From the IMG/VR virus record IMGVR_UViG_3300046747_000117: a stretch of 64,000 nt of DNA. One strand, 5' to 3'. Made by a program: the position numbers and the translations under genes. This DNA comes from a virus. The notes below the pieces were generated by a model. The model ran no database searches. It saw nothing but the letters and a program-made list of their open reading frames with translations, and was not told the DNA's origin. Each line of letters begins with the position of its first letter. The first letter of the stretch is position 1. Shown here one piece after another: positions 1 through 64,000 of the stretch.

Positions 1-2
1 TC

Positions 3-2744
3 CAGGGCGGCGCGTGGGGCAGTGAGCACCTCGACATCTGGGTCAGCAACCAGACCAACGACGCCAACACAGACGCCAATCAGTCACGGGTCGCGCGGTT
101 CAATCTGAACGGGCTTACTCTCGCGAACGGGCTGTCGGTCGGGGGAGACTCGGGCCTGCACAACGTCTTCCTCGACGGCAATATGGGGATCATCTATCGC
201 GGCCTCTCTGGCGCCACACAAAGATGGGTGGGTTTTGGTTACAACGGCGCCCTGAACCTCTACATCGACGGTGCTTACACGAGCGACCTCGCGACCACGG
301 CATGGGTCGATGGGGCCTACCTCAGGCTAACAGGCGGCAACGTCACCGGACACACAACCTTCTCCGGTGCCAACCCGCAAATATCCCTGAACAGCACGAC
401 AGGTGATTATCGTTCGCTCTCATTTGAGACCAACGGGCTATGGCGTTGGCATTTCACCGTCACGGCAGGAGAGAGCACCGGCAACGTCGGCAGTGACTTC
501 ACGATCAGCCGCATGGGAGACAACGGCAGTCCAATCGACGCGCCACTGAGGATCATGCGGAACTCCGGGCGGATGTATTTGCAGTCGGGCAACGACCCGA
601 TGGAAATCCTCAGTCCAGCCGGGACCGGCGCGCGTTACCGCAGCACGATCAACGGGCTGCGCACATGGAGCGCTGGGACATGGACGGATGGCAGCTATTC
701 CATCGGCGATGAGAGCGCGGCACAGTTACGGTTGACCATCGACACGTCAGGCAACACCACGCTCAATGGCGGTCTGACGGTTGCCGCGCGCTCGACGCTC
801 AACGGCATCTGGCTGAACAACCACGTGTCGAACACCGCCACCGATCTGACCGGCGGCATCGACATGTATGGCGGCAGCTATGGCTTCAGCATCACTGGTG
901 GCACGCTCAATATCATCGCTGGTGGCGCGGTCTGGTTCTATCCGGCTGGCACCCAGATCGCGGCTTTCAACAACGTTGGACTAAGCTTCGTGAGCGGCAC
1001 CACGGTTGTGCTGGGCCGCGATCCATCCGCCGCGATGGAAGCGGCGACAAAACAATACGTCGATAGCCGCGCGCGGCTCTATACCAACGTCAAAGACTAC
1101 GGCGCCACGGGCAACGGCTCGACCGACGACACCACCGCGATCCAGAACGCGGTCAACGTCGCCGGGGCGCACACGGTCTTCTTCCCGGCGGGCACCTATC
1201 GCACGACCGCGTCGATCTATCTGGCGGCTGGCGTCTCAGTGCTGGGCGTGGGTCCGGCGTCGGTCATCGCGGTCGCGGCGACCCAGTGGACGTTCGTGCT
1301 CAGTTTCTCCACCGCCACCGACGCGCATGTCGAGATCAGCCACCTGACCATCGCCCCCACCGCCGCGAATTGCGTCGGCGTCGGCGCCACGCTGGCGAAT
1401 TTCGTGAGCATCCACGACGTCACATTCGCCGGCACCGCCGCCAACGCGATCAATCTGGACCGTTGCGCCTGGTATGCGATCGAGGATTGTTTCGTCACCT
1501 CAAGTATGAACTACCTCGGCGGGCCGGTGATCTGTCAGGATACCACCAGCGCCAACGGCAGCGCGATCGGCGGCAACGGCACCATCACCCGCGTCCGCTT
1601 CGCACCGATGACCGGGTCGCCCTACGGCCAGCGCGACGCCTGCATCCGCCTGAGTTCGCAGCCGACGACCAATGTCAGGGAATGTTACTGCGCCTGGGGC
1701 GCTTACGGCGCCGGGCCGGTCAGTTTCATCATCATCGAGAACCAGTGCCAGGGCAACATTATCGCGGAAAACATCGCTCTGGGCATGGACTTCGGCATTT
1801 TGATCCAGCCGGGAGCGATGGCGAACGCCGTGATGCCCGCCTACATCACGGTTACGCAAAACGCCATCGACTCGTTCGGCTCCATCGCGTGCTTCGTGGC
1901 GGGCACCGCGAGCCTTCAGGCCGAGTCCATCACCATCATTGATAACTATTTCACCGAGCCGCAGTCCGAATGCACCGCCGCCGCGATCTCAGCCGGGGGC
2001 ACGGGTTACACGGTGGGGAACATCCTGACCGGGCCCGCCGTGCCCGCCGCGCAGGAAGGCGCGCAGGTATTGCTTCAGGTGACGGCGGTCAGCGGCGGCG
2101 TCATCTCGGGCGTAAGCGTCTACAACAGAGGTCTGACGCAGACACCGCCCGCCAACCCCGTCGCGTTCACCGGAGGGAGCGGTTCCGGCGCCCGGTTCAA
2201 CCTGACATATTCGACCGCCGGTTATTGCATGTTGCTGCTTTACGCCAACAACTCTAGCGTCAAAGGTAACTTTTGCCTGGGTTACGGCGGCAACCGTTAT
2301 GGCGCCGGTATCGTCGTGCAAAGCGTTTTGAACATCATCATCTCGGGAAACCGTTGTAACAGCCTGAACATCGGGATGTATTGCCTCGACGCGAACTGCG
2401 CCAACATGATCATCACGCACAACAATCTCTACATAAACAATATCGATTTTGGCGGCCCCGCGCCGATTTTCTCCATCCTCCAGGACAATATCGGCGTCCC
2501 CTGGATCTCGGGCACGCCCGCCCTTCCGGCGACCGGCGTCGAGGTCACCAATCTCGCGCCGTATCCGAATGAAATTCTGATCACGGGTGGCGTCGTCTAC
2601 GGGATCACGGTCAATGGCGTTGGTCTCCAACTCACGGGCGGGGCGCAGTGGACGGCGCCGATCATTCTGACGCTACGGCCGCAACACGCCATCGCGGTCG
2701 CCTACACCAGCCCGCCGACCTGGACCTGGATACCGATGCTATGA
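3..2744 (+). CDS. Tail fibre/tailspike with C-terminal pectate-lyase-like beta-helix (5' end lies outside the window)
   Basis: Frame is open from base 3 (QGGAWGSEHLDIW...) into ORF 183..2744. NVKDYGATGNGSTDDTTAIQNA...VFFPAGTY is the Pectate_lyase_3-type N-terminal motif. Fibre repeat DPSAAMEAATKQYVD is present. Confidence 0.85.
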   Translation, partial: QGGAWGSEHLDIWVSNQTNDANTDANQSRVARFNLNGLTLANGLSVGGDSGLHNVFLDGNMGIIYRGLSGATQRWVGFGYNGALNLYIDGAYTSDLATTAWVDGAYLRLTGGNVTGHTTFSGANPQISLNSTTGDYRSLSFETNGLWRWHFTVTAGESTGNVGSDFTISRMGDNGSPIDAPLRIMRNSGRMYLQSGNDPMEILSPAGTGARYRSTINGLRTWSAGTWTDGSYSIGDESAAQLRLTIDTSGNTTLNGGLTVAARSTLNGIWLNNHVSNTATDLTGGIDMYGGSYGFSITGGTLNIIAGGAVWFYPAGTQIAAFNNVGLSFVSGTTVVLGRDPSAAMEAATKQYVDSRARLYTNVKDYGATGNGSTDDTTAIQNAVNVAGAHTVFFPAGTYRTTASIYLAAGVSVLGVGPASVIAVAATQWTFVLSFSTATDAHVEISHLTIAPTAANCVGVGATLANFVSIHDVTFAGTAANAINLDRCAWYAIEDCFVTSSMNYLGGPVICQDTTSANGSAIGGNGTITRVRFAPMTGSPYGQRDACIRLSSQPTTNVRECYCAWGAYGAGPVSFIIIENQCQGNIIAENIALGMDFGILIQPGAMANAVMPAYITVTQNAIDSFGSIACFVAGTASLQAESITIIDNYFTEPQSECTAAAISAGGTGYTVGNILTGPAVPAAQEGAQVLLQVTAVSGGVISGVSVYNRGLTQTPPANPVAFTGGSGSGARFNLTYSTAGYCMLLLYANNSSVKGNFCLGYGGNRYGAGIVVQSVLNIIISGNRCNSLNIGMYCLDANCANMIITHNNLYINNIDFGGPAPIFSILQDNIGVPWISGTPALPATGVEVTNLAPYPNEILITGGVVYGITVNGVGLQLTGGAQWTAPIILTLRPQHAIAVAYTSPPTWTWIPML

Positions 2745-2766
2745 CCGCAACAAATGGAGCAACCTG

Positions 2767-3117
2767 ATGGCCGCGTTGATCATCCCTAATCAGACGACTT
2801 TCGGTCAGATGACCAACAGTGTCGTCTCCCGCCTCGCCGGTCTCAACACCACCGTGCTGCGTCTCAACGAGGCGGTGGCCACCGCCTCGGCCGACTATGG
2901 CGGCGTGCCGGGCACGGAATTCGAATCCGGCTCGATGGGCGGCATGGGACCTTACGCGCCGAACAATTTCGGCGTGCAACCGGACCCGGCGTCACCCGGC
3001 GTGAACGGAACAAACTACGCCGACGCGGTGGGCCAACTGGCGACCCAGTGGGCGGCGTTCTGGGCGCTCGCCGCGCCCTACATCAAAACGCTCGACAACG
3101 GCCAGGCGGCGATGTGA
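2767..3117 (+). CDS. Hypothetical virion-associated protein
   Basis: 116-aa ORF with GGAG upstream, co-oriented in the tail operon. Confidence 0.65.
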   Translation: MAALIIPNQTTFGQMTNSVVSRLAGLNTTVLRLNEAVATASADYGGVPGTEFESGSMGGMGPYAPNNFGVQPDPASPGVNGTNYADAVGQLATQWAAFWALAAPYIKTLDNGQAAM

Positions 3118-3151
3118 GCCGGAGCGTCCATCGATCAACTCAACAACGGGA

Positions 3152-3379
3152 GTGTGCGAATTGAGCGGAACACAGCAAGACGTATCGACCCTACCGGCGA
3201 CGGTGACGTTGCCGATCGCGCGGTGGAATCAGGTGCTGGAGGTGCTGGGTGGCCAACCCTGGCGAGAGGTCAATCCACTGATCGTCGATGTCCACCGGCA
3301 GATCCAGGACGCCGTCAACGCGCAGCAATCCGGGTCGCAACACGGCGAGGCGCGGCTCAAACAGGTAAACCCCGTGTGA
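3152..3379 (+). CDS. Small hypothetical protein
   Basis: 75-aa ORF whose stop overlaps the next GTG (GTGA). Start uncertain. Confidence 0.5.
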   Translation: MCELSGTQQDVSTLPATVTLPIARWNQVLEVLGGQPWREVNPLIVDVHRQIQDAVNAQQSGSQHGEARLKQVNPV

Positions 3380-5553
3380 GTGGCGCCGCCGCCAGGTCCC
3401 GTCTGCCCGCGGTAAAATACTCGCAGACGCAGCTTGGCGGGGTCGTGGTGCAGGGCGCCTTTCAGCCCGGCGGTCTCGATCTGCTTACCCCGACGCTGCG
3501 CCTGCAACCTGGCGTGTTGCGTGATGCCATAAACTTCGAATGCGCGCAGCAGGGCGGCTATCGTCGGATCGACGGTTATGAACGGTACGATGGCCGCTTC
3601 TCGCCGTCCAACGCCTCGTTCACGCTGGTGCAGATTGAGGCCACGACCTCGACCGGCGATTTCAACGCGGACTTCTCAGCCGACTTCGATATCGCCGGTT
3701 TCGCCGGCATCGTGCCGCCGGTCGGTTCAACCGTCATTCAGGATGTGACCAACGCCACGGGCGTTGTCATCGCCGTGGAGACAGGTCCGCCGGCCTACAT
3801 GGTGCTGACCCAGGTCACGGGGTCGTTTGACGAGATACATGCCATACGCGCTTCACCGGGCGGCGAACTCATCGGTCAGGCGGTGCCCCTGACGGTGCGT
3901 CTCAGCCTGAAGCAGGCGGCGATCTACAAGGCACTGGCGGCGGACTCGTATCGGGCGCTGATTCACCAGGTGCCCGGCTCCGGCCCGGTGCGCGGTGTGG
4001 TCGGCATGGTGTTCGACGGCGTCGACCAGGTGTTCGCGTTCCGCGATAACGTCGGCGCGACCGCCTGTGGCCTCTGGAAGGCTACCCCGGGCGGCTGGAC
4101 GGCGGTGCCGTTCGGTGGCCTCGTCTCGTTCACCGCCGGCTCCGGCGGCGCCCCACCGCCCGAGGGCGCCATTCTGACGCAGGGCGGCGTGACCGCCACG
4201 ATCCAACGGGTGATGTGGCAGAGCGGCTCCTGGGCCGGTTCGGCGGTGGGCGATTTCGTGATCGTCGGCGCGACCGGCGCGTTCCTGGCCGGGGCGGCGA
4301 CGGTGGCCGGCGGCTACACCGTTACCCTGACCGGCCCGCAGGCTCCGATCGCGCCGTTGCCGGGTGGACGATATGAATTCGCCAAGGCCAATTTCGCCGG
4401 TCAGGTGGCCACGCGACGGATCTACGGCGCGGACGGCGTCAATCCGGCGTTTGAATTCGACGGCGTGACTTACGCGCCGATCCGAACCGGCGCCGTGCCC
4501 GATCAGCCGTCGCATATCACTTATCACAAAAATTACCTGTTCCTGGCGCAGGGTTCCTCGATCATGTTTTGCGCCGCCGGGCTGCCGTTCCGGTGGTCGG
4601 CGGTCGACGGCGGCGGGGAAATCGCCACCGGGGACGTGGTCAACGGCATGATCACGCTGCCGGGCGACCAGACCTCGGCGGCGCTCGCGGTGCTGCTGCG
4701 CGGATCGTTCTCGGTGCTGTATGGGACTGACCCCACCACCTTCAATTTCGTCGGTTTCAGCACCGGAGTGGGCGCGCAGAAATATAGCATTCAGAATATG
4801 TTCGATTTGTTCATTCTGGACGATCTCGGCGTGATCGCGTTGAAGACATCCCTTAACTACGGCAACTTCGAACCCGCGACGCTGACCAAGAACATTCTGC
4901 CGTTCATCCAGCGCCAGCGCGGGCATTTGCTGGCGTCCTCGGTCAATCGGGAGAAAAGCCAGTATCGGCTGTATTTCAATGATGGCTATGCGCTGTATGT
5001 TTCGGTGCTGAATCAGGAATACCTCGGCGCCACGCTGGTTCGCTACGCGCATCCGATATTCTGCACCGACACGACGAACCAGACATCACAGATCGAGGCG
5101 ACCTACGCTGGCGGCGTGGATGGGTATGTTTATCACCTCGATGTCGGGACGAGCCTCGATGGCGCGGATCTCGAGGCGTATTTCACCACGGCCTGGGACT
5201 CCGTCCGCGCGCCGCGCGTGTTAAAGCGGTTTCGAGCCGTGTCAATTGAGTTTCAGGGCGAAGGATACGCCGAGGCGCGATTTGGCTATCAACTTGGTTA
5301 CAATAGCGCCCAGATCGCGCAACTCCCGGATGTAGCCACGGTTCTTAACCTCACCAGCATCGCGGCCTGGGACACATTTATATGGGAGCAGTTCGTGTGG
5401 GACGGGGCGACTTTGTTGCCTTCTGAACTCGACATGACGGGGGTCGCGGAGAACCTGCGGTTTCAGATCGCATCAGGAACGAACTACATGGAGCCATACA
5501 CCGTGAATTCGTTCATATATCATTACAGTTTAAGAAGAGGAATGCGCGTGTGA
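3376..5553 (+). CDS. Tail/DNA-stabilisation protein (P22 gp10 / T7 gp12-like nozzle)
   Basis: Probable GTG start at 3376, coupled to the upstream stop. GGLDL...DAINFE...GGYRRIDGYERYDG N-terminus, beta-rich body, located among tail genes. Confidence 0.7.
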   Translation: MSGAAARSRLPAVKYSQTQLGGVVVQGAFQPGGLDLLTPTLRLQPGVLRDAINFECAQQGGYRRIDGYERYDGRFSPSNASFTLVQIEATTSTGDFNADFSADFDIAGFAGIVPPVGSTVIQDVTNATGVVIAVETGPPAYMVLTQVTGSFDEIHAIRASPGGELIGQAVPLTVRLSLKQAAIYKALAADSYRALIHQVPGSGPVRGVVGMVFDGVDQVFAFRDNVGATACGLWKATPGGWTAVPFGGLVSFTAGSGGAPPPEGAILTQGGVTATIQRVMWQSGSWAGSAVGDFVIVGATGAFLAGAATVAGGYTVTLTGPQAPIAPLPGGRYEFAKANFAGQVATRRIYGADGVNPAFEFDGVTYAPIRTGAVPDQPSHITYHKNYLFLAQGSSIMFCAAGLPFRWSAVDGGGEIATGDVVNGMITLPGDQTSAALAVLLRGSFSVLYGTDPTTFNFVGFSTGVGAQKYSIQNMFDLFILDDLGVIALKTSLNYGNFEPATLTKNILPFIQRQRGHLLASSVNREKSQYRLYFNDGYALYVSVLNQEYLGATLVRYAHPIFCTDTTNQTSQIEATYAGGVDGYVYHLDVGTSLDGADLEAYFTTAWDSVRAPRVLKRFRAVSIEFQGEGYAEARFGYQLGYNSAQIAQLPDVATVLNLTSIAAWDTFIWEQFVWDGATLLPSELDMTGVAENLRFQIASGTNYMEPYTVNSFIYHYSLRRGMRV

Positions 5554-7199
5554 GCAACTTCTTCTACACGCCCACCGGAACGCCAGGGACGGCGACTCCA
5601 GGCGCGTCCGCGCCGATCAGGGCGGAATTCCAGCTTATTTCGGCGGCGTTCGACCTGTTCCCGTCGCTCGCGGGCAGCGGTGGGCGCGCCGTGGTCGTGA
5701 ACCCGGCGGGCACGGCGCTGACGCTTACCACCGGTCGGTTGACGCTGGGTGGAGACCTCTCCGTCTCCGGGACGTTCCCCACGACATTGCTCGCGAACGC
5801 CCCGACCAATCTCACGCTGCCGATGGTGGATGGCACGCTGATGACGTTCGGCGGCGGCGCCATGACGGGGGATCTGACGTTACGGGGCGATCCGACCAGT
5901 GACCTGATGGCGGTGACCAGGCGCTATGTCGACACCCATCCGCCTCTGGGCGGTCCGTACTTATCTCTCGCCGGAGGCGTCCTCTCAGGACCGCTGTCGG
6001 TGGCGGGCAATGGCGTGACCTACACGGGCGTCGGGTTTGGCCATGCCATGGCGTTCGGCTGGGACGGGGCCGCGGTGCAGGCCTATCACGACGGCGCTTC
6101 TGTCGGCGCGCTCGCCACCCAGGCCTATGTCGGCACCCAGCTAAACGGCTTCCTGCCCCTTGGTGGCGGCATTCTCACGGGGCCGCTCACCGGCACGACG
6201 GTCACCGCGTCGACTTACGTCGCGACCCTCTCAGGTGGTGGCCGGGTCGTGCTTCACGATCCCGCCGCGGGGACCGACGCCAAGGCGTTCGACTTCGTGT
6301 CAACCAGTGCCCAACTTCGCGGGCGACTGATGAACGATAGCTTCCTCAGCGTGGTCAACTGGCTGACGGTCAGCCGCTCCGGCATGACGACCAACAGCGT
6401 GGGCCTGACGGCGACGGAGATCGACCTCAACGGCCAGGCGAAGATCAGCGGCATCCTGACGGTGAGCGCCGACGCGACGATCACCGGCAACGCGGCATTT
6501 GGCGGCAGCGCGACATTCGGCGGCAACGCGACGATCACCGGTTCGGTGACCGCCGCCACCTTCACCGCCAACGCGTCGGTGTCGACCGTCGCCCTCGTCG
6601 CTTCTGGTACGATCACCGGAGATTGGGTGCGCGGAAACACCGCGGTCCAGGCCGGCCCCGACGGCTCGTTGCAGTTCTATACTTTCACCGGCAATAACCG
6701 CCGGTTCGCGTTCGCGAACCAGTGGTCCTTGGACTGGAGTTCCCTCGATGGCTCGCTGACATGGGTGGTGCCCGGTAACACGTTGTTCGTCACCTTCGCT
6801 TACAGCGGACCTGGCAGTATCGGCGTGAACTGGCTGGGACCCTGGCAGGGCAACGGCGCGTATATCGGCACATCCGACGAACGGATGAAAACCGACATCG
6901 AGGACGCCACCGTGGGCCTCGCCGAGGTGTTGGCGATCAGCCCGATCCGATTCCGCCGCATGAGTTATGACGGCGTTGTTCATGGTCGTTACGATATCGG
7001 CTTTTCCGCCCAGGAACTCCGCATGGTCATCCCTGACGCGGTGATCCAGGTCGGCGGTCCCGACCCGGACAAGCCTGGCTCACTTAAAAGCGACGACCCG
7101 GTTCTCGGACTTATGCTCGATCCGGTCGTGGCGGCGATCGTAAACGGCATGAAGACGCTCAACACGCGCCTCGCGGCGTTGGAAGGGAAGGCCGGCTGA
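5550..7199 (+). CDS. Tail fibre with C-terminal intramolecular chaperone (Peptidase_S74-like)
   Basis: SDERMKTDIED...ISPIRFR...GFSAQEL and terminal coiled coil LNTRLAALE. Also LxLxGGxxTG fibre repeats. Confidence 0.85.
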   Translation: MSNFFYTPTGTPGTATPGASAPIRAEFQLISAAFDLFPSLAGSGGRAVVVNPAGTALTLTTGRLTLGGDLSVSGTFPTTLLANAPTNLTLPMVDGTLMTFGGGAMTGDLTLRGDPTSDLMAVTRRYVDTHPPLGGPYLSLAGGVLSGPLSVAGNGVTYTGVGFGHAMAFGWDGAAVQAYHDGASVGALATQAYVGTQLNGFLPLGGGILTGPLTGTTVTASTYVATLSGGGRVVLHDPAAGTDAKAFDFVSTSAQLRGRLMNDSFLSVVNWLTVSRSGMTTNSVGLTATEIDLNGQAKISGILTVSADATITGNAAFGGSATFGGNATITGSVTAATFTANASVSTVALVASGTITGDWVRGNTAVQAGPDGSLQFYTFTGNNRRFAFANQWSLDWSSLDGSLTWVVPGNTLFVTFAYSGPGSIGVNWLGPWQGNGAYIGTSDERMKTDIEDATVGLAEVLAISPIRFRRMSYDGVVHGRYDIGFSAQELRMVIPDAVIQVGGPDPDKPGSLKSDDPVLGLMLDPVVAAIVNGMKTLNTRLAALEGKAG

Positions 7200-8599
7200 T
7201 GTCCGCGTCCCTCAGCCCGGGGCTTAATACCCCGACCATCCCGCCGCCGATCCCCGGCACCGCGCCAGCCACCACGCCGCCCGCGAACGGCCTGATCAAC
7301 AGCGCGCCGGCACCGGACGGCACCAGCGCGCCGGCCACGCCGCCGAACACCGCCCCCGCGGCGGCGCCAGGCGCCACGCCGACGCCGCCGACGCCTCCTC
7401 CGGTCACGCCGCCCGTCACACCGGACCCGAACGCGCCGAACGCGTTCAACGTCACTCCGGATCAGACCGTTTCACATCAGATCGGCAACATCATCGCTTC
7501 CGGCTCGCCGCTCATGCAGCAGGCCGAGGCGAACGCCCGCAACCTCATGCAGCAACGCGGGCTGATCAATTCGTCGCAGGCGATCACCGCCGGGCAGAGC
7601 GCGCTCTACAGCGCGGCCACGCCGATCGCCACCGCCGACGCCGCGACCTACGCCAAGGCGGCGACGGACACCACCACGGCGCAGAACACGGCGAAATTGC
7701 AGGCGCAACAGATCTCCGGCCAGACCAACATCGCCCAGATCCAGACGCAGTCGCAGAAGGACATCGCGAACATCCAGTCCAACACCAGCCTGTCGGTGCA
7801 GGACAAGATCAGTCAGACCAGCCAGCAGATCGCCAAGATCCAGTCCGACACCAGCCTGACGAACCAGGAGAAGCAGGACGCGACCACATTGGCCGCGCAG
7901 AATATTCAGACAAACGCACAATTGGCCCTTGGGCAGTTGAGCGCCAACACGCAACTGACGTTGCAGGACAAGGCTTCGTCAGCGGCGCAGATCCTCGCCA
8001 CGCTGAACAACACGAGCGCGCAGCGGATCGCCCAGATCCAGGCCGACACCAGCCTGTCGGTGACCGACAAGCAAACCGCGTCGGCGCAGATCATCGCGCA
8101 GGGCAACAACGCGACGACGCTGGCCGCGCAGAACCTCGTCAACGCTGGCGCGCTGGCCAACATCGCGGCCAATTCGACCGCGCAACAGCGCATCACGCAG
8201 ATCCAGGAAGACAACAAGCGCGTGCTGCAAAACTCCGCCGGGGCGCAGCAGCTTTACTCCTCCGCGTTGCAGAACATTCAGGCGTTCATGACCAACCCGA
8301 ACCTGAATACCGACCAGCAGGCGACGGCGATGAACAACACCATGGATACCCTCAACGAGGGTCTCAAAATGTTCGGCAACATCGACGCCAACACGAACAT
8401 CAACTCCGTGCTGCGGTTCGGACAGCCGTCCTCAGATGCGAATTCTTCGACGGGGCCACCGTCGAACCTCGGTGATCAGCGGCAGCTTGGCCCGCCGGGT
8501 TCGACCGCGACCCCGGCGTCAGGATCTCCGACGTACAGCACCGGCACTCCGGATAACCCGACCAATACCAACCCAGGCGGCGGGGGCGGTGAAGGTTGA
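7199..8599 (+). CDS. Internal virion / DNA-ejection (pilot-like) protein
   Basis: Pro-rich N-terminus, then Q/T/N/A-rich helical repeats (IAQIQTQSQKD-IANIQSNTSLS). Position typical of podovirus ejection genes. Confidence 0.6.
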   Translation: MSASLSPGLNTPTIPPPIPGTAPATTPPANGLINSAPAPDGTSAPATPPNTAPAAAPGATPTPPTPPPVTPPVTPDPNAPNAFNVTPDQTVSHQIGNIIASGSPLMQQAEANARNLMQQRGLINSSQAITAGQSALYSAATPIATADAATYAKAATDTTTAQNTAKLQAQQISGQTNIAQIQTQSQKDIANIQSNTSLSVQDKISQTSQQIAKIQSDTSLTNQEKQDATTLAAQNIQTNAQLALGQLSANTQLTLQDKASSAAQILATLNNTSAQRIAQIQADTSLSVTDKQTASAQIIAQGNNATTLAAQNLVNAGALANIAANSTAQQRITQIQEDNKRVLQNSAGAQQLYSSALQNIQAFMTNPNLNTDQQATAMNNTMDTLNEGLKMFGNIDANTNINSVLRFGQPSSDANSSTGPPSNLGDQRQLGPPGSTATPASGSPTYSTGTPDNPTNTNPGGGGGEG

Positions 8600-8970
8600 C
8601 GCTCATGGACCGCATCTGGGAGGTCGTCGGGCCAACGATCTACCTCACGCGCGAGCATTACGAACGCTGTTGGCGGGGCTGGACGATCGAGGGTTACGAG
8701 CGCGGCGGCGAACTGGTCGGGGCCACGCTGGTCAACGGGCCAGAGTTTCACTTCGTGCTGTTCAATCCGGACAAGCCGATCACCCTGACCGATGTCCGCC
8801 ACTGCCTCGCCCCGGTCCTCGCGGCCAACGGGCACGTCATCACGCGCACGCCGCACCACGACACGCGACAGCACAGATTCAATCGCCTCGCGGGCTTTCG
8901 TCAGATCGGCGGCGATGAATTCAACGTGATTTACCGGATGGAAGCGGCGGGGTCGCGGTGGCTTCGCTGA
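8596..8970 (+). CDS. Small GNAT-fold-like virion morphogenesis protein
   Basis: 124 aa. EFHFVL...ITRTPHHDTRQHRFNRLAGFRQIG resembles the acetyltransferase-like small protein found next to ejection genes in podoviruses. Confidence 0.45.
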   Translation: MTLMDRIWEVVGPTIYLTREHYERCWRGWTIEGYERGGELVGATLVNGPEFHFVLFNPDKPITLTDVRHCLAPVLAANGHVITRTPHHDTRQHRFNRLAGFRQIGGDEFNVIYRMEAAGSRWLR

Positions 8971-9455
8971 TCAACAACCTGGACATGGGACCGGCGCCGA
9001 TGGTGCCGCGGCCACCGCTGGCCGAGGAACCGCCGCCGTCGCCCGAATACCTCGACGCGCTGAAGCGGATCGATCCCGGCCCGCGCGCCAACCACATGGC
9101 CGAGGCCGACGCGGCGATGTCGCTCACGCCGGAGGAAAAGTTTCTCTACAACGTGCATCTCAACAACCTTTACGGCACCGGCAAGATCGTCCATCCGGAT
9201 GGTGGCGTGTCGTCCTTGTTGCAAATGTCTTTCGAAAACGACGACGGCAAGACCTACAACATCCCCACCGTGTGGGGTGGCAAGGCGCTGGAGCCGGATG
9301 CCGCCATCGCGGCGGCGCACCGGTTCGGCATCGAGCAATTCCCGGCTTATCAGAGCGGTGATGAAGCCGAGGCGCGCTACGACGCGATGCATCATTACCT
9401 TGAGAAAGACACTGGCGACTTCATCGATCGCGCGACACGGGGCGTGCCCCGCTGA
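8958..9455 (+). CDS. Hypothetical protein (MASLIN N-terminus; NIPTVWGGK motif)
   Basis: 165-aa ORF with coupled start in the virion operon. Confidence 0.65.
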   Translation: MASLINNLDMGPAPMVPRPPLAEEPPPSPEYLDALKRIDPGPRANHMAEADAAMSLTPEEKFLYNVHLNNLYGTGKIVHPDGGVSSLLQMSFENDDGKTYNIPTVWGGKALEPDAAIAAAHRFGIEQFPAYQSGDEAEARYDAMHHYLEKDTGDFIDRATRGVPR

Positions 9456-9478
9456 TCAACTCCGAGGGGAAAACCTGA

Positions 9479-10600
9479 ATGCCCGCAGTCCCCGCTTTCG
9501 CGGCGGTGTTCGCCGTCGCCGCGGCTGGTGCCGCGACAGCCGGCGCCATCGCTGGCACGGTGGCCATCGCGACGGCTGGCTTCGCCGTGCTTGGCGCGGT
9601 CGGCGCGACGATCGGCGCGGTCGGCGCTATCACCAAGAACAAGACCTTGCAAATGATCGGGTTGGGCCTGGGCGTGGTCGGTGGAGTCGGCGGCATCGCG
9701 TCGAGCGCGGGCGTGTTCGGTTCCGAAGCCGGATCGATCTTCACGCCGGCCAGTTCCGGCGGCGCGAGCCTGACCGGTGATACCGGTGCGACGTTCGCCG
9801 ACAGCATGACCCCGGCCACGACCGGTGGCGCTGGCACGGGCGGCGAAGGGTTTGTCGACAGCGGGTCGTGGGATGTCGCGCCGACGACGGCGACGGGCGC
9901 GCCGGATCTCGCGGCGCAGGCGGCATGGGCGCCGAACGCGCAACTGTCCATGGCCACGAACCCGGCGACCGCGACGAATCAGATATCCGCCCAGGTGGAC
10001 ACAAGCAACGCGACGGTCGGGGACAGTAAGGGCGTCGTCAGCGGGGCCGCTCCCGACCCCAACGCACCCTCCGCGCAGGTACCAGGGCAGCCGAAGGCCG
10101 ATCCGGTCCAGGCGGGTCAGGACGGCGGGCCTCTCTCAAAGAACGTCGATACCACCTCGCCCATGGGTCCGTCCGATCCGAACGCCGTTAAACCCGGCGC
10201 GGTCACCGGGGCACCCGGGCAGACCACGGCGAACGCGACCGCAACCTCGGGAACTCCAGCGGACCCGCCGGGCTGGTTGGGCAGACAGTTCGCCGGAATA
10301 ACGTCCTGGGCCAAGGACAACCAGACGCTCGCCTCGGGCCTCGTGAACGGTGGTTTCGGCCTGCTCAAAGGCCTCGGCGGCACCACCGACGCGCAGAACA
10401 ATTATTATAACGCCAACGCACAGGCCAACCTCGACCTCGCGAAACTGCGCGATCAACAATACGCCAATATCGCCGCGCCGAAAGCCGTCGCCTACTCGCC
10501 GCCGGTCGGCAGCGTGCCAGCCTTGGGTACGCAACTGCCGGGCGCGGCGGGCCTGATCAACCGCGCGCCCACATCAGCCGTTACGGGAGCGACAGCATGA
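9479..10600 (+). CDS. Ejection protein with hydrophobic Gly/Ala-rich N-terminus
   Basis: About 70 hydrophobic G/A-rich N-terminal residues followed by a low-complexity body. RBS GAGGG. Confidence 0.6.
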   Translation: MPAVPAFAAVFAVAAAGAATAGAIAGTVAIATAGFAVLGAVGATIGAVGAITKNKTLQMIGLGLGVVGGVGGIASSAGVFGSEAGSIFTPASSGGASLTGDTGATFADSMTPATTGGAGTGGEGFVDSGSWDVAPTTATGAPDLAAQAAWAPNAQLSMATNPATATNQISAQVDTSNATVGDSKGVVSGAAPDPNAPSAQVPGQPKADPVQAGQDGGPLSKNVDTTSPMGPSDPNAVKPGAVTGAPGQTTANATATSGTPADPPGWLGRQFAGITSWAKDNQTLASGLVNGGFGLLKGLGGTTDAQNNYYNANAQANLDLAKLRDQQYANIAAPKAVAYSPPVGSVPALGTQLPGAAGLINRAPTSAVTGATA

Positions 10601-11223
10601 GCCAGACCCAGCAGCCGCCGGGCGCGGCGGTCGACCCCAAAACCCCGCTCCGCAACCCGTTGCTGCAACAGATCGAAACCGAGATCGAGAGCGTGCTGCC
10701 GCCGGATCAGCGCGACCCCTACATGCGGCTCCTCGTCGCTGGCATGCACGCGGCGCTCGATCCGCAACCGAACGGACAGCCGCCGCTCGTCGCGCAGTTC
10801 CGCCAGAGTAAAGACCCCATCAACGACGCCGCCATTGGTTCTGCTGGCATCATGATGATGCTGTATCACAAGGCCAACGGCGCCGCGCTGCCGCAGGCGC
10901 TGATACCGGCTGGCATGTCGTTGCTACTTAAGGCGTTGGACTTTTTGCAACGCACGCGGATGGTGCCGCAAATCGCGGAGCCGGATGTCGATCGCGCGAC
11001 GCACGCTTACACAGACCAGATTTTCAAGGCGTTCCATATCACGCCGCAGGGCATCCAGAACGCGACACAAAAGGTGCATGCCGCCATTCAGGACCCCGAC
11101 GCGCAACGCAAGATATTGATCCATTCCGGCGCCATCCGCGACACGACGGGGATGAAACCGCCGCCGCCAGGCCCGCCGATCGGCACGCCGCTGAACGGTC
11201 GCCCCGGGATGATGAACCGCTGA
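10597..11223 (+). CDS. Hypothetical virion-associated protein
   Basis: 208-aa helical ORF with ATGA coupling. Confidence 0.65.
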   Translation: MSQTQQPPGAAVDPKTPLRNPLLQQIETEIESVLPPDQRDPYMRLLVAGMHAALDPQPNGQPPLVAQFRQSKDPINDAAIGSAGIMMMLYHKANGAALPQALIPAGMSLLLKALDFLQRTRMVPQIAEPDVDRATHAYTDQIFKAFHITPQGIQNATQKVHAAIQDPDAQRKILIHSGAIRDTTGMKPPPPGPPIGTPLNGRPGMMNR

Positions 11224-11224
11224 G

Positions 11225-14110
11225 ATGGCGAGCATCATCAATGGCGCCAACGAAGCGCCGCCGCCCCGGGCCTACGATGAGTACGACGCGAACGGGCAGT
11301 GGATCGGGCAGTCGACCGAGGGGTTCCAGGGACCCAACGCGCGGCCCCGTGACGGCACCGCCGAGGCGGCGCCCAAACCCGGCGTTGACGTGGGCGGTGC
11401 GGCGCAGTCGGTGATGGACTGGCTGGGCGGCATGTTCGGCGGCGGGCCACGGGAGACCCGGCCCATATGGAATCCGGATAACCCGGTGGGTACCGAGACG
11501 CTGCAATCGGTGTCTCAGGGGCCAACGGAGCGCACCTGGGGCGACACGGCGCGTGACATCCTGCCCAACATCCAGCGCGGCGCGGGGGCTGTTGGCGACT
11601 TCCTGACCGCCGATGTCATGACGCCGATCGCCGACGCTCTCAGCCATCCAGGCGTGTCCCTGCCGGAAGGCGGGAAGTGGATCGAAACCGACAGCGGCAG
11701 CGCGGTTCAGATGCCGGATGGGAAAGTCATCTATCCGGAACAACTTAACCGCCGCGCCGCTTTCCTGCCGATCGAGACGCAACCATATTTTGGCGGGGAT
11801 TCTTCTCTGGCGATGCCCGGCGCCCTCGACGTGGTGCCGGCGGCGAGCACGGGCGGGGCCGCGCCGGAGGGCGCTCTCGCCGCCAACGCGTTCCGCCGGG
11901 CCGGGCCTCTGGCAGCCAGGAAATTCGCGCCAGCGGTGCCGGAATTCGTTCCTCCCGCTGAGTTCGCGCCGCATGTCGACTTCGCGCCCGCGGCGCGTCC
12001 CGCTTTTGTCGAACCCGGCGCCCCGCCTGTACTGTCCCGCCTCGGGCCGGGAGAGCTGTTCGACCAGGGTAGGGGCGTGGAAGCCGCCAGAGGGGCCACG
12101 CTGGGTCTGACGCCGGAAGCCTATGATGAACTCATGGCCGGGCGCGGGCGCCTGTTGGACAGCGGCGTGGCGGCGCTGAACAGGGTCGGCAAGGGTGAGC
12201 GCGGCAGCGCCAGCCTGCCCAGCCTTCGCAACATCCCCCCCGAGGAAGCGTCCGTGGTCGCGTCGACCGACCCGCACCTGGCGTTCAAACGTCCGGACGG
12301 GAATTTCGTTGGCGCGCCGCCCAACACGAAGACGATGGAGGACGTGCAGCGCCTGCGCGATGCCTTCGACGCCCAGGTCGAGCGCGGGGCCGGCGGCAGC
12401 GACTGGTATTTCAGGGTCCACGCCTACATCAATGAACTCTCCGGCGGCGATCCGATCCTGGCGCGCCAGATCGCGGAAGAATGGGCGCTCACGTCGGCGC
12501 AGGCCGATCCAGGCACCAACACGGGCTTCGCCGCGTTCGGGCGGAATTCCCGCGCGGCTGGCACGCCAGCCGACATCGTGCGAACCGGGCAGCAGGCGCG
12601 CACGCTCAACGCCGCGCGAGACGCCCAGGAAGAGTTCCTCGCCAATCAGACCCCGGGCCGCAATTCGCTGCCGAACGACCCGGAACAGACGCTTACCCCT
12701 GAGTTGCTCCCGCGCATGCCGCTGGGCAAAAAGACCGACATTTACCGCCAGCACATGGACCCGACCGCCCCCTACGGTTCCACCGGAACGAACGATATCT
12801 GGCATGGCAGGGCGTTTGGTTTCGCTGACCCGGTGACCGGCGCGGAGTGGAGCAAGGCATTCGGGCCGGCGCAGCATAACTGGCTCGACTATGAGACGAT
12901 CCAGGCGGTGAACCGCGCCAACGCCAAAAACCTGGGAGGTCGAAACAACTGGACCGCCGCCGAGATCCAGGCGGCGCCGTGGGTGGCCGGCAAGATGGAG
13001 AGCCTCCAGCGCCGGTTTAACCTGTCCCCGGAGGAGGCGTTACGACGCGCCAACGCGACCTATCCGGACCTCGGGCGCTTCTATGAGGCCTCGATGCCGT
13101 ATGAGGGGGTGCCCGGCGGCGGCATCGGCCTGACGACGGGCAGCATGTCCCCCGAGGACTGGACCGCCGCCATGAGGCGCGTGAACCCCGGCGGCGTCGA
13201 TCCGCAACTGACCCACATGGGGATCATCAACCGCGCGACCCAGCAAGGCGGCTATGGCGGCTGGATCGAGCCGCCTGGGCCACCGCAGATCAATCCGGTG
13301 AGTGTCGCCAGACCACAGGTAGGGACCCGAACAACGCCTCGGACGCCTGAATCGCCACCGCGCCGGATCGCTGACCCGGCCACCATGACGGCGCTGGACA
13401 TGGCCGCGCATGTGCGAGGCCTGAGCGACTTCCAGGCGGGGAGTCCGGTGACCTACTGGGACCGCCGCGCGCCGAGCGGCAACGCGACCAGCGTGACGAT
13501 CGACCTCGGCAGAGCCACGACGGAAGCCGAAGCCGCGGCGTTGGTCAGGCTCGCTGACAAATATGGGTTCACGTTCGCCAATACTGGGGAGGGAGCCGGG
13601 TTCCTCAATCTGGATCCGGCGTTAAAGGGCGGTGTCGTCCAAAAGAAGCTGGACACCGGTATGGCCGACGAGATCAAAAAGATCGTTCCAGACGCCACGA
13701 TCGGGCGAGCGGACACTCTCAGCCACAGCAAATACGCCGACTATACCGATTTCGGGTCGAACAACCGCCTTGAGGCGGCAAGGCAGGGTCAGGGTCAGGC
13801 CACGCGTTACATGGACGAGCGGCTACAGGCCGGTCGCGCCACCGCGCCAGGTGCTTACCGCAGCCTGATGGACGACCCCAACGAGGCCGCGCATTCGCAG
13901 GAGATCCTGCGGTTGCTGCGTGACAGCGGGCAGCTTGGCCAGCGTCCCGACTACGAACTATGGCACCGCCTGATCGCGGAGGGGCGTCTCAGGGACGCTT
14001 TGGCGTGGGCGCGAGCAAACGGCTACAAAGGATTGCCCGCGGCAGCAGGCGGTGTGGGACTAGGCGGCGCGCTTCAGGGTGGAGAGAATTCCACTGATGC
14101 GGGGTCATGA
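11225..14110 (+). CDS. Large polyvalent-type internal protein with putative HhH-glycosylase-like domain
   Basis: 961 aa. Central motifs DWY...TSAQADPGTN...LGKKT...TNDIWHGR...EIQAAPWV. Confidence 0.65.
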   Translation: MASIINGANEAPPPRAYDEYDANGQWIGQSTEGFQGPNARPRDGTAEAAPKPGVDVGGAAQSVMDWLGGMFGGGPRETRPIWNPDNPVGTETLQSVSQGPTERTWGDTARDILPNIQRGAGAVGDFLTADVMTPIADALSHPGVSLPEGGKWIETDSGSAVQMPDGKVIYPEQLNRRAAFLPIETQPYFGGDSSLAMPGALDVVPAASTGGAAPEGALAANAFRRAGPLAARKFAPAVPEFVPPAEFAPHVDFAPAARPAFVEPGAPPVLSRLGPGELFDQGRGVEAARGATLGLTPEAYDELMAGRGRLLDSGVAALNRVGKGERGSASLPSLRNIPPEEASVVASTDPHLAFKRPDGNFVGAPPNTKTMEDVQRLRDAFDAQVERGAGGSDWYFRVHAYINELSGGDPILARQIAEEWALTSAQADPGTNTGFAAFGRNSRAAGTPADIVRTGQQARTLNAARDAQEEFLANQTPGRNSLPNDPEQTLTPELLPRMPLGKKTDIYRQHMDPTAPYGSTGTNDIWHGRAFGFADPVTGAEWSKAFGPAQHNWLDYETIQAVNRANAKNLGGRNNWTAAEIQAAPWVAGKMESLQRRFNLSPEEALRRANATYPDLGRFYEASMPYEGVPGGGIGLTTGSMSPEDWTAAMRRVNPGGVDPQLTHMGIINRATQQGGYGGWIEPPGPPQINPVSVARPQVGTRTTPRTPESPPRRIADPATMTALDMAAHVRGLSDFQAGSPVTYWDRRAPSGNATSVTIDLGRATTEAEAAALVRLADKYGFTFANTGEGAGFLNLDPALKGGVVQKKLDTGMADEIKKIVPDATIGRADTLSHSKYADYTDFGSNNRLEAARQGQGQATRYMDERLQAGRATAPGAYRSLMDDPNEAAHSQEILRLLRDSGQLGQRPDYELWHRLIAEGRLRDALAWARANGYKGLPAAAGGVGLGGALQGGENSTDAGS

Positions 14111-14381
14111 CGACATCGGACCAGATATCGACCCCGCGCGTCTTCTTCTGTTTCTTGTCCCACCAGGACAGGCGCATGAAAGGCCTGCCCATATACGGGT
14201 TCATCATATTGGTGATCGGCGGCAGGCCTCGTTTGGATTGCAGCTCCCACATGAGACCCAGGTTCGACATTCTTCCCGTGCCTGTGGGTACATCAGGGAA
14301 CTCGGGGTCGCGCCAGGATGGCACGCGTCTCGCGTTGAAGAACTTTGGGGCCATGACGCGCGGGTCTCCGAACAATCTCAT
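13989..14381 (-). CDS. Possible antisense hypothetical protein
   Basis: 130-aa minus-strand ORF in a lower-GC gap, with TATAAT just upstream on the minus strand. Competes with plus-strand ORF 14107..14430. Confidence 0.3.
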   Translation of the reverse strand: MRLFGDPRVMAPKFFNARRVPSWRDPEFPDVPTGTGRMSNLGLMWELQSKRGLPPITNMMNPYMGRPFMRLSWWDKKQKKTRGVDIWSDVVMTPHQWNSLHPEARRLVPHRLLPRAILCSRLLAPTPKRP

Positions 14382-14417
14382 CGGGAATATAGGACATTAT
14401 AGGATGAAACGCCAGAC

Positions 14418-14981
14418 ATGTCCCTGCTGAACGCCCTCGGCGGCGCCATGGAGGGGTTCGGCACGGGCTACGCCGACGCGGTCAACACCGAGCGCAAGCT
14501 GGCGTTGCTGAACGCCACGCCGCCGCGTGACCCGGTGGCACCCCCCGACACGCCGCCACCGGCACCCGCCGCGCCGCCAGCCGGGCCGCGGGACGCGAAG
14601 CTGGAGCATGTCGTGCAGGCGATCTACGGCCAGGAGAGCGGTGGTGGCGCCAACCCGGCGACCAGCACGGCGGGAGCGCGCGGCGGCATGCAGATCATCC
14701 CCGCGACCTTCAACGCCTACGCGCTCCCGGGCGAGAAGATCGATAATCCCGATGATAATCGCGCCGTTGGGCGCCGTATCATCGAGGATCTCTATCGTCG
14801 GGCGAACGGCGACGCAGCCCGAACGGCGGTGGGTTACTTCTCCGGCCAGGGCAACATGTCCCCGCTGGCCTTCAACACGCCGTGGAAAGAGGACCGGGTC
14901 GACACGAACGGCAAGTCGACATCCGGCTATGTGGGCGACGTGCTTCAACGCATCGTGCGGCTGGCCGCGCAGGCAAAATAG
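14418..14981 (+). CDS. Virion-associated lytic transglycosylase (SLT domain)
   Basis: IYGQESGG...AGARGGMQIIPATF...DNRAVG...GYFSG are SLT motifs with the catalytic Glu. Confidence 0.85.
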   Translation: MSLLNALGGAMEGFGTGYADAVNTERKLALLNATPPRDPVAPPDTPPPAPAAPPAGPRDAKLEHVVQAIYGQESGGGANPATSTAGARGGMQIIPATFNAYALPGEKIDNPDDNRAVGRRIIEDLYRRANGDAARTAVGYFSGQGNMSPLAFNTPWKEDRVDTNGKSTSGYVGDVLQRIVRLAAQAK

Positions 14982-14993
14982 AGGCGAACGGGC

Positions 14994-16514
14994 ATGGCAA
15001 GCTTGTTGAACGCGTTAGCCGGCATGGGTGGCGCGGTGTCCGACTACGCGGCGCACTACGGCGCGCAGGCGCAGGCCAACGAAGGCGCGATGAACCTCCT
15101 CCAGGCCAGATCGGCGCTGGAGGCCGAGGCGGCGCGGCAGGCCGACGCCATGGCCACGACACGGGAGGCAGCGGGGCGCGCCGACACGTTCCGCTACAGC
15201 ACGCAACTGAAGGGCCTGGAAAACACGCAGATCATGCAGCGTGAAGCCGCCGCCAGGGCGGCTACGCTTCAGGCGCAGAAAGACCTGGCGACATTCACGG
15301 CGGGTTTGCCGACACCCGACGAGCGGTTCCTCACGCGCCTGCTTGGCGGCAGTATCACGGGAACGTCTCCGGCCACCCCCGCGACCGGCCCGACACCACC
15401 CGCCACGGGCGGGGGCACCGGAACGGTCGATCAGGGCGGTTGGGACACGGGCACCGGTCCCGCGCCGCCGCCGGTATCGACCGGCCCGGCGACGGACGCC
15501 GCGACTTCACCGCCAGCCGCGACTTCGCCGCCAACGGCGACGGCGGCACCTGGCGGGCCAACGATCGCCGGTCTGAGCAAAGAACAGATCCTGTCGGGCT
15601 TTATCCACGAGAAATACCACATCCCGCAGGAGGGGTCGGAAGCGGCCAATCGCACCGCCATCATCCAGGACATCGTCAACGACCCGGCGAATAAGGATCT
15701 GACGCCCGGTCAGCGCGCGGCGATGGTCGAAGCAAGGATCTCCGGCCTGAAAGCGATCGAGCGCACCGGCACCTACAAGTTTGAGGCGGCGACCGCGCCA
15801 GATCCGGACGACCCGAGCGGCAAAAACACCATCCCGGGCTTCATGCGGTTCAATATGCGGGACGGCAGCAGCACATTCATTCCGACCAATACGAACCCGA
15901 ACAAACCCGGCGCGGGCGGCATGGGGAACCGGGCGGAACTGATGTATAAGCGCCTCGCCGCGGCGACCGACATGGCCACGGCGGCGGCTGCCAACATCAT
16001 GGAAATGCCGTCCTCGTCGTCGGAAGGCATCCTTAGTGGATATCATCCCGGCACCAGCCTGCTGGGCGCGTTGAAATCGACACTCAGCCAGGCGCTCTCG
16101 CCGCAGGAAGTGCAGGACTACAACGTGATGGCGGCAGGCCTCGGGCGGAACCTCGCGGCGATCGAGTCGTCCGGTCTCGCGCCACCCGCCAGCTTCACCA
16201 AGTCGATGGACGCCATCCTGCTGACCGCGGGCGACACGTACTTCACCAAGCTGCGGAAGATGGCGGAACTGCGCCAGATCGTCACCGAGGGCATGAAGGC
16301 CAACATGGCCGACCCCAAAATCCCCGACGTGCAAAAGTCGGCGCTTAAGGAAAGCCTGGACAAGTTGGCGACAGTCATTCCGTTCACGCATCATGATATC
16401 AATGTGTTGCAGTATGGCAAGGGCACCGAGACGCTGAATGATGTCATGAACCAGAAGGGCCTCGGGCAGAAACCGGGTGGAGACGCCAAATCAGACCCCC
16501 TCGGGATCAGGTAA
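14994..16514 (+). CDS. Internal virion/ejection protein
   Basis: 506 aa, helical with a Pro/Thr linker. N-terminus MASLLNAL resembles the preceding gene. Confidence 0.65.
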   Translation: MASLLNALAGMGGAVSDYAAHYGAQAQANEGAMNLLQARSALEAEAARQADAMATTREAAGRADTFRYSTQLKGLENTQIMQREAAARAATLQAQKDLATFTAGLPTPDERFLTRLLGGSITGTSPATPATGPTPPATGGGTGTVDQGGWDTGTGPAPPPVSTGPATDAATSPPAATSPPTATAAPGGPTIAGLSKEQILSGFIHEKYHIPQEGSEAANRTAIIQDIVNDPANKDLTPGQRAAMVEARISGLKAIERTGTYKFEAATAPDPDDPSGKNTIPGFMRFNMRDGSSTFIPTNTNPNKPGAGGMGNRAELMYKRLAAATDMATAAAANIMEMPSSSSEGILSGYHPGTSLLGALKSTLSQALSPQEVQDYNVMAAGLGRNLAAIESSGLAPPASFTKSMDAILLTAGDTYFTKLRKMAELRQIVTEGMKANMADPKIPDVQKSALKESLDKLATVIPFTHHDINVLQYGKGTETLNDVMNQKGLGQKPGGDAKSDPLGIR

Positions 16515-16519
16515 CGCCC

Positions 16520-19321
16520 ATGCCAGACCTCAACATGGCGACGGTTCGGCAGCAATTCCCGCAGTATAACGACCTGTCGGACGATCAACTCGCGCAGGGA
16601 CTGCACGACAAGTTCTACAAAGACATGCCGTTCGATACGTTCGCGTCGAAGATCGGCTATTCGCAGGCGCCCCCGCCCACGATGGGCGTCGAGGGCATGG
16701 TCGGGTTCCCCACGATCGGCGGGCCGCAAACCCAGATCGGCGCCGACGTGAACGCTCTCGCGCAGGGCGCCGTGGGCGGCACGGGCGGCATCGTCAGCGG
16801 CGTGGGCCGCACGTATCAGGAAGCTGGCCCGCGTATGGCCAGGGCGCAGACGGCGACGATGGACGCCATCGATCGCGGCGAGACCGTCCCCGACCAGCAA
16901 GACCCTATCGGCTACCAGTACCTGTCCCCCGAGCAACGCGCCAAGGCACGCGCGGATCTCGGTGGCGCGAAGGATGAACTGGAGGCACGCGAGCCTAATG
17001 CCCTGATGCGCGCCGGTCGCGCGGTGCAGGGCTTTGGCCAGAGCGCGTTCCCGGTCGACCCGGCGCTGGAGGGGCGGCAGACGGGCATCGCCCGCATGAT
17101 CGGCGGCGCCGGTCCCGTGCTGGCCGCGGGTGCCCTCGGGACCGCCGTGGGTGGACCCGGCGGCGGCATGCTGGCGAGCATGGCGGCGGTCGGCTCGCAG
17201 ACCTACGATGCCACCTACCAGGAAGCGATCGGCAAAGGTCAGACCCCCGAACAGGCAGACGACGCCGCGGGCAAGGCCGCGATGGGCCAGGCGATCATCA
17301 TGACCGTGCCGCTGGCCAGGATCATCCCGCGCGTGCCGATGGATCTACGCGAGGGGTTGGTCAAAACATTGGTGAACCTCGGCCAGAACGGCGTGGAGTT
17401 CAGCGCCGGCAACACGCTGGGCACGGTCGTCAACAACTACGTCGCACAGCAGAGTTTCGACCCGAAGCGCGGCCTGATGGACGGCACCCAGGACGCGGCG
17501 CTGGAGGGATTCGTCGCCGGCCTCGTCATCCCCTCGACGGTCAACGCCGCCCAACGCATCGCGGAGAGCGCGCGGACGGCGCCGCCGCCCATCGCCGACG
17601 TGATCAAGCCGGTTCTCGACGCGCCCGATGTCGAGACAGCCGTCAGGGCAGCGTCGGACGTGGTCAGCGCGGACCCGGCCACCGACGCGCGGGCGTCGGA
17701 TCTCTACCAGCGGGTGAATCAGGCCACGGCGCCCGGCCCGGCCACCGAGGCCAGGGATACGGCGGCGGCGACGGCGGCGACCGCCCAGGCGCGCGAGGTG
17801 GCGGCGGGCAGAGAAGAGCCGCCACCCGTGCCCTACAGGCCCATGACCGCCGCCGAGGTGCAGGCGCGCGACGGCGGCACGATCGAGGAAGCGTTCATAA
17901 CCGCCCGCCGGGAAAACGCCGCGGGCGCGGCCAACCAGCCAGCCATGGTGCCGCCCGGCACCCCGCCACCCCTGCTGCCGCGCATCATGGACCTGTTGCG
18001 CGAGACCGACCGCCAGGAAGCCGAGCGACCGGCCATGGTGCCGCCGACCTCGACCACCGATCCGCTCACCGGGCGGACGACCTCGATCACGCCGCCGCCG
18101 CCAGAACAGACCATGCCGATCCCGGGAACGCGATCGCCGGTCGCGCCGCCGCCTGTCCCCACACCCGACATGACCGGATCAGTCGGCGCCGCCGCCTCGC
18201 GCGAGGGGACACCCGCCGCCGATCTGTTGCCGACCGCATCCGAAGCGGACAGCATCCGCCAGCAAGGCGAGATCGAGCGGCTCGCCACGCCACCCCGCCC
18301 CGGCGACAAAACGGTCTACATCAAAGGCGCCGACCCGACCCTGGCCGAGGTCACGGGCGACCCGGTCGTCGCCATGGAGCAGGCCTATAACCGCCAACAG
18401 CCGGTGGCGAACCCGCACCACGTCGAACGGGAGACCAGAGCCGCTGACGCGATAACAGAGGAGTACGCCAACACGGCGGGCGCGAAGATCACGCTCGATC
18501 GCATGGAAGAGAAGCAGGACCTTCAGGCGCAGGCGGATATCAAAAAGGTATTCGGCGAGCCGGGATCGCAACGGCCCCCGGCGGACCCATCGTCTACCCT
18601 CAGACTGATGGACGACTTTCTGGACGATCCACGGCATGCGGAACGCAATTCCGTCGTCAAGATACTTCAGCCCCTGAGAGACAAGTTTTACGACGCGGAC
18701 GGCAATCTAAAGACCGATCCCTACACGCTCTATGGCATCGGTGAGCATATCAACGACCTGTTGAACGGAGTCGGCGATACTGAAACGGTCGGTTCAGCAC
18801 GCGTGCTGAAACGCGAACTGACGATGATCAAGAACGATCTCTATAACCGCATCGAGGACGTGGCGCCGGGGTTCGCGGAATATCGCGCCAACTACGCCAG
18901 GGCGGCGAGCGAGATCGCCGCGATGCGCTTCCTGCAAGAGAACAGACTGAGGTTGCTAAACGCTAATTTGCGAATAACCCCAGCGAAATGGTTCGGCTTC
19001 ATGCGTGACGTGATCGAGGGGCGAGGCGATCCGATGGACCCGGCTTATGGACTGTCCGAGGCGCAGATGGATCGGTTGTGGAACATAACCGACCATGTGA
19101 AGCGGCAGATGTTCCTTGAGACCGGGAAACCCAGAGGTTCATGGACCTCAATGATGCAGGAAATGGGCGAGCGTTTCGGTGAAGCGGCGGCGCATGCGGT
19201 GGTGGGGCACGCGGTTCCCGTCTTTGGCAATATCGGCGTCAAAATGGGCACGTCGTATCTGCGAAACCGTCGCGCCGAGAAAGAAATGCAGCGATTTCTG
19301 TATCCGGATCTTAGCGAATAA
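16520..19321 (+). CDS. Large internal virion/ejection protein
   Basis: 933 aa. N-terminal QYNDLSDDQLAQGLHDKFYKDMP motif, G/A-rich hydrophobic stretch, last gene of the ejection block. Confidence 0.7.
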   Translation: MPDLNMATVRQQFPQYNDLSDDQLAQGLHDKFYKDMPFDTFASKIGYSQAPPPTMGVEGMVGFPTIGGPQTQIGADVNALAQGAVGGTGGIVSGVGRTYQEAGPRMARAQTATMDAIDRGETVPDQQDPIGYQYLSPEQRAKARADLGGAKDELEAREPNALMRAGRAVQGFGQSAFPVDPALEGRQTGIARMIGGAGPVLAAGALGTAVGGPGGGMLASMAAVGSQTYDATYQEAIGKGQTPEQADDAAGKAAMGQAIIMTVPLARIIPRVPMDLREGLVKTLVNLGQNGVEFSAGNTLGTVVNNYVAQQSFDPKRGLMDGTQDAALEGFVAGLVIPSTVNAAQRIAESARTAPPPIADVIKPVLDAPDVETAVRAASDVVSADPATDARASDLYQRVNQATAPGPATEARDTAAATAATAQAREVAAGREEPPPVPYRPMTAAEVQARDGGTIEEAFITARRENAAGAANQPAMVPPGTPPPLLPRIMDLLRETDRQEAERPAMVPPTSTTDPLTGRTTSITPPPPEQTMPIPGTRSPVAPPPVPTPDMTGSVGAAASREGTPAADLLPTASEADSIRQQGEIERLATPPRPGDKTVYIKGADPTLAEVTGDPVVAMEQAYNRQQPVANPHHVERETRAADAITEEYANTAGAKITLDRMEEKQDLQAQADIKKVFGEPGSQRPPADPSSTLRLMDDFLDDPRHAERNSVVKILQPLRDKFYDADGNLKTDPYTLYGIGEHINDLLNGVGDTETVGSARVLKRELTMIKNDLYNRIEDVAPGFAEYRANYARAASEIAAMRFLQENRLRLLNANLRITPAKWFGFMRDVIEGRGDPMDPAYGLSEAQMDRLWNITDHVKRQMFLETGKPRGSWTSMMQEMGERFGEAAAHAVVGHAVPVFGNIGVKMGTSYLRNRRAEKEMQRFLYPDLSE

Positions 19322-19375
19322 CGAAAGGACATCCCCATGCGCTACCTCCTCGCCGCTGACCAGGGAGCCTGACCC

Positions 19376-19771
19376 ATGACATTCCGTTACGGTGCCGTGC
19401 TTCGCAACGACCAGGTGTCGCAGATCCAGACCCGAATGGCGGTCTCGGGTACGGCGACGATGCAGCTTCGCATCTATAGCGGCGCCGAACCGGCGAACTG
19501 CGCCGCGACGGAACCCACCGGGACGCTGGCGACCATCGTGCTGCCAGCCTCGTTCCTGACCAGTAGCGGCGGGGTGACGACCATCGCGGGGACGTGGAGT
19601 GTCGCGGCCAGCGGCACCGGCACCGCGGTCTGCTGGCGCATGTACGACCAGGCCGGGACGTGCCATGTGCAGGGCAGCACGGTGACCGATCTGGTGCTGA
19701 ACAACCAGAGCATCACCAGCGGGCAGACGGTTACAGTAACTTCATTCTCGGTCACAGCAGGCAATGCGTAG
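19376..19771 (+). CDS. Small beta-rich virion structural protein
   Basis: LRIYSGAEPA...TGTLATIVL...GTGTA..WRMYD is a motif common in phage fibre-adjacent proteins. Confidence 0.65.
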   Translation: MTFRYGAVLRNDQVSQIQTRMAVSGTATMQLRIYSGAEPANCAATEPTGTLATIVLPASFLTSSGGVTTIAGTWSVAASGTGTAVCWRMYDQAGTCHVQGSTVTDLVLNNQSITSGQTVTVTSFSVTAGNA

Positions 19772-19830
19772 AACTGTATTGCTATTTGTTGAGGGGGAGG
19801 TGATCATGATCGCGAAGGAGATTTGCGGTC

Positions 19831-20526
19831 ATGAAGCAGGACAATCGTCCGAACAAAATCCGCGACATTCACGGCATGTCGAGGACGCCGGAGTATATGG
19901 CGTGGCGCAACATGCTCACCCGTTGCTATAACTCTAAGTCTGATCATTACACAAATTACGGCGCTCGCGGCATCAAGGTGTGTGAGCATTGGCGAACCGC
20001 GTTTCGCGCATTCTACGAGGATATGGGGCCTCGTCCGCCAGGGACGACGCTCGAACGGCGCGATGTGCATGGCGATTACGGACCCGACAATTGTGTCTGG
20101 GCGACACCCGTTGAGCAATCGAGGAACACCACCGTCAACCGCTATGTCAATTACAATGGACGGTCAATGATTCTTGCCGATTGGGCGACTGAAACCGGCA
20201 TCAAGAGATTGACCATCCTCATGCGCCTCGACCGCGACAAGTGGACAACTGGTCAGGCGCTTGGATACGAGCCGCCGCCGCTACGCAAGCCCAGAAATGT
20301 TCGTTTGATTGAATACCAAGGGGAAACTCTTCCAATGATCGAATGGGCTAGACGATATGGACAACATCCGACTGCCGTCGCAACGCGACTAAACGATCTC
20401 GGATGGAGTGTTGGTCAAGCAATTACTGCAGAGCCACCGCCGCCAAGACTGGGTAATTCTAACTCCAAGGCAGCCGAAAGGACGCGGCGTTATCGAGCGC
20501 GACTTGCTTCGAAAAGAACAACCTAA
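19831..20526 (+). CDS. HNH homing-endonuclease-like protein
   Basis: HGMSRTPEYMAWRNMLTRC...YGARGIKVC..W...TLERRDVHGDYGPDNCVWAT..EQSRN. Confidence 0.85.
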   Translation: MKQDNRPNKIRDIHGMSRTPEYMAWRNMLTRCYNSKSDHYTNYGARGIKVCEHWRTAFRAFYEDMGPRPPGTTLERRDVHGDYGPDNCVWATPVEQSRNTTVNRYVNYNGRSMILADWATETGIKRLTILMRLDRDKWTTGQALGYEPPPLRKPRNVRLIEYQGETLPMIEWARRYGQHPTAVATRLNDLGWSVGQAITAEPPPPRLGNSNSKAAERTRRYRARLASKRTT

Positions 20527-20837
20527 TGTGGGTTCGTTCCGGTTCGTGCTGCCGCTGCGGCCAGTGCTGCGTCGGCACGCCATTGCTTTGGATGGTGCCG
20601 CCACCCGTGCTTTCGCCCGACGATCCGATGCTGCGCGATCCGCCGGTCCAGGGAATGTGTCCACTTTACGAGGTGCATGCCGGGGCGCCAGAGGGCGAAG
20701 GCTTTTGTATCGGTCACGAACCACCGAACCAGCACGGCTATTACCTGAGCGGCTGTAACATCTGGCCGGATAATCCGGAGCAAATCGCCGACAAGCCGGG
20801 TTGTTCTTACACCTTTACGTGGTCCGACGTGGACTGA
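20526..20837 (+). CDS. Cys-rich protein with YkgJ-like CxxCxxCC cluster
   Basis: CCRCGQCC...CPLY...FCIG...CNIWP...GCSYTF. Confidence 0.55.
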   Translation: MWVRSGSCCRCGQCCVGTPLLWMVPPPVLSPDDPMLRDPPVQGMCPLYEVHAGAPEGEGFCIGHEPPNQHGYYLSGCNIWPDNPEQIADKPGCSYTFTWSDVD

Positions 20838-20840
20838 CGG

Positions 20841-23732
20841 ATGGCCGTCCAGACCATCTGGCTGCTGGGGACGGCGGGTGTCACGCCGAACTTCTTCGGC
20901 AATACGCAGCTTAACGGCAGCGCGCCGACCGCGGCCAACACGGCGTTCGGTTGGGGTCCGGCCAAGACCGCTGTCACCACGCCGTATTTTCGGGGCCGTT
21001 TGGGCGCCACGACGACAGGCAGTGATGCCGCCGTCGCCAGTTCCTACAACGCGGGCACGTCAGGACCGACCAGAGGCACCGGCACGGGCGCCGCCACGGC
21101 GGGCGACAGTTTCATCGCGGGTCCGTTCTCCGGCACCTTCGCCGCCACCGCCTGGACCTTCAATTGTAATATCCGCGCGAGCACGGCCGGCGCCGTCGGC
21201 CACATCAACATGCGCTTTTGGCGATCCGCCAACGCGGACGGCTCGAGCGCGACTCAAATCACCGCCAACACCGTGGGCGCGACGGTCACGCTGTCCACCA
21301 CGGCAGACGTTAACAGTTCAATCACCTGGTCGCCAGGCGCGCTCGACCTCAACGCCCAGTACCTGTTCTTTCAGGTCGAGTGGCAGGAGACCACCGCCGG
21401 ATCAAGCAACAACGACAACGTCTTCTTTCGCATCGGCACGGCCTCGATCACCACGGCGGATTACGTCGCCGCCGCGCTGGGCACGCTATCGCTCACCCAG
21501 GCCAGCCAGACCCTGTCGTCCGTTGGTCAGGTCAGAGTCAACGGCACGCTCTCTCTCACCCAGGCGGCGCAAACGCTGGCCGCCGCGGGCGGCGGACTAC
21601 CACCCATCACCGGAGGAGTTGGAGGATCTCCAGATACAAACACGGTGTTGTTGATTCACGCCGATGGCGCCAACGGCTCGACGACATTCACCGATGCTTC
21701 TTCTTACGCGCACACGTTGTCGGTCATCAACAGCGCCCAGGTCACCACCGCCGCGTCGAAGTTCGGGACTGGCAGCGCGAAATTCGACGGCGATTCCGGT
21801 GCCTTCATCGACACCGGGAACGTCACGGATTTTCAGTTCGGATCGGCGCCGTTCACGATCGAGGCGTGGGCTTATTACACGTCGGCGCCTGGGAGCGCCA
21901 CCAAAGCAATCACCGCCGTGTGGGGACCGGAAGGCAACGATTCATGGTGGTTAGGAAACAGTAACAACGGCCTGATGTTCTTGTGGTCAACGACCGGTGT
22001 TTACGACGGCGGCAAGGTTCTTCAGCCCGGTGGTTTCACTCCCACACTCAACACCTGGTATCACATCGCGGCTGACCGGGACGCCTCCGGCATGCTGCGG
22101 ATGTACATCAACGGCGCGGTCTACGCATCACAAAGCATCACCGACTTTTTCTCCGCGAATGGCGGAACCTGTACCGTCGGTGGCGATCATGTGAACGCCG
22201 GGAACGGCTTCACCGGCTACCTCGACGAGGTCCGGGTCACCAAGGGCGTGGCTCGCTACGGTGGCGCTTTTACCCCGCCAACCGCGCCCTTCACTATCGC
22301 CGCGCCGCTGGCGCAGGCCAACCACACCATCGCCGCCACGGGCGATGTGCCGCTTCTGCCTCCCACGGCGATCCTCGCGCTGACCGAGATCAGCGACACG
22401 ATCTCGGCGGCGGCAACGGTCGGTCCCGACTCCGGTATCAGCGGAGGGCTTGGCGACCCCAACGCCTCCATCCCGATCCCGGTGGATCTTCTGGTTCACG
22501 CGGACGCCGCCGCCGGAACAACGGTGTTCACCGACGCATCCGGCAACAACTGGCCGATCACGACACTGGGCGATGCCCATGTCGGAAGCGCGGCGAAATT
22601 CGGCACCGGGTCCATGGCGTTCGGCCCGCCTTCGTCAACGATCTCGCAATTGGCGATAGGCGGGCCGGGTGACTTCCACATCCCTGGCTTTACGCCGTTC
22701 ACGATCGAATTCTGGGCCTGGTTTAACACCGATCCCACCGCCAGAACCCGCATTTTCACGGGTAAATGGGGGCCAGGCGGCAACGAATGGGTATTGGCCC
22801 TCGTCAATTCCGGCACCTTTACTTTCGTCTACACAACAAACGGAAGTGACTACCAGCTCGTCGGCTTAACCATACTCGCGTCGACAGATATCGGGAAGTG
22901 GATACATTTCGCGCTCGCCGGAGACGCCACCAACTTTAGAGCCTTTGTCAACGGTTCTATCGCGGGCTTTGGTTATCGTAACACACCATTTTATTTGAGT
23001 TCCTCCATAACCGGAATCGGCAACGACCCCGGTGACGGCGCGTCCGCTAATTTCGACGGCTACATCGATGAACTGGCGATCACCATCGGTACGTGCCGCT
23101 ATATTGCCGATTTCATCCCGCCTTATAAACCGTATCGGGCTTTCTCCGACCCCGGCTACATGGTCCAGGGCGCGCAGACCCTCGCGGCCACGGGCACGGT
23201 CGCTGATCCGGTCAGCGGCAACGTCGGCACGCTCAATCTCACGCAGGCGTCGCAGACGCTGTTCGGCACCGCGAAGGTCGCGGTCGACGGCACGCTGGGC
23301 CTCACTCAACAGCCGCAAACGCTGGCCGCGACCGGCGGTGTGGCCCTCGGCGCCACGCTGGGCCTCACACAGGCACCACAGACGATCGCCGCCGCGGGCG
23401 GGGTCACCGTCACCGGCACGCTGGGCCTGACCCAGCAGCCGCAGACACTCGCGGCGGTCGGGCGTGTGCTGGTCGGTGGCGCGCTGGGCCTGACGCAACA
23501 GTCCCAGACGTTGCTGGCGGCGGGGCAGATCCTGGTGACGGGCACGTTGTCGATCGCGCAGGCGCCTCAGACGCTGTCCGCGTTCGGCACGGTCGTCTCG
23601 CCTGGCGTCATCGTCGGCAACCTCAACCTGACGCAGGATGACCATGTGTTGAGCGCCACCGGCACCGTGCCCGCGAACGACACGGGAATCATGGAGACGC
23701 AGTACTATTACCGCCGACGAATGAGGAGATAA
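20841..23732 (+). CDS. Tail fibre with two LamG/concanavalin-A-like domains
   Basis: Two copies of LLIHAD...FTDAS...KFGTGS...FTIEAW...W.H.A...GYLDE.R.TKG, plus about 19-aa GTLxLTQxxQTLAAxG stalk repeats. Confidence 0.8.
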   Translation: MAVQTIWLLGTAGVTPNFFGNTQLNGSAPTAANTAFGWGPAKTAVTTPYFRGRLGATTTGSDAAVASSYNAGTSGPTRGTGTGAATAGDSFIAGPFSGTFAATAWTFNCNIRASTAGAVGHINMRFWRSANADGSSATQITANTVGATVTLSTTADVNSSITWSPGALDLNAQYLFFQVEWQETTAGSSNNDNVFFRIGTASITTADYVAAALGTLSLTQASQTLSSVGQVRVNGTLSLTQAAQTLAAAGGGLPPITGGVGGSPDTNTVLLIHADGANGSTTFTDASSYAHTLSVINSAQVTTAASKFGTGSAKFDGDSGAFIDTGNVTDFQFGSAPFTIEAWAYYTSAPGSATKAITAVWGPEGNDSWWLGNSNNGLMFLWSTTGVYDGGKVLQPGGFTPTLNTWYHIAADRDASGMLRMYINGAVYASQSITDFFSANGGTCTVGGDHVNAGNGFTGYLDEVRVTKGVARYGGAFTPPTAPFTIAAPLAQANHTIAATGDVPLLPPTAILALTEISDTISAAATVGPDSGISGGLGDPNASIPIPVDLLVHADAAAGTTVFTDASGNNWPITTLGDAHVGSAAKFGTGSMAFGPPSSTISQLAIGGPGDFHIPGFTPFTIEFWAWFNTDPTARTRIFTGKWGPGGNEWVLALVNSGTFTFVYTTNGSDYQLVGLTILASTDIGKWIHFALAGDATNFRAFVNGSIAGFGYRNTPFYLSSSITGIGNDPGDGASANFDGYIDELAITIGTCRYIADFIPPYKPYRAFSDPGYMVQGAQTLAATGTVADPVSGNVGTLNLTQASQTLFGTAKVAVDGTLGLTQQPQTLAATGGVALGATLGLTQAPQTIAAAGGVTVTGTLGLTQQPQTLAAVGRVLVGGALGLTQQSQTLLAAGQILVTGTLSIAQAPQTLSAFGTVVSPGVIVGNLNLTQDDHVLSATGTVPANDTGIMETQYYYRRRMRR

Positions 23733-23734
23733 CA

Positions 23735-24103
23735 ATGGCGACAATAAATCCGGTGATCACGGCGGTTGGCCGGGGCGATGGATCGACACTGCTCGTGACG
23801 TGGTCGCCGTTGACCAACGCGGACACCTGTCAGCCGGTTTCATACCCGGAATACTCCGATCGATCGGTGCATGTGTCGGGCACGTTCTCTAGCGCCTCCG
23901 TCGCGGTGCGCGGGTCGAACAACGGTACGACCTACGCGCCGCTGAACGACCCGACCCGCACGATCATCGCGATGACGACCGAAACGATTCAGGCGGTGCT
24001 GGAAAACACCGTCTACGTCCAGCCGGTCGCCACCGCCGGCACGGGCGGGCAGACGCTGACCATTTCGATGCTGTTCCATCTCACCAACCCCTTGAGGACC
24101 TGA
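23735..24103 (+). CDS. Hypothetical beta-rich virion protein
   Basis: 122-aa ORF with RBS GAGGAG. Confidence 0.65.
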   Translation: MATINPVITAVGRGDGSTLLVTWSPLTNADTCQPVSYPEYSDRSVHVSGTFSSASVAVRGSNNGTTYAPLNDPTRTIIAMTTETIQAVLENTVYVQPVATAGTGGQTLTISMLFHLTNPLRT

Positions 24104-24105
24104 CA

Positions 24106-24636
24106 ATGGCGGACTTCAGCGAAGCAGCGGAATTCGTACGCCGCTGGGTTGAGAAACAACGCGATGTCATCGCGCTGGGCGAGGCGTTGCAGACCATCGG
24201 GCGCATCGACCACGCCGCGAAGGAACACGAGGAGGCGCGCGATAAACTCGCCATCCAGGTCGCGGCGGCGAAAGAGGAACTTCAGAAAACCACCGACGCG
24301 CACAAGACGTTTCTCGCCACGCGCGCCAAAGACCTGAAGGACCACGAGGCCGCGGCGCGACAGATCCTGGCCGACGCCAAAGCGGCGGGCGGCGAGGCGC
24401 TGGACCAGGCACGCGCGGGCGCGGACGCCACGATCGCCAGCGCGAACGCCGAGGCGGAACGCATGCGCGAGGCGAACGCGCAACGCATGGCGGAACTGGA
24501 ACGGGCGTTCGCGGCGAAAAGCGCGGAACTGAGCGACATGCAACAAACACTGACCGCCGCCCGGCAAGAACACGAAGCCCTGGTCGAGACGATCGCCAAC
24601 ATGCGACGCCTCGCCGGGCGTGTCATGGCGGACTAG
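24106..24636 (+). CDS. Coiled-coil protein
   Basis: 176 aa, A/E/K/R-rich heptads, RBS GAGGA. Confidence 0.65.
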   Translation: MADFSEAAEFVRRWVEKQRDVIALGEALQTIGRIDHAAKEHEEARDKLAIQVAAAKEELQKTTDAHKTFLATRAKDLKDHEAAARQILADAKAAGGEALDQARAGADATIASANAEAERMREANAQRMAELERAFAAKSAELSDMQQTLTAARQEHEALVETIANMRRLAGRVMAD

Positions 24637-24645
24637 GCCGATCGT

Positions 24646-24951
24646 CTGGCTGACACACCGTCAGGCTGGATACGCGCCAACCTCGGCATCGCCGCCACGC
24701 TCCTCGCGCTCGCCGGCACGATCCTCGGCGGGGTCGCCGCGGCCAGCACATGGCTCGCCTCGATGCACCACCTGGAGCGGCGCGTCGACGTGCTGCGTGG
24801 CGAAATAACCACCATGCAGGGCGCAATGGCCACGAACCGGACGACCGTGCAGGACGTGCGCCGCGCGCTGGAGGCCAACGACGCCGCCCACCGCGAGGCC
24901 ATCGCCCGCGCCGAGGAGCGGCTCAAGGCTCTGGAACGAGCCAAACCGTAA
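24646..24951 (+). CDS. Single-TM plus coiled-coil membrane protein (holin-like candidate), probable CTG start
   Basis: Frame of ORF 24763..24951 extends upstream through a TM segment (LGIAATLLALAGTILGGVAAA) to CTG 24646. Confidence 0.5.
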   Translation: MADTPSGWIRANLGIAATLLALAGTILGGVAAASTWLASMHHLERRVDVLRGEITTMQGAMATNRTTVQDVRRALEANDAAHREAIARAEERLKALERAKP

Positions 24952-25023
24952 CGCGGGCGAGGGAGCGCCGCGTCACTGGGCGTGCTAGCCACGCTCGCCA
25001 CCCCAACAAACAGGAGACGCAGC

Positions 25024-25557
25024 ATGCCTTTCGTCAGTGGATTCCTACAGGTGCGCCACGGCGGACACCCGGACCAGGGACTGCCGGGCGAACAGCCGGG
25101 AATCGATAATTCTTTGCCCGGGATGCCCGCCTACCCGGACCAGGGGTTGCCGATGCCGCCGCCTGGCACGTTTCCGCCACCCAGCCCGGCGCATCCGATC
25201 GTCCCCGCGCCACCGTCCACGCCGCCTGGCGTGATCTGGCCACCGATCGGTCGTCCGCCGTCCTGGGGCGGGGGCTGGGGCAGCGGCAACCGGCCCGATC
25301 AGGGACTTCCTGGCAGCCAGCCGGGACCGGACAACACCCTGCCGGGTCAGCCCGCGACCCCGGACAACACGCTGCCGACGCAGCCGCCGCGCCCCGACAA
25401 CTCGTTGCCATCTCAGATGTATTGGGTGGTCTGTGGAATCCCCGGTGTCGGTTGGCGCTATGTGTGCGTCGACCCCTCGCTTCAGCCGGGAATGCCGCTG
25501 CCGCCGACGCCGGTGAACCCCGACAATACGCTGCCGCCGACCGCCGAACCTAAATGA
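25024..25557 (+). CDS. Pro-rich repeat protein (PD[Q/N]xLP repeats)
   Basis: ATG 25024 with RBS CAGGAG. Repeated PDQGLP/PDNTLP/PDNSLP units and a C-terminal YWVVCGIPGVGWRYVCVDP. Confidence 0.7.
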   Translation: MPFVSGFLQVRHGGHPDQGLPGEQPGIDNSLPGMPAYPDQGLPMPPPGTFPPPSPAHPIVPAPPSTPPGVIWPPIGRPPSWGGGWGSGNRPDQGLPGSQPGPDNTLPGQPATPDNTLPTQPPRPDNSLPSQMYWVVCGIPGVGWRYVCVDPSLQPGMPLPPTPVNPDNTLPPTAEPK

Positions 25558-25559
25558 CG

Positions 25560-25592
25560 AAAAGGGCGCGCACCCGACCTGGATGCGCGCCC
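25560..25592 (-). terminator. Intrinsic terminator closing the Cas7-like operon
   Basis: Minus strand GGGCGCGCA-loop-TGCGCGCCC followed by TTTT, immediately after array A. Confidence 0.75.
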
Positions 25593-25830
25593 ACCTCGCC
25601 TCGCCCTACCAAGCCCCGCCACGCCGGACCCCGCCTAGCCCCGCCGCGCCCTACCCCGCCCGGCCCTGCCACGCCTCACCCCGGCAAACCCGACCGCGCC
25701 TCGCCTGACCTGACCACGCCCTGCCTCGCCGCGCCTCGCCTAACCACGGCGGGCCGCGCCAAGCCACACCTTGCCTAACCGGACCGTGCCCCGCCGGGCC
25801 ACACCCCACCTCGGCGCGCCACGCCGAACC
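25591..25830 (-). repeat. Array A: 48 in-phase GGY-NN pentamers (putative guide RNA)
   Basis: Plus strand reads NN-RCC every 5 nt with no indels. 45 of 48 units are GGY and 3 are GCC. Begins 2 nt after the stop of the Cas7-like gene. Confidence 0.95.
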
Positions 25831-25832
25831 TG

Positions 25833-26450
25833 TTACGCCTCGGAAACGCTGTATTTCACGACGCTAAACCGTCCGTAGGTTGGTCGAAAATCGCCAACGC
25901 CGCCGATCCTGCCAGCGAGCGTGACGACCTCGTGCAACTGATCCTGATTGACATATTCCGGTAGCGTCACCAAAAACCTGAAGTCACAGGTCCAGCCGAC
26001 CCGCATCGCCGGGCGGATTCTGTTGATGCCAGCACGCTGAATGACAACGCGGCGCCTGTCCTCGTAATCCCAGTCCTTTGTCCCAAAAGACGCCAGCGGC
26101 GTCAGCGAAACGATCGCCGCCTTGTAGAGATCCATGGCGGACTTTCTTGGAGAGCGCGGATCTTGCCTGAACTTCGAAGCCTGGATGATCGCGCCACGCA
26201 GGTATTCCCCGGGCATGCAGATCATTCCATTTTCGTCGCGATAGACATACGACTCGACATCGTCGGTCTTTTTCGCCGCGCTGTTTTTCGCGGCTTTCCC
26301 TTTGGTCTCAACGCTTTCCGCGTTCCACCGATGGAACAGAACATCGGCTGACCCTCGGATCGAGACATTCGCGACGTACGGCAGCTCAGAGTTGATCGCC
26401 TCTTTGCCGCCATTCGTTACGTTATCTGTTATTCGTACGACCTTCGCCAT
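25833..26450 (-). CDS. Cas7/RAMP-like RNA-binding protein (Vipr-like candidate effector)
   Basis: 205 aa. CMPGEYLRGAI resembles the RAMP IPGSSLKGAL motif. C-terminal Gly-rich loop AGRIGGVGDFRPTYGRF. RBS GGGGGA. Flanked by GGY-NN arrays. Confidence 0.8.
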   Translation of the reverse strand: MAKVVRITDNVTNGGKEAINSELPYVANVSIRGSADVLFHRWNAESVETKGKAAKNSAAKKTDDVESYVYRDENGMICMPGEYLRGAIIQASKFRQDPRSPRKSAMDLYKAAIVSLTPLASFGTKDWDYEDRRRVVIQRAGINRIRPAMRVGWTCDFRFLVTLPEYVNQDQLHEVVTLAGRIGGVGDFRPTYGRFSVVKYSVSEA

Positions 26451-26464
26451 TTATTCCCCCTGTG

Positions 26465-26574
26465 AAACCACGCCCGGCCAGACCCCACCTCGCCTGACCC
26501 CGCCCAGCCTCGCCTTGCCAGACCCAAGCCCGCCCAACCGCGCCGCGCCACGGCCAACCACGCCGCGCCACACC
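26465..26574 (-). repeat. Array B: 22 in-phase GGY-NN pentamers in the leader of the Cas7-like gene
   Basis: 20 of 22 units are GGY (one GCC, one GCT). Ends 14 nt before the ATG. Confidence 0.93.
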
Positions 26575-26579
26575 GCGAG

Positions 26580-26628
26580 AGATAGCCTAGCCGTAATTTT
26601 TTGACCGGGTCAAGGGGCTAGGCTATCT
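26580..26628. promoter_or_regulatory. Inverted-repeat divergent promoter/operator
   Basis: 13-bp perfect inverted repeat AGATAGCCTAGCC...GGCTAGGCTATCT enclosing the palindrome TTGACC-G-GGTCAA. On the minus strand, TTGACC-N18-TAGGCT precedes array B. Confidence 0.65.
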
Positions 26629-26635
26629 TATGGTC

Positions 26636-26839
26636 ATGCCAAGGGTGTTAAAATATCCTGAAAGAGCGCAGTGCAATGTCGTCGCCGGCACGCTCGCGGC
26701 CCTGGAGGCGCGGTTTGAGGCCGGCGACGATCACGCGAAGCTGTTGCGACGCATCGTCAGCAATTGGATACGCGACACCCCGGCGACTAACTCCAAAGAT
26801 CGCCCGCGACGTGGCCCACCGGAATCGTCTTCGCGGTGA
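26636..26839 (+). CDS. Small ribbon-helix-helix-like regulator, divergent from the Cas7-like operon
   Basis: MPRVLKYPERAQCNV...LAALEARF...HAKLLRRIVSNWI has a beta-helix-helix layout. Alternative ATG at 26630. Confidence 0.5.
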   Translation: MPRVLKYPERAQCNVVAGTLAALEARFEAGDDHAKLLRRIVSNWIRDTPATNSKDRPRRGPPESSSR

Positions 26840-27923
26840 TCTCAAAGGTGATCGCCGACAGCGCCGGGGACGACAGCCACACCGAGGGATGCGCCACGCT
26901 GTAAGCGGTGAAATCGGTCAGCATCAGGGTATGATACTGATCGATCGTCAAAACCGGAGGTGGCGGTGGGGGAGGCGGTGTGGCTGGCGGCGGGGGCGTG
27001 GGCGCTGGCGGTGGCGGCGTGGCTGGCGTGGGTGGCGTTCCGCCCAGGAAGCCGATCGGCGCCAGATCCAGCACCGGGCGCGCGACCACCGTGCCCCCCA
27101 ACGGATTCGCCAGGCCGAACACCGAATTGCCCGCGAACGATGTCAGTCCAACGCCCGTTGGATTGAGGATGCCGACGCCACCGGAACGATCGTTGACGAT
27201 CGTGTTGCCGGTCATCGACACGTTGTTGGACGGGTAGGCCAGGCCCTCCTCGCCATACGCGATGATGTTCTGGTTCGGACTGTTCGGCCCTTGCTCTATC
27301 GCATTATCAGCCAGATTGAGATTGCCACCATTAGGAATATCAACAGTATAACTCGCGTCAGAATTGCCATCAAAAAGTCGATTATTCGTGATCGTATTGT
27401 TGGCCGCACGGGACTTTACCTCGTGACCCTGATTGGCGTCATGGATGTAGCTGTTCGTGAGCGTGAAACTGGCGACCATGCCGATATAAATATCGTGCGT
27501 TCCACCCGAACCTCCCACGCCATTGAACGCGAACTCGGAACGATCGATCGTGATCGAGCCGTTCGGATCGGGCGCGCCGAGGATGCCGTCCTGATTGCCG
27601 TGAAAATACACGTCGTTCAGGGTCAGGTTGCCAGACTCGTAGCGCACGGCTGCGCCGTTGGCGTCGGGCACCGTTACGCCAGAGATATCGAACCCCGAGA
27701 TCGTTACGTTGCCGCCCTCATCGATCATCGCCTTGCCGTTCGGCGGCTGGATCGTTTCGGTCATCACGGCGAACCCGCCGACCGCCATGAGCGTGATGTC
27801 CTTGAACACCGACAGGAACTGGTTGACGTAAGATCCCGCCGCGACCTGGACGGTATCGCCTGGCTGCGCGCGGTCGATCGCCGCCTGGATGTCGCCACCC
27901 GCCTGCACCGTCAGTATCGCCAT
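26787..27923 (-). CDS. Right-handed parallel beta-helix (pectin-lyase-like) protein
   Basis: IQAAIDRAQPGDTVQVAAGSY...NGKA...GAAVRYESG...HDIYIG...GHEVKSRA. Pro-rich linker near the C-terminus. Confidence 0.8.
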   Translation of the reverse strand: MAILTVQAGGDIQAAIDRAQPGDTVQVAAGSYVNQFLSVFKDITLMAVGGFAVMTETIQPPNGKAMIDEGGNVTISGFDISGVTVPDANGAAVRYESGNLTLNDVYFHGNQDGILGAPDPNGSITIDRSEFAFNGVGGSGGTHDIYIGMVASFTLTNSYIHDANQGHEVKSRAANNTITNNRLFDGNSDASYTVDIPNGGNLNLADNAIEQGPNSPNQNIIAYGEEGLAYPSNNVSMTGNTIVNDRSGGVGILNPTGVGLTSFAGNSVFGLANPLGGTVVARPVLDLAPIGFLGGTPPTPATPPPPAPTPPPPATPPPPPPPPVLTIDQYHTLMLTDFTAYSVAHPSVWLSSPALSAITFEITAKTIPVGHVAGDLWS

Positions 27924-28171
27924 GGTCCGATTCCCCGTGGTTGCCCGCGGAGTCTAGCGCATTTCCGGGCGCGTCATGCCCGTGTCATTGGACATTCATG
28001 CTGCGGCGCAACATAATGCGCCATGAGACACATTATTGCAGCCGCGATATTGGCAGGAATCCTCACGAATTGCGCCCCCCCCGCACCGAGCCAGGGCTGG
28101 GGGGGCGCCTTCCCGGGTAACCCGATCGCCGTCTCGGTCTGGTCCCCGGCGGTTGAGTCAGCGGGCGACGG

Positions 28172-28870
28172 TCAGGGACCGTAACGCCGCCGACGACGGA
28201 CGACGGCGAGACCGGCCAGGCCCGTTCCCAAAACAGCCAAGGTCATGGGTTCCGGCGTGTCCACGATGACCGGATTGATCACGCAGTCCGGACAGGTCGT
28301 GTTCACCGGGATTTCCTCGGAGACCAGCGAGTAGTTGTTCTGGCTCCCGACCCAGTCGATCTTCAGCGCGGTGGTGTAGTTCGCCCATGATCCCGACGTG
28401 AGCGTGGCTTCAAAACCGATGACGATCGGACCTGACAACAACCCGACCGGCGTCGGCGGGATCAGCGTGTTGTCGAAGCAGTAGAACCCACCCGATCCGT
28501 CGCAGCCGCTCGACGCCAGCCCGCCGGGGACGAAGTTGAACCCGTTGGCGCCCAGGGTCGTCACGCCGTTAACGCGAACACCGACGACCTGACCGCTGGA
28601 GGGGTTGTTTTTGGACACCGTGTTAAACGCGATGGCGTTGATCCCGGTGCGCCCGCCGCGCGTGTCGGCGATCGAGTTCTCGCCCGCGATGACCAGCGCG
28701 AACTGTTCGGTGAGCGGATCGGCGGTGGCCTGGGCTTCCAGCGTGTAGACCAGGCCCTCGGTGGCGGCGTCAGGCCCCAGCGTGATCAGCGCGGCATGGG
28801 CCGGGGCCGAACACAGCGCGCCCGCGACGACGCCGATCGCCGCCGCGGTCGCGAGGAGGTAAGCCCTCAC
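28172..28870 (-). CDS. PEP-CTERM sorting-domain protein
   Basis: Signal peptide MRAYLLATAAAIG...PAHA and C-terminus TPEPMTLAVLGTGLAGLAVVRRRRR. Confidence 0.9.
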   Translation of the reverse strand: MRAYLLATAAAIGVVAGALCSAPAHAALITLGPDAATEGLVYTLEAQATADPLTEQFALVIAGENSIADTRGGRTGINAIAFNTVSKNNPSSGQVVGVRVNGVTTLGANGFNFVPGGLASSGCDGSGGFYCFDNTLIPPTPVGLLSGPIVIGFEATLTSGSWANYTTALKIDWVGSQNNYSLVSEEIPVNTTCPDCVINPVIVDTPEPMTLAVLGTGLAGLAVVRRRRRYGP

Positions 28871-29538
28871 GCCGGGAGACCCGCATGCGTATCTTTACGT
28901 ACCCGACGCCGGGCGACAGCGCCCAGGCCGATGAGGCCCACGCCCAGTAGCGCCAGCGAGGCCGGTTCCGGGGCGGCGGTGGTGGACGACGCCACGCCGC
29001 TGTAGGACGCCGAGAAACTCGCCAAGGTCGCGTTGTCCAGGGCGAGCGCGGGCGCCAGGTTGGACAATGACAACGTGAAGGTGTTCGGCGCGGCGAGATC
29101 CGCCGCCGCGATCACGCTGGACGTGAGCGAGAGGGTATCAGGCGGGTTGGCGACGTTGATGGACAATTGTTCGCCGGTCGCCAAACCAAACGCCGCGTCG
29201 GAAAACGTTCCGGAAAGGAAATTAGTTCCGGCGCCGCCTGCCAACGACGTGATGGCGAACGTCCCGCTGTAGTGCTGCAACAGCGCGGGACCGATGCCTT
29301 GCGCGGCGTCGATCGATGTCGCGTTGAGGTCGAGGAAGCCGGTGGTCGGCGCGTTGCCGAACAGTTGCGTGATCGAAATGGCGGAGTCGGTGGAGAGCGT
29401 GGTGGCCGTGCCCGCGCCGTTCGCGACCGCCGTCAGCGTGTTGGTGTCGGAAACCTGGCCGAACGCGATTATTTGTGTCGCATTCGCACTGACAGACAGG
29501 CCCAGGACGGCGACCGTGGCGAGGAGGAGGTTTCGCAT
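28867..29538 (-). CDS. PEP-CTERM sorting-domain protein
   Basis: Probable ATG 29538 (RBS AGGGG). Signal peptide MRNLLLATVAVLGLSVSANA and C-terminus APEPASLALLGVGLIGLGAVARRR. Confidence 0.9.
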   Translation of the reverse strand: MRNLLLATVAVLGLSVSANATQIIAFGQVSDTNTLTAVANGAGTATTLSTDSAISITQLFGNAPTTGFLDLNATSIDAAQGIGPALLQHYSGTFAITSLAGGAGTNFLSGTFSDAAFGLATGEQLSINVANPPDTLSLTSSVIAAADLAAPNTFTLSLSNLAPALALDNATLASFSASYSGVASSTTAAPEPASLALLGVGLIGLGAVARRRVRKDTHAGLPA

Positions 29539-29656
29539 GATGGTTCCCCTTGTATGTTTGGGGGAGTTTAATGCGCTGGCGGTGATCCGTCTCGCGAAAA
29601 CGTCACGTTGCAAAAACAGTGGGTTATGCCGCGAAACACCGAAACGACCGACATAG

Positions 29657-29674
29657 TGTAAAGCGCGCTTTACA
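29657..29674. promoter_or_regulatory. 18-bp perfect palindrome (operator candidate)
   Basis: TGTAAAGCGCGCTTTACA lies between the divergent PEP-CTERM and array C units. Confidence 0.55.
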
Positions 29675-29679
29675 TCGAT

Positions 29680-29720
29680 TTTCGCTGGAACGGCGGGCAG
29701 GAGCGGGCTAGGCTAGCCAT
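29680..29720 (+). promoter_or_regulatory. Promoter of array C
   Basis: TTTCGCTGGAAC-N17-TAGGCTAGCCAT, duplicated with identical spacing before array D. Confidence 0.7.
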
Positions 29721-30006
29721 TCACGGCGCGGCGCGGTGTGGCTTGGCGTGGCATGGCATGGCTTGGCGTGGCTGGGCGTGGCTTGGTTGGCCCGGGTCAG
29801 GCTTGGCGTGATTGGGCTTGCCGGGGCGTGGTGGGGCGAGGCCCGGCGTGGCAGGGCTTGCCATGGCCAGGCTGGGCAGGGCGGGCCGGGGCGGGGCGTG
29901 GCCGGGTTCGGCGAGGCATGGCAGGGCGGGGCCTGGTCAGGCTTGGTATGGTATGGGAGGCGTTTACGCCTCGGTCCCGTCCGGCTTCCCGCCGGGCGGG
30001 GCCATA
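29721..30006 (+). ncRNA. Stand-alone guide-like RNA C: 46 GGY-NN units (29725-29954) plus 3' double hairpin
   Basis: 41 of 46 units are GGY, in phase. Tail GAGGC-N6-GCCTC then GGTCCCGTCCGG-N7-CCGGGCGGGGCC. Confidence 0.75.
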
Positions 30007-30140
30007 AGCGCGGCTATCGCCATCCTCAACTCTTGGTTATGTCGTTTGAGGTCCGCGGCCACGCGTTCCAGGTCCGCGATCCTCGCCCGCAGCGACTCGA
30101 TGGAGTCCTCCGATGATGCCTGATCAAACACCGCAACCAT
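29964..30140 (-). CDS. Small coiled-coil protein overlapping the array C tail antisense
   Basis: Translated by hand: MVAVFDQASSEDSIESLRARIADLERVAADLKRHNQELRMAIAALMAPPGGKPDGTEA. Confidence 0.4.
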   Translation of the reverse strand: MVAVFDQASSEDSIESLRARIADLERVAADLKRHNQELRMAIAALMAPPGGKPDGTEA

Positions 30141-30274
30141 CCGCCCCTATAGTCACGGGCGAAGAGATAGCGAAATTCCTGGAGATTTACCGCATCCTCG
30201 CGCGGCCTGACGGGCCTGCGGAGCCGGTGGGCAAGGTCGAGACGTGGCTTGAGGCGTTGTCGCGCAGATGAACC

Positions 30275-30448
30275 TCATCGTCTCGCTTCTGCTTCGCTGA
30301 CTAGCCGGGCGAGCGTTTCCTCGAGCGCGTCAAGTTCGTCGCTGGCGGCGCGGAGGTCGTCCAGCCTCAGCATCAGCGTGACATAGGAGCTGTTCGGGAT
30401 GGAGGTGACGCGGGAGTCGAAGAGGCGGTGCAGGGCGACGATTTTCAT
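30275..30448 (-). CDS. Small hypothetical protein
   Basis: ATG 30448, MKIVALHRLFDS...EAEARR (57 aa), divergent from the array D promoter. Confidence 0.45.
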   Translation of the reverse strand: MKIVALHRLFDSRVTSIPNSSYVTLMLRLDDLRAASDELDALEETLARLVSEAEARR

Positions 30449-30458
30449 TGGCGACAAC

Positions 30459-30499
30459 TTTCGCTGGAGCGTTGGTCGGGTACCGGCTAGGCTAGCCAT
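30459..30499 (+). promoter_or_regulatory. Promoter of array D
   Basis: TTTCGCTGGAGC-N17-TAGGCTAGCCAT. Confidence 0.7.
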
Positions 30500-30705
30500 C
30501 CCGGCGCGGCCAGGCGGGGCATGGCGCGGCTTGGCGTGGTTGGGCTTGGCGGGGCATGGCGGGGCGGGGCCTGGCAGGGTCTGGCGCGGCGTGGCTTGGT
30601 TGGGCTTGCCCTGGCGTGGTTGGGCGCGGTTCGGCGTGGCTTGGCAAGGTATGGTGAGGCTCTCGTGCCTCGGCCCCGTCTGGCTTCCCCCCGGACGGGG
30701 CCATA
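30500..30705 (+). ncRNA. Stand-alone guide-like RNA D: 31 GGY-NN units (30503-30657) plus 3' double hairpin
   Basis: 30 of 31 units are GGY. Tail GAGGC-N6-GCCTC then GGCCCCGTCTGG-N7-CCGGACGGGGCC. Confidence 0.75.
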
Positions 30706-30708
30706 GCG

Positions 30709-30801
30709 TCAAAACACGGAATCCAACCATAGCCTGGCGATCGCCAAGCCCGCGAGCCACACCACGCCGCACAGGAGCGCCAGGGCAAGGGCGGTCCTCA
30801 A
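30709..30801 (-). CDS. 30-aa membrane peptide
   Basis: TTG start overlapping the upstream stop (TTGA). MRTALALALLCGVVWLAGLAIARLWLDSVF. Confidence 0.4.
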   Translation of the reverse strand: MRTALALALLCGVVWLAGLAIARLWLDSVF

Positions 30802-31061
30802 AGCCGGGTCAGCCCCTCGCGCGCCACCGCCTCGGCGGTCAGGCGGGCGTCCTCGACCAGGCCATCGAGGCACTCGGTCATGCGTTTGAGGTCGTCAGCG
30901 CGCCACGACAGCACCTCCCGGATCGCCTCGAAATCGCTCCGGACGAGCGCGACCAGGTCGGCGGCGTCGGGGTGGCAGGCCTCGATCAGCCGCAGCGTGC
31001 CGAGGCCGGCGGCGAGCCTGCCCTCGATCAGGCGGGCCTCGTAGTCCTGGGCGGTTTTCAT
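30798..31061 (-). CDS. Hypothetical early protein
   Basis: 87 aa with ATGA coupling in the leftward operon. Confidence 0.6.
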   Translation of the reverse strand: MKTAQDYEARLIEGRLAAGLGTLRLIEACHPDAADLVALVRSDFEAIREVLSWRADDLKRMTECLDGLVEDARLTAEAVAREGLTRL

Positions 31062-31348
31062 ACGCCGAATCCTCGCCTGGTCAGGTCATCTTCGTCCAGC
31101 GCCATGTCGGCGCGGACCTGGGCGGCGCAGGCGGCGCAATAGTGTTCCGTCTCGCCGGTCGGAAAGGTCACCGCCTCGGTGGCCGGGTCGTCGCAGCCGA
31201 TCCAGTCGCAGTAAATCCGCCGCTCGCCGACGCCGCCGCACGTCTCGCAGGCGATGTACCAGGTGTCGGGGTCGTTGCCGCCGTGGCGGCTCGTCAGCAC
31301 GGTGCCCTCGCCGTCGCACTCCGGGCATGTCAGGTCGAGCGCCATCAC
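31058..31348 (-). CDS. Zn-finger protein (CxxCxGxG repeats)
   Basis: CPECDGEG, CETCGGVG, CDWIGC and CAAC motifs. Confidence 0.65.
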   Translation of the reverse strand: MMALDLTCPECDGEGTVLTSRHGGNDPDTWYIACETCGGVGERRIYCDWIGCDDPATEAVTFPTGETEHYCAACAAQVRADMALDEDDLTRRGFGV

Positions 31349-31698
31349 GCGTCCTCCTCATCAGGGTCCAGGGGTTTGTCGTCCACGAGGCCGCGGATCA
31401 GCGCGATCACGTTTTCCAGTTGCTCGACCTTCGCCCGCAACGCTTCGATCTCAGAGCCGTGTCGGCGCTCGTAGTCGGCGTCGATGACGCGGTAGGAGAT
31501 CGTGAGGTAATGCTCGCGGCCACGGTCGAGGTAGGCCGGGTCGATCAGCGTGAAGCGGATGCCTTCGTCGCGAATGTCGGGACCCAGGACCCGGTCCAGG
31601 CCGTTGAAATAGTCCTGCGAGCGCGCCCCGGAGCGGGACGCGAAGCCTTGTTGATGAAAGGTGATTTTGTAGCCTTCGTCGCTGTAATGGCTGGACAT
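31345..31698 (-). CDS. Hypothetical protein with C-terminal coiled coil
   Basis: ATG 31698 coupled to the upstream stop. MSSHYSDEGYK...EIEALRAKVEQLE. Confidence 0.6.
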   Translation of the reverse strand: MSSHYSDEGYKITFHQQGFASRSGARSQDYFNGLDRVLGPDIRDEGIRFTLIDPAYLDRGREHYLTISYRVIDADYERRHGSEIEALRAKVEQLENVIALIRGLVDDKPLDPDEEDA

Positions 31699-31979
31699 CA
31701 GGCGTCCGCCTCGATCGTGACGGTGCGCCTCAGCACCGCGCCATGCGCCAGCAGATCCTCGACGGACCTCGGCAGGGCGTAGACCTCCGCGTCGGTCATC
31801 TCCGGCCACTCCGGCATCTGGTAGAGCGCGAGCGTGCCGGAGCCAAAGCCGCGCAACTCGTGGCGTAACTCAGCGTCGTCGTAAGTCAGGCACGCGCCGA
31901 AATCGGAGCCGCGCACCGTGCCGGTCTCGTCAACGACGGCGACACGAGTCAATTCGGTGATCGTGAGAATGTTGGTCAT
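31698..31979 (-). CDS. Hypothetical early protein
   Basis: ATG 31979 with RBS GGAG. MTNILTITEL... Confidence 0.55.
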   Translation of the reverse strand: MTNILTITELTRVAVVDETGTVRGSDFGACLTYDDAELRHELRGFGSGTLALYQMPEWPEMTDAEVYALPRSVEDLLAHGAVLRRTVTIEADA

Positions 31980-32005
31980 GGCGTGTCTCCGGGGGGGGTG
32001 GTGGG

Positions 32006-32299
32006 TCAGTCCATCGCGTGCGCGGCGTTGCTGCCCATCGGGGCGAGGAAGGCGAACGCTACGCGCGCGGCCAGCACCGCCTCTTTGTCGCCAGACGCGT
32101 AGGCCGCGGAAACCCGGTCGGCGGCGACCGCCGCTTCCAGGACGGGCAGGACGACGTGGTCCATGCGGCCCGGCGCGCGGGCTTCCTGGCGCGCGGCCCA
32201 CGCCCGCATATTGCTGGCGAAGTGAGCGAAATTGGCGGCGCGTGCGACATTACGCTGCGCGGGTGTCATGTCTGAGGAGATCGGCTGGAAAGTGGTCAT
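32006..32299 (-). CDS. Hypothetical early protein
   Basis: ATG 32299 preceded by the repeated ACCGCGAAGGACGCGA leader. Confidence 0.6.
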   Translation of the reverse strand: MTTFQPISSDMTPAQRNVARAANFAHFASNMRAWAARQEARAPGRMDHVVLPVLEAAVAADRVSAAYASGDKEAVLAARVAFAFLAPMGSNAAHAMD

Positions 32300-32466
32300 A
32301 TCTCGCGTCCTTCGCGGTTTTCGCGGGGTTTTTCCCGCCCCAAGGGTGTGCCACGCCGGAACACGCTTTGCCAGCATTTTTTCGATTAATCGTGCCACGC
32401 TTTTCGCATGCCTGGGTCGCGTCTGGGATGGGGCTTTTCGTGACACGCTCATGCTATGGTCGGACC

Positions 32467-32679
32467 ATGAGCAACAAGGACACGACGCGCTTCGCCAAGC
32501 GCATATCGGTTCGTATACCTCTGGACCTTCTGGAGGAGATCGAACGCATCCAGGCGCGCCATAACCTCGACCTGACGCGGGTCATAGTGTCGATGCTGCG
32601 TCACGGCCTCGACGTGTACAATCGGGAAGTCGCGGATCGCGCGGTTGGCCCCCGCCGCCGCGTGAGGGCGTGGGGGTGA
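32467..32679 (+). CDS. Ribbon-helix-helix (CopG/Arc-like) regulator
   Basis: KRISVRIPLDLLEEIERIQARHNLDLTRVIVSMLRHGL. Confidence 0.7.
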   Translation: MSNKDTTRFAKRISVRIPLDLLEEIERIQARHNLDLTRVIVSMLRHGLDVYNREVADRAVGPRRRVRAWG

Positions 32680-32758
32680 GCAAGCACCGCCCGCGTCGGC
32701 CCGCGCGCTGGCAGGCGACGGCACCGCGAGGCTGGTCGCCGGGCGCGCGGGCCAACCG

Positions 32759-33007
32759 ATGAAGCGGGACCACGAGGCGGCGCTGATCGCCGAGATGGCG
32801 CGCCAGTTGATCGCCGGGACGACCGAGGACGAGGTGACGGACGTGACCAAAAGCCTCGTGGATACGGTCTTCGCGGCCAAGAATGACGTGGCGTTGATCG
32901 CGCTGGCGATGGCGGTTTCGCTGTTCGCCAAGCACACCGCGAGTAAGCGTATGACGCCGGAGCGGATCGTGGCTCTCGTGATGGACCTGGTGAGGCGGCT
33001 GGCCTGA
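32759..33007 (+). CDS. Hypothetical protein
   Basis: 82-aa helical ORF in the rightward operon. Confidence 0.55.
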   Translation: MKRDHEAALIAEMARQLIAGTTEDEVTDVTKSLVDTVFAAKNDVALIALAMAVSLFAKHTASKRMTPERIVALVMDLVRRLA

Positions 33008-33301
33008 ATGCCCGCCGGGCTGCACGCCGACACGCTCCGCATGCCTTGCGCGCACTGCGGCGCCGGGTTCAGGTCCACCGTGATCGACAGCCGCGTCTGG
33101 CACGGGATGGTGCGGCGGCGGCGCCTGTGCAACGCGTGCAAATACCGGTGGTACACGATCGAAGTGCCGGCGGAATTGATCGAGGACTTCCCCGCGATCG
33201 TCGGCAGCCTGCGGGTCATGCGGCGCGACCTCGACAAGGTCGTGTCAACACTGGAACAGACCGCCGCCTGGGCCGAGTTGGGGGATGACGATGCCGCGTG
33301 A
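33008..33301 (+). CDS. NrdR-like N-terminal Zn-ribbon protein (no ATP-cone)
   Basis: CAHC...TVIDSR...VRRRRLCNACKYRWYTIE matches the NrdR CxxC..VIDSR..RRRRECxxC..RFTTYE pattern. Confidence 0.65.
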   Translation: MPAGLHADTLRMPCAHCGAGFRSTVIDSRVWHGMVRRRRLCNACKYRWYTIEVPAELIEDFPAIVGSLRVMRRDLDKVVSTLEQTAAWAELGDDDAA

Positions 33302-34055
33302 TGTGGTAAACTTCCAGTCCCTTACAAGAAACATCTGGGACTGGGTCAGTATGCAATCAACGTGGGTCAATGAGACCGTGGACAGGCGCATAAAACAACT
33401 CCGCGAGGCGCTGGTGTCTTACGGCAAAATCGCCCAAATACTTCGCGACGAGCGCGGGATCGAGGTCACCAAAAATCAGGTCATCCGGCGCGGGCGGACG
33501 CTCCAGGTCGCCACTGTCGGCAGTCCGCTCTACGGCCAGCCGGAGGTCGTTCCCCTTACCCCGTGTGAGGTGATTCCAGCGTGGCTCAGTCCCGAGGCCG
33601 ACGCGCTGTTCGTCATCGATTGGGAGCGCGGCTGCCGGGTCATGGACCTGTGTCGCCGATTCCAAACAAGCGATGACTCGATCACCCGGCGGCGCGCAAA
33701 ACTCGACCTTCTGCCGCGCTCCGGTGGGCCGATCCGGCCCATTGAGCCGGTGGCCACGCTGCCGCCGCTACCGTCGACACAAGAAGAGGAGGAACCAGTG
33801 ACCGCCCTGCCCATCGCCCTTGGGAGTTTCGCGCCGTTCAGTGTTCCGCAGCGCGGCGATCCGCCGCCCAGGCCCACCGTGCCGCCGATCAGGCCAGCCT
33901 ATGTCCCGGCCAGCCGGCGGTGCCAGTATCCTCTCTGGGGGCACCACGAGGCTCCCACGCAGCGGTTCTGCGACGCTCCGGTGATCGTGCGGTCCTATTG
34001 TCTGAGCCACGCGCAGCAATGCTACATCCGCGTGCCGAGGTATGACACGGCATGA
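33285..34055 (+). CDS. gcrA: GcrA-like cell-cycle regulator
   Basis: N-terminal W..E....L...L.SY..IA..L....TKNQVI and C-terminal CQYPLWG...RFCDAP..RSYC..H.QQCY. Confidence 0.75.
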   Translation: MTMPRDVVNFQSLTRNIWDWVSMQSTWVNETVDRRIKQLREALVSYGKIAQILRDERGIEVTKNQVIRRGRTLQVATVGSPLYGQPEVVPLTPCEVIPAWLSPEADALFVIDWERGCRVMDLCRRFQTSDDSITRRRAKLDLLPRSGGPIRPIEPVATLPPLPSTQEEEEPVTALPIALGSFAPFSVPQRGDPPPRPTVPPIRPAYVPASRRCQYPLWGHHEAPTQRFCDAPVIVRSYCLSHAQQCYIRVPRYDTA

Positions 34056-34231
34056 CCGGCCAACAGTGGACCGCCGAAGCACTCCAGCTACTCGACGTGC
34101 TGACGGAAATGGGCGAGCGGCTCGACGTGATTCAGTATCGGCTCTACCGCCGCCTCGGCTGGCGCCCGACCGCGGCCCAGATCCGCGAGGCGTTGCAGCG
34201 GGTGAGGGCTGGCGCGACAATCAGCGGATAG
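34052..34231 (+). CDS. Small HTH-like protein
   Basis: Translated by hand: MTGQQWTAEALQLLDVLTEMG...(59 aa), ATGA coupling. Confidence 0.5.
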   Translation: MTGQQWTAEALQLLDVLTEMGERLDVIQYRLYRRLGWRPTAAQIREALQRVRAGATISG

Positions 34232-34234
34232 TGG

Positions 34235-34263
34235 TTGACAGCCGTCCGACGATCCGCTAACCG
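34235..34263 (+). promoter_or_regulatory. Sigma70-type promoter
   Basis: TTGACA-N17-TAACCG, 7 nt before ATG 34270 (possible leaderless mRNA). Confidence 0.45.
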
Positions 34264-34269
34264 GCGCAT

Positions 34270-34485
34270 ATGATGAATGACACCGAATTGCTGCTTCTGA
34301 TGCAGAAGCGCGTCGACCAGGCAGGCTCGATCGCGGCCTGGGCGGCGGCTCACGGCCTCTCTTCGTCCTATGCTCACGACGTGCTGCGGAACCGCGCGCT
34401 GCCCGGCAAGCGGATTCTCGATGCACTGGGGGTGAGGCGGATCGTCAAATACGAATCCATCCTTGGGGAGCGCACCGATGCCTGA
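34270..34485 (+). CDS. Cro-like HTH regulator
   Basis: GSIAAWAAAHGLSSSYAHDVLRNRALPGKRILDALG. Confidence 0.7.
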   Translation: MMNDTELLLLMQKRVDQAGSIAAWAAAHGLSSSYAHDVLRNRALPGKRILDALGVRRIVKYESILGERTDA

Positions 34486-34672
34486 CCAGTCGTGGTTTCG
34501 CGACATTACCGGGTTGCCCTACGAGGTCGTGGAGCAATGCCCGCATCACGTCATGGAGCATTCGGATCATTACCGGGACGACGGAAGCTGCCGGTGCGAC
34601 GATCCGACAGATATCGCCATGGCCATTATCGGTTTTCGTTGGGACGCGCTTCAGCGGCGTTGGACCGACTGA
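34478..34672 (+). CDS. Small Cys/His-containing hypothetical protein
   Basis: MPDQSW...CPHHVMEHSDHYRDDGSCRCDD. Confidence 0.5.
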   Translation: MPDQSWFRDITGLPYEVVEQCPHHVMEHSDHYRDDGSCRCDDPTDIAMAIIGFRWDALQRRWTD

Positions 34673-34736
34673 CCGGGACGGCCCGGCTTCGTGAGGGCCG
34701 GGCCACCTCGAAACTCACACAAGGGAAACCTACTCA

Positions 34737-35279
34737 ATGAGTGACATACCACCCAAGGCACCGACTGGCTACCAGATCGAGAAAGTGATGTCCGCCTGGG
34801 AACAGGCGCGCGACCGGCTTTTGCTCGCCGACCCCTCCCTGGCCGACGATGAAGTCGCCCTCTACGAAGCCCTCGGCCCGGTCGAGGCCGACCGGCAGGC
34901 GTTGCTCGCGCGGCTGCTGCGGAGCGCCATACACGCCCGCGACATGGCCGAGCAGGCCACCAAACGACTGGAGGACCTCAAAGCACGTCAGGCCCGCTAC
35001 ATACGCCGAGCCGCCAGCGTCAGCGCCTCGGCGCTGGCGATGATGCAGGAGACCGGCGAGCGCCGCTTCGAATTGCCGGATCTCAGCGCCTCGATCAGGC
35101 GCAATCCCGAGAGCGTGAAACCGACCGACGAGGACCTGATCCCACCCGGCTACTGGGTGATCACGACCACACGCGCGATCGACAAGAACGGCATCCGGCG
35201 CGCCATCAAGGCGGGCGAGGCCGTGCCGGGCGCCGAACTGGTCGAGGGCGCCGAATCCCTCCAGATAAGGACTGTGTGA
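34737..35279 (+). CDS. Siphovirus Gp157-like protein
   Basis: C-terminal IDKNGIRRAIKAGEAVPGAELVEG..SLQIR, located directly before the recombinase. Confidence 0.75.
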   Translation: MSDIPPKAPTGYQIEKVMSAWEQARDRLLLADPSLADDEVALYEALGPVEADRQALLARLLRSAIHARDMAEQATKRLEDLKARQARYIRRAASVSASALAMMQETGERRFELPDLSASIRRNPESVKPTDEDLIPPGYWVITTTRAIDKNGIRRAIKAGEAVPGAELVEGAESLQIRTV

Positions 35280-36172
35280 TGAGCGATATCATCCCCGCCG
35301 CCAATGGCGGCGATCCGGACCCCGTGACCGCCCTGCTGATGCGCGCGGCCACCGACCCGGGGTTCGACAGCGCCAAATTCGAAACCGCGGTGTCGTTCCT
35401 CCGAGAGCGTGAGGCGACCGCCGCCCGGCGCGTGTTCAATCAGGCTGTTTCCGCCGCGCAGTCGCGCATGGACGCGGCGTTCAAGGACGGGAAAAACAGC
35501 CACCTGAACAACAAATACGCCACGCTCGATGCCTTGCTGAAGGTCATCCTGCCAGCGGTCACCGCCGAGGGGTTGAGCCTGCGGTTTGGCTCTCAGACCG
35601 CTTCGCAGCCCGGCTGGCAGTGCGTGACGTGCATTCTGAGCAAGGGGGACCACGAGGACGTGACCTCCCTGGAGGGGCCTGTCGGCGGGCAGGGAAGCGG
35701 CGGGCCGCGCGTGCAGATGACGCCGATTCAAATCACCGGCTCAACCACGACCTACCTAAAACGTTACCTTTTAGGAATGGTTTTCCCAATGATCCTCTCG
35801 GATGAACATGACGACGACGGCGAGGCCAGCCGGCGTGGGCCACGCGGCCCGATGCCAGCTTCTCGCCCCCCCGCGGTGGAGCGCGGTGGACCGCCGCAGC
35901 GTGAGACCGCGGCGCAGTGGCTCGACCGCACGGCGCTCGAATTCGCGGCGGCTGATACCTCGGCCCTGCCCGCGATGTTGGCGGCGCCGCGCATCGCCCA
36001 GATGCAGGGCTGGCTGACAAACGGCGCGCTCGACCGGCTGAATTACATTCTGGACCAGGCGCACCAGCGCATCGCGAAACAGGACGACGCGGACGAAGCG
36101 GAGGTGCCGCCGGAGGAGGGGGACCCGTTGTTCGCGCCCGGCGCGGACCCGTTCGTGGAGCGGGCGCCATGA
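35276..36172 (+). CDS. erf: ERF-family ssDNA annealing protein
   Basis: KDGKNSHLNNKYATLDALL...GSTTTYLKRYLL...DDDGE. Confidence 0.85.
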   Translation: MMSDIIPAANGGDPDPVTALLMRAATDPGFDSAKFETAVSFLREREATAARRVFNQAVSAAQSRMDAAFKDGKNSHLNNKYATLDALLKVILPAVTAEGLSLRFGSQTASQPGWQCVTCILSKGDHEDVTSLEGPVGGQGSGGPRVQMTPIQITGSTTTYLKRYLLGMVFPMILSDEHDDDGEASRRGPRGPMPASRPPAVERGGPPQRETAAQWLDRTALEFAAADTSALPAMLAAPRIAQMQGWLTNGALDRLNYILDQAHQRIAKQDDADEAEVPPEEGDPLFAPGADPFVERAP

Positions 36173-36230
36173 CCGACATCCGCGCCTGGGCGCTCGCCCA
36201 GCAAGCCGCCGCGCTGGCGGTTGAGATGCC

Positions 36231-36449
36231 ATGACGACCGAAAACTACCGCACTGAACGAGGCTCGCGCGTCGAGATCAGCGGCGAACATCGCGGTATTT
36301 CAGTGATCAATTGGGACTGGTTCGAAGAAGGCGCATGTATCGAGGCGCGGCCCGTCGCCGAGGTAAATTCGCGCGACGACCCACACCTCTTCTGGTCGTG
36401 CGATTGTTGCGGCGCCGGGCAGGCGCCGCTGATCCGGTGCGACCCATGA
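36231..36449 (+). CDS. Small hypothetical protein (CxxC)
   Basis: 72 aa with ATGA coupling. Confidence 0.5.
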   Translation: MTTENYRTERGSRVEISGEHRGISVINWDWFEEGACIEARPVAEVNSRDDPHLFWSCDCCGAGQAPLIRCDP

Positions 36450-36494
36450 TCCCGATCGGCGAACTGGGCGCCATGACGGACACCCCTCGGGGCG

Positions 36495-37937
36495 GTGAGG
36501 CTGGTGTTTGATCTCCGGCCCTACCAGGAGATCCTCGTAGGGCATACCCGCGAGGCTTTCCGCGCCAACCGCCGCGTGCTGATCGTGGCGCCCACCGGGT
36601 CGGGCAAGGCCGTCATCCTGGCCTATGTCGCCTATCACGCGGCGGCGCGCGGCAATCGTATCATCCTCGTCGTTCACCGGGACGAGTTGCTGACCCAGCT
36701 ATCCGGGTCGCTCTCCGAGATGAGCGTGCCGCACGGGCGGATTCAACCCGGCTGGCCGCGCACCGAGGAGCCGGTGCAAATAGCGATGGTGCAGACGCTC
36801 ACGCGGCGGTTGCACCGCATAATAAATCCGCCGGATCTGTTGTTTTTCGATGAGGCTCATCACGTCGTTTCGACATCATACAAACGTATCGCGGACTACT
36901 GGCCGAACGCGCGCGTGCTGGGCGCGACGGCGACTCCGCTGCGGCTCGACGGCAGGGGCCTCGGCGAGGTGTTCGACACGATGATCGTCGGGCCGGGCAC
37001 CCGCGCGCTGATCGACGCCGGGTGGCTGGCCGACTTCGACTATAGAGCGCCGCCGGTCGATATCGACATGAGCGGCGTCAGCACCGTGCTGGGCGACTAC
37101 AATGTCGAGCAACTGGCCGCGGCGACGGACAAGCCGCGCATAACCGGCGACGTGATCGAGCATTACAAATCCTATCTGGGTGGGCGACCGGCGATCGCAT
37201 TTTGCGTCCGTGTCAGCCACGCCGAGAACGTCGCGGCGGCGGCGGCGGCAGCCGGCATCAAGGCGGTCTCGGTCGACGGCGACACGCCGCCAGCTGAACG
37301 CGCGGCGCGCATCGCCGGTCTCGCCAACGGCAACACCGAATTGCTGACAAGCTGCATGATCGTCGGCGAGGGGCTGGACATCCCAGCCGTCTCGGGCGCG
37401 ATCCTGCTGCGAAAGACCAAGAGCCTCGCGATGTACTTGCAGTGGATCGGGCGCACGTTGCGGCTGAAACGCGACAACAGCCGCGCGCTGATCCTCGATC
37501 ACGTGAACTGCGTCGACGCGCATGGCATGCCCGACGCCGACCGGGCGTGGACACTCAGCGGCAAACCTCCGGGCGTGGCGCCGACCGCGACGTGCTTCCG
37601 GTGCTACCGCGTGTTCCGGATCGGCGCGGGCTGGAAAATCGGCCAGGAGTGCGACGACGCGGGCGAAGAGGGCTGCCTGCTGAACGCCGAGAACGGCGAG
37701 GAGCCATCGGTCGTGACGCCGCCCCCGGTCGTGCCGGGCACCCTGGAGGTGTTCACCCGCACCCCCGCGTGGGCGGGGGGGATCGACATCGTGCTGGCGC
37801 GTGGGGCCGAGTACAAGGACCTGATGGACAAGGCGAACACCCACGAGCGAGTGGACATGATCCGCAAAGCCCGGGGGTATCACCCGGGCTGGACGCGGCA
37901 TGTGATGCTCGCCCGGCAGGCGAAGCGGCCCGCGTGA
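36495..37937 (+). CDS. SF2 (DEAD/DEAH-type) DNA helicase with C-terminal Zn finger
   Basis: APTGSGKA (Walker A), DEAHH, GATATPLRLDG, QWIGRTLR, CFRC. Confidence 0.9.
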   Translation: MRLVFDLRPYQEILVGHTREAFRANRRVLIVAPTGSGKAVILAYVAYHAAARGNRIILVVHRDELLTQLSGSLSEMSVPHGRIQPGWPRTEEPVQIAMVQTLTRRLHRIINPPDLLFFDEAHHVVSTSYKRIADYWPNARVLGATATPLRLDGRGLGEVFDTMIVGPGTRALIDAGWLADFDYRAPPVDIDMSGVSTVLGDYNVEQLAAATDKPRITGDVIEHYKSYLGGRPAIAFCVRVSHAENVAAAAAAAGIKAVSVDGDTPPAERAARIAGLANGNTELLTSCMIVGEGLDIPAVSGAILLRKTKSLAMYLQWIGRTLRLKRDNSRALILDHVNCVDAHGMPDADRAWTLSGKPPGVAPTATCFRCYRVFRIGAGWKIGQECDDAGEEGCLLNAENGEEPSVVTPPPVVPGTLEVFTRTPAWAGGIDIVLARGAEYKDLMDKANTHERVDMIRKARGYHPGWTRHVMLARQAKRPA

Positions 37938-38239
37938 CCGCCGACGCGCGCCGCCAGGCGTTACAGGACGCGCTGGACGCGGTGATCAGGGCGCACGGCC
38001 CGATCGGTGACGAGACGTACTGCGCCAAAGCCCTCCGCGAGATGATCGCGGGATGCGCCACGCCGCACTACTGCTGCGGGTTCTGCGGCGCGCACAGCGC
38101 GAGCCGACGCGTGCCGCTCACCGCGCCCGACCGCGCGACCGAGGTCTACGGCTGGTTCTGCGGCCATGTGTGCGAAGCGAACTGGGGGACCAACCAGCCG
38201 CGCCCGGCGTCCAGGAAGCAGGCGGATCTGTTCGGGTGA
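37934..38239 (+). CDS. Small Zn-finger protein
   Basis: GTG coupled to the helicase stop. CGFC and FCGHVC motifs. Confidence 0.55.
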   Translation: MTADARRQALQDALDAVIRAHGPIGDETYCAKALREMIAGCATPHYCCGFCGAHSASRRVPLTAPDRATEVYGWFCGHVCEANWGTNQPRPASRKQADLFG

Positions 38240-38544
38240 CTGAGACCGAGATCATGCGCGCCACGCTCGTCGCGGTCTCCGCGCTGCCCGGCTCGCTGTT
38301 CTACCGCAACAACACCGGGGTCACGCAGATGCGATCCGGCGACTGGATCAGATATGGCCTCGTGGGGTCTGGCGACATCATGGGCTGCCTGCGGGGCCGC
38401 GCCGTGGCCATCGAGGTCAAGACGCTGACCGGTCGCGCCAGCGTGGCGCAACGCCGCTTTGCGGCGGCGTGGGAGCGGGCCGGGGGCGTCTACATCATCG
38501 CCCGCTCGCCGGAACAGGCGCTCGCCGCCCTGGCCGAAATATGA
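38236..38544 (+). CDS. VRR-NUC domain nuclease
   Basis: GLVGSGDIMG...AIEVKT..GRASVAQRRF....ERAGG.Y.IARS. Confidence 0.85.
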   Translation: MTETEIMRATLVAVSALPGSLFYRNNTGVTQMRSGDWIRYGLVGSGDIMGCLRGRAVAIEVKTLTGRASVAQRRFAAAWERAGGVYIIARSPEQALAALAEI

Positions 38545-39025
38545 ACGTCAAGGGGCCGGGCGGGATTTTCCTGTGTTACGAGCCCGACGAAGTTGTTGAG
38601 AAGTAAGCCGGGATGGCGCAATAGGGCCGGCTGGCCGGTGCAGCTAACACCGACGCGGCCCTGACCACCAATCGAGAGGAACGCTCGACCATGGCTACCC
38701 CGCACATAATCGCGCACGTCACCTGGACGCAGTATCGCCCGCTGCCGCGCGCCCTGCCGCCTGGCTCACCGGGCACGACGATTCCCGACCCCACGCCGAT
38801 CATCCCCTCGCCGCCGGCGCCGGCTGGAGGCGGTGAGATGAGCGAGGATCTCGGCGGCGACATCGAGCGGATCAAGGTCTGACTGGAACTGGTGGACACG
38901 CCATGACCAGGACGACACTGAAAATGGCTTACTCCTACCTTCAGACTTGCCGCTTTTGCCGCGACCAGGACAGCGCCGGCACCGACAGCAACACACCTTC
39001 GCCGAAAATAATCCGTAAAAAGTCG

Positions 39026-39054
39026 TTGACGCTCATCCGCTGATCGTTCATAAC
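39026..39054 (+). promoter_or_regulatory. Sigma70-type promoter
   Basis: TTGACG-N17-CATAAC upstream of an early-gene cassette. Confidence 0.5.
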
Positions 39055-39104
39055 GCCTGGGCCGGGCACACGGGGTGCCGGGAAACACCGCGAAGGACGC
39101 GATA

Positions 39105-39293
39105 ATGACCAACACACTGCAAATCATCGAACACATCCTGACGGACGGCAGCAAGACGTTCGACGGCGAAATGGCCCTCGGGGTGTGCTTCGTCACCGAA
39201 AAGGACATGCGGGCGTTCGTCGCCGGCCTGACCCGGCTGATCGATCAGCATACCAACGACATGCTCGTCGTGGATGACGAGGTTCTCGGCTGA
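39105..39293 (+). CDS. Small hypothetical early protein
   Basis: ATG 39105 after the ACCGCGAAGGACGCGA leader. Confidence 0.6.
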   Translation: MTNTLQIIEHILTDGSKTFDGEMALGVCFVTEKDMRAFVAGLTRLIDQHTNDMLVVDDEVLG

Positions 39294-39346
39294 CCACCAA
39301 CCGGCCCGCCCCTCGGGGGCGGGTCCCCACCGCGAAGGACGCGAAC

Positions 39347-39616
39347 ATGAACACCACCACCCACCGCTTCGTCGTCATGACATCTTCCGCCCAGTCAAAG
39401 GGCAAATGGACGCACGTCCGCCGCAACGTCGCGGTGGTCGAGACCGATGGTCTCGGCATGCCGAAGATGATCAGCGACCGCGCCAAACACCTCGTCCGGA
39501 TCGTGTCCTACTCCGGCGGGCTGAACGTCGGCAGCACCGACCGCTGCGCCTACCAGGTCGCGCTCCGCGAGGCCGAGGCGCTGGCCGCGCTGCTGAACGG
39601 AGAGGCCCAGTGCTGA
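39347..39616 (+). CDS. Small hypothetical early protein
   Basis: ATG 39347 after the ACCGCGAAGGACGCGA leader. Confidence 0.65.
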   Translation: MNTTTHRFVVMTSSAQSKGKWTHVRRNVAVVETDGLGMPKMISDRAKHLVRIVSYSGGLNVGSTDRCAYQVALREAEALAALLNGEAQC

Positions 39617-39747
39617 CCATCGCGGGCGGCATCCTGTTGGCGGAAGCCATCACCGGGGCCATCGGCGTGATCGTGGCCACGGTGATGTGGCTCATCATGA
39701 TGCGACCATCCCCCAAACCGCGCCCGCCCAGGAGTCTGGGCCACTGA
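39610..39747 (+). CDS. Small single-TM protein
   Basis: GTG start. MLTIAGGILLAEAITGAIGVIVATVMWLIMMRP... Confidence 0.4.
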   Translation: MLTIAGGILLAEAITGAIGVIVATVMWLIMMRPSPKPRPPRSLGH

Positions 39748-39756
39748 GGAGACCCC

Positions 39757-40107
39757 ATGAGTGAATGCACGTTCTGCGGCTCACGCCGCGGCGAGGACTG
39801 TGGTGAGATGCCGGGCGCCCCATACCACGGGGGCCTGTGCCCCCGGGACGGGCGCGTGGTCGCGTCCGGTCCACCGGTCCCCCTCGACCACCACACCAGG
39901 CTCATCGTGGCCATGAACGACCTCCGCTGGACGACGCAGGCGCTGGCAGACGTGTCCGAAAATTCATCCTCCACCGTCCGCCGCTGGCGATCGGGCCGGT
40001 TCCCCGTTCCGCCCGAGATCCTGGCGTGGATCGAGCGGCTCGCGGAACTCGCGCGCGACTGCCCGCCGCCGCCGCGACCGGCGTGGCCACCGGTCGACCA
40101 GGATTGA
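39757..40107 (+). CDS. XRE-like HTH protein with N-terminal Cys motif
   Basis: LRWTTQALADVSENSSSTVRRWRSGRFPVPPEILAWIERL. Paralogous to 44362..44595. Confidence 0.6.
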   Translation: MSECTFCGSRRGEDCGEMPGAPYHGGLCPRDGRVVASGPPVPLDHHTRLIVAMNDLRWTTQALADVSENSSSTVRRWRSGRFPVPPEILAWIERLAELARDCPPPPRPAWPPVDQD

Positions 40108-40132
40108 CTCATTTTGGACTGGATGATATCGT
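40104..40132 (+). promoter_or_regulatory. Sigma70-type promoter for the replication genes
   Basis: TTGACT-N17-TATCGT. Confidence 0.55.
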
Positions 40133-40146
40133 GATTGCTTCCCGTT

Positions 40147-40329
40147 ATGGATAAGAAGATGTCCGCGACAGCCGAGGTCAGAAGCGTTTTCGCGCGGTTA
40201 CAGCCAGACCTGTATTTCCGCATCAAGGTCGACGCCATGCGCCGACGCATCAGCATGGGGGACTGGCTCGCCAACGCGGCGCGCCTCTACCTCGCCACCG
40301 CGGAGGAACTATCACCGGACGGGGAGTAG
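40147..40329 (+). CDS. Arc/RHH-like regulator
   Basis: RSVFARLQPDLYFRIKVDAMRRRISMGDWLANAARLYL. Confidence 0.6.
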   Translation: MDKKMSATAEVRSVFARLQPDLYFRIKVDAMRRRISMGDWLANAARLYLATAEELSPDGE

Positions 40330-40333
40330 GCCC

Positions 40334-40663
40334 ATGGCCCAGGTCCCCATGAGTTTCGCCGCCACCTTCCGCCGCCTGGTCGCTCCAAAACTTCAGGCCG
40401 AGTCCTATCGGCTGGCGACGGAACTGGTCGCTGATCGCCTGACGTTTCCCGAAGCAATGGCCGAACTGCTGGCCTACGCCCATCGCCGGGGGGCTGGCTA
40501 CCTTCCCGAAGCCATTTACGATGACCTCCGCGACTGGCTGTCGAGAATCCTCCTCGATGACACGGAACTCGCGGAGGAGGCGACCGCGCTAGTCCAGCGC
40601 CTCCTCCGCGAGCCTTCGCGCGAGGCAATGCGAAAAGCGGTTAGGGAGTTCCTTGATGAGTGA
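40334..40663 (+). CDS. Hypothetical helical protein upstream of the D5 helicase
   Basis: 109 aa with RBS GGAG. Confidence 0.6.
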   Translation: MAQVPMSFAATFRRLVAPKLQAESYRLATELVADRLTFPEAMAELLAYAHRRGAGYLPEAIYDDLRDWLSRILLDDTELAEEATALVQRLLREPSREAMRKAVREFLDE

Positions 40664-42134
40664 CGAAAGGCCGGGATATTTCAACCGGCCAAAGCGTCCG
40701 AAAAAGCGTGACCCCAGCCCACCGCCCGAACCGGTCAGCTACATCAACGGCGAAGCGGAGCCGATCACCGTCACGCCGCCGGAATTCAGCGAGGATTCCC
40801 TCGGCCTGCGCTTCTCGGCGATCTACGGCCCGGCGCTGAAATACGTGGACGAATGGAAACGCTGGATGTCCTGGGACGGCTGCGTGTGGCGCCGTGACAG
40901 GATACTCAGTGTCTACGACCTCGTCCGCCGGATGGTCCGAGCGGAGAGCGCGGGCGCCGACGATCCGCAGACCCGGGCGCGTCTCGCCGCCGCGTCGACC
41001 GTCGCCGCGATCGAGAAGCTGGTTCGCTCCGACCGTCAGCACGCGCGTGAGGCCGATGCCTGGGACCCGAACCCATGGCTGTTGAACACGCCGAGCGGGA
41101 TCGTCAACCTGGAGACCGGCGAAATCGGCCCGCACGATCCAGCCTGCCTGATGACCAAATGCACGGGCGTGGCGCCAGCCTGGGTGGGCGAGCGGCCAGA
41201 TCCGCTGGCGGACTATTGCCCGAAATGGACCGAGTTCCTGGCCCGCGTGACCGGTGGCGATCCTGAACTCCAGGCTTACCTGAAACGCGTGGCGGGATAC
41301 TGGCTGACCGGCCTGACCCGAGAGCATGCCATGTGGTTTTTCTACGGCACAGGTCGCAACGGCAAAGGCGTGTTCCTGAACACGCTGACACGCATCATGG
41401 GCGACTACGCGATGGTCGCTTCGCCCGACACGTTCACCGCCGATGGTCATAACAAGCACCTGACGGTCCTGGCCCGCCTGCAAGGCGCCCGGCTGGTCGT
41501 GTCGCAGGAGACCGAGGAGGGCGTGCCGTGGGCCGAGGCACGCATCAAAGCAGTGACCGGGGGCGATCCGATCACCGCCAACTTCATGCACCGCGACTCG
41601 TTCACGTTCATGCCGCAGTTCAAGTTGGGCATCAGCGGCAATCACAAGCCGGGGCTGAAATCGGTCGATCAGGCGATCCGCGCCCGGTTCAACCTGGTGC
41701 CGTTCACCGTGACGATCCCGCCCACCGAGCGCGATCCGGGGTTGTCGGAAAAGCTATGGGCCGAGGCGCCTGGCATCCTCGCCTGGGCCATGGAGGGATG
41801 TTGGGACTGGCGGCACACGCGGCTGGCGCCGCCGCCCAAGGTGACTGAGGCGACCGAGGAGTATTTCGACCAGGAGGACGCCACCAGCCTGTGGATCAAG
41901 GATTGCTGCGAGACAGACAGGTCCTACGAGTGTCTCAGCGGCGCGCTGTTCAAATCATGGACCGCCTGGGCGATCAAGGCCGGCGAGAAAACCGGGTCGC
42001 ATAAAGCGTTTAGCCGAACCCTGGAGCGGAATGGGTTCAACGGCGGCAGGCACTCCGAATCCGGCAGAATGGTCGACGGCATCCGGCTCGTGGTCGATCC
42101 GTCCTGGCACGAACCACCCGGCGACAGAGAGTAG
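40656..42134 (+). CDS. Phage/plasmid P4-family (D5-like) SF3 helicase
   Basis: D5_N-like WD.NPWLLNTPSGIVNL, Walker A YGTGRNGKGVF, KAVTGGDPITANF, DQAIRARF, winged-helix C-terminus. Confidence 0.9.
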   Translation: MSDERPGYFNRPKRPKKRDPSPPPEPVSYINGEAEPITVTPPEFSEDSLGLRFSAIYGPALKYVDEWKRWMSWDGCVWRRDRILSVYDLVRRMVRAESAGADDPQTRARLAAASTVAAIEKLVRSDRQHAREADAWDPNPWLLNTPSGIVNLETGEIGPHDPACLMTKCTGVAPAWVGERPDPLADYCPKWTEFLARVTGGDPELQAYLKRVAGYWLTGLTREHAMWFFYGTGRNGKGVFLNTLTRIMGDYAMVASPDTFTADGHNKHLTVLARLQGARLVVSQETEEGVPWAEARIKAVTGGDPITANFMHRDSFTFMPQFKLGISGNHKPGLKSVDQAIRARFNLVPFTVTIPPTERDPGLSEKLWAEAPGILAWAMEGCWDWRHTRLAPPPKVTEATEEYFDQEDATSLWIKDCCETDRSYECLSGALFKSWTAWAIKAGEKTGSHKAFSRTLERNGFNGGRHSESGRMVDGIRLVVDPSWHEPPGDRE

Positions 42135-42158
42135 CATAAAACTATCAAATGGCAATTA

Positions 42159-42371
42159 CTGACGCACCTGACGGGTTGTGCATTTAATGCGTGTGCCCAC
42201 ACAGGCGCGTAAGGGATATGCGTCAGATGCGTCAGATGCGTCAGAACCCGCCCTACGTATGCCTTTCCCTGGACGCATTAACCAAACAATCCGTCAGATG
42301 CGTCAGAAATGCCGAAAACCGGCTAAATCCGGCCATTTTTAGCTTAGTGTTTGCGTCAGCCGATGCGTCAG
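42159..42371. repeat. Iteron-like ATGCGTCAG repeats (candidate replication origin)
   Basis: Three tandem copies at 42218-42244, further copies at 42291, 42298, 42351 and 42363, inverted CTGACG at 42159 and 42168. AT-rich flanks, directly after the helicase. Confidence 0.7.
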
Positions 42372-42674
42372 GATCATCAGGAATAATTGATAAAGGATAA
42401 TACCACTTCCTCGCTTGCCGGGGCGACCCGTAACGTCCTACGGTGGCCCATGCCCCAGACACGCCCGGCGCCACCGGACACGACCGACATCGACCGGCGC
42501 AACGTCGACACGATCGCCGACCACACCGCCACCATGGACAACAAAGCGGCCTTCGCGCTGATCACCCAGACCCTGACGGACGCGGGCTACCGGGGTGTCC
42601 ACCTGAAGGAAATGCGCGACCGCGTGTGGCTTGAGCGCAAGCGGCTGATCCGCATCGCCAGGCGGGCCTGACCC

Positions 42675-42875
42675 ATGGCCACACGCCTACGCGATCTCCA
42701 CGTCTGGCTGGAACCAGCCGCGTTCGCGCGCCTCGTCGCCGCCGCCGAGGTCGACCACCGCTCGCCGGCCAACCTCGCTCGCGCGCTGATCCTGCGCGGC
42801 CTCGGCGAGCCGCCGATCATCGTCCACGCCAAACCGCCGAAACCGCGTCCGATCGCCCGTGGAGGGGCCAGATGA
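42675..42875 (+). CDS. Arc/RHH-like regulator
   Basis: LHVWLEPAAFARLVAAAEVDHRSPANLARALI. Confidence 0.6.
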   Translation: MATRLRDLHVWLEPAAFARLVAAAEVDHRSPANLARALILRGLGEPPIIVHAKPPKPRPIARGGAR

Positions 42876-43120
42876 TCAAAGACGACCGGGTGAGACTCAC
42901 CCTCGCAGCCGCCGAGAGGTTTCCCGACCTGGGCACGCGGCTGGGCACCGTGGCTTACGTCGCGAACAGCTGGGCCGGCGTTGACTGGGACGGCAAGCCG
43001 GAGCGGACGCTGCTGCCAATCCGGTCCCTGGAGGCGCTGGGGACGGTCTGGACCGGTCAAGGCATGAGAGAGCCGCCCGAGCCGTCGCCGTCTGTAGCCC
43101 CCGTCCAGGCCCCGCCATGA
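42872..43120 (+). CDS. Small hypothetical protein (SH3/KOW-like)
   Basis: DRVRL...GTVAYV....GVDWDG, with ATGA coupling. Confidence 0.5.
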   Translation: MIKDDRVRLTLAAAERFPDLGTRLGTVAYVANSWAGVDWDGKPERTLLPIRSLEALGTVWTGQGMREPPEPSPSVAPVQAPP

Positions 43121-43407
43121 CCACGCTCAACGTCATGCTCTGGCTGGCGGTCGTGGCCAACCTCGTCTGCATGGCCTGGAACATCAGCCGCGCGCGGGCC
43201 TACTACCGCGCGGTGGAGGCGACCGCGAAAGAGCGCGCTGAATTGCTGGTCAAGGTCAACGCCGCGCTGGCGATGCCGCGCCCACGGATGCCGACGCTTC
43301 AGGCGACCTCGCCGGTCGCCGGAATGCCGGGCTGGACCCTCCAGCCACCGGACGGCCAGGCGACGATGAGCGGCACGACGATCCGCGCCCGCGGATCGCC
43401 CGGGTGA
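43117..43407 (+). CDS. N-terminal TM plus coiled-coil protein
   Basis: MTTLNVMLWLAVVANLVCMAWNI. Confidence 0.5.
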   Translation: MTTLNVMLWLAVVANLVCMAWNISRARAYYRAVEATAKERAELLVKVNAALAMPRPRMPTLQATSPVAGMPGWTLQPPDGQATMSGTTIRARGSPG

Positions 43408-43595
43408 CGCGGCCCGCCTCGTCAGGCTTCCGGGTGCTGCCAGGGACCGGCGAATCCTGGTGGGTATGGCGGGCCGGGCGGGTCGTCTGTGGGCCGTTCA
43501 CGGCTCATGAGAGCGCGCTGGCGACGGCGTGGCATCTGGACGATGGGGCGGCGGAAATGCCCGATGCGCGGCCGGAAGGGGGCGACCGAGAATAA
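43404..43595 (+). CDS. Small hypothetical protein
   Basis: GTGA coupling, 63 aa. Confidence 0.45.
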   Translation: MTRPASSGFRVLPGTGESWWVWRAGRVVCGPFTAHESALATAWHLDDGAAEMPDARPEGGDRE

Positions 43596-43618
43596 TGGTT
43601 GATGTCGTCGTTTTGTCG

Positions 43619-43647
43619 TTGACAGGATCGATTGTGGTCGTCATTAT
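43619..43647 (+). promoter_or_regulatory. Sigma70-type promoter
   Basis: TTGACA-N17-CATTAT followed by CAGGAG RBS and ATG 43673. Confidence 0.65.
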
Positions 43648-43672
43648 GCCGACATCGAGACAGGAGATGGAC

Positions 43673-43888
43673 ATGACGAAGACCTACCCCGCGATCCTCA
43701 ACGGCCAGCGGACGACAGCGAAGAAAGTGCTGGGCCAGTGGCTGGTGGGCGGTGACTACACCCAGGCCGGCGACGTTGTTTCGATCGCCTGCAAGGTGTG
43801 GCGCTCCGACCGGATCGGCTGGCACACGCTGAAGGGCTGCCGCCTGGTGTTCTCGGACTTCGCGTCCGCCGACGAACTGGAGGGCTGA
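43673..43888 (+). CDS. Small hypothetical early protein
   Basis: MTKTYPAILNG...ADELEG, with promoter and RBS. Confidence 0.65.
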   Translation: MTKTYPAILNGQRTTAKKVLGQWLVGGDYTQAGDVVSIACKVWRSDRIGWHTLKGCRLVFSDFASADELEG

Positions 43889-43891
43889 GAG

Positions 43892-44164
43892 ATGCGATTC
43901 ACTTACGTCCGCCACAATCCCCGCCTGGTCGAGGTCCGCGCCGATGGCTGTCACGCGGGCTGGCTCGAACAGAAGACCCGCAAGCCCGCCGGGCTCCTCG
44001 GCGCGAAGCGTTACGGCTACTGGACCGGCATCGTGGCCGGGCTCGACGTGAGCGTGATCGGCTCGCTGACCAGGGCCATGGACACGCTCGACCGCGCCGC
44101 CTGGAACGCCGTCACGGTGTGCGAGAGCCACTACGGCGCCGACGACAACCGGCTGGAGGGCTGA
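43892..44164 (+). CDS. Small hypothetical early protein
   Basis: 90 aa, RBS GGAGG. Confidence 0.6.
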   Translation: MRFTYVRHNPRLVEVRADGCHAGWLEQKTRKPAGLLGAKRYGYWTGIVAGLDVSVIGSLTRAMDTLDRAAWNAVTVCESHYGADDNRLEG

Positions 44165-44167
44165 GAC

Positions 44168-44365
44168 ATGGCGCTTCACCGCCGCTCATGGACGACCAAA
44201 CCCGACAAGGCTCTGGTCTGCGAAACACTGGAGCAGGCCGATCTGCTGGCCCGCGCGATGCTTCCCCTGGACCAATACAGGCACATGCACCTGACCTACG
44301 CGCACAGCCAGGGCGGCTTCGTGATCTTCAACGAAGCGGGCACCAAGATGGTGGCCGACCGATGA
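44168..44365 (+). CDS. Small hypothetical early protein
   Basis: 65 aa, RBS GGAGG. Confidence 0.55.
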   Translation: MALHRRSWTTKPDKALVCETLEQADLLARAMLPLDQYRHMHLTYAHSQGGFVIFNEAGTKMVADR

Positions 44366-44595
44366 CGCCCGACCGGTTCGCCGCCGCCCTCGACCAGCTT
44401 GGCTGGACGCAGAGGCACCTGGCGCGGCTGCTGCGGTGCGACACGAATATGCCGGGACGATGGGCGAAGGGGGCCACGATCCCGCCCACCATCGCGGCGT
44501 GGCTGGAGCGGCTGGTGGGAGCGCACCATGGCAACCCGGCGCCGGAGGACTGGCGGGCACGCGCGCAACCGACAACGCCAACCCGCCACCGTTAG
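44362..44595 (+). CDS. XRE-like HTH protein
   Basis: MTPDRFAAALDQLGWTQRHLARLL...RWAKG.TIPPTIAAWLERL. Confidence 0.65.
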   Translation: MTPDRFAAALDQLGWTQRHLARLLRCDTNMPGRWAKGATIPPTIAAWLERLVGAHHGNPAPEDWRARAQPTTPTRHR

Positions 44596-44603
44596 AGAAA
44601 ACC

Positions 44604-44682
44604 CCACGAAACTCGACCACGAAACTCGACCTGGTATAGGGGATTAACCGGTTTGACAAAAAAGATGTGACATTTTTTGTCA
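44604..44682. promoter_or_regulatory. Non-coding control region with tandem and inverted repeats
   Basis: CCACGAAACTCGA x2 (44604-44629) and inverted repeat TGACAAAAAA...TTTTTTGTCA (44654-44682). Confidence 0.55.
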
Positions 44683-44937
44683 CCCCAGACAAATCTACCA
44701 CACCCCTCCGCGGATAAAACACCCCACATTATCAACGCACTACGCGTGTTAGTCTGCCTCACGTGGTTTGCGTGGTTTACTCAGTCGTGACCGCTGAATT
44801 ATCGGCCTTTTTCTCCCCCTTTTATTCCCGCTCTAACAGTTAGAATTATCCCTAACAGGGTCGTACGCGCCCGCGCAGGCGGATGACGCCCGCGCCTGAT
44901 GTGTTAATCTGGCCACGCACACAGGAGGACCCCCATC

Positions 44938-45279
44938 ATGCCGTTCGACGGATTCCCCCCCGGGCTACTCTCGGATCTCGCCGCCCTGAAGGTCGCCCTG
45001 GCCGGCGTCAGGACCGGCTGGCGGACTGGCGCCCTCGGCATCGAGGGCAAACACTGCGCGCTGGGCTGGCTGCTGCACGCCGCCGATGGCAACGCGAAGA
45101 TCGCCACCCGCCTCGCCGTCGACTACGTCTGGCCCGCGCTGCCCGAGAGCGCTCGCAAGGGCAAGGACACCCGGATCGAGGCGATCTACCGCTACAACGA
45201 CCACTGGGGCCACGCGAACACGATCAAGGTGTTCGACCGCGCCGTCGAACTGGCCGAGGCGAAGGCTGGCGGTGTCTGA
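44938..45279 (+). CDS. Hypothetical protein
   Basis: 113 aa, RBS CAGGAGG. Confidence 0.65.
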   Translation: MPFDGFPPGLLSDLAALKVALAGVRTGWRTGALGIEGKHCALGWLLHAADGNAKIATRLAVDYVWPALPESARKGKDTRIEAIYRYNDHWGHANTIKVFDRAVELAEAKAGGV

Positions 45280-46042
45280 CATCGAGGACGCGCTGATCTG
45301 GCGCCTCGATGTGCGCCAGGCCGCGCGTCAGCTCAAACCGCGCGAGCGGGGCATGCTCACCCGCTTCGTCCGGGGGGACACCGCCACTGACATCGCCCGC
45401 GCTGACGGCCTGAGCCGGGAGAGGGTCGGCCAGATCCTCGCCACCGCCGGCCACCGCCTGCGCCACGCCCTGCGCTCGCCGCCGGGCTTCGACCGCCCGG
45501 CCTTCCTGGATCACATGGCCCGCCTGCTCGAGGCCCGACGCATCCAGCGCGAGCAAGAGGCGCAATGGGAAGCCGCCCGCGAGGCGCGCGAACGCGAAGC
45601 CGAACGCTACTCCGAGGAACGCCGGTTCCAGCGCGACCTCGACGCGATGCGCGCCCTGATCGAGCGCGAGGGGCCAGCGAAATGGATCGTGCCCGCGGAG
45701 GCGGAAATCGAGGTCGACGCCATGCTGGCCTTCGCCTCGGCCCTGGCGTCGAAACCGCCCCCCCCCAAGCCCAAGCCGCCCGAGTGGCTGCGCCTGCTCT
45801 ACATCCCCGAATCGGATCGCGCCGACCAACAGAAGCGCAGTCTCGCGCTTCTTCTTGAGCAGGAATTCATCCGCCGCGGCGCCGGCCCGCTCATCCCCAC
45901 CAATCCCGACGCCGCCGAGCAACTCGCCAGTCTCAGTCCCGAAGATCGCGCGATGGCGAAATACAACTGGTACGCGGTCAACCTCGACGCCATGTTCAGT
46001 AAGTTCCCCCCCTACCCGGGCAAGGTCTACTTCGATCCTTGA
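45272..46042 (+). CDS. Sigma70 region-4 HTH plus coiled-coil regulator
   Basis: GTG 45272. LKPRERGML......TATDIARADGLSRERVGQI...A..RLR. Confidence 0.7.
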   Translation: MSDIEDALIWRLDVRQAARQLKPRERGMLTRFVRGDTATDIARADGLSRERVGQILATAGHRLRHALRSPPGFDRPAFLDHMARLLEARRIQREQEAQWEAAREAREREAERYSEERRFQRDLDAMRALIEREGPAKWIVPAEAEIEVDAMLAFASALASKPPPPKPKPPEWLRLLYIPESDRADQQKRSLALLLEQEFIRRGAGPLIPTNPDAAEQLASLSPEDRAMAKYNWYAVNLDAMFSKFPPYPGKVYFDP

Positions 46043-46074
46043 CATCCCGTTGATGTCGCGCGAAATCCCAAGCC

Positions 46075-46617
46075 GTGGGACTACCAAAACCACAGGGATC
46101 GGTTCCCAATCGGGACACCGGGGCCTGCGGTAGCCATTCAAAATCCATACAATGGCTCTGCATATGGACCCGACCAAATCAAGAGCAAATCGCTCGCGAA
46201 CAACTGGAAAACCAAGGTTTTCCGGTGTTCCTGCCCATGCTTGAGCGCCGCCTGCCAAAGAACCAGGCTCGTATCGAGCCATTGTTCGCGCGTTATTGTT
46301 TCAGCCGCCCCGTCGAGGGACGATGGGCGCCGATGCGTTCCACCCGCGGCGTGGCCGATGTCCTGCGCGATCCCGCCGGTCAGCCCTACTGGCTTTCCCA
46401 AAACACCATTGACGACCTCATGGCACGCCTCGCCGTCGAGCCTGTCCGTCTCCCGTCCTACGCCCCCGGCACCCGCCTCCGCGTCCTGGATGGCCCGCTG
46501 GCCACCTTCACGGGCACCGTGGTAGCTGACGCCGGAGAACGCGTCCGCCTCCTCCACAGCCTGTTCGGACGCGCCACCGAGAAGTGGTACCAGCCAGAAG
46601 ACGTGGAAGCAGCGTGA
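46075..46617 (+). CDS. NusG/RfaH-like transcription antiterminator
   Basis: NGN domain (WLCIWTRPNQE..A...L..QG...FLP...PLF.RY.F...STRGV..VL) and KOW (GTRLRVLDGPLATFTG.V). Start uncertain. Confidence 0.85.
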   Translation: MGLPKPQGSVPNRDTGACGSHSKSIQWLCIWTRPNQEQIAREQLENQGFPVFLPMLERRLPKNQARIEPLFARYCFSRPVEGRWAPMRSTRGVADVLRDPAGQPYWLSQNTIDDLMARLAVEPVRLPSYAPGTRLRVLDGPLATFTGTVVADAGERVRLLHSLFGRATEKWYQPEDVEAA

Positions 46618-46618
46618 A

Positions 46619-46804
46619 ATGATCGGACGCTGCCAATACTGCGAATACTTCATGGACAGAGACCCCGACCCCTGTGAATGCCACCGCCATCCGCCGGTCA
46701 TTCTGCCCGGCCCGGTCTCCGCGTGGCCCAACTGCGAGCCAGACGACTTCTGCGGCGAATACGCCCAGACCGCCAATATGACTGAACGCATCAGAGGAGC
46801 CTGA
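46619..46804 (+). CDS. Small Cys-rich phage protein
   Basis: CQYCEYF...CHRHPP...WP..EPDDFCGEY. Confidence 0.65.
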   Translation: MIGRCQYCEYFMDRDPDPCECHRHPPVILPGPVSAWPNCEPDDFCGEYAQTANMTERIRGA

Positions 46805-46807
46805 CAC

Positions 46808-47254
46808 ATGGCCCTACCCCCGGCACCACCCGGCGGACCCCCAGGCGGCGGCATGCCACCGGGCATGGGAGCAACCGACCCAAGCGCGGGCGGCGCCCCA
46901 CCACCCGATGATGACGCCGGGAGCCCGGAGGACAACGTCATCCTGACCATCGCCCGCGACCCCGAGGGCGGTGGATACCTCGTCTACTCCGGCGACGAAC
47001 CCGAGGACGGCGGCGAGGACATGTCCGCCGATGACGCCGATGCCATGGGACCAGCGGGCGGCGCGCCATCCAACCAACCCCAGACCGCGGGCAGCGTCGG
47101 CGAGGCCCTCAAGATCGCCATGAACATTCTCCAGCAAGACGAACAATCCGGCGGCGGCGGCGCCGAGGCAGCCTTCGCATCCGGGTTTGGTGGCCCTCAA
47201 GGAGCCACGCCAGCGGGCAACGGCGGCAGCCCGGCGGCACAGAAGTTCGCCTGA
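46808..47254 (+). CDS. Acidic Gly/Pro-rich protein
   Basis: 148 aa, RBS GAGGAG. Confidence 0.65.
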   Translation: MALPPAPPGGPPGGGMPPGMGATDPSAGGAPPPDDDAGSPEDNVILTIARDPEGGGYLVYSGDEPEDGGEDMSADDADAMGPAGGAPSNQPQTAGSVGEALKIAMNILQQDEQSGGGGAEAAFASGFGGPQGATPAGNGGSPAAQKFA

Positions 47255-47403
47255 TGATGGGCGGCTCGCCACCACCCAGGATCGGGAAAACCACGGGGAA
47301 GCCCATGCCGAAGGCCGATAAGCCCGGCAAGCTGCCAGCACGTAAGAAACCCAAAGCGAAACCACGCGTTGCACCCGGACTGATCAACTCAACGGAGTAC
47401 TGA
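47254..47403 (+). CDS. 49-aa Lys/Pro-rich basic peptide ending in PGLINSTEY
   Basis: Translated by hand, TGATG coupling. Confidence 0.45.
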   Translation: MMGGSPPPRIGKTTGKPMPKADKPGKLPARKKPKAKPRVAPGLINSTEY

Positions 47404-47404
47404 C

Positions 47405-47572
47405 ATGTCTAAGGTCGAACAAATCGCCACCATCCTCGGCAACGCGAGATCAGCCGGCGGCATGACAGACGAACAAATCGCCGCCAATATCGTCGCCGAA
47501 CTGAAACTCGTGGACGACGCACCCAAACACGCCGAACCCGCGCACAACACCAAGGCGGATAATAAAAAGTGA
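47405..47572 (+). CDS. 55-aa hypothetical protein
   Basis: Translated by hand: MSKVEQIATILGNA..., RBS CGGAG. Confidence 0.55.
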   Translation: MSKVEQIATILGNARSAGGMTDEQIAANIVAELKLVDDAPKHAEPAHNTKADNKK

Positions 47573-47745
47573 GCCAAACCCTACTCCAACGCATTACCCA
47601 CCTGATCGAGCAACAGCGCATCCAGGGCGGCTGGGACGATGAACTCGTCGCCGCCAAGATCCTCGACCTCGTCAGGCGCGACGAACAAGCCGACAAGGTC
47701 ACCCTGATCGAGGGCGACCCTCCCGAAACCGTGCAGGCGGTGTGA
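47569..47745 (+). CDS. 58-aa hypothetical protein
   Basis: Translated by hand: (M)SQTLLQRITHLIEQ..., GTGA coupling. Confidence 0.5.
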   Translation: MSQTLLQRITHLIEQQRIQGGWDDELVAAKILDLVRRDEQADKVTLIEGDPPETVQAV

Positions 47746-47748
47746 AAC

Positions 47749-48141
47749 TTGGGGCGACCATCAAAATTCACCGAGGAACTGGCGAATGAGATTTGCCGCT
47801 TGCTGATCGAGGGCAAAAGCCTGCGCGATATCTGCTCCGACAAGGCGTTTCCCGATCGCCTAACGGTTATACGATGGAAGAACGAAAACGAATCGTTTCG
47901 TAGCCAGTATGTGCGCGCGAGAGACGATCAAGGCGACACTTATGCTGATTTAAGCTTGCACTCCGCGACGACGATTGAAGACGCCGCGAAGGCTCGTCTC
48001 GCTTATGACGCTTACAGATGGTACGCGGGTAAACTTAAGCCCGGCACCTACGGCGACAAGGTTCAACACGCCAACGCGGCGGGTGATGGAGACGTGACGA
48101 TACAGGTCGTGAAGTTTAGTTCCAAGAGCAAAACGGAGTGA
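47749..48141 (+). CDS. terS: Terminase small subunit (SF6-like)
   Basis: GRPSKFTEELANEIC..L..GKSLR.IC.....PD..TV.RW...F..QY.RAR...W...KL.P..YGDK. Confidence 0.9.
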   Translation: MGRPSKFTEELANEICRLLIEGKSLRDICSDKAFPDRLTVIRWKNENESFRSQYVRARDDQGDTYADLSLHSATTIEDAAKARLAYDAYRWYAGKLKPGTYGDKVQHANAAGDGDVTIQVVKFSSKSKTE

Positions 48142-48362
48142 CCATGCTGCACGCTTCGACGTTCGAATACCTGAAGCCGACAGACGACCAAATGGACCAC
48201 ATGGCCTATGTGCGGGCGGCTTTTGCTGAGTTCACGTCGCATATCGGCGTCCATATCCCAGAGGGTCCAGACAAGACCTACCTGATGCGACAGCTACGCG
48301 ACTGCGCGATGTGGGCCAACATCGCGATCACGCGCAATCCGGACGGGTCACCACGAACGTAA
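48138..48362 (+). CDS. Acb2/Tad1-like hairpin-domain protein (candidate immune-signal sponge)
   Basis: TFEYLKPTDDQM...VRAAFAEF...IPEGPDKT.LMRQLRDCAMWANIAITR. Confidence 0.6.
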   Translation: MTMLHASTFEYLKPTDDQMDHMAYVRAAFAEFTSHIGVHIPEGPDKTYLMRQLRDCAMWANIAITRNPDGSPRT

Positions 48363-49654
48363 CGATCCCTAACGGTTGGGTACCCAACGACTATCAAATG
48401 CCGCTCTGGGACCACCTGGAGGGCGGCGGCAAACGCGCCGTCGCCGTGTGGCACCGACGCGCGGGCAAGGACTCCGTCGCTCTCAACTGGACCGCCGCCG
48501 CCGCGCACCAGCGCAAGGGCACCTATTGGCACATGCTGCCAACCCAGGCGCAGGCGCGCAAAACGGTGTGGGACGGCATCGATCGCGCGGGCCGCAGGAT
48601 GATCGACCAGGCGTTCCCGCCCTCGATCCGGATCAATCATCGCAAAGACGAAATGAAGATCGAACTGAAGTGCGGTTCGGTCTGGCAGCTCGTGGGCAGT
48701 GACAACTACAACGCGCTGATCGGCGCCAACCCGGTCGGCGTGGTGTTCAGCGAATACTCGGTCGCCGACCCCGCCGCCTGGGACTACATCCGACCGATCC
48801 TCGCCGAAAACGGCGGGTGGGCGGTGTTCATCTACACCGCGCGCGGTCGCAACCATGGCGCGCTGCTTTACGAAATGGCGAAGGGCAACCCCTCGTGGTT
48901 CGCCCAGCTACTGACGGTCGATGACACCCGGGTGATCGGCCCCGATGTCATCGATGAGGAGCGCGCCGCCGGCATGTCGGAGGACATGATCCAGCAAGAG
49001 TTTTATTGCAGCTTCAGCGCCGCCCTGGTGGGCGCCTACTACGGTCGACAGATGTCCGACGCCGAGAAGGAAGGCCGCATTGGCAACGTCCCTTACGAGC
49101 CGAACCTTCGCGTCGAGACATGGTGGGATCTGGGTGTCGGCGACAGCACGGCCATTTGGTTCGTGCAACGATATCAGCGCGAGATCCGCGTGATCGACTA
49201 TTACGAGATGAGCGGCGAGGGACTGTCGCATTACGCCAAGGTTCTGCAAGCGAAACCATACGTTTACAGCCGTCACATCGCGCCGCACGACATCGAGGTG
49301 CGCGAATTCGGCACCGGCAAGACGCGCCGCGAGACCGCCGCGGGTCTCGGCATCCGGTTCATCCTGGCGCCCAACATCGGCATCGAGGACGGCATCGACG
49401 CGGTGCGCGCCATGCTGCCTCGATGCATGTTCGACATAAAGAAATGCGAACGCCTGATTGAGGCTTTACGGCAATACCGCAAGGCGTGGGACGACAAGAA
49501 CAGGCGCTTTCAGGACCACCCGCACCATGACTGGGCCTCACACGCCGCCGACGCGGGTCGTTACGGCGCCGTGACGCGCGACCCGGCCACCGAGACGCGA
49601 CCGCGCGTGCCGGTGTTCGAAACGCATGACGCGGGCATGGGGATGCTGGGATGA
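48311..49654 (+). CDS. terL: Terminase large subunit
   Basis: WVPNDYQ, VAVWHRRAGKD (Walker A), VVFSEYS (Walker B), WDLGVGDSTAIW and HDWASHAADA (RNase H-like nuclease). Confidence 0.95.
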   Translation: MGQHRDHAQSGRVTTNVTIPNGWVPNDYQMPLWDHLEGGGKRAVAVWHRRAGKDSVALNWTAAAAHQRKGTYWHMLPTQAQARKTVWDGIDRAGRRMIDQAFPPSIRINHRKDEMKIELKCGSVWQLVGSDNYNALIGANPVGVVFSEYSVADPAAWDYIRPILAENGGWAVFIYTARGRNHGALLYEMAKGNPSWFAQLLTVDDTRVIGPDVIDEERAAGMSEDMIQQEFYCSFSAALVGAYYGRQMSDAEKEGRIGNVPYEPNLRVETWWDLGVGDSTAIWFVQRYQREIRVIDYYEMSGEGLSHYAKVLQAKPYVYSRHIAPHDIEVREFGTGKTRRETAAGLGIRFILAPNIGIEDGIDAVRAMLPRCMFDIKKCERLIEALRQYRKAWDDKNRRFQDHPHHDWASHAADAGRYGAVTRDPATETRPRVPVFETHDAGMGMLG

Positions 49655-49842
49655 TCTCATTGCTGGTCTGGCTGCTGGTCCTGTGCCTGATCCTGGGCCT
49701 GATTATCTGGGTCATTCAGATGATTCCGTTACCGCAACCGTTCGGCACTATCGCCATCGCGATCGTCGCGGTGATCTTCATTCTGATCCTGGTGTCCTTC
49801 CTTCTCGGTGAAGTACCGTTGCCGCGAGGGGGCCTGCGCTGA
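49651..49842 (+). CDS. Two-TM small membrane protein (Thivi_2564-like)
   Basis: LLVWLLVLCLILGLIIWVIQMIPLPQPF..IA..IV.VIFILILV. Confidence 0.7.
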   Translation: MISLLVWLLVLCLILGLIIWVIQMIPLPQPFGTIAIAIVAVIFILILVSFLLGEVPLPRGGLR

Positions 49843-50624
49843 TGTCAGGTCCGGTCTACGCCTATCACACCACGCCAATCGATGTGACGGCGGAACGGAT
49901 CGCCGCGCCCACGCCGGGCATGCTGGCGGATGTCAACGCCGTCTACCGGCTTGAGGTCGCCCCGTTCACGCGCTACCACAGCGACGGCGCCGCGCTTGTG
50001 ATGATGAGCGATAGCGGGGGCGCCGCGCCCCCCGGCGAAGCCGCGCTGCCGCTGTCCGGTGGCGCGATGACCGGGCCGCTCTATCTCAATGCCGATCCCG
50101 TGGACGCGCCGGATGATTCATCCGACCTGTTGGCCACGACCCGGCATTATGTCGATGCCGGCAATAACCTGAAGCAAAACACCTGGGGTGTCTCGGACGG
50201 TTCCGACGCGGCGGTGGGCGATGTGGGCGAGTACCTCGTGTCCGCCAACGCCGAGGGGGTCACGTTGCCTAACAACACCCCGGCCGCGGTTTGCTCGCTC
50301 GATCTTACCCCGGGTGACTGGGAGATCTGGGGGACGGTGGATTTCCGTCCCGCCGCGGGCGTCAGCCCGAACGCCATCGCCGCCGCGATCAGTACCCGCC
50401 CTGATGCGTTGCCCTCGGATGAAGACCTGATGACCGGTGTCGGCGTGCTGAACATGTTCGCCACGCCATCTCTCACCTCTGGCCAGCGTCAGGTGCTGAT
50501 GACCGGGACGTGCCGGTCTAACTCCGCTGCCGCGCTGACCCTGTATCTGGTCGGCCAGACGACGCTGGGCGGCACCGGCACGCTCATCGGCAAGGGTTAT
50601 CTCTGCGCGAGGCGCGTGCGCTAA
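49842..50624 (+). CDS. Fibre-related virion protein
   Basis: ALPLSGGAMTGPL...DP...ATTRHYVD module, then GSDAAVGDVGEY. Confidence 0.65.
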   Translation: MSGPVYAYHTTPIDVTAERIAAPTPGMLADVNAVYRLEVAPFTRYHSDGAALVMMSDSGGAAPPGEAALPLSGGAMTGPLYLNADPVDAPDDSSDLLATTRHYVDAGNNLKQNTWGVSDGSDAAVGDVGEYLVSANAEGVTLPNNTPAAVCSLDLTPGDWEIWGTVDFRPAAGVSPNAIAAAISTRPDALPSDEDLMTGVGVLNMFATPSLTSGQRQVLMTGTCRSNSAAALTLYLVGQTTLGGTGTLIGKGYLCARRVR

Positions 50625-53381
50625 GTGAGCGACGTTCTCGACGCTCTCCCGCGCGCCGTCGCGGATCTGATCGCGCCGCACCTCGGCGGCGAGGAGGACA
50701 GCCCGACGCTGGCCGCGATCGGCGTGGAGATCGGCGCCAAGCGCGACGAAGCCAAAATGGCGCGCAAGATGTCGGGCATCGAGGACGCGTGGCGCGCCGC
50801 TGACGAAGCCTACGAGGGCATAGACGACGCGAACCGTGGCGAGGTGGGCGACGGTGGACGCTGGGCCAAGCCGATGAGCGTGGATGGCCCGCTGATGACG
50901 GAGCGCAGGAACAGGAACCCAGACCACCGATCGACCGCGTTCCTGCGGCTCACCTCGCGCTATGTGGACGCGGGCGCGGCGAAGCTGGGCGAGATCCTGC
51001 TGCCCGCCGACGACAAGGCGTTCTCGTTCCGGGCGATGCCGGTGCCGCGCCTGATCAAGGCCAAGGAGGACACCAGCCAGGTCGTCCACGGCGACATGGG
51101 CGTGCCGCTGACGCGCCCGGCGCAGCCCGGCGAGACCGGCGCGCCCGCTGCCCCACCCGGCGCACCACCAGCCGGTGGCGACCCCATGGCGGCAGCCGCC
51201 GCGGCGTTGCAGGCTGGCGGGCAACCCGCCCCAGGCGCCACGCCAGGCGCACCGCCACCGCCAGCGGGCCAACCCGGGCAGGCGCTGACACCGCCGGGCA
51301 CGCCGCTCGCCCCGGCCTCGCCCACGCCGCCAGGGCACGTCCCGCTGACGGTCAAGGACCTCGCCGTCGAAAACATTCAGATGGCGGACGAGAAGGCCAA
51401 AGCGGCTGAGACAAGGATCTATAACTGGCTGCTGTCGTGTCAGTATCGCGGCGAGATCCGCAAGGTGATTTTCGACGCCGCGCGCATTGGCGTGGGCGTC
51501 CTGAAGGGTCCGACGCCGCGCACCAAACGCGTGATGGCGTTGACGAAGCAACGCCACGGCGAGGACCTTAAGGTCATCATCAAGGACACCATCCAGCCGG
51601 CGGCGGTGTGGGTGGACCCGTGGAACATTTTCCCCGACCCCGCGTGCGGTGAGAACATCCACGACGGCAGCTACATCTTTGAGCGCGACCACATGTCGGC
51701 GCGGCAAATCCGCAAGCTTAAGAGCCTGCCCGGTTATATCGGGGACGCGATCGATCAGGTGCTGGATGAGGGACCGAACAAGGCCTACCGGTCGGAGACC
51801 GATCGCGGTCCCGGGTCGAAGCGCGACAAGGATCGTTTCGAAATCTGGTATTTCCAGGGCACGCTGACCAAGGAGGAGATGCGCGCGATCGACATGGCCT
51901 CGGGCCGCGATCCTTACACCGACGAAGATGCCGAGAACGACAAGCGCGACGAGGTGTTCGTGATCGTGACGTTGATCAACGACACGGTCATCCGCGCCAC
52001 GATCAATCCGCTCGACAGCGGCTCGTTCCCGTATAACTCCATGCCGTGGCAGCGGCGCGCCGAAAGCTGGGCCGGCGTCGGCGTGGCGGAACAGATGCGG
52101 ACGCCGCAACGCATGGTCAACGCCGCCGTTCGGGCGTTGCTCAACAACGCGGGCAAGAGCGCGGGCAGCCAGTTGGTCATCGACCAGAGCGCGATCATAC
52201 CGGCGGACGGCCTGTGGACGATCACCCCCGATAAGATCTGGTTCAAGACCAACGACGGGCCGCAGGACGTGCGGCAGGCGATGATGGCGATCGCGATTCC
52301 CAACGTCACCGAGCAACTCATGTCGATTATCACCCTGGCGGAACGGTTCGCCGAGGAAACGACATCGATCCCGCTGATCACGCAGGGGCAGTCCGGGTCG
52401 ACCACGCCAGACACGTTCGGCGCGACGCAATTGCAGAACAACAACGCGAACCAGCTTCTCCGTTCAATTGGCTACAGTTTTGACGACTTCATCACCGAGC
52501 CTCTGATACGCCAGTTTTACGAGTGGCTGTTGCTCGATCCTGATGTCCCCAACGAGGAAAAGGGCGAATTCGAGGTCGACGCGCACGGCTCCGTCGCGCT
52601 GGTCGAGCGCGCCATTCAGGACCAGAGCATCGCGCAGATGGGCAACATGGCGGCGAACCCAATTTACGGTATCGATCCGAAAAAATGGGCCGCGCTGTTC
52701 CTGAAATCCAAGCGCCTCGATCCCACCGACATGCAATACACCGAGGAAGAGCAAGAGAAGATGGCCGCGGCGCCGCCGCCCGAGCCGCCCCCGGTCACCG
52801 TCGCGCGCATCAACGCCGACACGCAGATCAAGCTTGGCGTGATGAAGCAAACCGCCGATCAGCAGACGCAGCAGGCCGAACAGCGCGTGGCCGACGCCGC
52901 CAACACGCTGGAGGGGCAGAAGCTGCACGTCCAGGCCACCGTCGATTTGCACGAAATGGAACAGAAACGCCAACTGGCCATGCTGGACTACGCCAACCGC
53001 CACCAGATCAGCCTCGACCAGACCAAGGCGGAACTCGCGCAGACCGCGATGAAGCTACAGGTCGAACAGCAACTGAACGCGATCAACAACGCGATCCACA
53101 CGCGCGACACGCACGCGGCGCATGTGGTCGATGTCCACAAGCACGCGGTCGACACCGCCGAGGCAGCGCGCCAGCACGCCGTGGACACCGATCACGCGGC
53201 GGTCACGCACGCGCTCGACTCGGCGCACGCGGCCCGGCAGGCGGACCAGCAGACGGCGGAACAGCGGCGCCAGCACACCATCGACACCGGATCGGACCTG
53301 TTCAAGCACCAGAACCCGCCAGCCGTTCAGGTCCCCGGCAAAGCGGCGAACGGTCAGGCGGCATCACAGGTGAACCCATGA
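50625..53381 (+). CDS. Portal (head-tail connector) protein
   Basis: Follows terL. WVDPWNIFPDP, GVGVAEQMRTPQ..VNAAVRALLNNA, long C-terminal coiled coil. Confidence 0.85.
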   Translation: MSDVLDALPRAVADLIAPHLGGEEDSPTLAAIGVEIGAKRDEAKMARKMSGIEDAWRAADEAYEGIDDANRGEVGDGGRWAKPMSVDGPLMTERRNRNPDHRSTAFLRLTSRYVDAGAAKLGEILLPADDKAFSFRAMPVPRLIKAKEDTSQVVHGDMGVPLTRPAQPGETGAPAAPPGAPPAGGDPMAAAAAALQAGGQPAPGATPGAPPPPAGQPGQALTPPGTPLAPASPTPPGHVPLTVKDLAVENIQMADEKAKAAETRIYNWLLSCQYRGEIRKVIFDAARIGVGVLKGPTPRTKRVMALTKQRHGEDLKVIIKDTIQPAAVWVDPWNIFPDPACGENIHDGSYIFERDHMSARQIRKLKSLPGYIGDAIDQVLDEGPNKAYRSETDRGPGSKRDKDRFEIWYFQGTLTKEEMRAIDMASGRDPYTDEDAENDKRDEVFVIVTLINDTVIRATINPLDSGSFPYNSMPWQRRAESWAGVGVAEQMRTPQRMVNAAVRALLNNAGKSAGSQLVIDQSAIIPADGLWTITPDKIWFKTNDGPQDVRQAMMAIAIPNVTEQLMSIITLAERFAEETTSIPLITQGQSGSTTPDTFGATQLQNNNANQLLRSIGYSFDDFITEPLIRQFYEWLLLDPDVPNEEKGEFEVDAHGSVALVERAIQDQSIAQMGNMAANPIYGIDPKKWAALFLKSKRLDPTDMQYTEEEQEKMAAAPPPEPPPVTVARINADTQIKLGVMKQTADQQTQQAEQRVADAANTLEGQKLHVQATVDLHEMEQKRQLAMLDYANRHQISLDQTKAELAQTAMKLQVEQQLNAINNAIHTRDTHAAHVVDVHKHAVDTAEAARQHAVDTDHAAVTHALDSAHAARQADQQTAEQRRQHTIDTGSDLFKHQNPPAVQVPGKAANGQAASQVNP

Positions 53382-53563
53382 TCGACTGGTATCAGCACGC
53401 GCTTGAGGTCGGCCTTCAGATGGTCGACATGGAGCGCGAGAACGCGTTGCTTAAGCGCGAGGTGGATATGCTGCGGCGGCTGTTGGTGGAGCGCGCCCAG
53501 ATCCCGGCGCCGGTCAACCCGTTCCGCGCGTTCCCCGTCGAGCGGCGGCGCGTGGGTGGGTAG
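53378..53563 (+). CDS. 61-aa coiled-coil protein
   Basis: ATGA coupling to the portal. MIDWYQHALEVG... Confidence 0.55.
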   Translation: MIDWYQHALEVGLQMVDMERENALLKREVDMLRRLLVERAQIPAPVNPFRAFPVERRRVGG

Positions 53564-55048
53564 GTGCCTTTGATCAACGGCACGGCCAACGCCGACCCGG
53601 CGCCGCCGGAACTGACCTCGGGCGGTGGGGTCATGGACTGGCTGTCGGGCATGTTCGGGGGCGAGCGCGCGTTGCCGACGTTGCCCGCCGAGCCTGCGGG
53701 GCCGGCACGGGACGCTTATGCCGGGCAGTCCATGACGATGCCGCGCGCGGACTTCAGGCCCGGCACGGACATTGGAGGCAGCGTTCCAATGTCCGCCGAG
53801 CAAGCAGACCGCATGCGCGAGGCGTCGATGGAGTTGCACGACGCGACGATGCTGGCCGGCGGTCCCATGGGCGCCGAGGCCGGGACCGGCGCGGTGGCGC
53901 TGGCGTCGAGGCGGGGACTGGCGAACCCGCCGCCACCGTCGAGGGGGTTGATCAACGCGACGGGTGAAGCGCCAGGGCCGGTCTCGATCCTGAAGGACGG
54001 CACGATCCTCTCCGGCGAAACGCCGGTCGGACGCGTGAAATACGACCACGGCGATGCATCCACGCGCATTGGCGACATCGCCATCAATCCATCGATGCAG
54101 AACCAGGGCATCGGCTCTCAGGTGATCCGTCAGATCCAGGACGAGGCGGCGGCGCGCGGCAATCCGGTCGTGCTGTCCACCGACGCGTTCCGCGGCCCGC
54201 AGGCACAGGCGGACCAACTACGGCTCTATCAGCGGCTGGGGTTTGAGCCGAACACCGGGCCGGGTCAGGTGTCGGAGCGGATTGGCGGCAGGAAGATCGC
54301 GGAGGACCTGGTGTGGCAACCGCCCGGCTTCACGGCCTACCACGGCAGCCCCCACGAGTTTCCGCCAACCGCGCGCAATCCGTTGGGAGAGTTCGACCCG
54401 GTAAAGATCGGCACGGGCGAGGGCAGTCAGGCCTTCGGGGTTGGCGCGGGATATCTCGGTGAGGCGGAAAACACGGCGAAATATTATCGCGACAGGTATG
54501 GGCCGCAGGCTGATCCAAAGGTCCAGGCGGCGGGTGACGAGTACAACAACGCCCACGCCGCGTTCGATGGCTCCGTGGCTGCCCGCGCCAGGGTCGAAGC
54601 CGCCGAGCGGGCGTTGCAGGACGCGGAGGCGAACGCGCCACCAGGCCATATGTATGAGGTTAAGGTCCACGCGGACCCGGCCAGATTCCTCGACTGGGAT
54701 CGACCGTTGTCGCGGCAGCACCCCGATGTCCAGGCGGCGTTGGCGAAGATCAACCCCGATATGTATCACCCATCGTCGGGCGACTACGATCCGTCCGAGA
54801 GCGGTCAGATGATCTATCACCGCCTGGCGTCCCGGTCTTCGCAGGCTGATGCGTCGGCGGCGCTGAACGCGGCCGGTGTTCCCGGGATTCGATACCTTGA
54901 CGCCGGCAGCCGCGGCGCGGGCGAGGGTAGCCGCAACCTCGTCGTGTTCGATCCCGCCAGGATGGACATCATCCGCCGGTACGGCCTCGCGGGCCTCATG
55001 GCGGGCGCGGGCGCCGCCGCCACGCAGGGGCGAGACCAGACCCAGTGA
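53564..55048 (+). CDS. GNAT plus ADP-ribosyltransferase-like polyvalent effector
   Basis: IAINPSMQNQGIGSQVI...LYQRLGF (GNAT motifs A and B), then AYHGSPHEF...FDPVKIGTGEG.QAFG.G.GYL and GIRYLD...NLVVFDP (ART-like). Confidence 0.75.
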   Translation: MPLINGTANADPAPPELTSGGGVMDWLSGMFGGERALPTLPAEPAGPARDAYAGQSMTMPRADFRPGTDIGGSVPMSAEQADRMREASMELHDATMLAGGPMGAEAGTGAVALASRRGLANPPPPSRGLINATGEAPGPVSILKDGTILSGETPVGRVKYDHGDASTRIGDIAINPSMQNQGIGSQVIRQIQDEAAARGNPVVLSTDAFRGPQAQADQLRLYQRLGFEPNTGPGQVSERIGGRKIAEDLVWQPPGFTAYHGSPHEFPPTARNPLGEFDPVKIGTGEGSQAFGVGAGYLGEAENTAKYYRDRYGPQADPKVQAAGDEYNNAHAAFDGSVAARARVEAAERALQDAEANAPPGHMYEVKVHADPARFLDWDRPLSRQHPDVQAALAKINPDMYHPSSGDYDPSESGQMIYHRLASRSSQADASAALNAAGVPGIRYLDAGSRGAGEGSRNLVVFDPARMDIIRRYGLAGLMAGAGAAATQGRDQTQ

Positions 55049-55323
55049 GCGACTTCTTCCCGCAGCCCGACCCGCCGTTCGACCTCGGCCCGGTGGACCG
55101 CGCCAGCCCCCTGTGGCGGCGCCTGGAAGGGTGGCTCGCCAGCGAACTGGACAACGCCCGGCGGCGCAACGACGCGCCACGCCCGGAACTCGACACCGCG
55201 ATGCTGCGAGGCGAGATACGCGCGATCAAGCGATTCCTCGCGCTGGGACAAGATCGGCCAATATTGACCGATGCCGGAGAGGACACACCGCGAGGCGTGT
55301 CCGGACTGTGGAGTAACTCATGA
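55045..55323 (+). CDS. Small head-module protein
   Basis: L...R.RND....DTAMLRGEI..IK.FL.L, typical of the small gene between portal and scaffold. Confidence 0.6.
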   Translation: MSDFFPQPDPPFDLGPVDRASPLWRRLEGWLASELDNARRRNDAPRPELDTAMLRGEIRAIKRFLALGQDRPILTDAGEDTPRGVSGLWSNS

Positions 55324-56174
55324 ACGAAGACGAACACGACACCACCACTGATGACGCGGCTGCCGAGGCTGCCTTCGCGGGCGGGTTCGAAGCCGAAACG
55401 CCGAAACGTCCGGAGCCACGCGCCGCCCCCGGTAAAGATCAGCCCGCGGAAACCCCACGGGAGATCAAACCGAACGGCAAGGCGGACCCGGATTACGTCC
55501 AGATCACGAGGTCGGACTGGGATAACGTGAGGACCGCCGCGGCAAAGACGGCCACATATGATCAACAGCTTTCCAAAGCGTTCGGGACGATCGGCAACCT
55601 ACAGAAAGTCATCAATGGCCTGCGCGACCAGACGCCGCAGGGTCGCAAGATCGAGGTATCGCGCGAAGCGTTTGCCGACCTGGAGCGCGATTTCCCCGAA
55701 CTGGCGAATTCCACGCGGGCCGCGCTGGAGCGCGCTCTCTCGGGCGTCAACGGGAACGGCGCTGATCCCGCCGTCATCCGCCGCATGCTCAATGAACACG
55801 CGTCCGAGCGTGAGGTGGAGGTCCTTGAAGACGCCCATCCTGACTGGCGGGACATCGTCGGCGCCGTCGATGTCTCCCAGCAGATGCCAGATCCCAATAA
55901 CCCCTTCCGCAAGTGGCTGGCGACCAAGGACGCCGGTTACCAGCGGCGGATCAACGGCACTGAATCAGCCGCCGTGGTGATGCGCGCGATCAACCTGTTT
56001 CAGCGCGAGACGCAAACCAGGACGCAGACGCGCCAGGCGCAGGCGGCTCGCGCCGACGCGCGCACTGACCGCATCCGCCAGGCCGTGCAACCACGCGGCG
56101 ATGGGGCGGCACCCGCCGCCGACGCCACCAACGACGTTGAGGCCGCTTTCGAGTCTGGCTTCAAAAACCGCTGA
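55320..56174 (+). CDS. Putative capsid scaffolding protein
   Basis: Acidic and helical, immediately upstream of the MCP. N- and C-terminal EAAF..GF motifs. Confidence 0.7.
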   Translation: MNEDEHDTTTDDAAAEAAFAGGFEAETPKRPEPRAAPGKDQPAETPREIKPNGKADPDYVQITRSDWDNVRTAAAKTATYDQQLSKAFGTIGNLQKVINGLRDQTPQGRKIEVSREAFADLERDFPELANSTRAALERALSGVNGNGADPAVIRRMLNEHASEREVEVLEDAHPDWRDIVGAVDVSQQMPDPNNPFRKWLATKDAGYQRRINGTESAAVVMRAINLFQRETQTRTQTRQAQAARADARTDRIRQAVQPRGDGAAPAADATNDVEAAFESGFKNR

Positions 56175-56277
56175 CACGCCTACGCCGACGACCGGTTCAT
56201 TCCGGCCTGTGACCGACGCCATTTGACGGCGGTTCCCGTGAATACCTCAGAAAATCCTCTTCACAGGAGCGCCAACC

Positions 56278-57348
56278 ATGGCAATGCAAACGTTTGGCAT
56301 GACGACTGCCCGACTTGCGAAATTCAAGGGTGAAATACTTTCGCACGCCGTGCCGCAGGAAGTATTGGGCCGCAGCGGGCGCCAGATCCCAATGCCCAAG
56401 AACAACTCTGACACGTACGTCGCGCGCCGCTGGCTGCCCTATGGCGCCACCGGGGCCACGGCCTCGTCGCAGAACCAGTTTTTCCAGAACGGGCCGGGCG
56501 ATCGGGGTAATATCATTGCCCAGGCGCACCAACTCTCCGAGGGCGTGACTCCGCCGCCGGATTCCATCGTGCCGTTGGACATCACCGTGGTCGTGCAGCA
56601 ATTCGGCTGCCTCTACGGGTTCTCAGACAAGACCTACAACTTGTATGAGGACGACATCCCCAAGGCGATGATCGAACAGGCTGGCGAGCGGATGACGTTC
56701 GTCAACGAAATGATCGCCTACGGCGCGTTGCGGGCCTGCACCAACGTCTACTACGGCGGCGCCGGGACATCGATCTCCACGACCAATGGCGGGCTGACGC
56801 TGGGCCTCATCCGGCGCATCGCGCGGAATCTTCAGGCCAACCATGGCAAGCCCGTCAACAAGGTTCTGAAGGCGAGCCAAAATTTCGGCACCGACCCGGT
56901 CGCCGAGGGCTTCACGGTTTACAGCCACACCGACCTTGAGCCTGACATCAGGGACTTGCCCAACTTCGTGCCCGCCGAGGCCTACGCGTCCGGATCGCCA
57001 ATCCAGAACGAGATCGGCAAGTGCGAGCGGTTCCGCTTCATCACCTCGGCGGATCTCCCGTCCATCCAGGACGGTGGCGCTGGGGTGGGCGCCACCGGGC
57101 TATCGTCCACCACGGGCGCGAATATCGACATCTACCCGTTCATCGTCACGGCGCAGGACGCCTGGGGGCAGATCGCGGTGCGCGGTCTCGGCGCGCTCGA
57201 TCCGACATTCATTCCGCCCGGCGACAAAACCAAGTCTGACCCGCTGGGCCAGCGCGGTTACGTCGGCTGCGCGTGGTGGAAGGCCGTGATGATCGAAAAT
57301 CAAGGCTGGATGGCCGTTGGCAACGTCGGTTCCAAAGTATTGGTCTGA
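56278..57348 (+). CDS. Major capsid protein, N4-gp56 family
   Basis: PMPKNNSDT..RR, LSEGVTP, ITVVVQQFG...SDK, KSDPLGQRGYVG..WW.A.MI.N..W. Confidence 0.9.
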   Translation: MAMQTFGMTTARLAKFKGEILSHAVPQEVLGRSGRQIPMPKNNSDTYVARRWLPYGATGATASSQNQFFQNGPGDRGNIIAQAHQLSEGVTPPPDSIVPLDITVVVQQFGCLYGFSDKTYNLYEDDIPKAMIEQAGERMTFVNEMIAYGALRACTNVYYGGAGTSISTTNGGLTLGLIRRIARNLQANHGKPVNKVLKASQNFGTDPVAEGFTVYSHTDLEPDIRDLPNFVPAEAYASGSPIQNEIGKCERFRFITSADLPSIQDGGAGVGATGLSSTTGANIDIYPFIVTAQDAWGQIAVRGLGALDPTFIPPGDKTKSDPLGQRGYVGCAWWKAVMIENQGWMAVGNVGSKVLV

Positions 57349-57372
57349 GTGATCAAGTAAAGGAGGCATCCA

Positions 57373-57873
57373 ATGCTTGACACGATGAACAGATACCTCG
57401 CCGGCTTCAGGGAAGTGCGGTGGGCGCATGCCCTGCGCTCCTGCCTGATTCCGATCGGCGATCGTATGTCCTCGCAGGCTCTCACGCCCGCTGGCCTCGT
57501 CGTCGGCACAACTGACACCACGACGGCGAAGATCGGCGCGGCGGCGTTCCAGGCCTGCGCCAACGGTCGCATGGTGACGATCGCCGCCGGCACCGAATTG
57601 CCGAAACCGCTAGGCCTCAACGTGACTACCGGGTTTTTCGGCATCGGGTGCTGGTTCACCGACAGCGCGGGCACCGTGACGTTCGCGCCCGGTCCCAACG
57701 GCACGACGGCGGGTAGCGCGGGGTTCCCGCAATTCCCGCGTGGGCAGGCGCTGATCGGCTTCATCACCGTGACGATCAGTGGCTCTTACATCGGCGGCAC
57801 CACGCCACTGAGCGGCGCGACCACCGCCTATTTCTCGCCCACCGGGGCGTTCGATCCGACGATCCTCGTTTGA
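57373..57873 (+). CDS. Virion structural (decoration-like) protein
   Basis: Follows the MCP, RBS AAGGAGG, G/T/A-rich beta content. Confidence 0.6.
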   Translation: MLDTMNRYLAGFREVRWAHALRSCLIPIGDRMSSQALTPAGLVVGTTDTTTAKIGAAAFQACANGRMVTIAAGTELPKPLGLNVTTGFFGIGCWFTDSAGTVTFAPGPNGTTAGSAGFPQFPRGQALIGFITVTISGSYIGGTTPLSGATTAYFSPTGAFDPTILV

Positions 57874-57885
57874 AAGGGGAATGAA

Positions 57886-58386
57886 ATGGCTACCCTCAAC
57901 TTTGATTATGGTGTCACACAGAACCTGTCCAATGCGGGTGTGGTCGCCGGGACTACCTCGACCTACACGACGACGGCGGCGACTGTTTGCGCGATCCAGG
58001 GCAAGTTCGCGACCCCCCTGGCGGCGCAGACCGCGCAGCCGACGCCAACCACCGACGCGGTCACCGGGCAACCGTTTGTCGCCGTGCCGCCGAACAGCAC
58101 ATGCGTGCTGGTCCTCGGCGTTAACGCCGCTGGCGTGATCCAGATGGCGCAGGGACAGATCCTGCCGACCACCACTGGCGTCACGACCACCGTGGGGGCG
58201 TTTCTGCGCGACCCGCAGTTCCCGCCGATCCCCGACAATTTCTGCGCGCTCGCGTATGCGATTGTGAGAACAGCACCAGCCGCCGCGCCGTGGACGCCGG
58301 GCACGGGTAGTTGGACAGCATCCGGCGTAGTTACGACTGCGTTTCAGAACGTTAGCCAATTGCCATCTCGGCCACAGCTTTCCTGA
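57886..58386 (+). CDS. Virion structural (decoration-like) protein
   Basis: Similar composition and size to the preceding gene. Confidence 0.6.
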   Translation: MATLNFDYGVTQNLSNAGVVAGTTSTYTTTAATVCAIQGKFATPLAAQTAQPTPTTDAVTGQPFVAVPPNSTCVLVLGVNAAGVIQMAQGQILPTTTGVTTTVGAFLRDPQFPPIPDNFCALAYAIVRTAPAAAPWTPGTGSWTASGVVTTAFQNVSQLPSRPQLS

Positions 58387-58399
58387 TCTGGTGCCGTCG

Positions 58400-58936
58400 T
58401 CAGTCCCAACGGGCAAACGGCCCATGAATTCTGGCGGCGGCGTCCTGATAGGCCTGCGTGGCTTCCTCGATGGTATCGAAGGTGCCGAGGTATGCTTCCT
58501 TGTTCCTGGACCTGATCCTGGCCATGAAACCGCGCCCATGGGCCTGAACACCCTTGACGCCAACCTTGTTGTCCCTCCGGACCAAGATGTTGGCCATGTT
58601 CAGACCGTTTGTCGCGGCTCGCAGATTGTCGATGCGGTTGTTCGCGGGGTTTCGATCAGCATGATCGATGGTGTCAGGAAGCGGTTCGCCGTGGGTCAGA
58701 AGCCAAATCAACCTATGTGCGTAGTATGGGTGGTTCTGGAGTCGGATGAGGATATATCCGGCCTTTGTCACCGCCCCCGCGGGCTTCCCTACATTCTTGG
58801 CGTTCCATGACCGGAATGTCCGTTCGCTGTCAAACATCTCTCGCGGTCTCGGCAGCCAGGTCAGGGCGCCGGTTTCGGGGTCATAAGCCAGCAACTGGCG
58901 CACGAGGTCGCGAGGCGGTAATGGCTTGGGAAGCAC
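58400..58936 (-). CDS. HNH endonuclease with AP2-like DNA-binding domain
   Basis: YAHRLIW...IDHADRNPANNRIDNLR..T...N..N...GVKGV...ARI....YLGTFDT.EEA..AY. Confidence 0.9.
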   Translation of the reverse strand: MLPKPLPPRDLVRQLLAYDPETGALTWLPRPREMFDSERTFRSWNAKNVGKPAGAVTKAGYILIRLQNHPYYAHRLIWLLTHGEPLPDTIDHADRNPANNRIDNLRAATNGLNMANILVRRDNKVGVKGVQAHGRGFMARIRSRNKEAYLGTFDTIEEATQAYQDAAARIHGPFARWD

Positions 58937-59052
58937 GTCGATCCTCCACCCTAGGGTCAGTGTCAGGACGCTCAGAGCCGGTTCAACGGCCTGGGCGTCC
59001 GCCTCTGATCATGAATGAACCGTCCCGTAACGGCAACAGTCAGAGGTGATGC

Positions 59053-59553
59053 ATGCCGCCGTTTCAGAAGAAAGAAGCCCACAACAGCGATGTCGCTGTC
59101 GAGCAATATGAACCCATCGCCGACCCAAAGGATTACGATGGCGATATCATCCTCGCGGACAAGGACCTGATCGCCAAGGACTACGCCGATGAGTTGGCTT
59201 TTATGAACGAACCGATCGAGATCCGCCTGCAACCCTCGACTGACAGGAACGCCGCCATGTCGTTTCCCGTGTGGGTGAACGGCAAGCCAGCCGAGGTGAT
59301 GACCAACGGGCGCTGGCGAGAATTGGGCTGGCTGCCGGTGGCGACGAACCTCACGGTGCGCCGGTCGGTGCTGGAGATCATCCTGCGCGCCAAGGTCGAC
59401 ACCGTGAACACGCAGATTTTCGGTTCCGACACAGAGCGGCCCGAAAACAAGACGCCGCGCTTCACGACGCCGGTTCATTCCGTGTCCGTGCTGTCCGATC
59501 CGAACCCCAAGGGACCGGCGTGGATGACCGAGGTCATTCGCAGGACGTATTGA
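59053..59553 (+). CDS. Hypothetical head-completion-region protein
   Basis: 166 aa, RBS GAGG. Confidence 0.65.
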   Translation: MPPFQKKEAHNSDVAVEQYEPIADPKDYDGDIILADKDLIAKDYADELAFMNEPIEIRLQPSTDRNAAMSFPVWVNGKPAEVMTNGRWRELGWLPVATNLTVRRSVLEIILRAKVDTVNTQIFGSDTERPENKTPRFTTPVHSVSVLSDPNPKGPAWMTEVIRRTY

Positions 59554-59554
59554 C

Positions 59555-60286
59555 GTGACCTACCTGGAAATGTGCCGCGTGGCGATCATGAATTGCGGCG
59601 TGGCGCCGTTCGCCGCCCTCAACACGGTGCTGCCGACCGTGGTCGGGGCCACCGGCAGCGTCGGCAGGGTCACCGCGTGGGTCAAGGACGCATATTCCGA
59701 CATCGTGATGGAACACGACGACTGGGAATGGCTGCGGTCCAGCAACATGCTGGGGGCCGGCGTTTCGTTCCAGACCGTCGCCGGGCAGGCCAGCTACCCG
59801 CTGGGCACCGGGCCGGGAACGGTGGGCGTGGTCGCCGACCGGCTTGGCAAGTGGGCTGAACACACGTTCCGCGATCACACGACATCAGTCGGGTTTGTCA
59901 ACGAAAACTACCTCGATGACATCCCCTACGATCAATGGCGCAACGATTACATGTATGGGGCGCAGCGCAACGTGAAGACGCGCCCGATCGTCATCGCCAT
60001 TGGCCCGGATCTGAGCCTCAATCTGGGTCCGCCGCCGAACGATCAATACACCGTCACCGGAGATTATTTCGTCGTGCCGCCGGATCTGACGGCTGACGCG
60101 GACGTGCCGTTCGGCCTGCCGACGCGGTTTCACATGCTGATCGTCTACAGGACGATGATGAAATACGGCCAGTATGAGTCCGCGCAAGAGGTTTACACGC
60201 GCGGCCAGGAGGAGAACGCGGGCATGTATTCGCGCTTGCAGCTTCTTCGCGCGCCGCGGGTGAGCTGGGGAGCCGCGCTGGCATGA
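59555..60286 (+). CDS. Head-tail adaptor (tail tubular A / P22 gp4-like)
   Basis: MTYLEMC...WEWL...LGPPPNDQYTVTGDY...D.DVPFGLPTRFH.LIVY. Confidence 0.7.
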   Translation: MTYLEMCRVAIMNCGVAPFAALNTVLPTVVGATGSVGRVTAWVKDAYSDIVMEHDDWEWLRSSNMLGAGVSFQTVAGQASYPLGTGPGTVGVVADRLGKWAEHTFRDHTTSVGFVNENYLDDIPYDQWRNDYMYGAQRNVKTRPIVIAIGPDLSLNLGPPPNDQYTVTGDYFVVPPDLTADADVPFGLPTRFHMLIVYRTMMKYGQYESAQEVYTRGQEENAGMYSRLQLLRAPRVSWGAALA

Positions 60287-60840
60287 CGCTCATTCTGGAA
60301 GGTCCGTCCACCGACCCGGACGCCCCGGTCATCACGCCGATCGCGCTGTCCGAGGACATCAACACCGAACTAACGTCTTTTTGGCTGCCACTGGCCGGCG
60401 GCACGATCGTCGGCAGGCTGCTGCTCTCCGTCGACCCCTTGGTGCCGCTTGAGGCGGCGAGCAAGCGATACGTCGACAATCGGGCGCCGCTGGGCGGTCC
60501 CTACCTTCCGCTCGCCGGGGGCAGCATGCAGGGCGGTCTGACACTGGCCGGCGACCCGCTGATGCCGCTACACGCCGTCCCGCTGCGTTACCTTCAGGCC
60601 AATTACGCCCCGGTCGGCGTGTATGTGCTGAAGAACGGCGACACGATGACCGGGCCGCTGACACTGCCGGCTGATCCGCTCGCGGACATGCAGGCGGCGA
60701 CGAAGCAATACGTCGATCACAAGTCCGGAGCGGGCCTGTCTGAGGCGCCGATGACCGGCCTGACCTACGGCAGACAGTCCGCGGCCTGGAATCAGGTGAT
60801 CGCCGCGAACAACGACATCGTCGATGGCGGTAATTTTTGA
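60283..60840 (+). CDS. Short fibre-repeat protein
   Basis: Three LPLxGG/GDTMTG...DP...A.KxYVD modules and terminal DGGNF. Confidence 0.7.
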   Translation: MTLILEGPSTDPDAPVITPIALSEDINTELTSFWLPLAGGTIVGRLLLSVDPLVPLEAASKRYVDNRAPLGGPYLPLAGGSMQGGLTLAGDPLMPLHAVPLRYLQANYAPVGVYVLKNGDTMTGPLTLPADPLADMQAATKQYVDHKSGAGLSEAPMTGLTYGRQSAAWNQVIAANNDIVDGGNF

Positions 60841-60871
60841 TTACGACATCAGAACATAGGGGTATCTTCTA

Positions 60872-62158
60872 GTGGCCGATATCCTCCGCATCAAACGACG
60901 CGTGACCGGTGCCCCGGGCGCCCCCTCCGGGCTGGCGAACGCGGAAATCGCCTACAACGAGGTCGACCACATCCTTTATTACGGCGAGGGAACGGGCGGC
61001 GGTGGGGGAACCGCTTCGATCGTCGCGGCCATCGGCGGGCAGGGTCTCGCCTACACGTCGCTGCCGGCGATGGACGGCACCGCGTTCGCGGGAGGAGCCT
61101 CGCTGTGGTCGCGCGGCGATCATGTGCATCCCACCGACACCACGCGCGCGGCGGCATCCTCGGTCCCCGGGCCGTCGGTCACCCCGCCGGCCATGGATGG
61201 AACCCAGACGATCGGGGTGCTGGCGACCTACGCGCACGGCGACCACATCCATCCGACCGATACCAGCCGCTACGCCGCGAGCAATCCGTCAGGATACCAG
61301 ACGGCGGCACAGGTCGTGGCGGTCAGGCTGGACCAGTTCGCCGCGCCCACCGCGCCGGTCAACTGGAACAACCAACCGCTGCAAAATCTGGCGGAGCCAA
61401 GCAACAATTCGGACGCCGCCACGAAGCACTACGTGGACGGCGCGTCGCAGGGACTGGCATCCAAGGCCGCCGTGCAGGCCGCGACGACGGTCAATATCGC
61501 GCTGTCGGGGTTACAGAGCATTGACGGCTACCCGACCGGCGCGGGCGACCGCATCCTGGTCAAAGACCAGACGACGCAGGCCAACAACGGGATCTATGTG
61601 GCCTCGGCCACCGGCTGGAATCGCGCGACCGACATGGCCACCTGGGCACAGGTGCCCAACGCTTACGTGTTCGTTTCGCAGGGCACGGTCAACCAGAACA
61701 GTTCCTGGGTCTGCACCTCGACGCTGACCGGCGGCACGATCGGCGTCACCGCGGTGACCTGGGTGCAGTTCTCGCAGGCGGCGGTCGCGACGGCGGGCGC
61801 GGGCCTCAGCAAGGTCGGCAATCGCTTCGATGTCATCGGCACCGCCGGGCGCATCGCAGTCGGCGCGGCGGTGGACATCGACACCAACTATGTCGGTCAG
61901 ATCAGCATCGTCACGCTGGGGACGGTGGGCACGGGGACGTGGAACGCGACGACCATCGCCATGGCGCGTGGCGGCACGGGCGCCACGAGCATCCCCACGG
62001 GCTACGTGACCAGCAACGGGTCGGTGCTGTCCTCGGTCGCCAGCATCCCCAACAGCGGCATCTCAGGCCTCGGAACGATGGCCACGCAGGACGCGACCAA
62101 CGTCGCGATCGTCGGCGGCTCGATCAACAACGTGACGTTCGACTGCGGCGTTTTTTAG
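60872..62158 (+). CDS. Tail fibre protein
   Basis: ILRIKRR...APSGL...EIAYNEVD..LYYG N-terminus, R.DHVHP repeats, GDRILVKDQT..ANNGIY domain. Confidence 0.8.
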   Translation: MADILRIKRRVTGAPGAPSGLANAEIAYNEVDHILYYGEGTGGGGGTASIVAAIGGQGLAYTSLPAMDGTAFAGGASLWSRGDHVHPTDTTRAAASSVPGPSVTPPAMDGTQTIGVLATYAHGDHIHPTDTSRYAASNPSGYQTAAQVVAVRLDQFAAPTAPVNWNNQPLQNLAEPSNNSDAATKHYVDGASQGLASKAAVQAATTVNIALSGLQSIDGYPTGAGDRILVKDQTTQANNGIYVASATGWNRATDMATWAQVPNAYVFVSQGTVNQNSSWVCTSTLTGGTIGVTAVTWVQFSQAAVATAGAGLSKVGNRFDVIGTAGRIAVGAAVDIDTNYVGQISIVTLGTVGTGTWNATTIAMARGGTGATSIPTGYVTSNGSVLSSVASIPNSGISGLGTMATQDATNVAIVGGSINNVTFDCGVF

Positions 62159-62178
62159 AGACGATGTTGAAACGACAA

Positions 62179-62691
62179 TCAGCCGGGATAGTCTTGTTCG
62201 CCAGGGTAGGCCCATGTGGTTCGTCCGTCTCGGATGACTCTTCTGCGTCCGGTTGCCGTGGCGGACAGCCGGTCGGCCATTTGCGGTCCCTTTGGTCTGC
62301 CGGACTGGAACGCGATGGTCTTTGCCCTGCGGGCCTCGCGTCCCTGTTCATCCTGTGTGGCCCAGTAGTTTTTGCCATACGCCGGATTCTTGGAGCCTTT
62401 TGGGGGGTAGTTACGGGCGCGATCAGCGCGGTTCTGTTCAGCGAGGGTTATCGACACATTGCCGGGTTCATACCCTCCACGGTCGCCTTGACGCGCCATG
62501 ACATATTGACCGCGTCTCCAGCCACGCCTCTCCCATTGGCCGCTTTCCTGCCACAGGGTCCACCATTGATCGAAGGTCAGGGCAAAGGGGATATCGCGCG
62601 CTCTGGCATTCGATTTGTGCGCGGCAAAGAGAAACCTGGGGGTCCGGCTGTTCCGGGCGCGCCATTGTTTCATACGTTCAGGCGTCGGCAT
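62179..62691 (-). CDS. HNH-like homing endonuclease
   Basis: A..RDIPF.LTFDQWW..W...YVMARQGDRGGYEPGNV.I....QN, plus NUMOD3-like KGSKNPAYGK. Confidence 0.75.
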   Translation of the reverse strand: MPTPERMKQWRARNSRTPRFLFAAHKSNARARDIPFALTFDQWWTLWQESGQWERRGWRRGQYVMARQGDRGGYEPGNVSITLAEQNRADRARNYPPKGSKNPAYGKNYWATQDEQGREARRAKTIAFQSGRPKGPQMADRLSATATGRRRVIRDGRTTWAYPGEQDYPG

Positions 62692-62720
62692 TTGTGTCTC
62701 CCTTCGAGAGGCACGTTGTA

Positions 62721-64000
62721 GTGGCTGATCTGCTACGCATCAAGCGGCGACCCGCCGGGGGCGCCGCCGGGGCGCCCGCCTCGCTGCTGTCGTCCGAGGT
62801 CGCTTTCAATGAGGTTGACCGGACGCTCTACTATGGCCTCGACAATGCCGGTGGGGTCACGACCAACATTATCCCGATCGCCGGTTCCGGCGCGTTCCTG
62901 CCGCTGTCGGGAGGACGGTTAAGCGGCGGGCTGAGTTTCGGCGTGGCCACGGTGTCGAACCCCACCGACATGTCGCGGCATATCTCGCTGTTCGACGGCT
63001 GGGGCGGCTTCAGCATCACGGGTGGCACGCTCAACCTCGTCTCTGGCGGCATGCTCACGATGTTGTTCCAAGGTGCCACCGCCACCATGGGGACGGGCGT
63101 CGGCCTGTATCTCGATCACGATCCGGTCAACGCGACAGAAGCGGTGCCGAAACAATACCTCGACAATAATTACAGCACGAATACGCAGGGTGACGCCCGT
63201 TGGGTCAACGTGACCGGCGACACGATGACTGGCCCTCTGGGCATCGCCGATACTTCATCAAGTCCGTTGGTCATCCTGGGCAACCCGGTGATGCCGGGTA
63301 TTCCGCCGCCCGCGCCAAGCGTCCGCTTCATCGGGGCGCACAACAACGACGGCATGTTTCTTGTCGATGCTTTTGGCAACGGCGGGTCAGGCGGCGGTGG
63401 GTTCTTCATGGCTCGCTCCACGGGAGGCGATGCGGGCGCGCCAGGCGCCGTCGCCGCCGGCCAGCGCATGGGCGGGTTACGGTTCTCCGGTTATGGCACT
63501 ACGGGTTACGGTACGGCGCGTGCGGTCATCCAGGCGTTCGCGGCGGAAACCTTCACCGATGCCGCGCAAGGTGTTTATTTTAGCTTCCTCACCACGGCCA
63601 TCGGGACCGCGACGCCGCTGGAGCGGCTGCGGTTGACTGATGCCGGCGCATTATTGTTACAGGTTGGTGATCCAACGCAGCCCCTTCAGGCGGTGCCAAA
63701 ACAATACCTCGACAATAATTACAGCACGAACGCGCAGGGCGACGCGCGCTGGGTGAATGTTTCCGGCGACACGATGACCGGCCAACTCAACATCGCCAAC
63801 AACAACAGCGCCCTGAGTTTCAAAGACGCCAGCGGCGGCGATGTCAGGTTTATCGTCGGCTCCGACAATCATCTCGGCGTTTATAGCACGGGGTCCGCTG
63901 GCGCGACCAACGTGGTCATACTGGACTTCTACGCTCGTAACGACAGCCCGCTGGTGACCTTTAGCCAGTCCACGACGTTCTCAAAAGATGTGACGCTATG
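62721..64000 (+). CDS. Tail fibre protein, 3' end outside the window
   Basis: Not in the ORF track because there is no stop. GTG 62721 MADLLRIKRRPAGGAAGAP...FNEVDRTLYYG, frame open to the window end, N-terminus paralogous to 60872. Confidence 0.85.
   Translation, partial: MADLLRIKRRPAGGAAGAPASLLSSEVAFNEVDRTLYYGLDNAGGVTTNIIPIAGSGAFLPLSGGRLSGGLSFGVATVSNPTDMSRHISLFDGWGGFSITGGTLNLVSGGMLTMLFQGATATMGTGVGLYLDHDPVNATEAVPKQYLDNNYSTNTQGDARWVNVTGDTMTGPLGIADTSSSPLVILGNPVMPGIPPPAPSVRFIGAHNNDGMFLVDAFGNGGSGGGGFFMARSTGGDAGAPGAVAAGQRMGGLRFSGYGTTGYGTARAVIQAFAAETFTDAAQGVYFSFLTTAIGTATPLERLRLTDAGALLLQVGDPTQPLQAVPKQYLDNNYSTNAQGDARWVNVSGDTMTGQLNIANNNSALSFKDASGGDVRFIVGSDNHLGVYSTGSAGATNVVILDFYARNDSPLVTFSQSTTFSKDVTL
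63141..63783 (+). repeat. 94-bp in-frame direct repeat within the fibre gene
   Basis: 63141-63234 and 63690-63783 (AVPKQYLDNNYSTNxQGDARWVNVxGDTMTG), 549 nt apart. Confidence 0.85.

What the first reader, a model, noticed from the sequence alone, without database searches (positions are those of the whole stretch)
25560..30705. Phage-encoded RNA-guided system candidate: Cas7/RAMP-like gene plus four (GGY-NN)n pentamer arrays
Seen: four non-coding arrays (25591-25830 minus, 26465-26574 minus, 29725-29954 plus, 30503-30657 plus) total 147 pentamers with no indels. 136 begin with GGY and the last two bases vary freely. Two arrays flank a 205-aa gene with RAMP-type motifs inside one promoter-to-terminator unit. 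The other two are separate units with a shared promoter and 3' structure. Established: Cas7/RAMP proteins oligomerise along a guide RNA with fixed periodicity. Inference: each GGY is a subunit-binding handle and the NN dinucleotides form an interleaved, non-contiguous guide, so this would be a CRISPR-like effector with no CRISPR repeats, spacers or Cas1/2. From memory this matches the recently reported VIPR systems (Vipr protein plus GGY/NN RNAs acting against competing phages). I cannot verify that here, nor whether this four-array layout is new.
Basis: partly seen in the sequence, partly recalled or inferred. Interest (0 to 1): 0.97.

Follow-up and report, generated by a model that had tools for sequence, protein, structure and literature searches.

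The report
Soil phage VIPR guide-RNA system
This soil phage carries a VIPR system, a CRISPR-related RNA-guided DNA-silencing system first described in 2026 preprints: one small Cas7-like protein plus four guide-RNA genes built from GGY-NN five-base repeats. It is a well-supported new example of a known kind.

Summary
There are four phase-locked arrays of 147 pentamers. Base 1 is G and base 3 is C or T in all 147, and 136 read GGY. No other such array occurs in the 64-kb window.

The 205-aa gene (25833-26450, minus) is a Vipr homologue. It matches the solved SUSP1 Vipr protein by sequence (E 5e-7, profile E 8.6e-18). Its model (pLDDT 93.8) hits only Csm3/Cas7 folds, and the GGY-contacting residues are kept. 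The kind is in print, and this scan has already noted it more than 100 times on other DNA.

New details:
- The arrays are long (22-48 units, up to 149 in a 96% relative) and differ between phage strains that are 98.7-99.8% identical.
- Two arrays are stand-alone genes with a conserved promoter box and a two-hairpin tail.
- No accessory (vap) gene is adjacent.
- Guides of two relatives spell conserved motifs of this window's vipr (21/22, codon phase).
- Nineteen units of the downstream array spell the GGYNN frame itself, so they may target VIPR arrays.

Natural targets of the window's own guides remain unresolved, and no expression data were listed.

The parts
25833..26450 (-). vipr gene, 205 aa (P0001): a minimal RAMP (Cas7-like) protein. 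SD GGGGGA lies at 26455-26460.
   Evidence: phmmer hit to PDB 36pp_D 'SUSP1 Vipr protein' at E 5e-7; profile E 8.6e-18 over nearly the full length. phrog_4652 E 4.7e-16. AF2 pLDDT 93.8. Foldseek top hits are Csm3/Cas7 at probability 1.0. H40, R146, D187, F188 and R189 align with the SUSP1 GGY contacts H17, R138, D177, W178 and R179 and are conserved in 72 relatives.
26465..26574 (-). Array A2: 22 GGY-NN units in the 5' leader of vipr. It ends 14 nt before the ATG and has no tail of its own.
   Evidence: The position next to the ribosome-binding site is kept in L090 and L092 (96% and 87% Vipr identity), where the array has 61 and 30 units.
25591..25830 (-). Array A1: 48 units, starting 2 nt after the vipr stop and running into the terminator.
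   Evidence: Strain variants have 45 units.
25611..25705 (-). Units 25-43 of A1. Read by the 1-nt-skip code, their NN string spells the GGYNN frame itself (5-unit cycle GG / NN / GY / NG / YN).
   Evidence: 22 of 22 constrained positions are met over 19 units. In 5000 shuffles the mean maximum was 6.5 and the largest 16. The next best of 133 arrays in relatives scores 9. There were 114 hits of at least 17/20 inside other loci's arrays, against 0 with unit order shuffled. TRF finds period 25 here.
25564..25592 (-). Intrinsic terminator of the A2-vipr-A1 unit.
   Evidence: 12-bp stem with 10 GC pairs, followed by TTTTCG. Conserved in L090 and L092.
26581..26627 (.). Palindromic divergent promoter region. 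For the minus strand: -35 TTGACC (26608-26613), 18-nt spacer, -10 TAGGCT (26584-26589). For the plus strand: TTGACC (26601-26606), 17-nt spacer, TATCTT. Flanked by the 12-bp inverted repeat GATAGCCTAGCC / GGCTAGGCTATC.
   Evidence: Read from the sequence. The plus-strand promoter is found by the scan. The region is conserved in L090 and L092. Function is inferred.
26630..26839 (+). 69-aa ORF transcribed divergently from vipr. By eye it looks like a ribbon-helix-helix protein and may be a regulator.
   Evidence: Conserved in L090 and L093. No Pfam or PHROG hit. The atlas gives only a weak RHH_1 lead.
29680..30005 (+). Stand-alone vrRNA gene A3: box TTTCGCTGGAAC (29680-29691), 17 nt, TAGGCT (29709-29714), 46 units (29725-29954), then a two-hairpin tail (29955-30005).
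   Evidence: (17 pairs, 2 with compensatory changes).
30459..30704 (+). Stand-alone vrRNA gene A4: box TTTCGCTGGAGC (30459-30470), 17 nt, TAGGCT (30488-30493), 31-32 units (30503-30657/30662), then a two-hairpin tail ending at 30704.
   Evidence: The first 7 units are shared with strain variants and L092, while the rest of the array is replaced.
30578..30632 (+). A4 units 15-25: the best candidate guide of this window with a natural target.
   Evidence: 20 of 22 NN positions match the 30-aa membrane-peptide ORF of relative L092 (L092:5751-5782), with the skip base on the wobble position. The window's own allele matches 14/22. The score exceeds all 200 shuffles when tested against L090 plus L092.
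26043..26075 (-). Predicted footprint of a rival guide (L092:10630-10694) on this vipr, at codons DWDYEDRRRVV.
   Evidence: 21/22 in codon phase 0; the guide matches L092's own vipr only 16/22. In all of IMG/VR the exact pattern occurs twice, both times inside vipr genes.
25864..25895 (+). Predicted footprint of a second rival guide (L001:6630-6704) on the antisense strand of vipr, over the G-loop codons.
   Evidence: 21/22 here; 18/22 against L001's own gene.
29976..30013 (-). Possible footprint of a guide of relative L090 on the tail of A3.
   Evidence: 18/20, extending to 22/24. This is weaker statistically than the vipr footprints.

Best explanation
The locus is a VIPR (Viral Interference Programmable Repeat) system of an uncultivated soil or rhizosphere tailed phage.

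Inferred transcription: three promoters give three transcripts. One carries array A2, vipr and array A1 and ends at an intrinsic terminator. The other two are stand-alone vrRNAs (A3, A4), each with a conserved upstream box and a two-hairpin 3' tail.

Inferred mechanism, by homology with the solved SUSP1 complex: one Vipr protomer binds each pentamer, adjacent protomers clamp the GGY bases, and the NN dinucleotides are exposed along a helical filament. The filament pairs with double-stranded DNA while skipping every third base, and it blocks transcription of the bound gene. No nuclease or helicase partner is encoded nearby, so silencing rather than cutting is expected.

Inferred biological role: competition with related phages or other mobile elements in the same host.

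Shown here: the repeat anatomy, the protein's homology and fold, the link between gene and arrays across relatives, the validity of the skip code in this clade, and rapid turnover of array content between strains.

Not shown: expression, processing of the long arrays, RNP formation, and the real targets of this phage's own guides.
For: - Arrays.
- Protein: PDB 36pp_D E 5e-7, profile E 8.6e-18, AF2 pLDDT 93.8, Foldseek hits to Csm3/Cas7 only, GGY-contact residues conserved.
- Association: 65/80 relatives carry arrays, and 169/178 arrays lie on the gene's strand.
- Phage context: terminase, portal, major head protein, tail proteins, primase and helicase. The DNA is held in soil and rhizosphere metagenomes.
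- Skip code valid in this clade: guides from 5 loci (about 3-4 independent phages; L093 duplicates L092, and L030 and L031 gave only 7 of the hits) hit vipr genes in 102 of the 107 loci scanned (not dereplicated) at 18/20 or better. That is 326 hits against 0 for shuffled guides, all in one codon phase. The only two exact IMG/VR matches of one such guide lie in vipr genes.
- Tail structure with covariation. Conserved promoter boxes.
- Published mechanism: 10.64898/2026.04.26.720920, 10.64898/2026.04.26.720927, 10.64898/2026.10.15.759431.
Against: - No RNA data were listed.
- No exact 10-11-unit target of the window's own guides was found in IMG/VR or in JGI metagenomes (one search gave one chance hit in an AT-rich repeat).
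- The arrays are 22-48 units long, whereas the characterised vrRNAs have 9-16. In relatives, the guides with clear targets sit in short 13-15-unit arrays. It is therefore open how, or whether, the long arrays are used as guides.
- No vap gene is present.
- A2 has no 3' tail.
Confidence: 0.92

Rival explanations
1. Only short parts of the long arrays act as guides, or none do. The rest would serve another purpose: a reservoir for recombination, a sponge or scaffold that titrates Vipr (A2 next to the ribosome-binding site could give translational feedback), or a decoy for rivals' array-directed guides.
For: In relatives, the guides with clear targets lie in 13-15-unit arrays, each followed by non-repeat sequence that separates it from the next array; in L001 that sequence holds a hairpin. 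No strong target was found for any 10-11-unit window of the four arrays. Array length changes freely between near-identical strains. A2 ends 14 nt before the ATG in all relatives.
Against: GGY is kept in 136/147 units along the whole length, and all 16 NN occur, which fits protein binding plus variable guides. The preprint mentions staggered arrays that are processed into overlapping vrRNAs. The exact-match searches were insensitive, because they tolerate no mismatch.
Confidence: 0.25
2. The system mainly regulates the phage itself or its own VIPR locus, rather than attacking competitors. The A1 segment that spells the GGYNN frame would bind the phage's own arrays.
For: A1 units 28-37 match A1's own DNA 18/20, and arrays A2 and A3 16/20. 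Over 14 units the phage's own arrays score 22/28, against a median of 20/28 for all arrays.
Against: Outside the arrays no self-match exceeds noise (16/20 under every skip rule). The published systems avoid self-targets. Match to the phage's own arrays is mostly the 60% that the frame alone provides.
Confidence: 0.12
3. The arrays are protein-coding or simple-sequence DNA without an RNA function.
For: Gene callers call ORFs across such arrays, for example a 249-aa ORF over the L092 array.
Against: A period of 5 is not a multiple of 3. Strain variants differ by 5-nt steps (46 vs 47 units, 22 vs 21 units). The strict G-x-Y pattern and the constant link to a Vipr gene are unexplained by coding or slippage.
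Confidence: 0.01

Closest known systems
Type II VIPR system of Escherichia phage SUSP1 (and the Pseudomonas fulva prophage): bioRxiv 10.64898/2026.04.26.720920, 10.64898/2026.04.26.720927; PDB 36pp
   Same: Homologous Vipr protein with a single RRM, G-loop and thumb, and conserved GGY contacts. GGY-NN pentamer RNAs lie both upstream and downstream of vipr. The repeat tract is followed by a structured 3' tail. The system is phage-borne and has no CRISPR array or cas genes.
   Different: Only about 25% identical over the aligned part. Arrays have 22-48 uninterrupted units instead of 9-16. No vap1 or other adjacent accessory gene is present. Two vrRNA genes lie 3-4 kb away on the opposite strand with their own promoter box. 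The tail is two hairpins, not the SUSP1 pseudoknot, and is specific to this phage lineage. I could not assign one of the seven published types from the text available.
vipr-targeting and vrRNA-targeting guides and solo vrRNAs of SUSP1-family phages and F5 satellites (bioRxiv 10.64898/2026.10.15.759431)
   Same: In this distant clade too, relatives carry guides that spell conserved vipr codons with the skip base on the wobble position and match their own gene less well. One guide may hit a vrRNA tail. A3 and A4 are separate vrRNA genes away from vipr.
   Different: This phage keeps its own vipr. The A1 segment spells the repeat frame itself over 19 units, rather than a repeat-tail junction. Self-avoidance in the relatives works through Arg codon-family switches (CGN to AGR).
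Cas7/Csm3 backbone subunits of type III and type VII CRISPR-Cas effectors
   Same: Same fold (Foldseek probability 1.0, TM 0.5-0.6), and the same principle of one subunit per fixed RNA step with a thumb that interrupts pairing.
   Different: The step is 5 nt rather than 6. There are no repeat-spacer array, no Cas10/Cas5/Cas6, no adaptation genes and no second RRM. The published target is double-stranded DNA read with a gapped code.

Membership tests
VIPR system | Vipr protein: a homologue of the characterised Vipr RAMP | tested here: met
   PDB 36pp_D SUSP1 Vipr at E 5e-7; profile of 72 relatives E 8.6e-18 over chain residues 5-189.
VIPR system | Minimal RAMP fold with one RRM, a glycine-rich loop and a thumb | tested here: met
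   AF2 pLDDT 93.8. The top 50 Foldseek hits are all Csm3/Cas7-type subunits. G-loop GGVGDFRPTYGRF (184-195) and beta-hairpin 129-149.
VIPR system | Residues that hold G1, G2 and Y3 of the repeat (SUSP1 H17, R138, D177, W178, R179) | tested here: met
   They align with H40, R146, D187, F188 and R189. In 72 relatives: H 58, R 71, D 66, aromatic in most, R 70.
VIPR system | Tandem GGY/NN pentamer repeats next to vipr, with conserved GGY and variable NN | tested here: met
   In relatives, 65/80 loci carry arrays.
VIPR system | Conserved structured 3' tail after the repeat tract | tested here: inconclusive
   Met for A3 and A4: two hairpins, 17 pairs, 2 covarying. A1 ends in a terminator hairpin, and A2 has no tail.
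VIPR system | Accessory vap gene beside vipr (typical, not universal) | tested here: not met
   No ORF lies in the operon. Across 98 loci no universal neighbour exists; only 10 share a 142-aa ORF directly downstream, and the window is not among them.
VIPR system | Guides match natural targets by the 1-nt-skip rule | tested here: inconclusive
   The clade as a whole meets it: 326 hits against 0, one codon phase, and exact IMG/VR hits only in vipr. For the window's own guides the best match is A4 against the L092 small ORF at 20/22. No exact match was found in the collections.
VIPR system | vrRNAs are expressed and co-purify with Vipr | not testable with these tools
   No RNA run was listed for the locus.
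VIPR system | Encoded on a virus or provirus | tested here: met
   The window encodes terminase, portal, major head protein, tail proteins, primase and helicase.
CRISPR-Cas (class 1) | Repeat-spacer array and further cas genes (Cas5/6/8/10, Cas1/2) | tested here: not met
   No Rfam family of any kind, CRISPR repeats included, reaches threshold. TRF finds no 25-40-nt repeat with spacers. Neighbouring genes are phage tail genes, a beta-helix protein, PEP-CTERM proteins and small ORFs. Not every ORF of the window was scanned.

The most novel reading that the evidence does not exclude
The 3' part of array A1 is a selected guide against the GGYNN repeat backbone itself. It would be a generic weapon against rival VIPR arrays, or a feedback device on the phage's own arrays. 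More broadly, the long arrays of this lineage would be strings of exchangeable guide cassettes that turn over between phage strains, much as CRISPR spacers do. Supporting detail: across the three 25-nt repeats of the A1 segment, the four positions that must be G never vary, the two that must be Y change only C/T, and all four free positions vary.
Probability: 0.3. Interest if true: 0.6.

Novelty: new member of a known kind. Interest (0 to 1): 0.38.

Why it matters
The case adds a high-GC soil phage lineage, far from the studied E. coli and Pseudomonas systems, with a compact and clearly delimited set of parts: three promoters, four arrays, a defined tail and no accessory gene. That makes it a convenient test bed for three open questions: how very long vrRNA arrays are processed, whether a vap gene is dispensable, and how guide content turns over. 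The clade-wide result is an independent computational confirmation of the published code and of VIPR-against-VIPR conflict outside Enterobacteriaceae: guides spell conserved vipr motifs in codon phase, and their owners escape through Arg CGN-to-AGR codon switches. It does not reveal a new kind of system.

Tried and rejected
- A single-sequence fold gave pLDDT 34 and was discarded.
- Pfam and Rfam give nothing for the protein or the arrays. No hammerhead or other ribozyme lies between arrays in 14 relatives.
- Self-targets in the window: the best score is 16/20 under every skip rule, which is noise.
- Exact gapped-pattern scans found nothing: A4 units 15-25, the A1-derived array target, and four further 10-unit windows of A1-A3 in IMG/VR. 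A4 units 16-25 in JGI metagenomes gave one chance hit in an AT-rich tandem repeat.
- The weaker hits of A1, A2 and A4 in L007, L013 and L081 look like noise on inspection: low scores, and one crosses a stop codon in the guide's reading frame. A3 against the 50-aa ORF of L090 and L092 is 18/22, p about 0.07.
- The specific array targeted by the A1 frame-spelling segment cannot be named. The best scores in relatives (19/20, 26/28) are within what the frame plus chance gives.
- Host identification failed. No whole genome is held, and genome hits are MAG contigs from many phyla.
- The tail model finds no further members outside this lineage.
- The complex prediction was not used, because filament formation depends on RNA.


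Full report
**Observation.** In one phase each they hold 48, 22, 46 and 31 pentamers, of which 45, 20, 41 and 30 begin with GGY; the other phases give 0-2. Position 1 is G and position 3 is a pyrimidine in all 147 units. The 11 exceptions all change position 2 (10 C, 1 A). Positions 4 and 5 carry 1.81 and 1.91 bits, and all 16 dinucleotides occur. A detector run on both strands of the 64-kb window finds these four arrays and nothing else. Array 4 can be read one unit further (to 30662), into the first tail hairpin.

**The protein.** ORF 25833-26450 (minus, 205 aa, P0001) has no Pfam family. It does match phrog_4652 (E 4.7e-16) and, by plain phmmer, the solved chain 36pp_D, 'SUSP1 Vipr protein' (E 5e-7). 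A profile of 72 relatives raises this to E 8.6e-18 over nearly the whole chain. Folded with that alignment, the model has pLDDT 93.8; a single-sequence fold had failed. The best 50 Foldseek matches in the PDB are all Csm3/Cas7-type subunits of type III, VII and III-E effectors. The residues that the cryo-EM preprint names as holding G1, G2 and Y3 (H17, R138, D177, W178, R179) align with H40, R146, D187, F188 and R189, which are conserved among the 72 relatives. The family is large: 7489 clusters at 90% identity with E up to 0.001, and 1171 representatives at 50% identity.

**Literature.** VIPR systems are described in three 2026 preprints. They report a Vipr RAMP protein plus vrRNAs of alternating GGY/NN, with one protomer per repeat. 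The NN pair with double-stranded DNA while skipping every third base. The complex silences transcription, is mostly phage-borne, and targets competing phages, satellites, and rival vipr genes and vrRNAs. This scan has also noted VIPR loci more than 100 times in other genomes.

**Context.** The window is a tailed-phage genome with terminase, portal, major head protein, tail fibre and spike proteins, primase and helicase. Near-identical DNA sits in many soil and rhizosphere metagenomes. No whole genome and no host could be established.

**Anatomy.** On the minus strand, a promoter-like pair (TTGACC 26608-26613, 18 nt, TAGGCT 26584-26589) lies in a palindromic divergent region. It is followed by A2 (22 units), a Shine-Dalgarno sequence, vipr, A1 (48 units) and a strong intrinsic terminator. 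A 69-aa ORF that looks like a ribbon-helix-helix protein by eye is transcribed divergently and is conserved in relatives.

- A3 and A4 lie 3.3 and 4.1 kb away on the other strand, beyond a beta-helix gene and two PEP-CTERM genes.
- Each has the box TTTCGCTGGA(A/G)C, 17 nt, TAGGCT, then the array roughly 10 nt further on, then a tail of two hairpins. These elements are conserved in the 96% and 87% relatives L090 and L092.
- The tail has 17 predicted pairs, two with compensatory changes. A covariance model finds it only in this lineage.
- No vap-like partner is adjacent, and no universal neighbour exists in 98 related loci.

**Relatives.** Of 80 IMG/VR loci encoding relatives (52-81% identity), 65 have at least one array within 6 kb, and 169 of 178 arrays lie on the gene's strand. 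The median length is 14 units and the maximum 142.

Contigs that encode the identical Vipr protein and are 98.7-99.8% identical in DNA differ in their arrays. A1 has 48 or 45 units. A3 has 46 or 47. A4 has 32, 22 or 21 units, with the first seven shared and the rest replaced. The 96% relative has arrays of 61 and 149 units, and the 87% relative one of 146. Off-consensus GCC units are conserved in blocks between diverged relatives.

**Is the skip code valid here?** I implemented the published rule (NN, one skipped base, same 5'-3' order as the non-target strand). I then scanned all 195 arrays of at least 10 units against the vipr genes in 107 loci (not dereplicated).

- There were 326 hits of at least 18/20, against 0 for guides with shuffled unit order. 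All sense hits were in codon phase 0 and all antisense hits in phase 1. Only one hit was a self hit.
- The hits come from five loci, which are about three or four independent phages. They are dominated by a 13-unit array of L092 and a 15-unit array of L001, each lying directly after its own vipr.
- The L092 guide spells DWDYEDRRRVV. It matches the window's vipr 21/22 but its own gene only 16/22, because its own gene uses AAG AGA AGA where the window has AGG CGC CGC.
- The L001 guide spells the antisense of the G-loop codons. It matches the window 21/22 and its own gene 18/22.
- As a positive control for the collection scans, the exact L092 pattern occurs twice in all of IMG/VR, both times inside vipr genes on the sense strand.

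The window's vipr is therefore a predicted target of rival phages. A guide of L090 may also cover the tail of A3 (22/24).

**Targets of the window's own guides.**

- No self-target rises above noise.
- Among related loci, the best match outside arrays is A4 units 15-25 against a 30-aa membrane-peptide ORF that lies next to the distal vrRNA gene in L092. It scores 20/22 with the skip base on the wobble position, against 14/22 for the window's own allele. This exceeds all 200 shuffles in a test restricted to L090 and L092, although that restriction was chosen after seeing the hit.
- A3 against the neighbouring 50-aa ORF is weaker (18/22, p about 0.07).
- Exact-pattern scans of IMG/VR and the JGI metagenomes found no perfect 10-11-unit target for six windows of the arrays.

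These targets remain unresolved.

**A guide that spells the repeat.** Under the skip code, units 25-43 of A1 (25611-25705) follow a five-unit cycle GG / NN / GY / NG / YN. That is what a guide needs in order to pair in register with GGYNN DNA.

- All 22 constrained positions are met. In 5000 shuffles of the window's units the mean maximum was 6.5 and the largest 16.
- Among 133 arrays of non-redundant relatives the next best value is 9.
- The segment gives 114 hits of at least 17/20 inside other loci's arrays, against none after shuffling.
- Part of the segment is a 25-nt tandem repeat, which inflates the run statistic. However, across its three copies the four positions that must be G never vary, the two that must be Y change only between C and T, and the four free positions all vary. 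That pattern argues for selection on the code.
- The frame alone gives 60% match to any array. Best scores in relatives (26/28) and in the window's own arrays (22/28) are not far apart.

I therefore cannot say whether this segment is aimed at rivals, at the phage's own arrays, or at nothing.

**Verdict.** Features not found in the preprint text I could read:

- the long uninterrupted arrays and their strain-level turnover;
- the stand-alone vrRNA genes with their own promoter box and hairpin tail;
- the lack of a vap gene;
- the frame-spelling segment of A1.

I could not see the preprints' figures or data tables, so I do not claim these are undescribed. Expression, processing and real targets remain untested.

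Noticed in passing
window 26787-29538 (minus): A right-handed beta-helix protein (378 aa) and two tandem PEP-CTERM proteins (232 and 223 aa) lie between the vipr operon and the stand-alone vrRNA genes. They are conserved in relatives L090 and L092. A phage carrying PEP-CTERM cargo suggests a host with an exosortase system.
   Followed up: partly
window 30709-30801 (minus); L092:5733-5825; L082, L090 homologues: A 30-aa membrane-peptide ORF lies convergent to the A4 tail. Its sequence differs between strains and relatives (…LLCGVVWLA…, …LLCFVVWAS…, …ILCIVVWGA…). The L092 allele is the best candidate target of the window's A4 guide.
   Followed up: partly
L092:10630-10694 and L001:6630-6704: Short arrays directly after vipr in two relatives spell conserved Vipr motifs (DWDYEDRRRVV; the antisense of GDFRPTYGRF). 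They match most vipr genes of the clade, while the owner's own gene escapes through CGN-to-AGR arginine codon switches.
   Followed up: yes
window arrays A1-A3; L090 and L092 arrays: Off-consensus units are almost always GCC. They are conserved in blocks between diverged relatives (for example GGCGT GATTG GGCTT GCCGG GGCGT GGTGG in the window's A3 and in L092). In A1 they fall at units 3, 16 and 29 (counting from 0), a spacing of 13 units. No explanation was found.
   Followed up: partly
L092:10761-11510; L093:1629-2378: Gene callers report a 249-aa ORF that is in fact the 146-unit pentamer array. Spurious 'proteins' of this kind also cluster across many loci.
   Followed up: yes
L081 (Phage DSL-LC04, OR003939.1:22429-23046): The only GenBank phage hit (60% identity) has its Vipr homologue annotated as 'helix-turn-helix transcriptional regulator'. 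Three arrays of 10-20 units precede the gene, and a 147-aa ORF overlaps its stop codon.
   Followed up: partly
L039:3401-3477 (minus): A type-P5 twister ribozyme match (40 bits, gathering score 37.6) lies about 2.5 kb upstream of a vipr relative.
   Followed up: no
window 26581-26627: The box GGCTAGGCTA, shared by all three vrRNA promoters, is itself two GGYNN units. In the vipr promoter it forms a perfect 12-bp inverted repeat around TTGACC-C-GGTCAA. It may be an operator for the divergent 69-aa ORF.
   Followed up: partly

What the first reader, a model, noticed from the sequence alone, without database searches (positions are those of the whole stretch)
25591..26574. Gene sandwiched by guide arrays in one transcript; NN strings decoded
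Array B sits in the 5' UTR (ends 14 nt before the ATG). Array A starts 2 nt after the stop and runs into the terminator. Minus-strand NN for B: GT GC GT TG GT GC GC TG GG TG CT AA GA TG GG CA GA GG CT CG GT TT. For A: TC GT GC GA GG GT CC GG AC CC TA AA GT TT GC CC GT TA GA GC GA AG GT CA CA GA GC CG TT GG GA GT AG CG GG AG GC GG TA GG CC GT GG TT AG GA GA GG. Inference: protein coating array B next to the RBS could autoregulate translation, and guides must be processed from the mRNA or act in cis.
Basis: partly seen in the sequence, partly recalled or inferred. Interest (0 to 1): 0.8.

Follow-up and report, generated by a model that had tools for sequence, protein, structure and literature searches.

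The report
Phage VIPR operon with fused guides
A soil phage carries a VIPR system (a CRISPR-related, RNA-guided DNA-silencing system first described in 2026) in which the small Cas7-like gene is flanked directly on both sides by its guide-repeat tracts, so this is a compact new example of a known kind, not a new system.

Summary
Array B (26574-26465, 22 pentamers, 20 GGY) ends 14 nt before the ATG. Array A (25830-25591, 48 pentamers, 45 GGY) starts 2 nt after the stop and runs into a terminator hairpin. Both NN strings reproduce letter for letter.

The 205-aa gene is a Vipr protein. It matches the solved SUSP1 Vipr (E 5e-7; BLASTP 1e-12) and has a Cas7/Csm3 fold. Its best AlphaFold DB matches are the seed proteins of the VIPR discovery preprint. 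The locus is therefore a VIPR system (bioRxiv 10.64898/2026.04.26.720920), already known. This scan has noted VIPR 115 times in at least 98 genomes.

What this work adds:
- Tight fusion of arrays to the gene recurs across the clade (138 loci surveyed).
- Strains with near-identical vipr carry swapped array alleles.
- Units 27-44 of array A decode, by the published 1-nt-skip rule, into another GGYNN array. That makes it a vrRNA-targeting guide, a class published in October 2026.
- No significant target was found for array B or for A units 1-26.

Co-transcription is well supported by geometry, but no RNA data exist. Translational autoregulation through array B is plausible and untested, at about 0.3.

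The parts
26584..26613 (-). Promoter-like site for the operon: TTGACC (26613-26608), 17-18 nt spacer, then a CTAGGCT -10-like box inside GGCTAGGCTA (26592-26583)
   Evidence: Read from sequence. The GGCTAGGCTA box occurs six times in the window against 0.98 expected, only before arrays B, C and D and the divergent partner of B. The leader is conserved in sibling strains even where the array behind it is replaced. The consensus scanner did not call it on this strand, because its -10 box is too far from TATAAT.
26465..26574 (-). Array B: 22 GGYNN units in the 5' UTR of vipr, with no hairpin tail
   Evidence: It is replaced wholesale between strains with near-identical vipr, in three alleles of 22, 28 and 41 units. 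The first 6 units and the junction to the ribosome binding site stay constant.
26455..26461 (-). Shine-Dalgarno AGGGGGA, 3 nt after the last array unit and 4 nt before the ATG
   Evidence: Read from sequence. The junction TTTCACAGGGGGAATAAATG is constant in siblings.
25833..26450 (-). vipr gene, 205 aa (Cas7-like RAMP protein that coats GGY/NN RNA)
   Evidence: phmmer hit to PDB 36pp_D 'SUSP1 Vipr protein', E 5e-7. BLASTP to SUSP1 Vipr, E 1e-12, 26% identity. AF2 model with pLDDT 84.5. Foldseek hits Csm3/Cas7 at E 1e-6. AFDB top hit is X1U2U4, E 2e-15, TM 0.74/0.85. More than 7400 homologues, none named.
25591..25830 (-). Array A: 48 GGYNN units in the 3' UTR, starting 2 nt after the stop
   Evidence: Units 1-27 are constant in siblings. 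The distal part carries a 3-unit indel or is replaced by a longer tract of 76 units.
25611..25700 (-). Units 27-44 of array A: a guide that decodes, by the 1-nt-skip rule, to a sense-strand GGYNN array of about 11 units (vrRNA-targeting guide)
   Evidence: All 22 of 22 constrained positions fit the expected 5-unit cycle GY-NG-YN-GG-NN. The best of 2000 unit shuffles scores 14. Among 194 distinct arrays, only the alleles of this array show the signature; the next best scores 9.
25554..25592 (-). Intrinsic-terminator-like hairpin plus T tract; probably also the 3' cap of array A
   Evidence: The stem is conserved and the loop varies in sibling L086.
26601..26839 (+). Divergent promoter-like site (TTGACC-17-TATCTT, 26601-26629) and a 69-aa ORF (26630-26839) of unknown family. 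It may be a regulator; it is not shown to belong to the system.
   Evidence: Pfam finds nothing. A 65-69-aa gene is called at this place in some sibling contigs.

Best explanation
This is a VIPR (Viral Interference Programmable Repeat) operon of an uncultivated soil or rhizosphere phage.

Proposed mechanism:
1. One promoter just upstream of array B drives a single RNA: array B (22 units), a 14-nt ribosome binding site, the vipr ORF, 2 nt, array A (48 units) and the terminator hairpin.
2. The Vipr protein made from this RNA polymerises along the GGY/NN tracts, one protomer per pentamer. It buries each GGY and exposes each NN, as in the SUSP1 cryo-EM structures.
3. The coated tracts become guide ribonucleoproteins. 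They bind double-stranded DNA that matches the NN letters with one skipped base per unit, and they silence it.
4. The guides most likely end up as separate particles after host RNases remove the unprotected coding part (inferred).
5. Array A is composite. Units 27-44 are aimed at the vrRNA array DNA of a rival VIPR phage. Targets of units 1-26 and of array B are unknown.
6. Because B ends 3 nt from the Shine-Dalgarno sequence, a full filament on B may also damp vipr translation (inferred, about 0.3).

Shown here: sequence anatomy, homology, fold, residue conservation, array allele turnover and the decoded periodic signature.
Taken from the literature: filament formation, the skip rule and silencing.
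Inferred: the single transcript, maturation from the mRNA and autoregulation.
For: Protein:
- Direct sequence hit to the solved SUSP1 Vipr and BLASTP E 1e-12.
- The published GGY-contact residues are kept and are invariant or nearly so in the clade: H17>H40, E71>E82, R138>R146, D177>D187, W178>F188, R179>R189.
- Cas7/Csm3 fold.
- The best AFDB cluster hits are X1U2U4, A0A661D0E2, A0A0F9A1L0 and A0A1F4YLN4, with A0A2D6XG06 at rank 12. These are exactly the five seed proteins of the discovery preprint.

RNA genes:
- Phase-perfect GGY/NN arrays, the published vrRNA grammar.

Guide-like evolution:
- Nine sibling contigs differ from the window at 5-8 of 618 vipr nucleotides.
- They carry three B alleles and three A alleles in five combinations, changed by whole units.
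- Modules are shared between upstream and downstream arrays of different phages.

One transcription unit:
- Promoter box only upstream of B, gaps of 14 and 2 nt, and a single good terminator after A.
- In 138 non-redundant clade loci, an array starts within 10 nt of the stop in 42 of 133.
- An array ends within 40 nt of the start in 40 of 129.
- Both hold in 19 of 124.

Skip rule:
- It works in this phage group. Guide C units 31-43 match a sibling-specific small ORF at 24 of 26 letters, scoring 20 against a shuffled maximum of 13.

Anti-array guide:
-. vrRNA-targeting vrRNAs are published.
- No self-target reaches 80% NN match; the best is 27 of 36, as in the papers.
Against: - There are no RNA data for this phage, so transcript ends, processing and guide boundaries are unknown.
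- The arrays are much longer than the published 9-16 repeats.
- Array B has no structured 3' tail, which every characterised vrRNA has, so B might not be a working guide.
- No vap accessory gene was recognised.
- No target above shuffled background was found for B or for A units 1-26.
- No exact target was found for A units 27-44 in IMG/VR or JGI metagenome contigs.
- The best partial match, two vrRNA 3' ends in L015, matches 30 of 36 letters but only 10 of 14 variable letters. Among 395 in-phase placements that is expected by chance about 0.4 times.
- An internal promoter inside the vipr coding region cannot be excluded.
Confidence: 0.85

Rival explanations
1. Array B is mainly a cis-acting translational operator or protein sink, not a guide. 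Vipr coats the 5' UTR as its concentration rises, the filament end reaches the Shine-Dalgarno sequence 3 nt away, and initiation is blocked. The NN letters of B would then carry no target information. This overlaps with the best explanation; B could do both.
For: - B ends 14 nt from the ATG and 3 nt from the Shine-Dalgarno sequence.
- That distance stays at 13-16 nt in all four sibling alleles although the array itself is replaced.
- 40 of 129 clade loci have an array ending within 40 nt of the start, and almost none ends closer than 13 nt.
- B has no tail hairpin, and no target was found for it.
- In the SUSP1 structure each GGY is held by two neighbouring protomers, so the footprint should extend past the last unit (inference).
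Against: - About 38% of clade loci have no upstream array within 400 nt, and in others the gap is 44-307 nt, so this cannot be a general need of the family.
- B's alleles differ by whole blocks that are shared with downstream arrays of other phages, as expected for guide modules.
- The published SUSP1 constructs express the upstream vrRNA1 together with vipr, and that vrRNA works as a guide.
- Tight spacing may only reflect phage genome compaction.
Confidence: 0.25
2. The arrays are transcribed separately from the gene. Under this reading array A has a promoter inside the 3' part of the vipr ORF, or the vipr mRNA starts inside or after B, so the 'sandwich' is only tight packing of independent genes.
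For: Arrays C and D in the same window are stand-alone genes with their own promoter box and tails, so this phage does express arrays on their own. No RNA evidence is available either way.
Against: - The GGCTAGGCTA box is absent from the ORF and from the 2-nt gap.
- No promoter-like site was found on the minus strand between 26450 and 25830.
- The array sequence itself (GGYNN) offers no AT-rich -10 element.
- Arrays begin 0-10 nt after the stop codon in 42 of 133 relatives from many phyla, which fits read-through transcription better than many independently placed internal promoters.
Confidence: 0.1
3. The repeats are not guide RNAs at all. They would act as DNA- or RNA-level structural elements (two-tier G-quadruplexes from GG runs spaced by 3 nt, R-loop-prone G-rich transcripts, or iterons for a DNA-binding protein). 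The protein would then be an unrelated RRM-fold protein.
For: GG every 5 nt on the transcribed strand is formally compatible with two-tier G-quadruplexes (from the sequence alone). Rfam has no family for the arrays.
Against: - The protein is a clear Vipr homologue with the GGY-binding residues intact.
- The repeat grammar is exactly that of vrRNAs.
- Position 3 is restricted to pyrimidines and positions 4-5 are hypervariable. A quadruplex or an iteron does not require this.
- One segment decodes into a meaningful target class under the published rule.
Confidence: 0.02

Closest known systems
Type II VIPR system of Escherichia phage SUSP1 and the Pseudomonas fulva prophage (bioRxiv 10.64898/2026.04.26.720920; structures in 10.64898/2026.04.26.720927)
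   Same: - Small Cas7-like Vipr protein with the same G-loop (GVGD-aromatic-RP..GRF) and thumb arginine.
- GGY/NN pentamer RNA genes on both sides of vipr; SUSP1 has one upstream and three downstream.
- Phage-borne, with hypervariable NN letters.
- No self-targeting.
   Different: - Only 26% protein identity.
- Arrays of 22 and 48 contiguous units, against 9-16 per vrRNA.
- No pseudoknot tail between guides: B has no tail and A ends in a plain terminator hairpin.
- The arrays touch the ORF (14 nt and 2 nt). In SUSP1 the gaps are about 95-110 nt upstream and about 500 nt downstream, beyond vap1.
- No vap1 homologue.
- I could not assign one of the seven published types, because the type tables are not held.
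vrRNA-targeting vrRNAs of SUSP1-family phages (bioRxiv 10.64898/2026.10.15.759431)
   Same: - A guide whose decoded target is another phage's GGYNN array.
- Self-match is lower than the match to foreign arrays: 27 of 36 against 30 of 36.
- The best foreign match lies at the junction of repeats and 3' hairpin, as described there.
   Different: - Here the guide is an internal 18-unit segment of a long array in the 3' UTR of vipr, not a solo vrRNA.
- The actual rival target was not found, and the foreign match is not significant on its own.
Class 1 CRISPR backbone proteins Cas7/Csm3 (types III-A and VII)
   Same: RRM-core RAMP fold. The top Foldseek PDB hits are Csm3 and type VII Cas7 chains, E about 1e-6, TM about 0.5. 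These proteins also bind guide RNA periodically as a helical filament (established knowledge, restated).
   Different: - No CRISPR repeat-spacer array in the window.
- No other cas genes seen near the locus (Pfam).
- Period of 5 nt, not 6.
- The guide is non-contiguous.
Translational operators bound by the gene's own product, for example TRAP on the trp leader or phage coat-protein and RegA operators (from general knowledge, not tested here)
   Same: As a functional analogy for the autoregulation idea only: an RNA-binding protein that recognises short repeats next to a ribosome binding site and blocks initiation.
   Different: There is no homology. Here the bound RNA would also be the guide, and the effect on translation is not shown.

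Membership tests
VIPR system (Vipr + vrRNA) | Protein homologous to characterised Vipr | tested here: met
   PDB 36pp_D SUSP1 Vipr, E 5e-7. BLASTP E 1e-12 over residues 26-197. tblastn hits 115 Felixounavirus/Suspvirus-type phages at the vipr position.
VIPR system (Vipr + vrRNA) | RAMP fold with RRM core, glycine-rich loop and thumb | tested here: met
   AF2 model with pLDDT 84.5. Csm3/Cas7 top hits in PDB. AFDB top hit is X1U2U4, TM 0.74/0.85, followed by the other published seeds. The G-loop G184-V-G-D187-F188-R189-P is invariant or nearly so. The thumb region (about 122-147) is modelled with lower confidence, but R146-P147 align to SUSP1 R138-P139.
VIPR system (Vipr + vrRNA) | Residues that hold G1, G2 and Y3 of each repeat | tested here: met
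   H40, E82, R146, D187, F188 (for W) and R189 align to H17, E71, R138, D177, W178 and R179. K33 aligns to A53, with K52 and K55 beside it.
VIPR system (Vipr + vrRNA) | Tandem GGY/NN pentamers next to vipr on the same strand | tested here: met
   Arrays A and B. 118 of 124 clade loci have an array within 400 nt.
VIPR system (Vipr + vrRNA) | NN positions hypervariable between close relatives while GGY is kept | tested here: met
   Sibling contigs with 5-8 of 618 vipr nucleotide differences carry different array alleles that keep the GGY frame.
VIPR system (Vipr + vrRNA) | 9-16 repeats followed by an invariable structured 3' tail | tested here: not met
   A has 48 units and ends in a terminator hairpin. 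B has 22 units and no tail. The discovery paper allows other array architectures, such as staggered arrays, so this speaks against type II membership rather than VIPR membership.
VIPR system (Vipr + vrRNA) | Accessory vap gene in the operon | tested here: not met
   No ORF lies between vipr and A. There is no homologue of SUSP1 vap1 or of the DSL-LC04 downstream gene in the window. The divergent 69-aa ORF has no Pfam match. The paper names six vap genes for seven types, so I infer that one type may lack vap.
VIPR system (Vipr + vrRNA) | Natural targets found by the 1-nt-skip rule | tested here: inconclusive
   A units 27-44 decode to a GGYNN array, P below 1/2000, but no exact target was found. 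B and A units 1-26 gave nothing above shuffles. Guide C gives a clear sibling hit.
VIPR system (Vipr + vrRNA) | Vipr-vrRNA filament formation and DNA silencing | not testable with these tools
   This needs pull-down, EMSA and reporter assays.
VIPR system (Vipr + vrRNA) | Borne by a virus or provirus | tested here: met
   Syntenic sibling contigs carry ERF, Sipho_Gp157, SLT and a Laminin_G_3 fibre. 100 relatives lie in IMG/VR, two of them on contigs with terminal repeats.
CRISPR-Cas class 1 (type III / VII) | CRISPR repeat-spacer array and further cas genes beside the Cas7-like gene | tested here: not met
   No 25-40-nt repeat arrays in the window. The neighbours are a beta-helix protein, PEP-CTERM proteins and tail genes. 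PADLOC finds nothing for the protein.

The most novel reading that the evidence does not exclude
In this clade the vipr mRNA is its own guide precursor and its own regulator.
- Vipr loads in cis, as it is made, onto tail-less arrays fused to both ends of its ORF.
- Filament growth on the 5' array up to the Shine-Dalgarno sequence shuts off further translation.
- Host RNases then trim the naked ORF away, releasing long multi-guide filaments (22-146 units) that need neither a dedicated processing enzyme nor tails.

That would be a biogenesis and dosage-control route not described for VIPR or CRISPR.
Probability: 0.25. Interest if true: 0.55.

Novelty: new member of a known kind. Interest (0 to 1): 0.35.

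Why it matters
VIPR was published only in 2026, and its biogenesis and regulation are not covered in the texts I could read. The terms biogenesis, maturation, RNase and autoregulation do not occur in them.

This clade is very large, with more than 7400 proteins, and spans many bacterial phyla. It shows the most compact layout so far:
- guides fused to both ends of the ORF;
- no tail between guides;
- no accessory gene;
- arrays of up to 146 units.

That makes it a convenient natural case for asking three questions:
- How are vrRNAs cut out of an mRNA?
- How long can a working filament be?
- Does coating of the 5' UTR set the protein dose?

The anti-array guide and the reshuffling of array alleles among near-identical phages add field evidence for VIPR-against-VIPR conflict in soil. 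None of this changes the kind of system.

Tried and rejected
1. RNA evidence: no RNA holder was listed for the locus. All 24 holders are soil or rhizosphere DNA runs, so I did not lay reads.

2. No whole genome is held for the window, so no host-genome target search was possible. The host remains unknown.

3. Exact gapped-pattern scans all returned 0 hits:
   - A units 27-44, in viral and metagenome contigs.
   - A units 27-40, in metagenome contigs.
   - A units 31-44, in viral contigs.
   - Tiles A1-10, A9-18, A17-26, B1-11 and B12-22, in viral contigs.
   - Exact tiling is insensitive, because one mismatch or a badly placed tile boundary loses a true target.

4. Mismatch-tolerant scans covered the window, 160 related loci and three whole relative phage genomes, against shuffled guides. 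They gave nothing for B or A1-26.

5. GCC units as guide delimiters every 13 units: across 66 long arrays the spacing of GCC units shows only a small bump at 13 and no periodicity. I rejected this as a rule.

6. Shine-Dalgarno sequence in phase with the array as a pseudo-unit: this is true in the window but out of phase by 1-2 nt in sibling alleles. I take it as coincidence.

7. The 5' UTR fold has z = -3.2, but the minimum-energy structure has a frequency below 1% and no clear sequestering hairpin. I did not use it.

8. Rfam gives no family for the arrays. Pfam and PADLOC give none for the protein. PHROG 4652 matches but has unknown function.

9. L015 as the real target of A27-44: I rejected it as proof, because about 0.4 such matches are expected by chance.

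10. The complex-prediction job was not used. Filament formation depends on RNA, and the tool takes proteins only.
Full report
**What is there**

On the minus strand the region reads, 5' to 3':
- a promoter-like site: TTGACC at 26613-26608, a 17-18 nt spacer, then a CTAGGCT box inside GGCTAGGCTA at 26592-26583;
- about ten bases of leader;
- array B, 26574-26465;
- 14 nt containing AGGGGGA;
- an ATG-started ORF of 205 codons, 26450-25833;
- 2 nt;
- array A, 25830-25591;
- a hairpin of 12 pairs followed by TTTT, 25592-25554.

Array A has 48 pentamers without a single indel, 45 of them GGY. Array B has 22 pentamers, 20 of them GGY. With GGY at 5.7% of positions on this strand, the binomial P values are 2e-52 and 3e-23.

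Position 1 is always G and position 3 always a pyrimidine. Positions 4 and 5 carry 1.6-2.0 bits. Two more arrays of the same kind, each with the same GGCTAGGCTA box and a 3' double hairpin, lie at 29725-29954 and 30503-30662.

**What it is**

A literature search found the answer at once. VIPR systems were described in 2026 preprints. They consist of a small Cas7-like Vipr protein and vrRNAs made of alternating GGY and NN.

The published mechanism is as follows:
- Vipr polymerises on the RNA, one protomer per pentamer.
- It hides each GGY and exposes each NN.
- The complex binds double-stranded DNA that matches the NN letters with one skipped base per unit.
- Binding silences transcription.

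I tested membership rather than assuming it.

- Sequence. The 205-aa protein hits the solved 'SUSP1 Vipr protein' (PDB 36pp) at E 5e-7. It aligns to the SUSP1 gene product over residues 26-197 at E 1e-12 with 26% identity.
- Contact residues. The residues that hold the repeat in the cryo-EM structure are conserved and invariant or nearly so in this clade: H17>H40, E71>E82, R138>R146, D177>D187, W178>F188, R179>R189. K33 aligns to A53, which sits beside K52 and K55.
- Fold. An AlphaFold2 model (pLDDT 84.5) finds Csm3/Cas7 chains of type III-A and type VII complexes in the PDB at E about 1e-6.
- Seeds. In AlphaFold DB clusters the first four hits are X1U2U4 (E 2e-15, TM 0.74/0.85), A0A661D0E2, A0A0F9A1L0 and A0A1F4YLN4, with A0A2D6XG06 at rank 12. 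These are exactly the five seed proteins named in the discovery paper.
- Libraries. Pfam and PADLOC have no model for the protein. PHROG 4652, of unknown function, matches.
- Spread. The family is huge, with more than 7400 proteins at E below 1e-3, none named. It is found in viral contigs and in genomes of many phyla at 41-74% identity.

**Is the 'sandwich' special?**

In SUSP1 one vrRNA lies upstream and three lie downstream of vipr-vap1. They are separated from the genes by a tail and about 100-500 nt. Here the arrays touch the ORF.

I surveyed 138 non-redundant loci of this clade:

| Feature | Loci |
|---|---|
| Array begins within 10 nt of the stop codon | 42 of 133 |
| Array begins within 40 nt of the stop codon | 73 of 133 |
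| Array ends within 40 nt of the start codon | 40 of 129 |
| Both flanks tight | 19 of 124 |
| No array within 400 nt | 6 of 124 |

Almost no upstream array ends closer than 13 nt to the start codon. Arrays reach 142-146 units. The fused layout is therefore a recurrent property of the clade, not an oddity of this phage.

**One transcript?**

Four points support it:
- The GGCTAGGCTA box occurs only before B, before its divergent partner, and before arrays C and D.
- No promoter-like site lies on this strand between the ATG and array A, and the only good terminator follows A.
- The 14-nt and 2-nt gaps leave no room for other signals.
- The same abutment recurs across phyla.

I rate a single primary transcript at about 0.8. 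No RNA data could be found. The published SUSP1 effector plasmids place vrRNA1 and vipr behind one inducible promoter and still yield loaded vrRNA of about 100 nt. Maturation out of a vipr-containing RNA is therefore at least possible. None of the three preprints discusses biogenesis or autoregulation.

**Guide-like behaviour**

Nine sibling contigs differ from the window at only 5-8 of 618 vipr nucleotides, giving one amino-acid change. Their arrays differ far more:
- B comes in three alleles of 22, 28 and 41 units. They share only the leader, the first 6 units and the junction to the ribosome binding site.
- A keeps units 1-27. After that it shows a 3-unit indel or a wholly different, longer distal half of 76 units.
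- The alleles occur in five combinations.
- All changes are in multiples of 5 nt.
- Blocks are shared between upstream and downstream arrays of different phages.

This is what is expected of an exchangeable guide repertoire.

**Decoding**

I wrote an ungapped scorer for the published rule (NN, one free base, NN, and so on) and compared real guides with unit-shuffled guides.

- Positive control. Guide C units 31-43 match a small ORF found only in sibling L086 at 24 of 26 letters, scoring 20 against a shuffled maximum of 13.
- Array A. The only hits above background were other phages' vrRNA arrays.
- The reason. Units 27-44 (25700-25611) follow a perfect five-unit cycle, GY-NG-YN-GG-NN. That is exactly what a guide must look like if its target is itself a sense-strand GGYNN array of about 11 units.
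- Significance. All 22 constrained letters fit. The best of 2000 shuffles scores 14. Among 194 distinct arrays (5124 units) from all fetched loci, only the three alleles of this array show the signature, scoring 22, 16 and 15. The next best array scores 9.
- Allele differences. Between the window and L086 alleles, the three NN differences inside units 32-38 all fall on letters that decode the rival's variable positions. This is weak support, roughly P 0.05.
- Prior art. vrRNA-targeting vrRNAs, with footprints at the repeat-tail junction and lower self-match, were published in October 2026. This is therefore another example, not a new class.
- The concrete rival was not found. Exact searches gave nothing. 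The best partial match is two vrRNA 3' ends just upstream of vipr in L015. It matches 30 of 36 letters but 10 of 14 variable letters, which is expected about 0.4 times among 395 in-phase placements.
- Self-match. The phage's own arrays score at most 27 of 36, below the 80% used in the papers.
- For B and for A units 1-26 nothing exceeded shuffles.

**Autoregulation**

The idea is reasonable:
- B's last unit ends 3 nt before the Shine-Dalgarno sequence.
- The distance to the ATG stays at 13-16 nt in four different B alleles.
- Each GGY is held by two neighbouring protomers, so the filament end should reach the ribosome binding site (inference).

Against it:
- About 38% of clade loci lack an upstream array within 400 nt, and others have gaps of 44-307 nt.
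- The phase between array and Shine-Dalgarno sequence is not kept.
- Compaction alone explains tight spacing.

I put autoregulation at about 0.3.

**Differences from the characterised type II systems**
- Long contiguous arrays.
- No pseudoknot tail; B has none at all.
- No vap gene.
- Direct fusion to the ORF.

The discovery paper mentions other architectures, including staggered arrays, and seven types. The type tables are not held, so I cannot assign a type.

**Verdict**

The reading as guide arrays around their coating protein is right. The system is already known, and this scan has met it 115 times in at least 98 genomes. What is worth keeping for VIPR specialists:
- the clade-wide fused, tail-less, vap-less layout;
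- strain-level reassortment of array alleles;
- the internal anti-array guide;
- the open question of biogenesis and dose control.

Noticed in passing
window 29875-29939 (array C units 31-43) versus L086:6525-6562: Guide C decodes to the first dozen codons of a 63-aa ORF that exists in sibling contig L086 but not in the window. It matches 24 of 26 letters, scoring 20 against a shuffled maximum of 13. I used it only as a positive control for the skip rule.
   Followed up: partly
window 30578-30632 (array D units 16-26) versus L083:5751-5782: Guide D has a borderline hit in the 87%-identity sibling L083, scoring 16 against a shuffled maximum of 14.
   Followed up: no
window 25781-25810 (array A units 5-10): The NN letters GG GT CC GG AC CC form a gapped palindrome: the decoded 17-nt target equals its own reverse complement. 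Such a guide could read both strands of one site. By my rough estimate the chance is about 0.01 per array.
   Followed up: no
L002:6001-6618 (Phage DSL-LC04, OR003939.1): The Vipr homologue (60% identity) of this cultured-lake phage is annotated in GenBank as 'helix-turn-helix transcriptional regulator'. Three GGYNN arrays of 20, 11 and 10 units lie in its 5' intergenic region, and a 147-aa gene overlaps its stop codon and may be a vap.
   Followed up: partly
L083:10738-11467: A 146-unit array (730 nt) was called as a 249-aa protein gene by the source's gene caller. Arrays of this clade are likely to sit in protein databases as spurious Gly/Arg/Ala-rich ORFs. The window's own ORF list shows the same effect at 25554-25778 and 26302-26604.
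   Followed up: no
L092-L167 (genome-contig loci): This Vipr clade is 41-74% identical across Planctomycetota, Proteobacteria, Actinobacteria, Firmicutes, Cyanobacteria, Acidobacteriota, Patescibacteria and one Bathyarchaeia MAG. That is unusually high conservation for a phage protein spread so widely.
   Followed up: no
66 arrays of 20 or more units in the window and loci L002-L091: Off-consensus units are not random: GCC 102, GCT 53, GAC 37 and GAT 22 out of 2757 units. G1 and Y3 are therefore kept more strictly than G2. The spacing of GCC units has no clear period.
   Followed up: partly
window 26583-26625: Two GGCTAGGCTA boxes face outward around TTGACC-G-GGTCAA. One drives array B. The other lies before a possibly leaderless 69-aa ORF (26630-26839) of no known family. 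It might be a regulator of the locus or the missing accessory gene.
   Followed up: partly
alleles of arrays B and D in L083-L091: The promoter-proximal 6-8 units of an array are conserved between alleles while everything further along is replaced. They may serve as a 5' handle or nucleation site, or they may simply be linked to the promoter.
   Followed up: no

What the first reader, a model, noticed from the sequence alone, without database searches (positions are those of the whole stretch)
25833..26450. Orphan Cas7/RAMP-like protein with no other cas genes
Motifs seen: N-terminal strand NVSIRGSADVLFH, YRDENGMICMPGEYLRGAI (compare the RAMP consensus P.IPGSSLKG.L), RIRPA..GWTCDF, and a C-terminal Gly loop AGRIGGVGDFRPTYGRF (compare the RAMP G-rich loop). 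No Cas1/2/3/5/6/8/10 or nuclease partner is present in the window, so I infer a nuclease-free binder or repressor rather than a cutter.
Basis: partly seen in the sequence, partly recalled or inferred. Interest (0 to 1): 0.88.

Follow-up and report, generated by a model that had tools for sequence, protein, structure and literature searches.

The report
Phage VIPR system: Vipr plus guide arrays

Summary
The ORF at 25833-26450 (-) is real and all quoted motifs are present. A confident AF2 model (pLDDT 92.8) matches only Cas7-type RAMPs in the PDB. A family profile hits the solved "SUSP1 Vipr protein" (36pp, E 3e-17). The top AlphaFold-DB hits are the five founding Vipr accessions of the VIPR discovery preprint (bioRxiv 10.64898/2026.04.26.720920).

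The residues that read the GGY motif in SUSP1 Vipr are conserved. Four GGYNN arrays (48, 22, 46 and 32 units, perfect 5-nt register) flank the gene or lie 3-4 kb away. 80 of 84 related phage loci carry such arrays beside vipr. GGY is fixed and NN is near-random.

No cas genes, CRISPR array or accessory (vap) gene was found. The window is a tailed soil phage.

Best reading: a nuclease-free, RNA-guided DNA-binding silencer used in conflicts between phages.

Differences from the published type II systems:
- uninterrupted arrays much longer than 9-16 units;
- arrays embedded in the vipr mRNA leader and trailer;
- two stand-alone arrays with a shared upstream motif and a covarying two-hairpin tail;
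- one 19-unit segment whose code mimics a GGYNN array under the 1-nt-skip rule.

No natural target was identified and no RNA data exist. Verdict: new member of a known kind.

The parts
25833..26450 (-). vipr gene: 205-aa Vipr protein with a RAMP fold (RRM core, thumb hairpin about residues 129-149, G-loop 184-194)
   Evidence: ORF and motifs. Profile against PDB 36pp SUSP1 Vipr, E 3e-17. AF2 pLDDT 92.8. Cas7 fold hits. AFDB top hits are the founding Vipr accessions. GGY-contact residues H40, R146, D187, F188 and R189 are conserved.
26465..26574 (-). Array T2: 22 GGYNN units forming the 5' leader of the vipr transcript. It ends 14 nt before the start codon, just upstream of the ribosome-binding site.
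   Evidence: Register scan score 19, against at most 5 in shuffles. Identical in all nine loci fetched through the identical Vipr protein or its 98%-identical relative P0008 except L093/L094. Followed by CACAGGGGGAATAAATG.
25591..25830 (-). Array T1: 48 GGYNN units starting 2 nt after the vipr stop codon (the 3' trailer)
   Evidence: Scan score 43.5. Strain variants differ by an exact 3-unit, in-register indel.
25611..25705 (-). Units 25-43 of T1: the 'array-mimic' segment. Its NN string follows the series NN, GY, NG, YN, GG expected for a guide against a GGYNN array under the 1-nt-skip rule.
   Evidence: Run of 19 units. Other skip rules and the antisense reading give 6 or fewer. The maximum in 2,000 unit-order shuffles was 12. 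Unique among 129 arrays.
25564..25592 (-). Intrinsic terminator hairpin (12 bp, 10 G-C pairs, then TTTT) abutting the last unit of T1. It is the likely 3' cap of the vipr/T1 transcript.
   Evidence: Terminator scan. Conserved, with loop variation, in L002 and L093.
26581..26629 (.). Palindromic control region with two mirrored GGCTAGGCTA motifs around TTGACCnGGTCAA. Inferred divergent promoters/operator for T2-vipr-T1 (-) and for a 69-aa ORF at 26630-26839 (+).
   Evidence: Sequence. Motif statistics: six matches to the motif (four sites), and 0 of 100 shuffles reach that count. The + strand promoter-like site is at 26601-26629. Promoter function is inferred, not shown.
29706..29954 (+). Array T3: the GGCTAGGCTA motif (29706-29715), then 46 GGYNN units (29725-29954). 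A stand-alone vrRNA gene.
   Evidence: Conserved in close strains.
29957..30003 (+). 3' tail of T3: hairpin GAGGC-N6-GCCTC followed by a 12-bp hairpin
   Evidence: RNAalifold consensus on 7 sequences. Two pairs switch G-C to A-U in 3 of 7 sequences.
30485..30662 (+). Array T4: the GGCTAGGCTA motif (30485-30494), then 32 GGYNN units (30503-30662). The first 7 units are conserved and the rest is a strain-specific cassette.
   Evidence: Three different cassettes occur among phages with an identical Vipr.
30656..30702 (+). 3' tail of T4: the same two-hairpin element, overlapping the last two units

Best explanation
This is a phage-borne VIPR (Viral Interference Programmable Repeat) system.

The 205-aa protein is a Vipr, a minimal single-RRM RAMP related to Cas7. 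By homology with SUSP1 Vipr, one protomer binds each GGYNN pentamer of a vrRNA. The GGY bases are flipped out and held by the beta-sheet His (H40), the thumb Arg (R146) and the G-loop Asp-aromatic-Arg (D187, F188, R189). The NN dinucleotides stay exposed. The resulting helical filament pairs these NN bases with double-stranded DNA while skipping every third target base, and it blocks transcription without cutting.

In this phage the guides lie in four arrays. T2 is the leader and T1 the trailer of the vipr mRNA, which ends at a terminator. T3 and T4 are stand-alone RNA genes on the other strand, each with a shared upstream motif and a two-hairpin 3' tail.

The likely role is silencing of competing phages, prophages or satellites in the host cell.

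Shown here: protein homology, fold, conserved contact residues, array anatomy, and array conservation and hypervariability. Inferred from the homologue: filament formation, DNA binding and silencing. Inferred from sequence only: the promoters, co-transcription and the biological targets.
For: Protein:
- phmmer to 36pp 'SUSP1 Vipr protein', E 5e-7; the family profile gives E 3e-17 over residues 5-190 of 202.
- AF2 pLDDT 92.8.
- Foldseek PDB top 50 are all Cas7-type RAMPs. The VIA wide search gives Z 10-11.8 for Cmr4 and Csm3.
- AFDB cluster hits ranked 1-4 and 6 are X1U2U4 (E 3e-17, TM 0.76/0.86), A0A661D0E2, A0A0F9A1L0, A0A1F4YLN4 and A0A2D6XG06. These are exactly the founding Vipr accessions in the paper's methods.
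- Contact residues: SUSP1 R138 and D177, whose mutation abolishes silencing, correspond to R146 (59/60 conserved) and D187 (54/60). R179 corresponds to R189 (58/60), H17 to H40 (47/60), and W178 to F188 (F or Y in 46/60).

RNA:
- Four arrays of 48, 22, 46 and 32 units in perfect 5-nt register score 19-43.5, against at most 5 in shuffles.
- 80 of 84 related loci have same-strand arrays next to vipr. NN composition is near-uniform.
- Phages with an identical Vipr differ by in-register unit indels and cassette swaps.
- The 3' tails are structured and covary. A terminator abuts T1.

Context: a tailed phage with no cas or defence hits.
Against: - There is no expression, processing, binding or silencing data for this locus. 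No RNA run holds it.
- The arrays are uninterrupted for 22-48 units, and up to 146 units in a relative. Published vrRNAs have 9-16 units plus a tail, so individual guide boundaries are unknown.
- No vap accessory gene was found.
- No natural target was found in the phage itself, in 94 related loci or in exact-pattern scans of public collections.
- Sequence identity to the characterised SUSP1 Vipr is low. The 1-nt-skip rule is therefore extrapolated, with only indirect support.
Confidence: 0.9

Rival explanations
1. Same protein family, different use of the long tracts. The very long uninterrupted GGYNN tracts would not mainly serve as DNA-targeting guides. They would act as sponges or decoys that titrate Vipr, either the phage's own (autoregulation through the mRNA leader next to the ribosome-binding site) or a rival phage's.
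For: Tract lengths of 22-48 units here, and up to 146 uninterrupted units in L002 or 238 summed units in L053, far exceed the published 9-16 units. T2 ends 14 nt before the start codon. No targets were found. The third preprint shows that vrRNAs can be used to redirect another element's Vipr.
Against: NN positions are hypervariable and are swapped as cassettes between otherwise identical phages. That is expected for guides in an arms race and not for a simple sponge, which needs only GGY. T3 and T4 have the guide-plus-tail layout of published vrRNAs.
Confidence: 0.07
2. A stray Cas7 (Csm3/Cmr4-like) subunit left over from, or borrowed from, a CRISPR-Cas system. It might be used as an anti-CRISPR decoy, and the GC-rich pentamer tracts would be unrelated simple repeats.
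For: The best solved-structure matches by fold are Csm3 and Cmr4. Phages are known to carry CRISPR-derived parts (general knowledge).
Against: Sequence and structure place the protein with the Vipr founders and SUSP1 Vipr, not with any Cas7 family. There are no Pfam, NCBIfam or PADLOC Cas hits. The arrays are tied to the gene in 80 of 84 loci on the same strand. No CRISPR repeat is present.
Confidence: 0.02
3. An ordinary phage protein, either structural or a helix-turn-helix regulator as annotated in phage DSL-LC04, with no RNA partner.
For: The GenBank homologue in DSL-LC04 is labelled 'helix-turn-helix transcriptional regulator'. One AFDB hit carries an 'HK97 gp10' label.
Against: No HTH or structural family is detected. 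The fold is an RRM-type RAMP with a G-loop. These labels are automatic and unsupported.
Confidence: 0.01

Closest known systems
Type II VIPR system of Escherichia phage SUSP1 (Vipr, PDB 36pp; bioRxiv 10.64898/2026.04.26.720920, .720927 and 2026.10.15.759431)
   Same: Homologous Vipr protein (profile E 3e-17) of the same size, about 200 aa. The GGY-contact residues are conserved. GGYNN tandem-repeat RNAs lie upstream and downstream of vipr on its strand. NN is hypervariable. The system is phage-encoded with no nuclease. Stand-alone arrays end in a structured 3' tail.
   Different: Sequence identity is low. No vap1-like gene sits in an operon with vipr. Arrays are uninterrupted for 22-48 units instead of 9-16 units each capped by a pseudoknot tail. 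The tail here is two plain hairpins, or a terminator. Two arrays are separate genes on the opposite strand, 3-4 kb away. The host is a high-GC soil bacterium, not an enterobacterium.
X1U2U4 and the other founding Vipr proteins from AlphaFold DB (the PSI-BLAST seed of the VIPR catalogue)
   Same: Best structural match (E 3e-17, TM 0.76/0.86, 28% identity). Stand-alone RAMP outside any CRISPR context.
   Different: X1U2U4 is only a predicted structure from a marine-sediment metagenome fragment. I could not see its locus or its type assignment.
Cas7-family backbone subunits of class 1 CRISPR effectors (Csm3, Cmr4, type VII Cas7, Csf2)
   Same: RRM core, thumb hairpin and glycine-rich loop. One protomer per fixed RNA step. 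Bases are flipped at regular intervals. A helical filament forms on a guide RNA.
   Different: Binding step of 5 nt, not 6. Three guide bases and one target base are displaced per step. There is no CRISPR array, Cas6, Cas5, large subunit or adaptation genes. The guide code is non-contiguous. No Cas family HMM is matched.

Membership tests
VIPR system (Vipr + vrRNA) | Vipr protein homologous to characterised or founding Vipr proteins | tested here: met
   Profile against PDB 36pp SUSP1 Vipr, E 3e-17, near full length. AFDB top hits are the five founding accessions.
VIPR system (Vipr + vrRNA) | Minimal RAMP fold: single RRM core, thumb and G-loop | tested here: met
   AF2 pLDDT 92.8, with beta1 - helical insert - alpha1 - thumb hairpin - alpha2 - G-loop - beta4. 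Cas7 fold matches.
VIPR system (Vipr + vrRNA) | Residues that read G1, G2 and Y3 of the GGY motif (SUSP1 H17, R138, D177, W178, R179) | tested here: met
   They align to H40, R146, D187, F188 and R189. They are conserved in 47, 59, 54, 46 (F or Y) and 58 of 60 relatives.
VIPR system (Vipr + vrRNA) | Tandem YNNGG/GGYNN repeats (at least 4 units) in the intergenic DNA flanking vipr, on its strand | tested here: met
   T2 (22 units) and T1 (48 units) flank the gene. They score 19 and 43.5, against at most 5 in shuffles. The same holds in 80 of 84 related loci.
VIPR system (Vipr + vrRNA) | GGY conserved while NN is hypervariable | tested here: met
   NN composition is near-uniform over 4,657 units. 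Cassette swaps and in-register indels occur between phages with an identical Vipr.
VIPR system (Vipr + vrRNA) | Repeat tract capped by a conserved, structured 3' tail | tested here: met
   T3 and T4 have a two-hairpin tail with 2 compensatory pairs. T1 ends in a terminator hairpin. T2 has no tail, since it runs into the vipr ribosome-binding site.
VIPR system (Vipr + vrRNA) | vrRNA of 9-16 repeats (under 100 nt), as in the characterised type II systems | tested here: not met
   Uninterrupted tracts of 22-48 units here, and 146 in L002. The paper does describe other array architectures, namely staggered and ribozyme-interspersed, so this is a feature of type II and not of the family. No hammerhead ribozyme was found here.
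VIPR system (Vipr + vrRNA) | Accessory vap gene next to vipr (typical, not universal) | tested here: not met
   No neighbouring gene is conserved across 85 loci. The small divergent ORF 26630-26839 has no family and no similarity to the ORF in the same position in L003.
VIPR system (Vipr + vrRNA) | Viral or proviral location | tested here: met
   Large terminase, portal, major head protein and tail genes in the window. Relatives lie on contigs of roughly 40-65 kb, and 80 loci come from the viral-contig collection.
VIPR system (Vipr + vrRNA) | vrRNA expression, RNP formation, 1-nt-skip dsDNA recognition and transcriptional silencing | not testable with these tools
   No RNA runs hold the locus. 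The only indirect support for the 1-nt-skip rule is the array-mimic segment.
CRISPR-Cas class 1 effector (Cas7 subunit) | CRISPR repeat-spacer array and partner cas genes (Cas5, Cas6, large subunit, Cas1/2) | tested here: not met
   No CRISPR-like repeats. No cas hits in PADLOC, Pfam or NCBIfam for the protein or for about 30 large ORFs.
CRISPR-Cas class 1 effector (Cas7 subunit) | Match to a Cas7/Csm3/Cmr4 sequence family model | tested here: not met
   Zero Pfam, NCBIfam and PADLOC families at E<=1. The resemblance is at the fold level only.

The most novel reading that the evidence does not exclude
This soil-phage clade may be a distinct VIPR architecture that the published types do not cover. 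It has no vap gene. Guides are written as uninterrupted tracts of 22 to over 140 pentamers inside the vipr mRNA leader and trailer, and also occur as stand-alone genes with their own promoter motif and two-hairpin tail. These tracts would either act as very long filaments or be cut by an unknown mechanism. It also carries a 19-unit guide whose code spells a GGYNN array, which would make it an anti-VIPR guide aimed at a rival phage's array DNA.
Probability: 0.3. Interest if true: 0.6.

Novelty: new member of a known kind. Interest (0 to 1): 0.45.

Why it matters
VIPR is a newly described (2026) RNA-guided DNA-recognition system, proposed to predate CRISPR and attractive as a very small programmable repressor. 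This window shows that a divergent Vipr clade is very abundant in soil and rhizosphere phages: about 7,500 protein clusters at 90% identity.

It offers natural variation that could inform three questions. What sets guide length and how are guides processed? Is an accessory protein needed? Does the 1-nt-skip code hold far from the E. coli model? The array-mimic guide is an in-silico hint that it does.

The case also shows that a tool-free reading of raw sequence arrived at the correct mechanism class.

Tried and rejected
- **Direct family searches.** Pfam, NCBIfam and PADLOC on the protein gave no hits. PHROGs gave only a family of unknown function.
- **Ribozymes.** An Rfam scan of 24500-31500 for hammerhead or other ribozymes between guides found nothing relevant.
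- **vap search.** Clustering ORFs within +/-3 kb of vipr in 85 loci gave only spurious frames over vipr or the repeats, plus replication genes specific to subclades. A Lys-rich ORF of about 134-147 aa overlaps the vipr stop in 10 loci but is absent here. The 69-aa divergent ORF has no family and no similarity to the ORF in that position in L003.
- **Local target prediction with the 1-nt-skip rule.** An apparent excess over skip 0 and skip 2 turned out to be hits inside other arrays. With arrays masked there was no excess over unit-order shuffles in 0.9 Mb, so there is no self-target and no local target.
- **Public target scans.** Seven exact (NNx)9-10 patterns were scanned: five against viral contigs, one against genomes and one against metagenomes. 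They gave 0-2 hits each, and none extended beyond chance.
- **Target of the array-mimic guide.** The best match among 3,892 array positions was 14/24 informative positions, which is chance level. Two exact scans found nothing.
- **GCC units as regular punctuation.** G2-to-C is the commonest deviation (266 of 689 off-consensus units), but spacing across 129 arrays falls off smoothly with no preferred interval. I rejected this as a general rule. The 13-unit spacing in T1 stands alone.
- **Things that could not be run.** No whole genome is held. The alignment-based locus search failed and was replaced by a single-protein search. No RNA runs hold the locus. The supplementary tables that would give the VIPR type are not held.

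Full report
**Observation.** It is a genuine, widespread gene:
- 7,489 homologues at E<=1e-3 in the 90%-clustered protein collection, none with an informative name (most unnamed, the rest 'hypothetical protein'), many on contigs of 40-125 kb;
- 1,171 representatives in the 50%-clustered library;
- a match to phrog_4652, function unknown.

Pfam, NCBIfam and PADLOC give nothing.

**Fold and family.** I built a 60-sequence alignment (A1). AlphaFold2 gave a confident model, with mean pLDDT 92.8 and pTM 0.85. Its topology is beta1, a helical insert, alpha1, a long beta-hairpin (residues 129-149), alpha2, a glycine-rich loop and beta4.
- The top 50 Foldseek hits in the PDB are all Cas7-type RAMPs: Csm3, Cmr4, type VII Cas7 and Cas7-11.
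- An independent alignment to 48,161 representative chains ranks Cmr4 and Csm3 first, at Z 10-11.8.
- By sequence, the protein hits one solved entry, 36pp 'SUSP1 Vipr protein' (E 5e-7). The family profile raises this to E 3e-17 over residues 5-190 of 202.
- In the AlphaFold-DB clusters, hits 1-4 and 6 are X1U2U4 (E 3e-17, TM 0.76/0.86), A0A661D0E2, A0A0F9A1L0, A0A1F4YLN4 and A0A2D6XG06.

These five accessions are exactly those named as the founding Vipr proteins in the methods of the discovery preprint.

**What is known.** Three 2026 preprints describe VIPR (Viral Interference Programmable Repeat) systems.
- Vipr is a minimal RAMP, mostly phage-encoded. It binds vrRNAs made of 9-16 YNNGG repeats plus a structured 3' tail.
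- The NN dinucleotides specify a dsDNA target in which every third base is skipped. Binding silences transcription without cleavage.
- Seven types are defined. Accessory vap genes are typical, and array architectures vary.
- Cryo-EM shows one protomer per repeat in a right-handed filament. G1 is read by H17 and D177, G2 by R138 and W178, and Y3 by E71/M72 and R179. The D177A and R138A mutants are dead.
- The third preprint shows anti-satellite function, solo vrRNAs, and vrRNAs that target rival vrRNA loci.

**Contact residues.** In the HMMER alignments, the SUSP1 residues map to the window protein as follows:

| SUSP1 | Window | Conserved in A1 |
|---|---|---|
| H17 | H40 | 47/60 |
| E71 | E82 | 24/60 |
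| R138 | R146 | 59/60 |
| D177 | D187 | 54/60 |
| W178 | F188 | 46/60 (F or Y) |
| R179 | R189 | 58/60 |

**The RNA partner.** A register-aware scan of both strands of the window finds exactly four GGYNN tracts:

| Array | Coordinates | Units |
|---|---|---|
| T1 | 25591-25830 (-) | 48 |
| T2 | 26465-26574 (-) | 22 |
| T3 | 29725-29954 (+) | 46 |
| T4 | 30503-30662 (+) | 32 |

None contains a single indel. They score 19-43.5, against at most 5 in first-order Markov simulations of the window that keep its dinucleotide frequencies.
- T2 ends 14 nt before the vipr start codon, just upstream of the ribosome-binding site.
- T1 begins 2 nt after the stop codon and abuts a strong terminator hairpin at 25592-25564.
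- T3 and T4 lie 3-4 kb away on the other strand. A beta-helix gene and two PEP-CTERM genes lie between them and vipr.

**Comparative evidence.** I examined 84 related loci: 80 from the viral-contig collection, phage DSL-LC04, and three metagenomic contigs.
- 80 of the 84 carry same-strand GGYNN tracts directly next to vipr: 47 upstream and 64 downstream, with up to 238 summed units. Two of the four exceptions have vipr at a contig end.
- Over 4,657 units, positions 4 and 5 are near-uniform in composition.
- Among eight loci fetched through the identical Vipr protein, T2 is invariant in all eight. T1 is present in all eight and differs by an exact 3-unit indel. T4, present in the four loci that reach it, keeps its first 7 units and then carries three unrelated cassettes. 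Loci with a 98%-identical Vipr have entirely different arrays.

This is the pattern expected of fast-evolving guides under a strict register constraint.

**Transcription-unit anatomy (inferred).** The 10-mer GGCTAGGCTA occurs at only four sites in the window. Three lie 8-9 nt upstream of the first unit of T2, T3 and T4. The fourth is a mirrored copy facing a 69-aa ORF. No shuffle out of 100 reached that count.

T3 and T4 each end in the same element, a 5-bp hairpin followed by a 12-bp hairpin. In the 12-bp stem, two pairs change G-C to A-U in 3 of 7 sequences.

Other subclades have short arrays alternating with repeated tails of about 50 nt, as in the published type II layout. Array architecture therefore varies within this protein clade.

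**Context.** The window is a tailed phage. It encodes a large terminase, an SU10-type portal, a major head protein, tail spikes, an ERF recombinase, a helicase and a D5 primase. There are no cas or defence hits. It occurs in soil and rhizosphere metagenomes from 24 studies.

**Differences from the characterised systems.**
- The uninterrupted arrays are two to ten times longer than 9-16 units.
- No vap gene was found.
- No ribozymes are present.
- Off-consensus units are mainly G2-to-C (266 of 689), but their spacing has no preferred interval. They are tolerated deviations and not regular punctuation.

**Targets.** After masking the arrays, 1-nt-skip decoding gives no excess of matches over unit-order shuffles in the phage or the related loci. 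Exact-pattern scans of the public collections gave nothing that extends beyond chance.

One observation stands out. Units 25-43 of T1 (25611-25705) carry NN dinucleotides that all fit the series NN, GY, NG, YN, GG. That is the series a GGYNN array yields when read with one skipped base.
- The run is 19 units long. Other skip rules and the antisense reading give 6 or fewer.
- In 2,000 unit-order shuffles the maximum was 12.
- It is unique among 129 arrays.
- The three 5-unit blocks differ only at the free positions.

This suggests a guide aimed at array DNA, like the 'vrRNA-targeting vrRNAs' of the third preprint. It also indirectly supports the 1-nt-skip rule in this clade. A diverged 25-nt tandem duplication is an alternative origin. 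The matching target array was not found.

**Limits.**
- No whole genome is held.
- No RNA data exist.
- The type tables of the paper are not available.

**Verdict.** The thing is a VIPR system, a kind first described in 2026. I file it as a new member of a known kind, with some architectural peculiarities worth testing.

Noticed in passing
window 25611-25705 (-), units 25-43 of array T1: The NN string follows the 5-unit super-period NN, GY, NG, YN, GG for 19 units. Under the 1-nt-skip rule it therefore spells a GGYNN array, which may make it an anti-array (anti-VIPR) guide. It is unique among 129 arrays. The matching target array was not found.
   Followed up: yes
window 26581-26629, 29706-29718, 30485-30497: The motif GGCTAGGCTA occurs only upstream of arrays T2, T3 and T4 (8-9 nt before the first unit), and once mirrored toward a 69-aa ORF (26630-26839 +) that has no detectable family. 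At 26581-26629 it forms a 13-bp inverted repeat around TTGACCnGGTCAA, which looks like a divergent promoter/operator.
   Followed up: partly
window 25786-25810 (-), units 4-9 of T1: The NN series GG GT CC GG AC CC is its own reverse complement, so the decoded target would be a palindromic, operator-like DNA site. By my rough estimate the chance of this occurring somewhere in the arrays is about 3%.
   Followed up: no
window 26787-29613 (-): A beta-helix protein (378 aa) and two tandem PEP-CTERM proteins (232 and 248 aa) sit between the vipr unit and the stand-alone arrays. They are conserved in the close relatives L002, L085-L087 and L093. This is unusual phage cargo and hints at an exosortase-bearing Gram-negative host.
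   Followed up: partly
L001 (phage DSL-LC04, OR003939.1) 8001-8618: The GenBank homologue (60% identical) is annotated 'helix-turn-helix transcriptional regulator'. It is a Vipr with 31 GGYNN units upstream. In this subclade (10 loci) a Lys-rich ORF of about 134-147 aa overlaps the vipr stop and could be a vap-like partner.
   Followed up: partly
L075 4442-4874, L076 3080-3512, L017 3975-5666, L034/L035/L039/L043, L026/L053: Relatives show other array architectures. Short arrays alternate with repeated conserved tails of about 50 nt: GGGCCTTATTGC... in L075/76, a GGGGAGGC-GAAA-GCCTCCCC hairpin in L017, a CTGATCGGCG...GACATATGAGCGG element in L034/35 that may be a ribozyme, and a long hairpin in L026/L053.
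   Followed up: no
window 16520-19321 (+): A 933-aa protein gives a weak hit to a virion RNA polymerase family (phrog_2206, E 1e-7). A sigma-70 region-4 protein lies at 45086-46042. The array promoters may therefore be phage-specific and not sigma-70 type.
   Followed up: no
window 25554-25778 (+), 29736-30116 (+), 30399-31142 (+), 30275-30772 (-): The long open frames over the arrays are translations of the pentamer repeats (PRLAPP..., GVAWRGLAWLG...). Gene callers do call such frames in relatives, for example the 249-aa 'gene' after vipr in L002. They are almost certainly spurious.
   Followed up: partly
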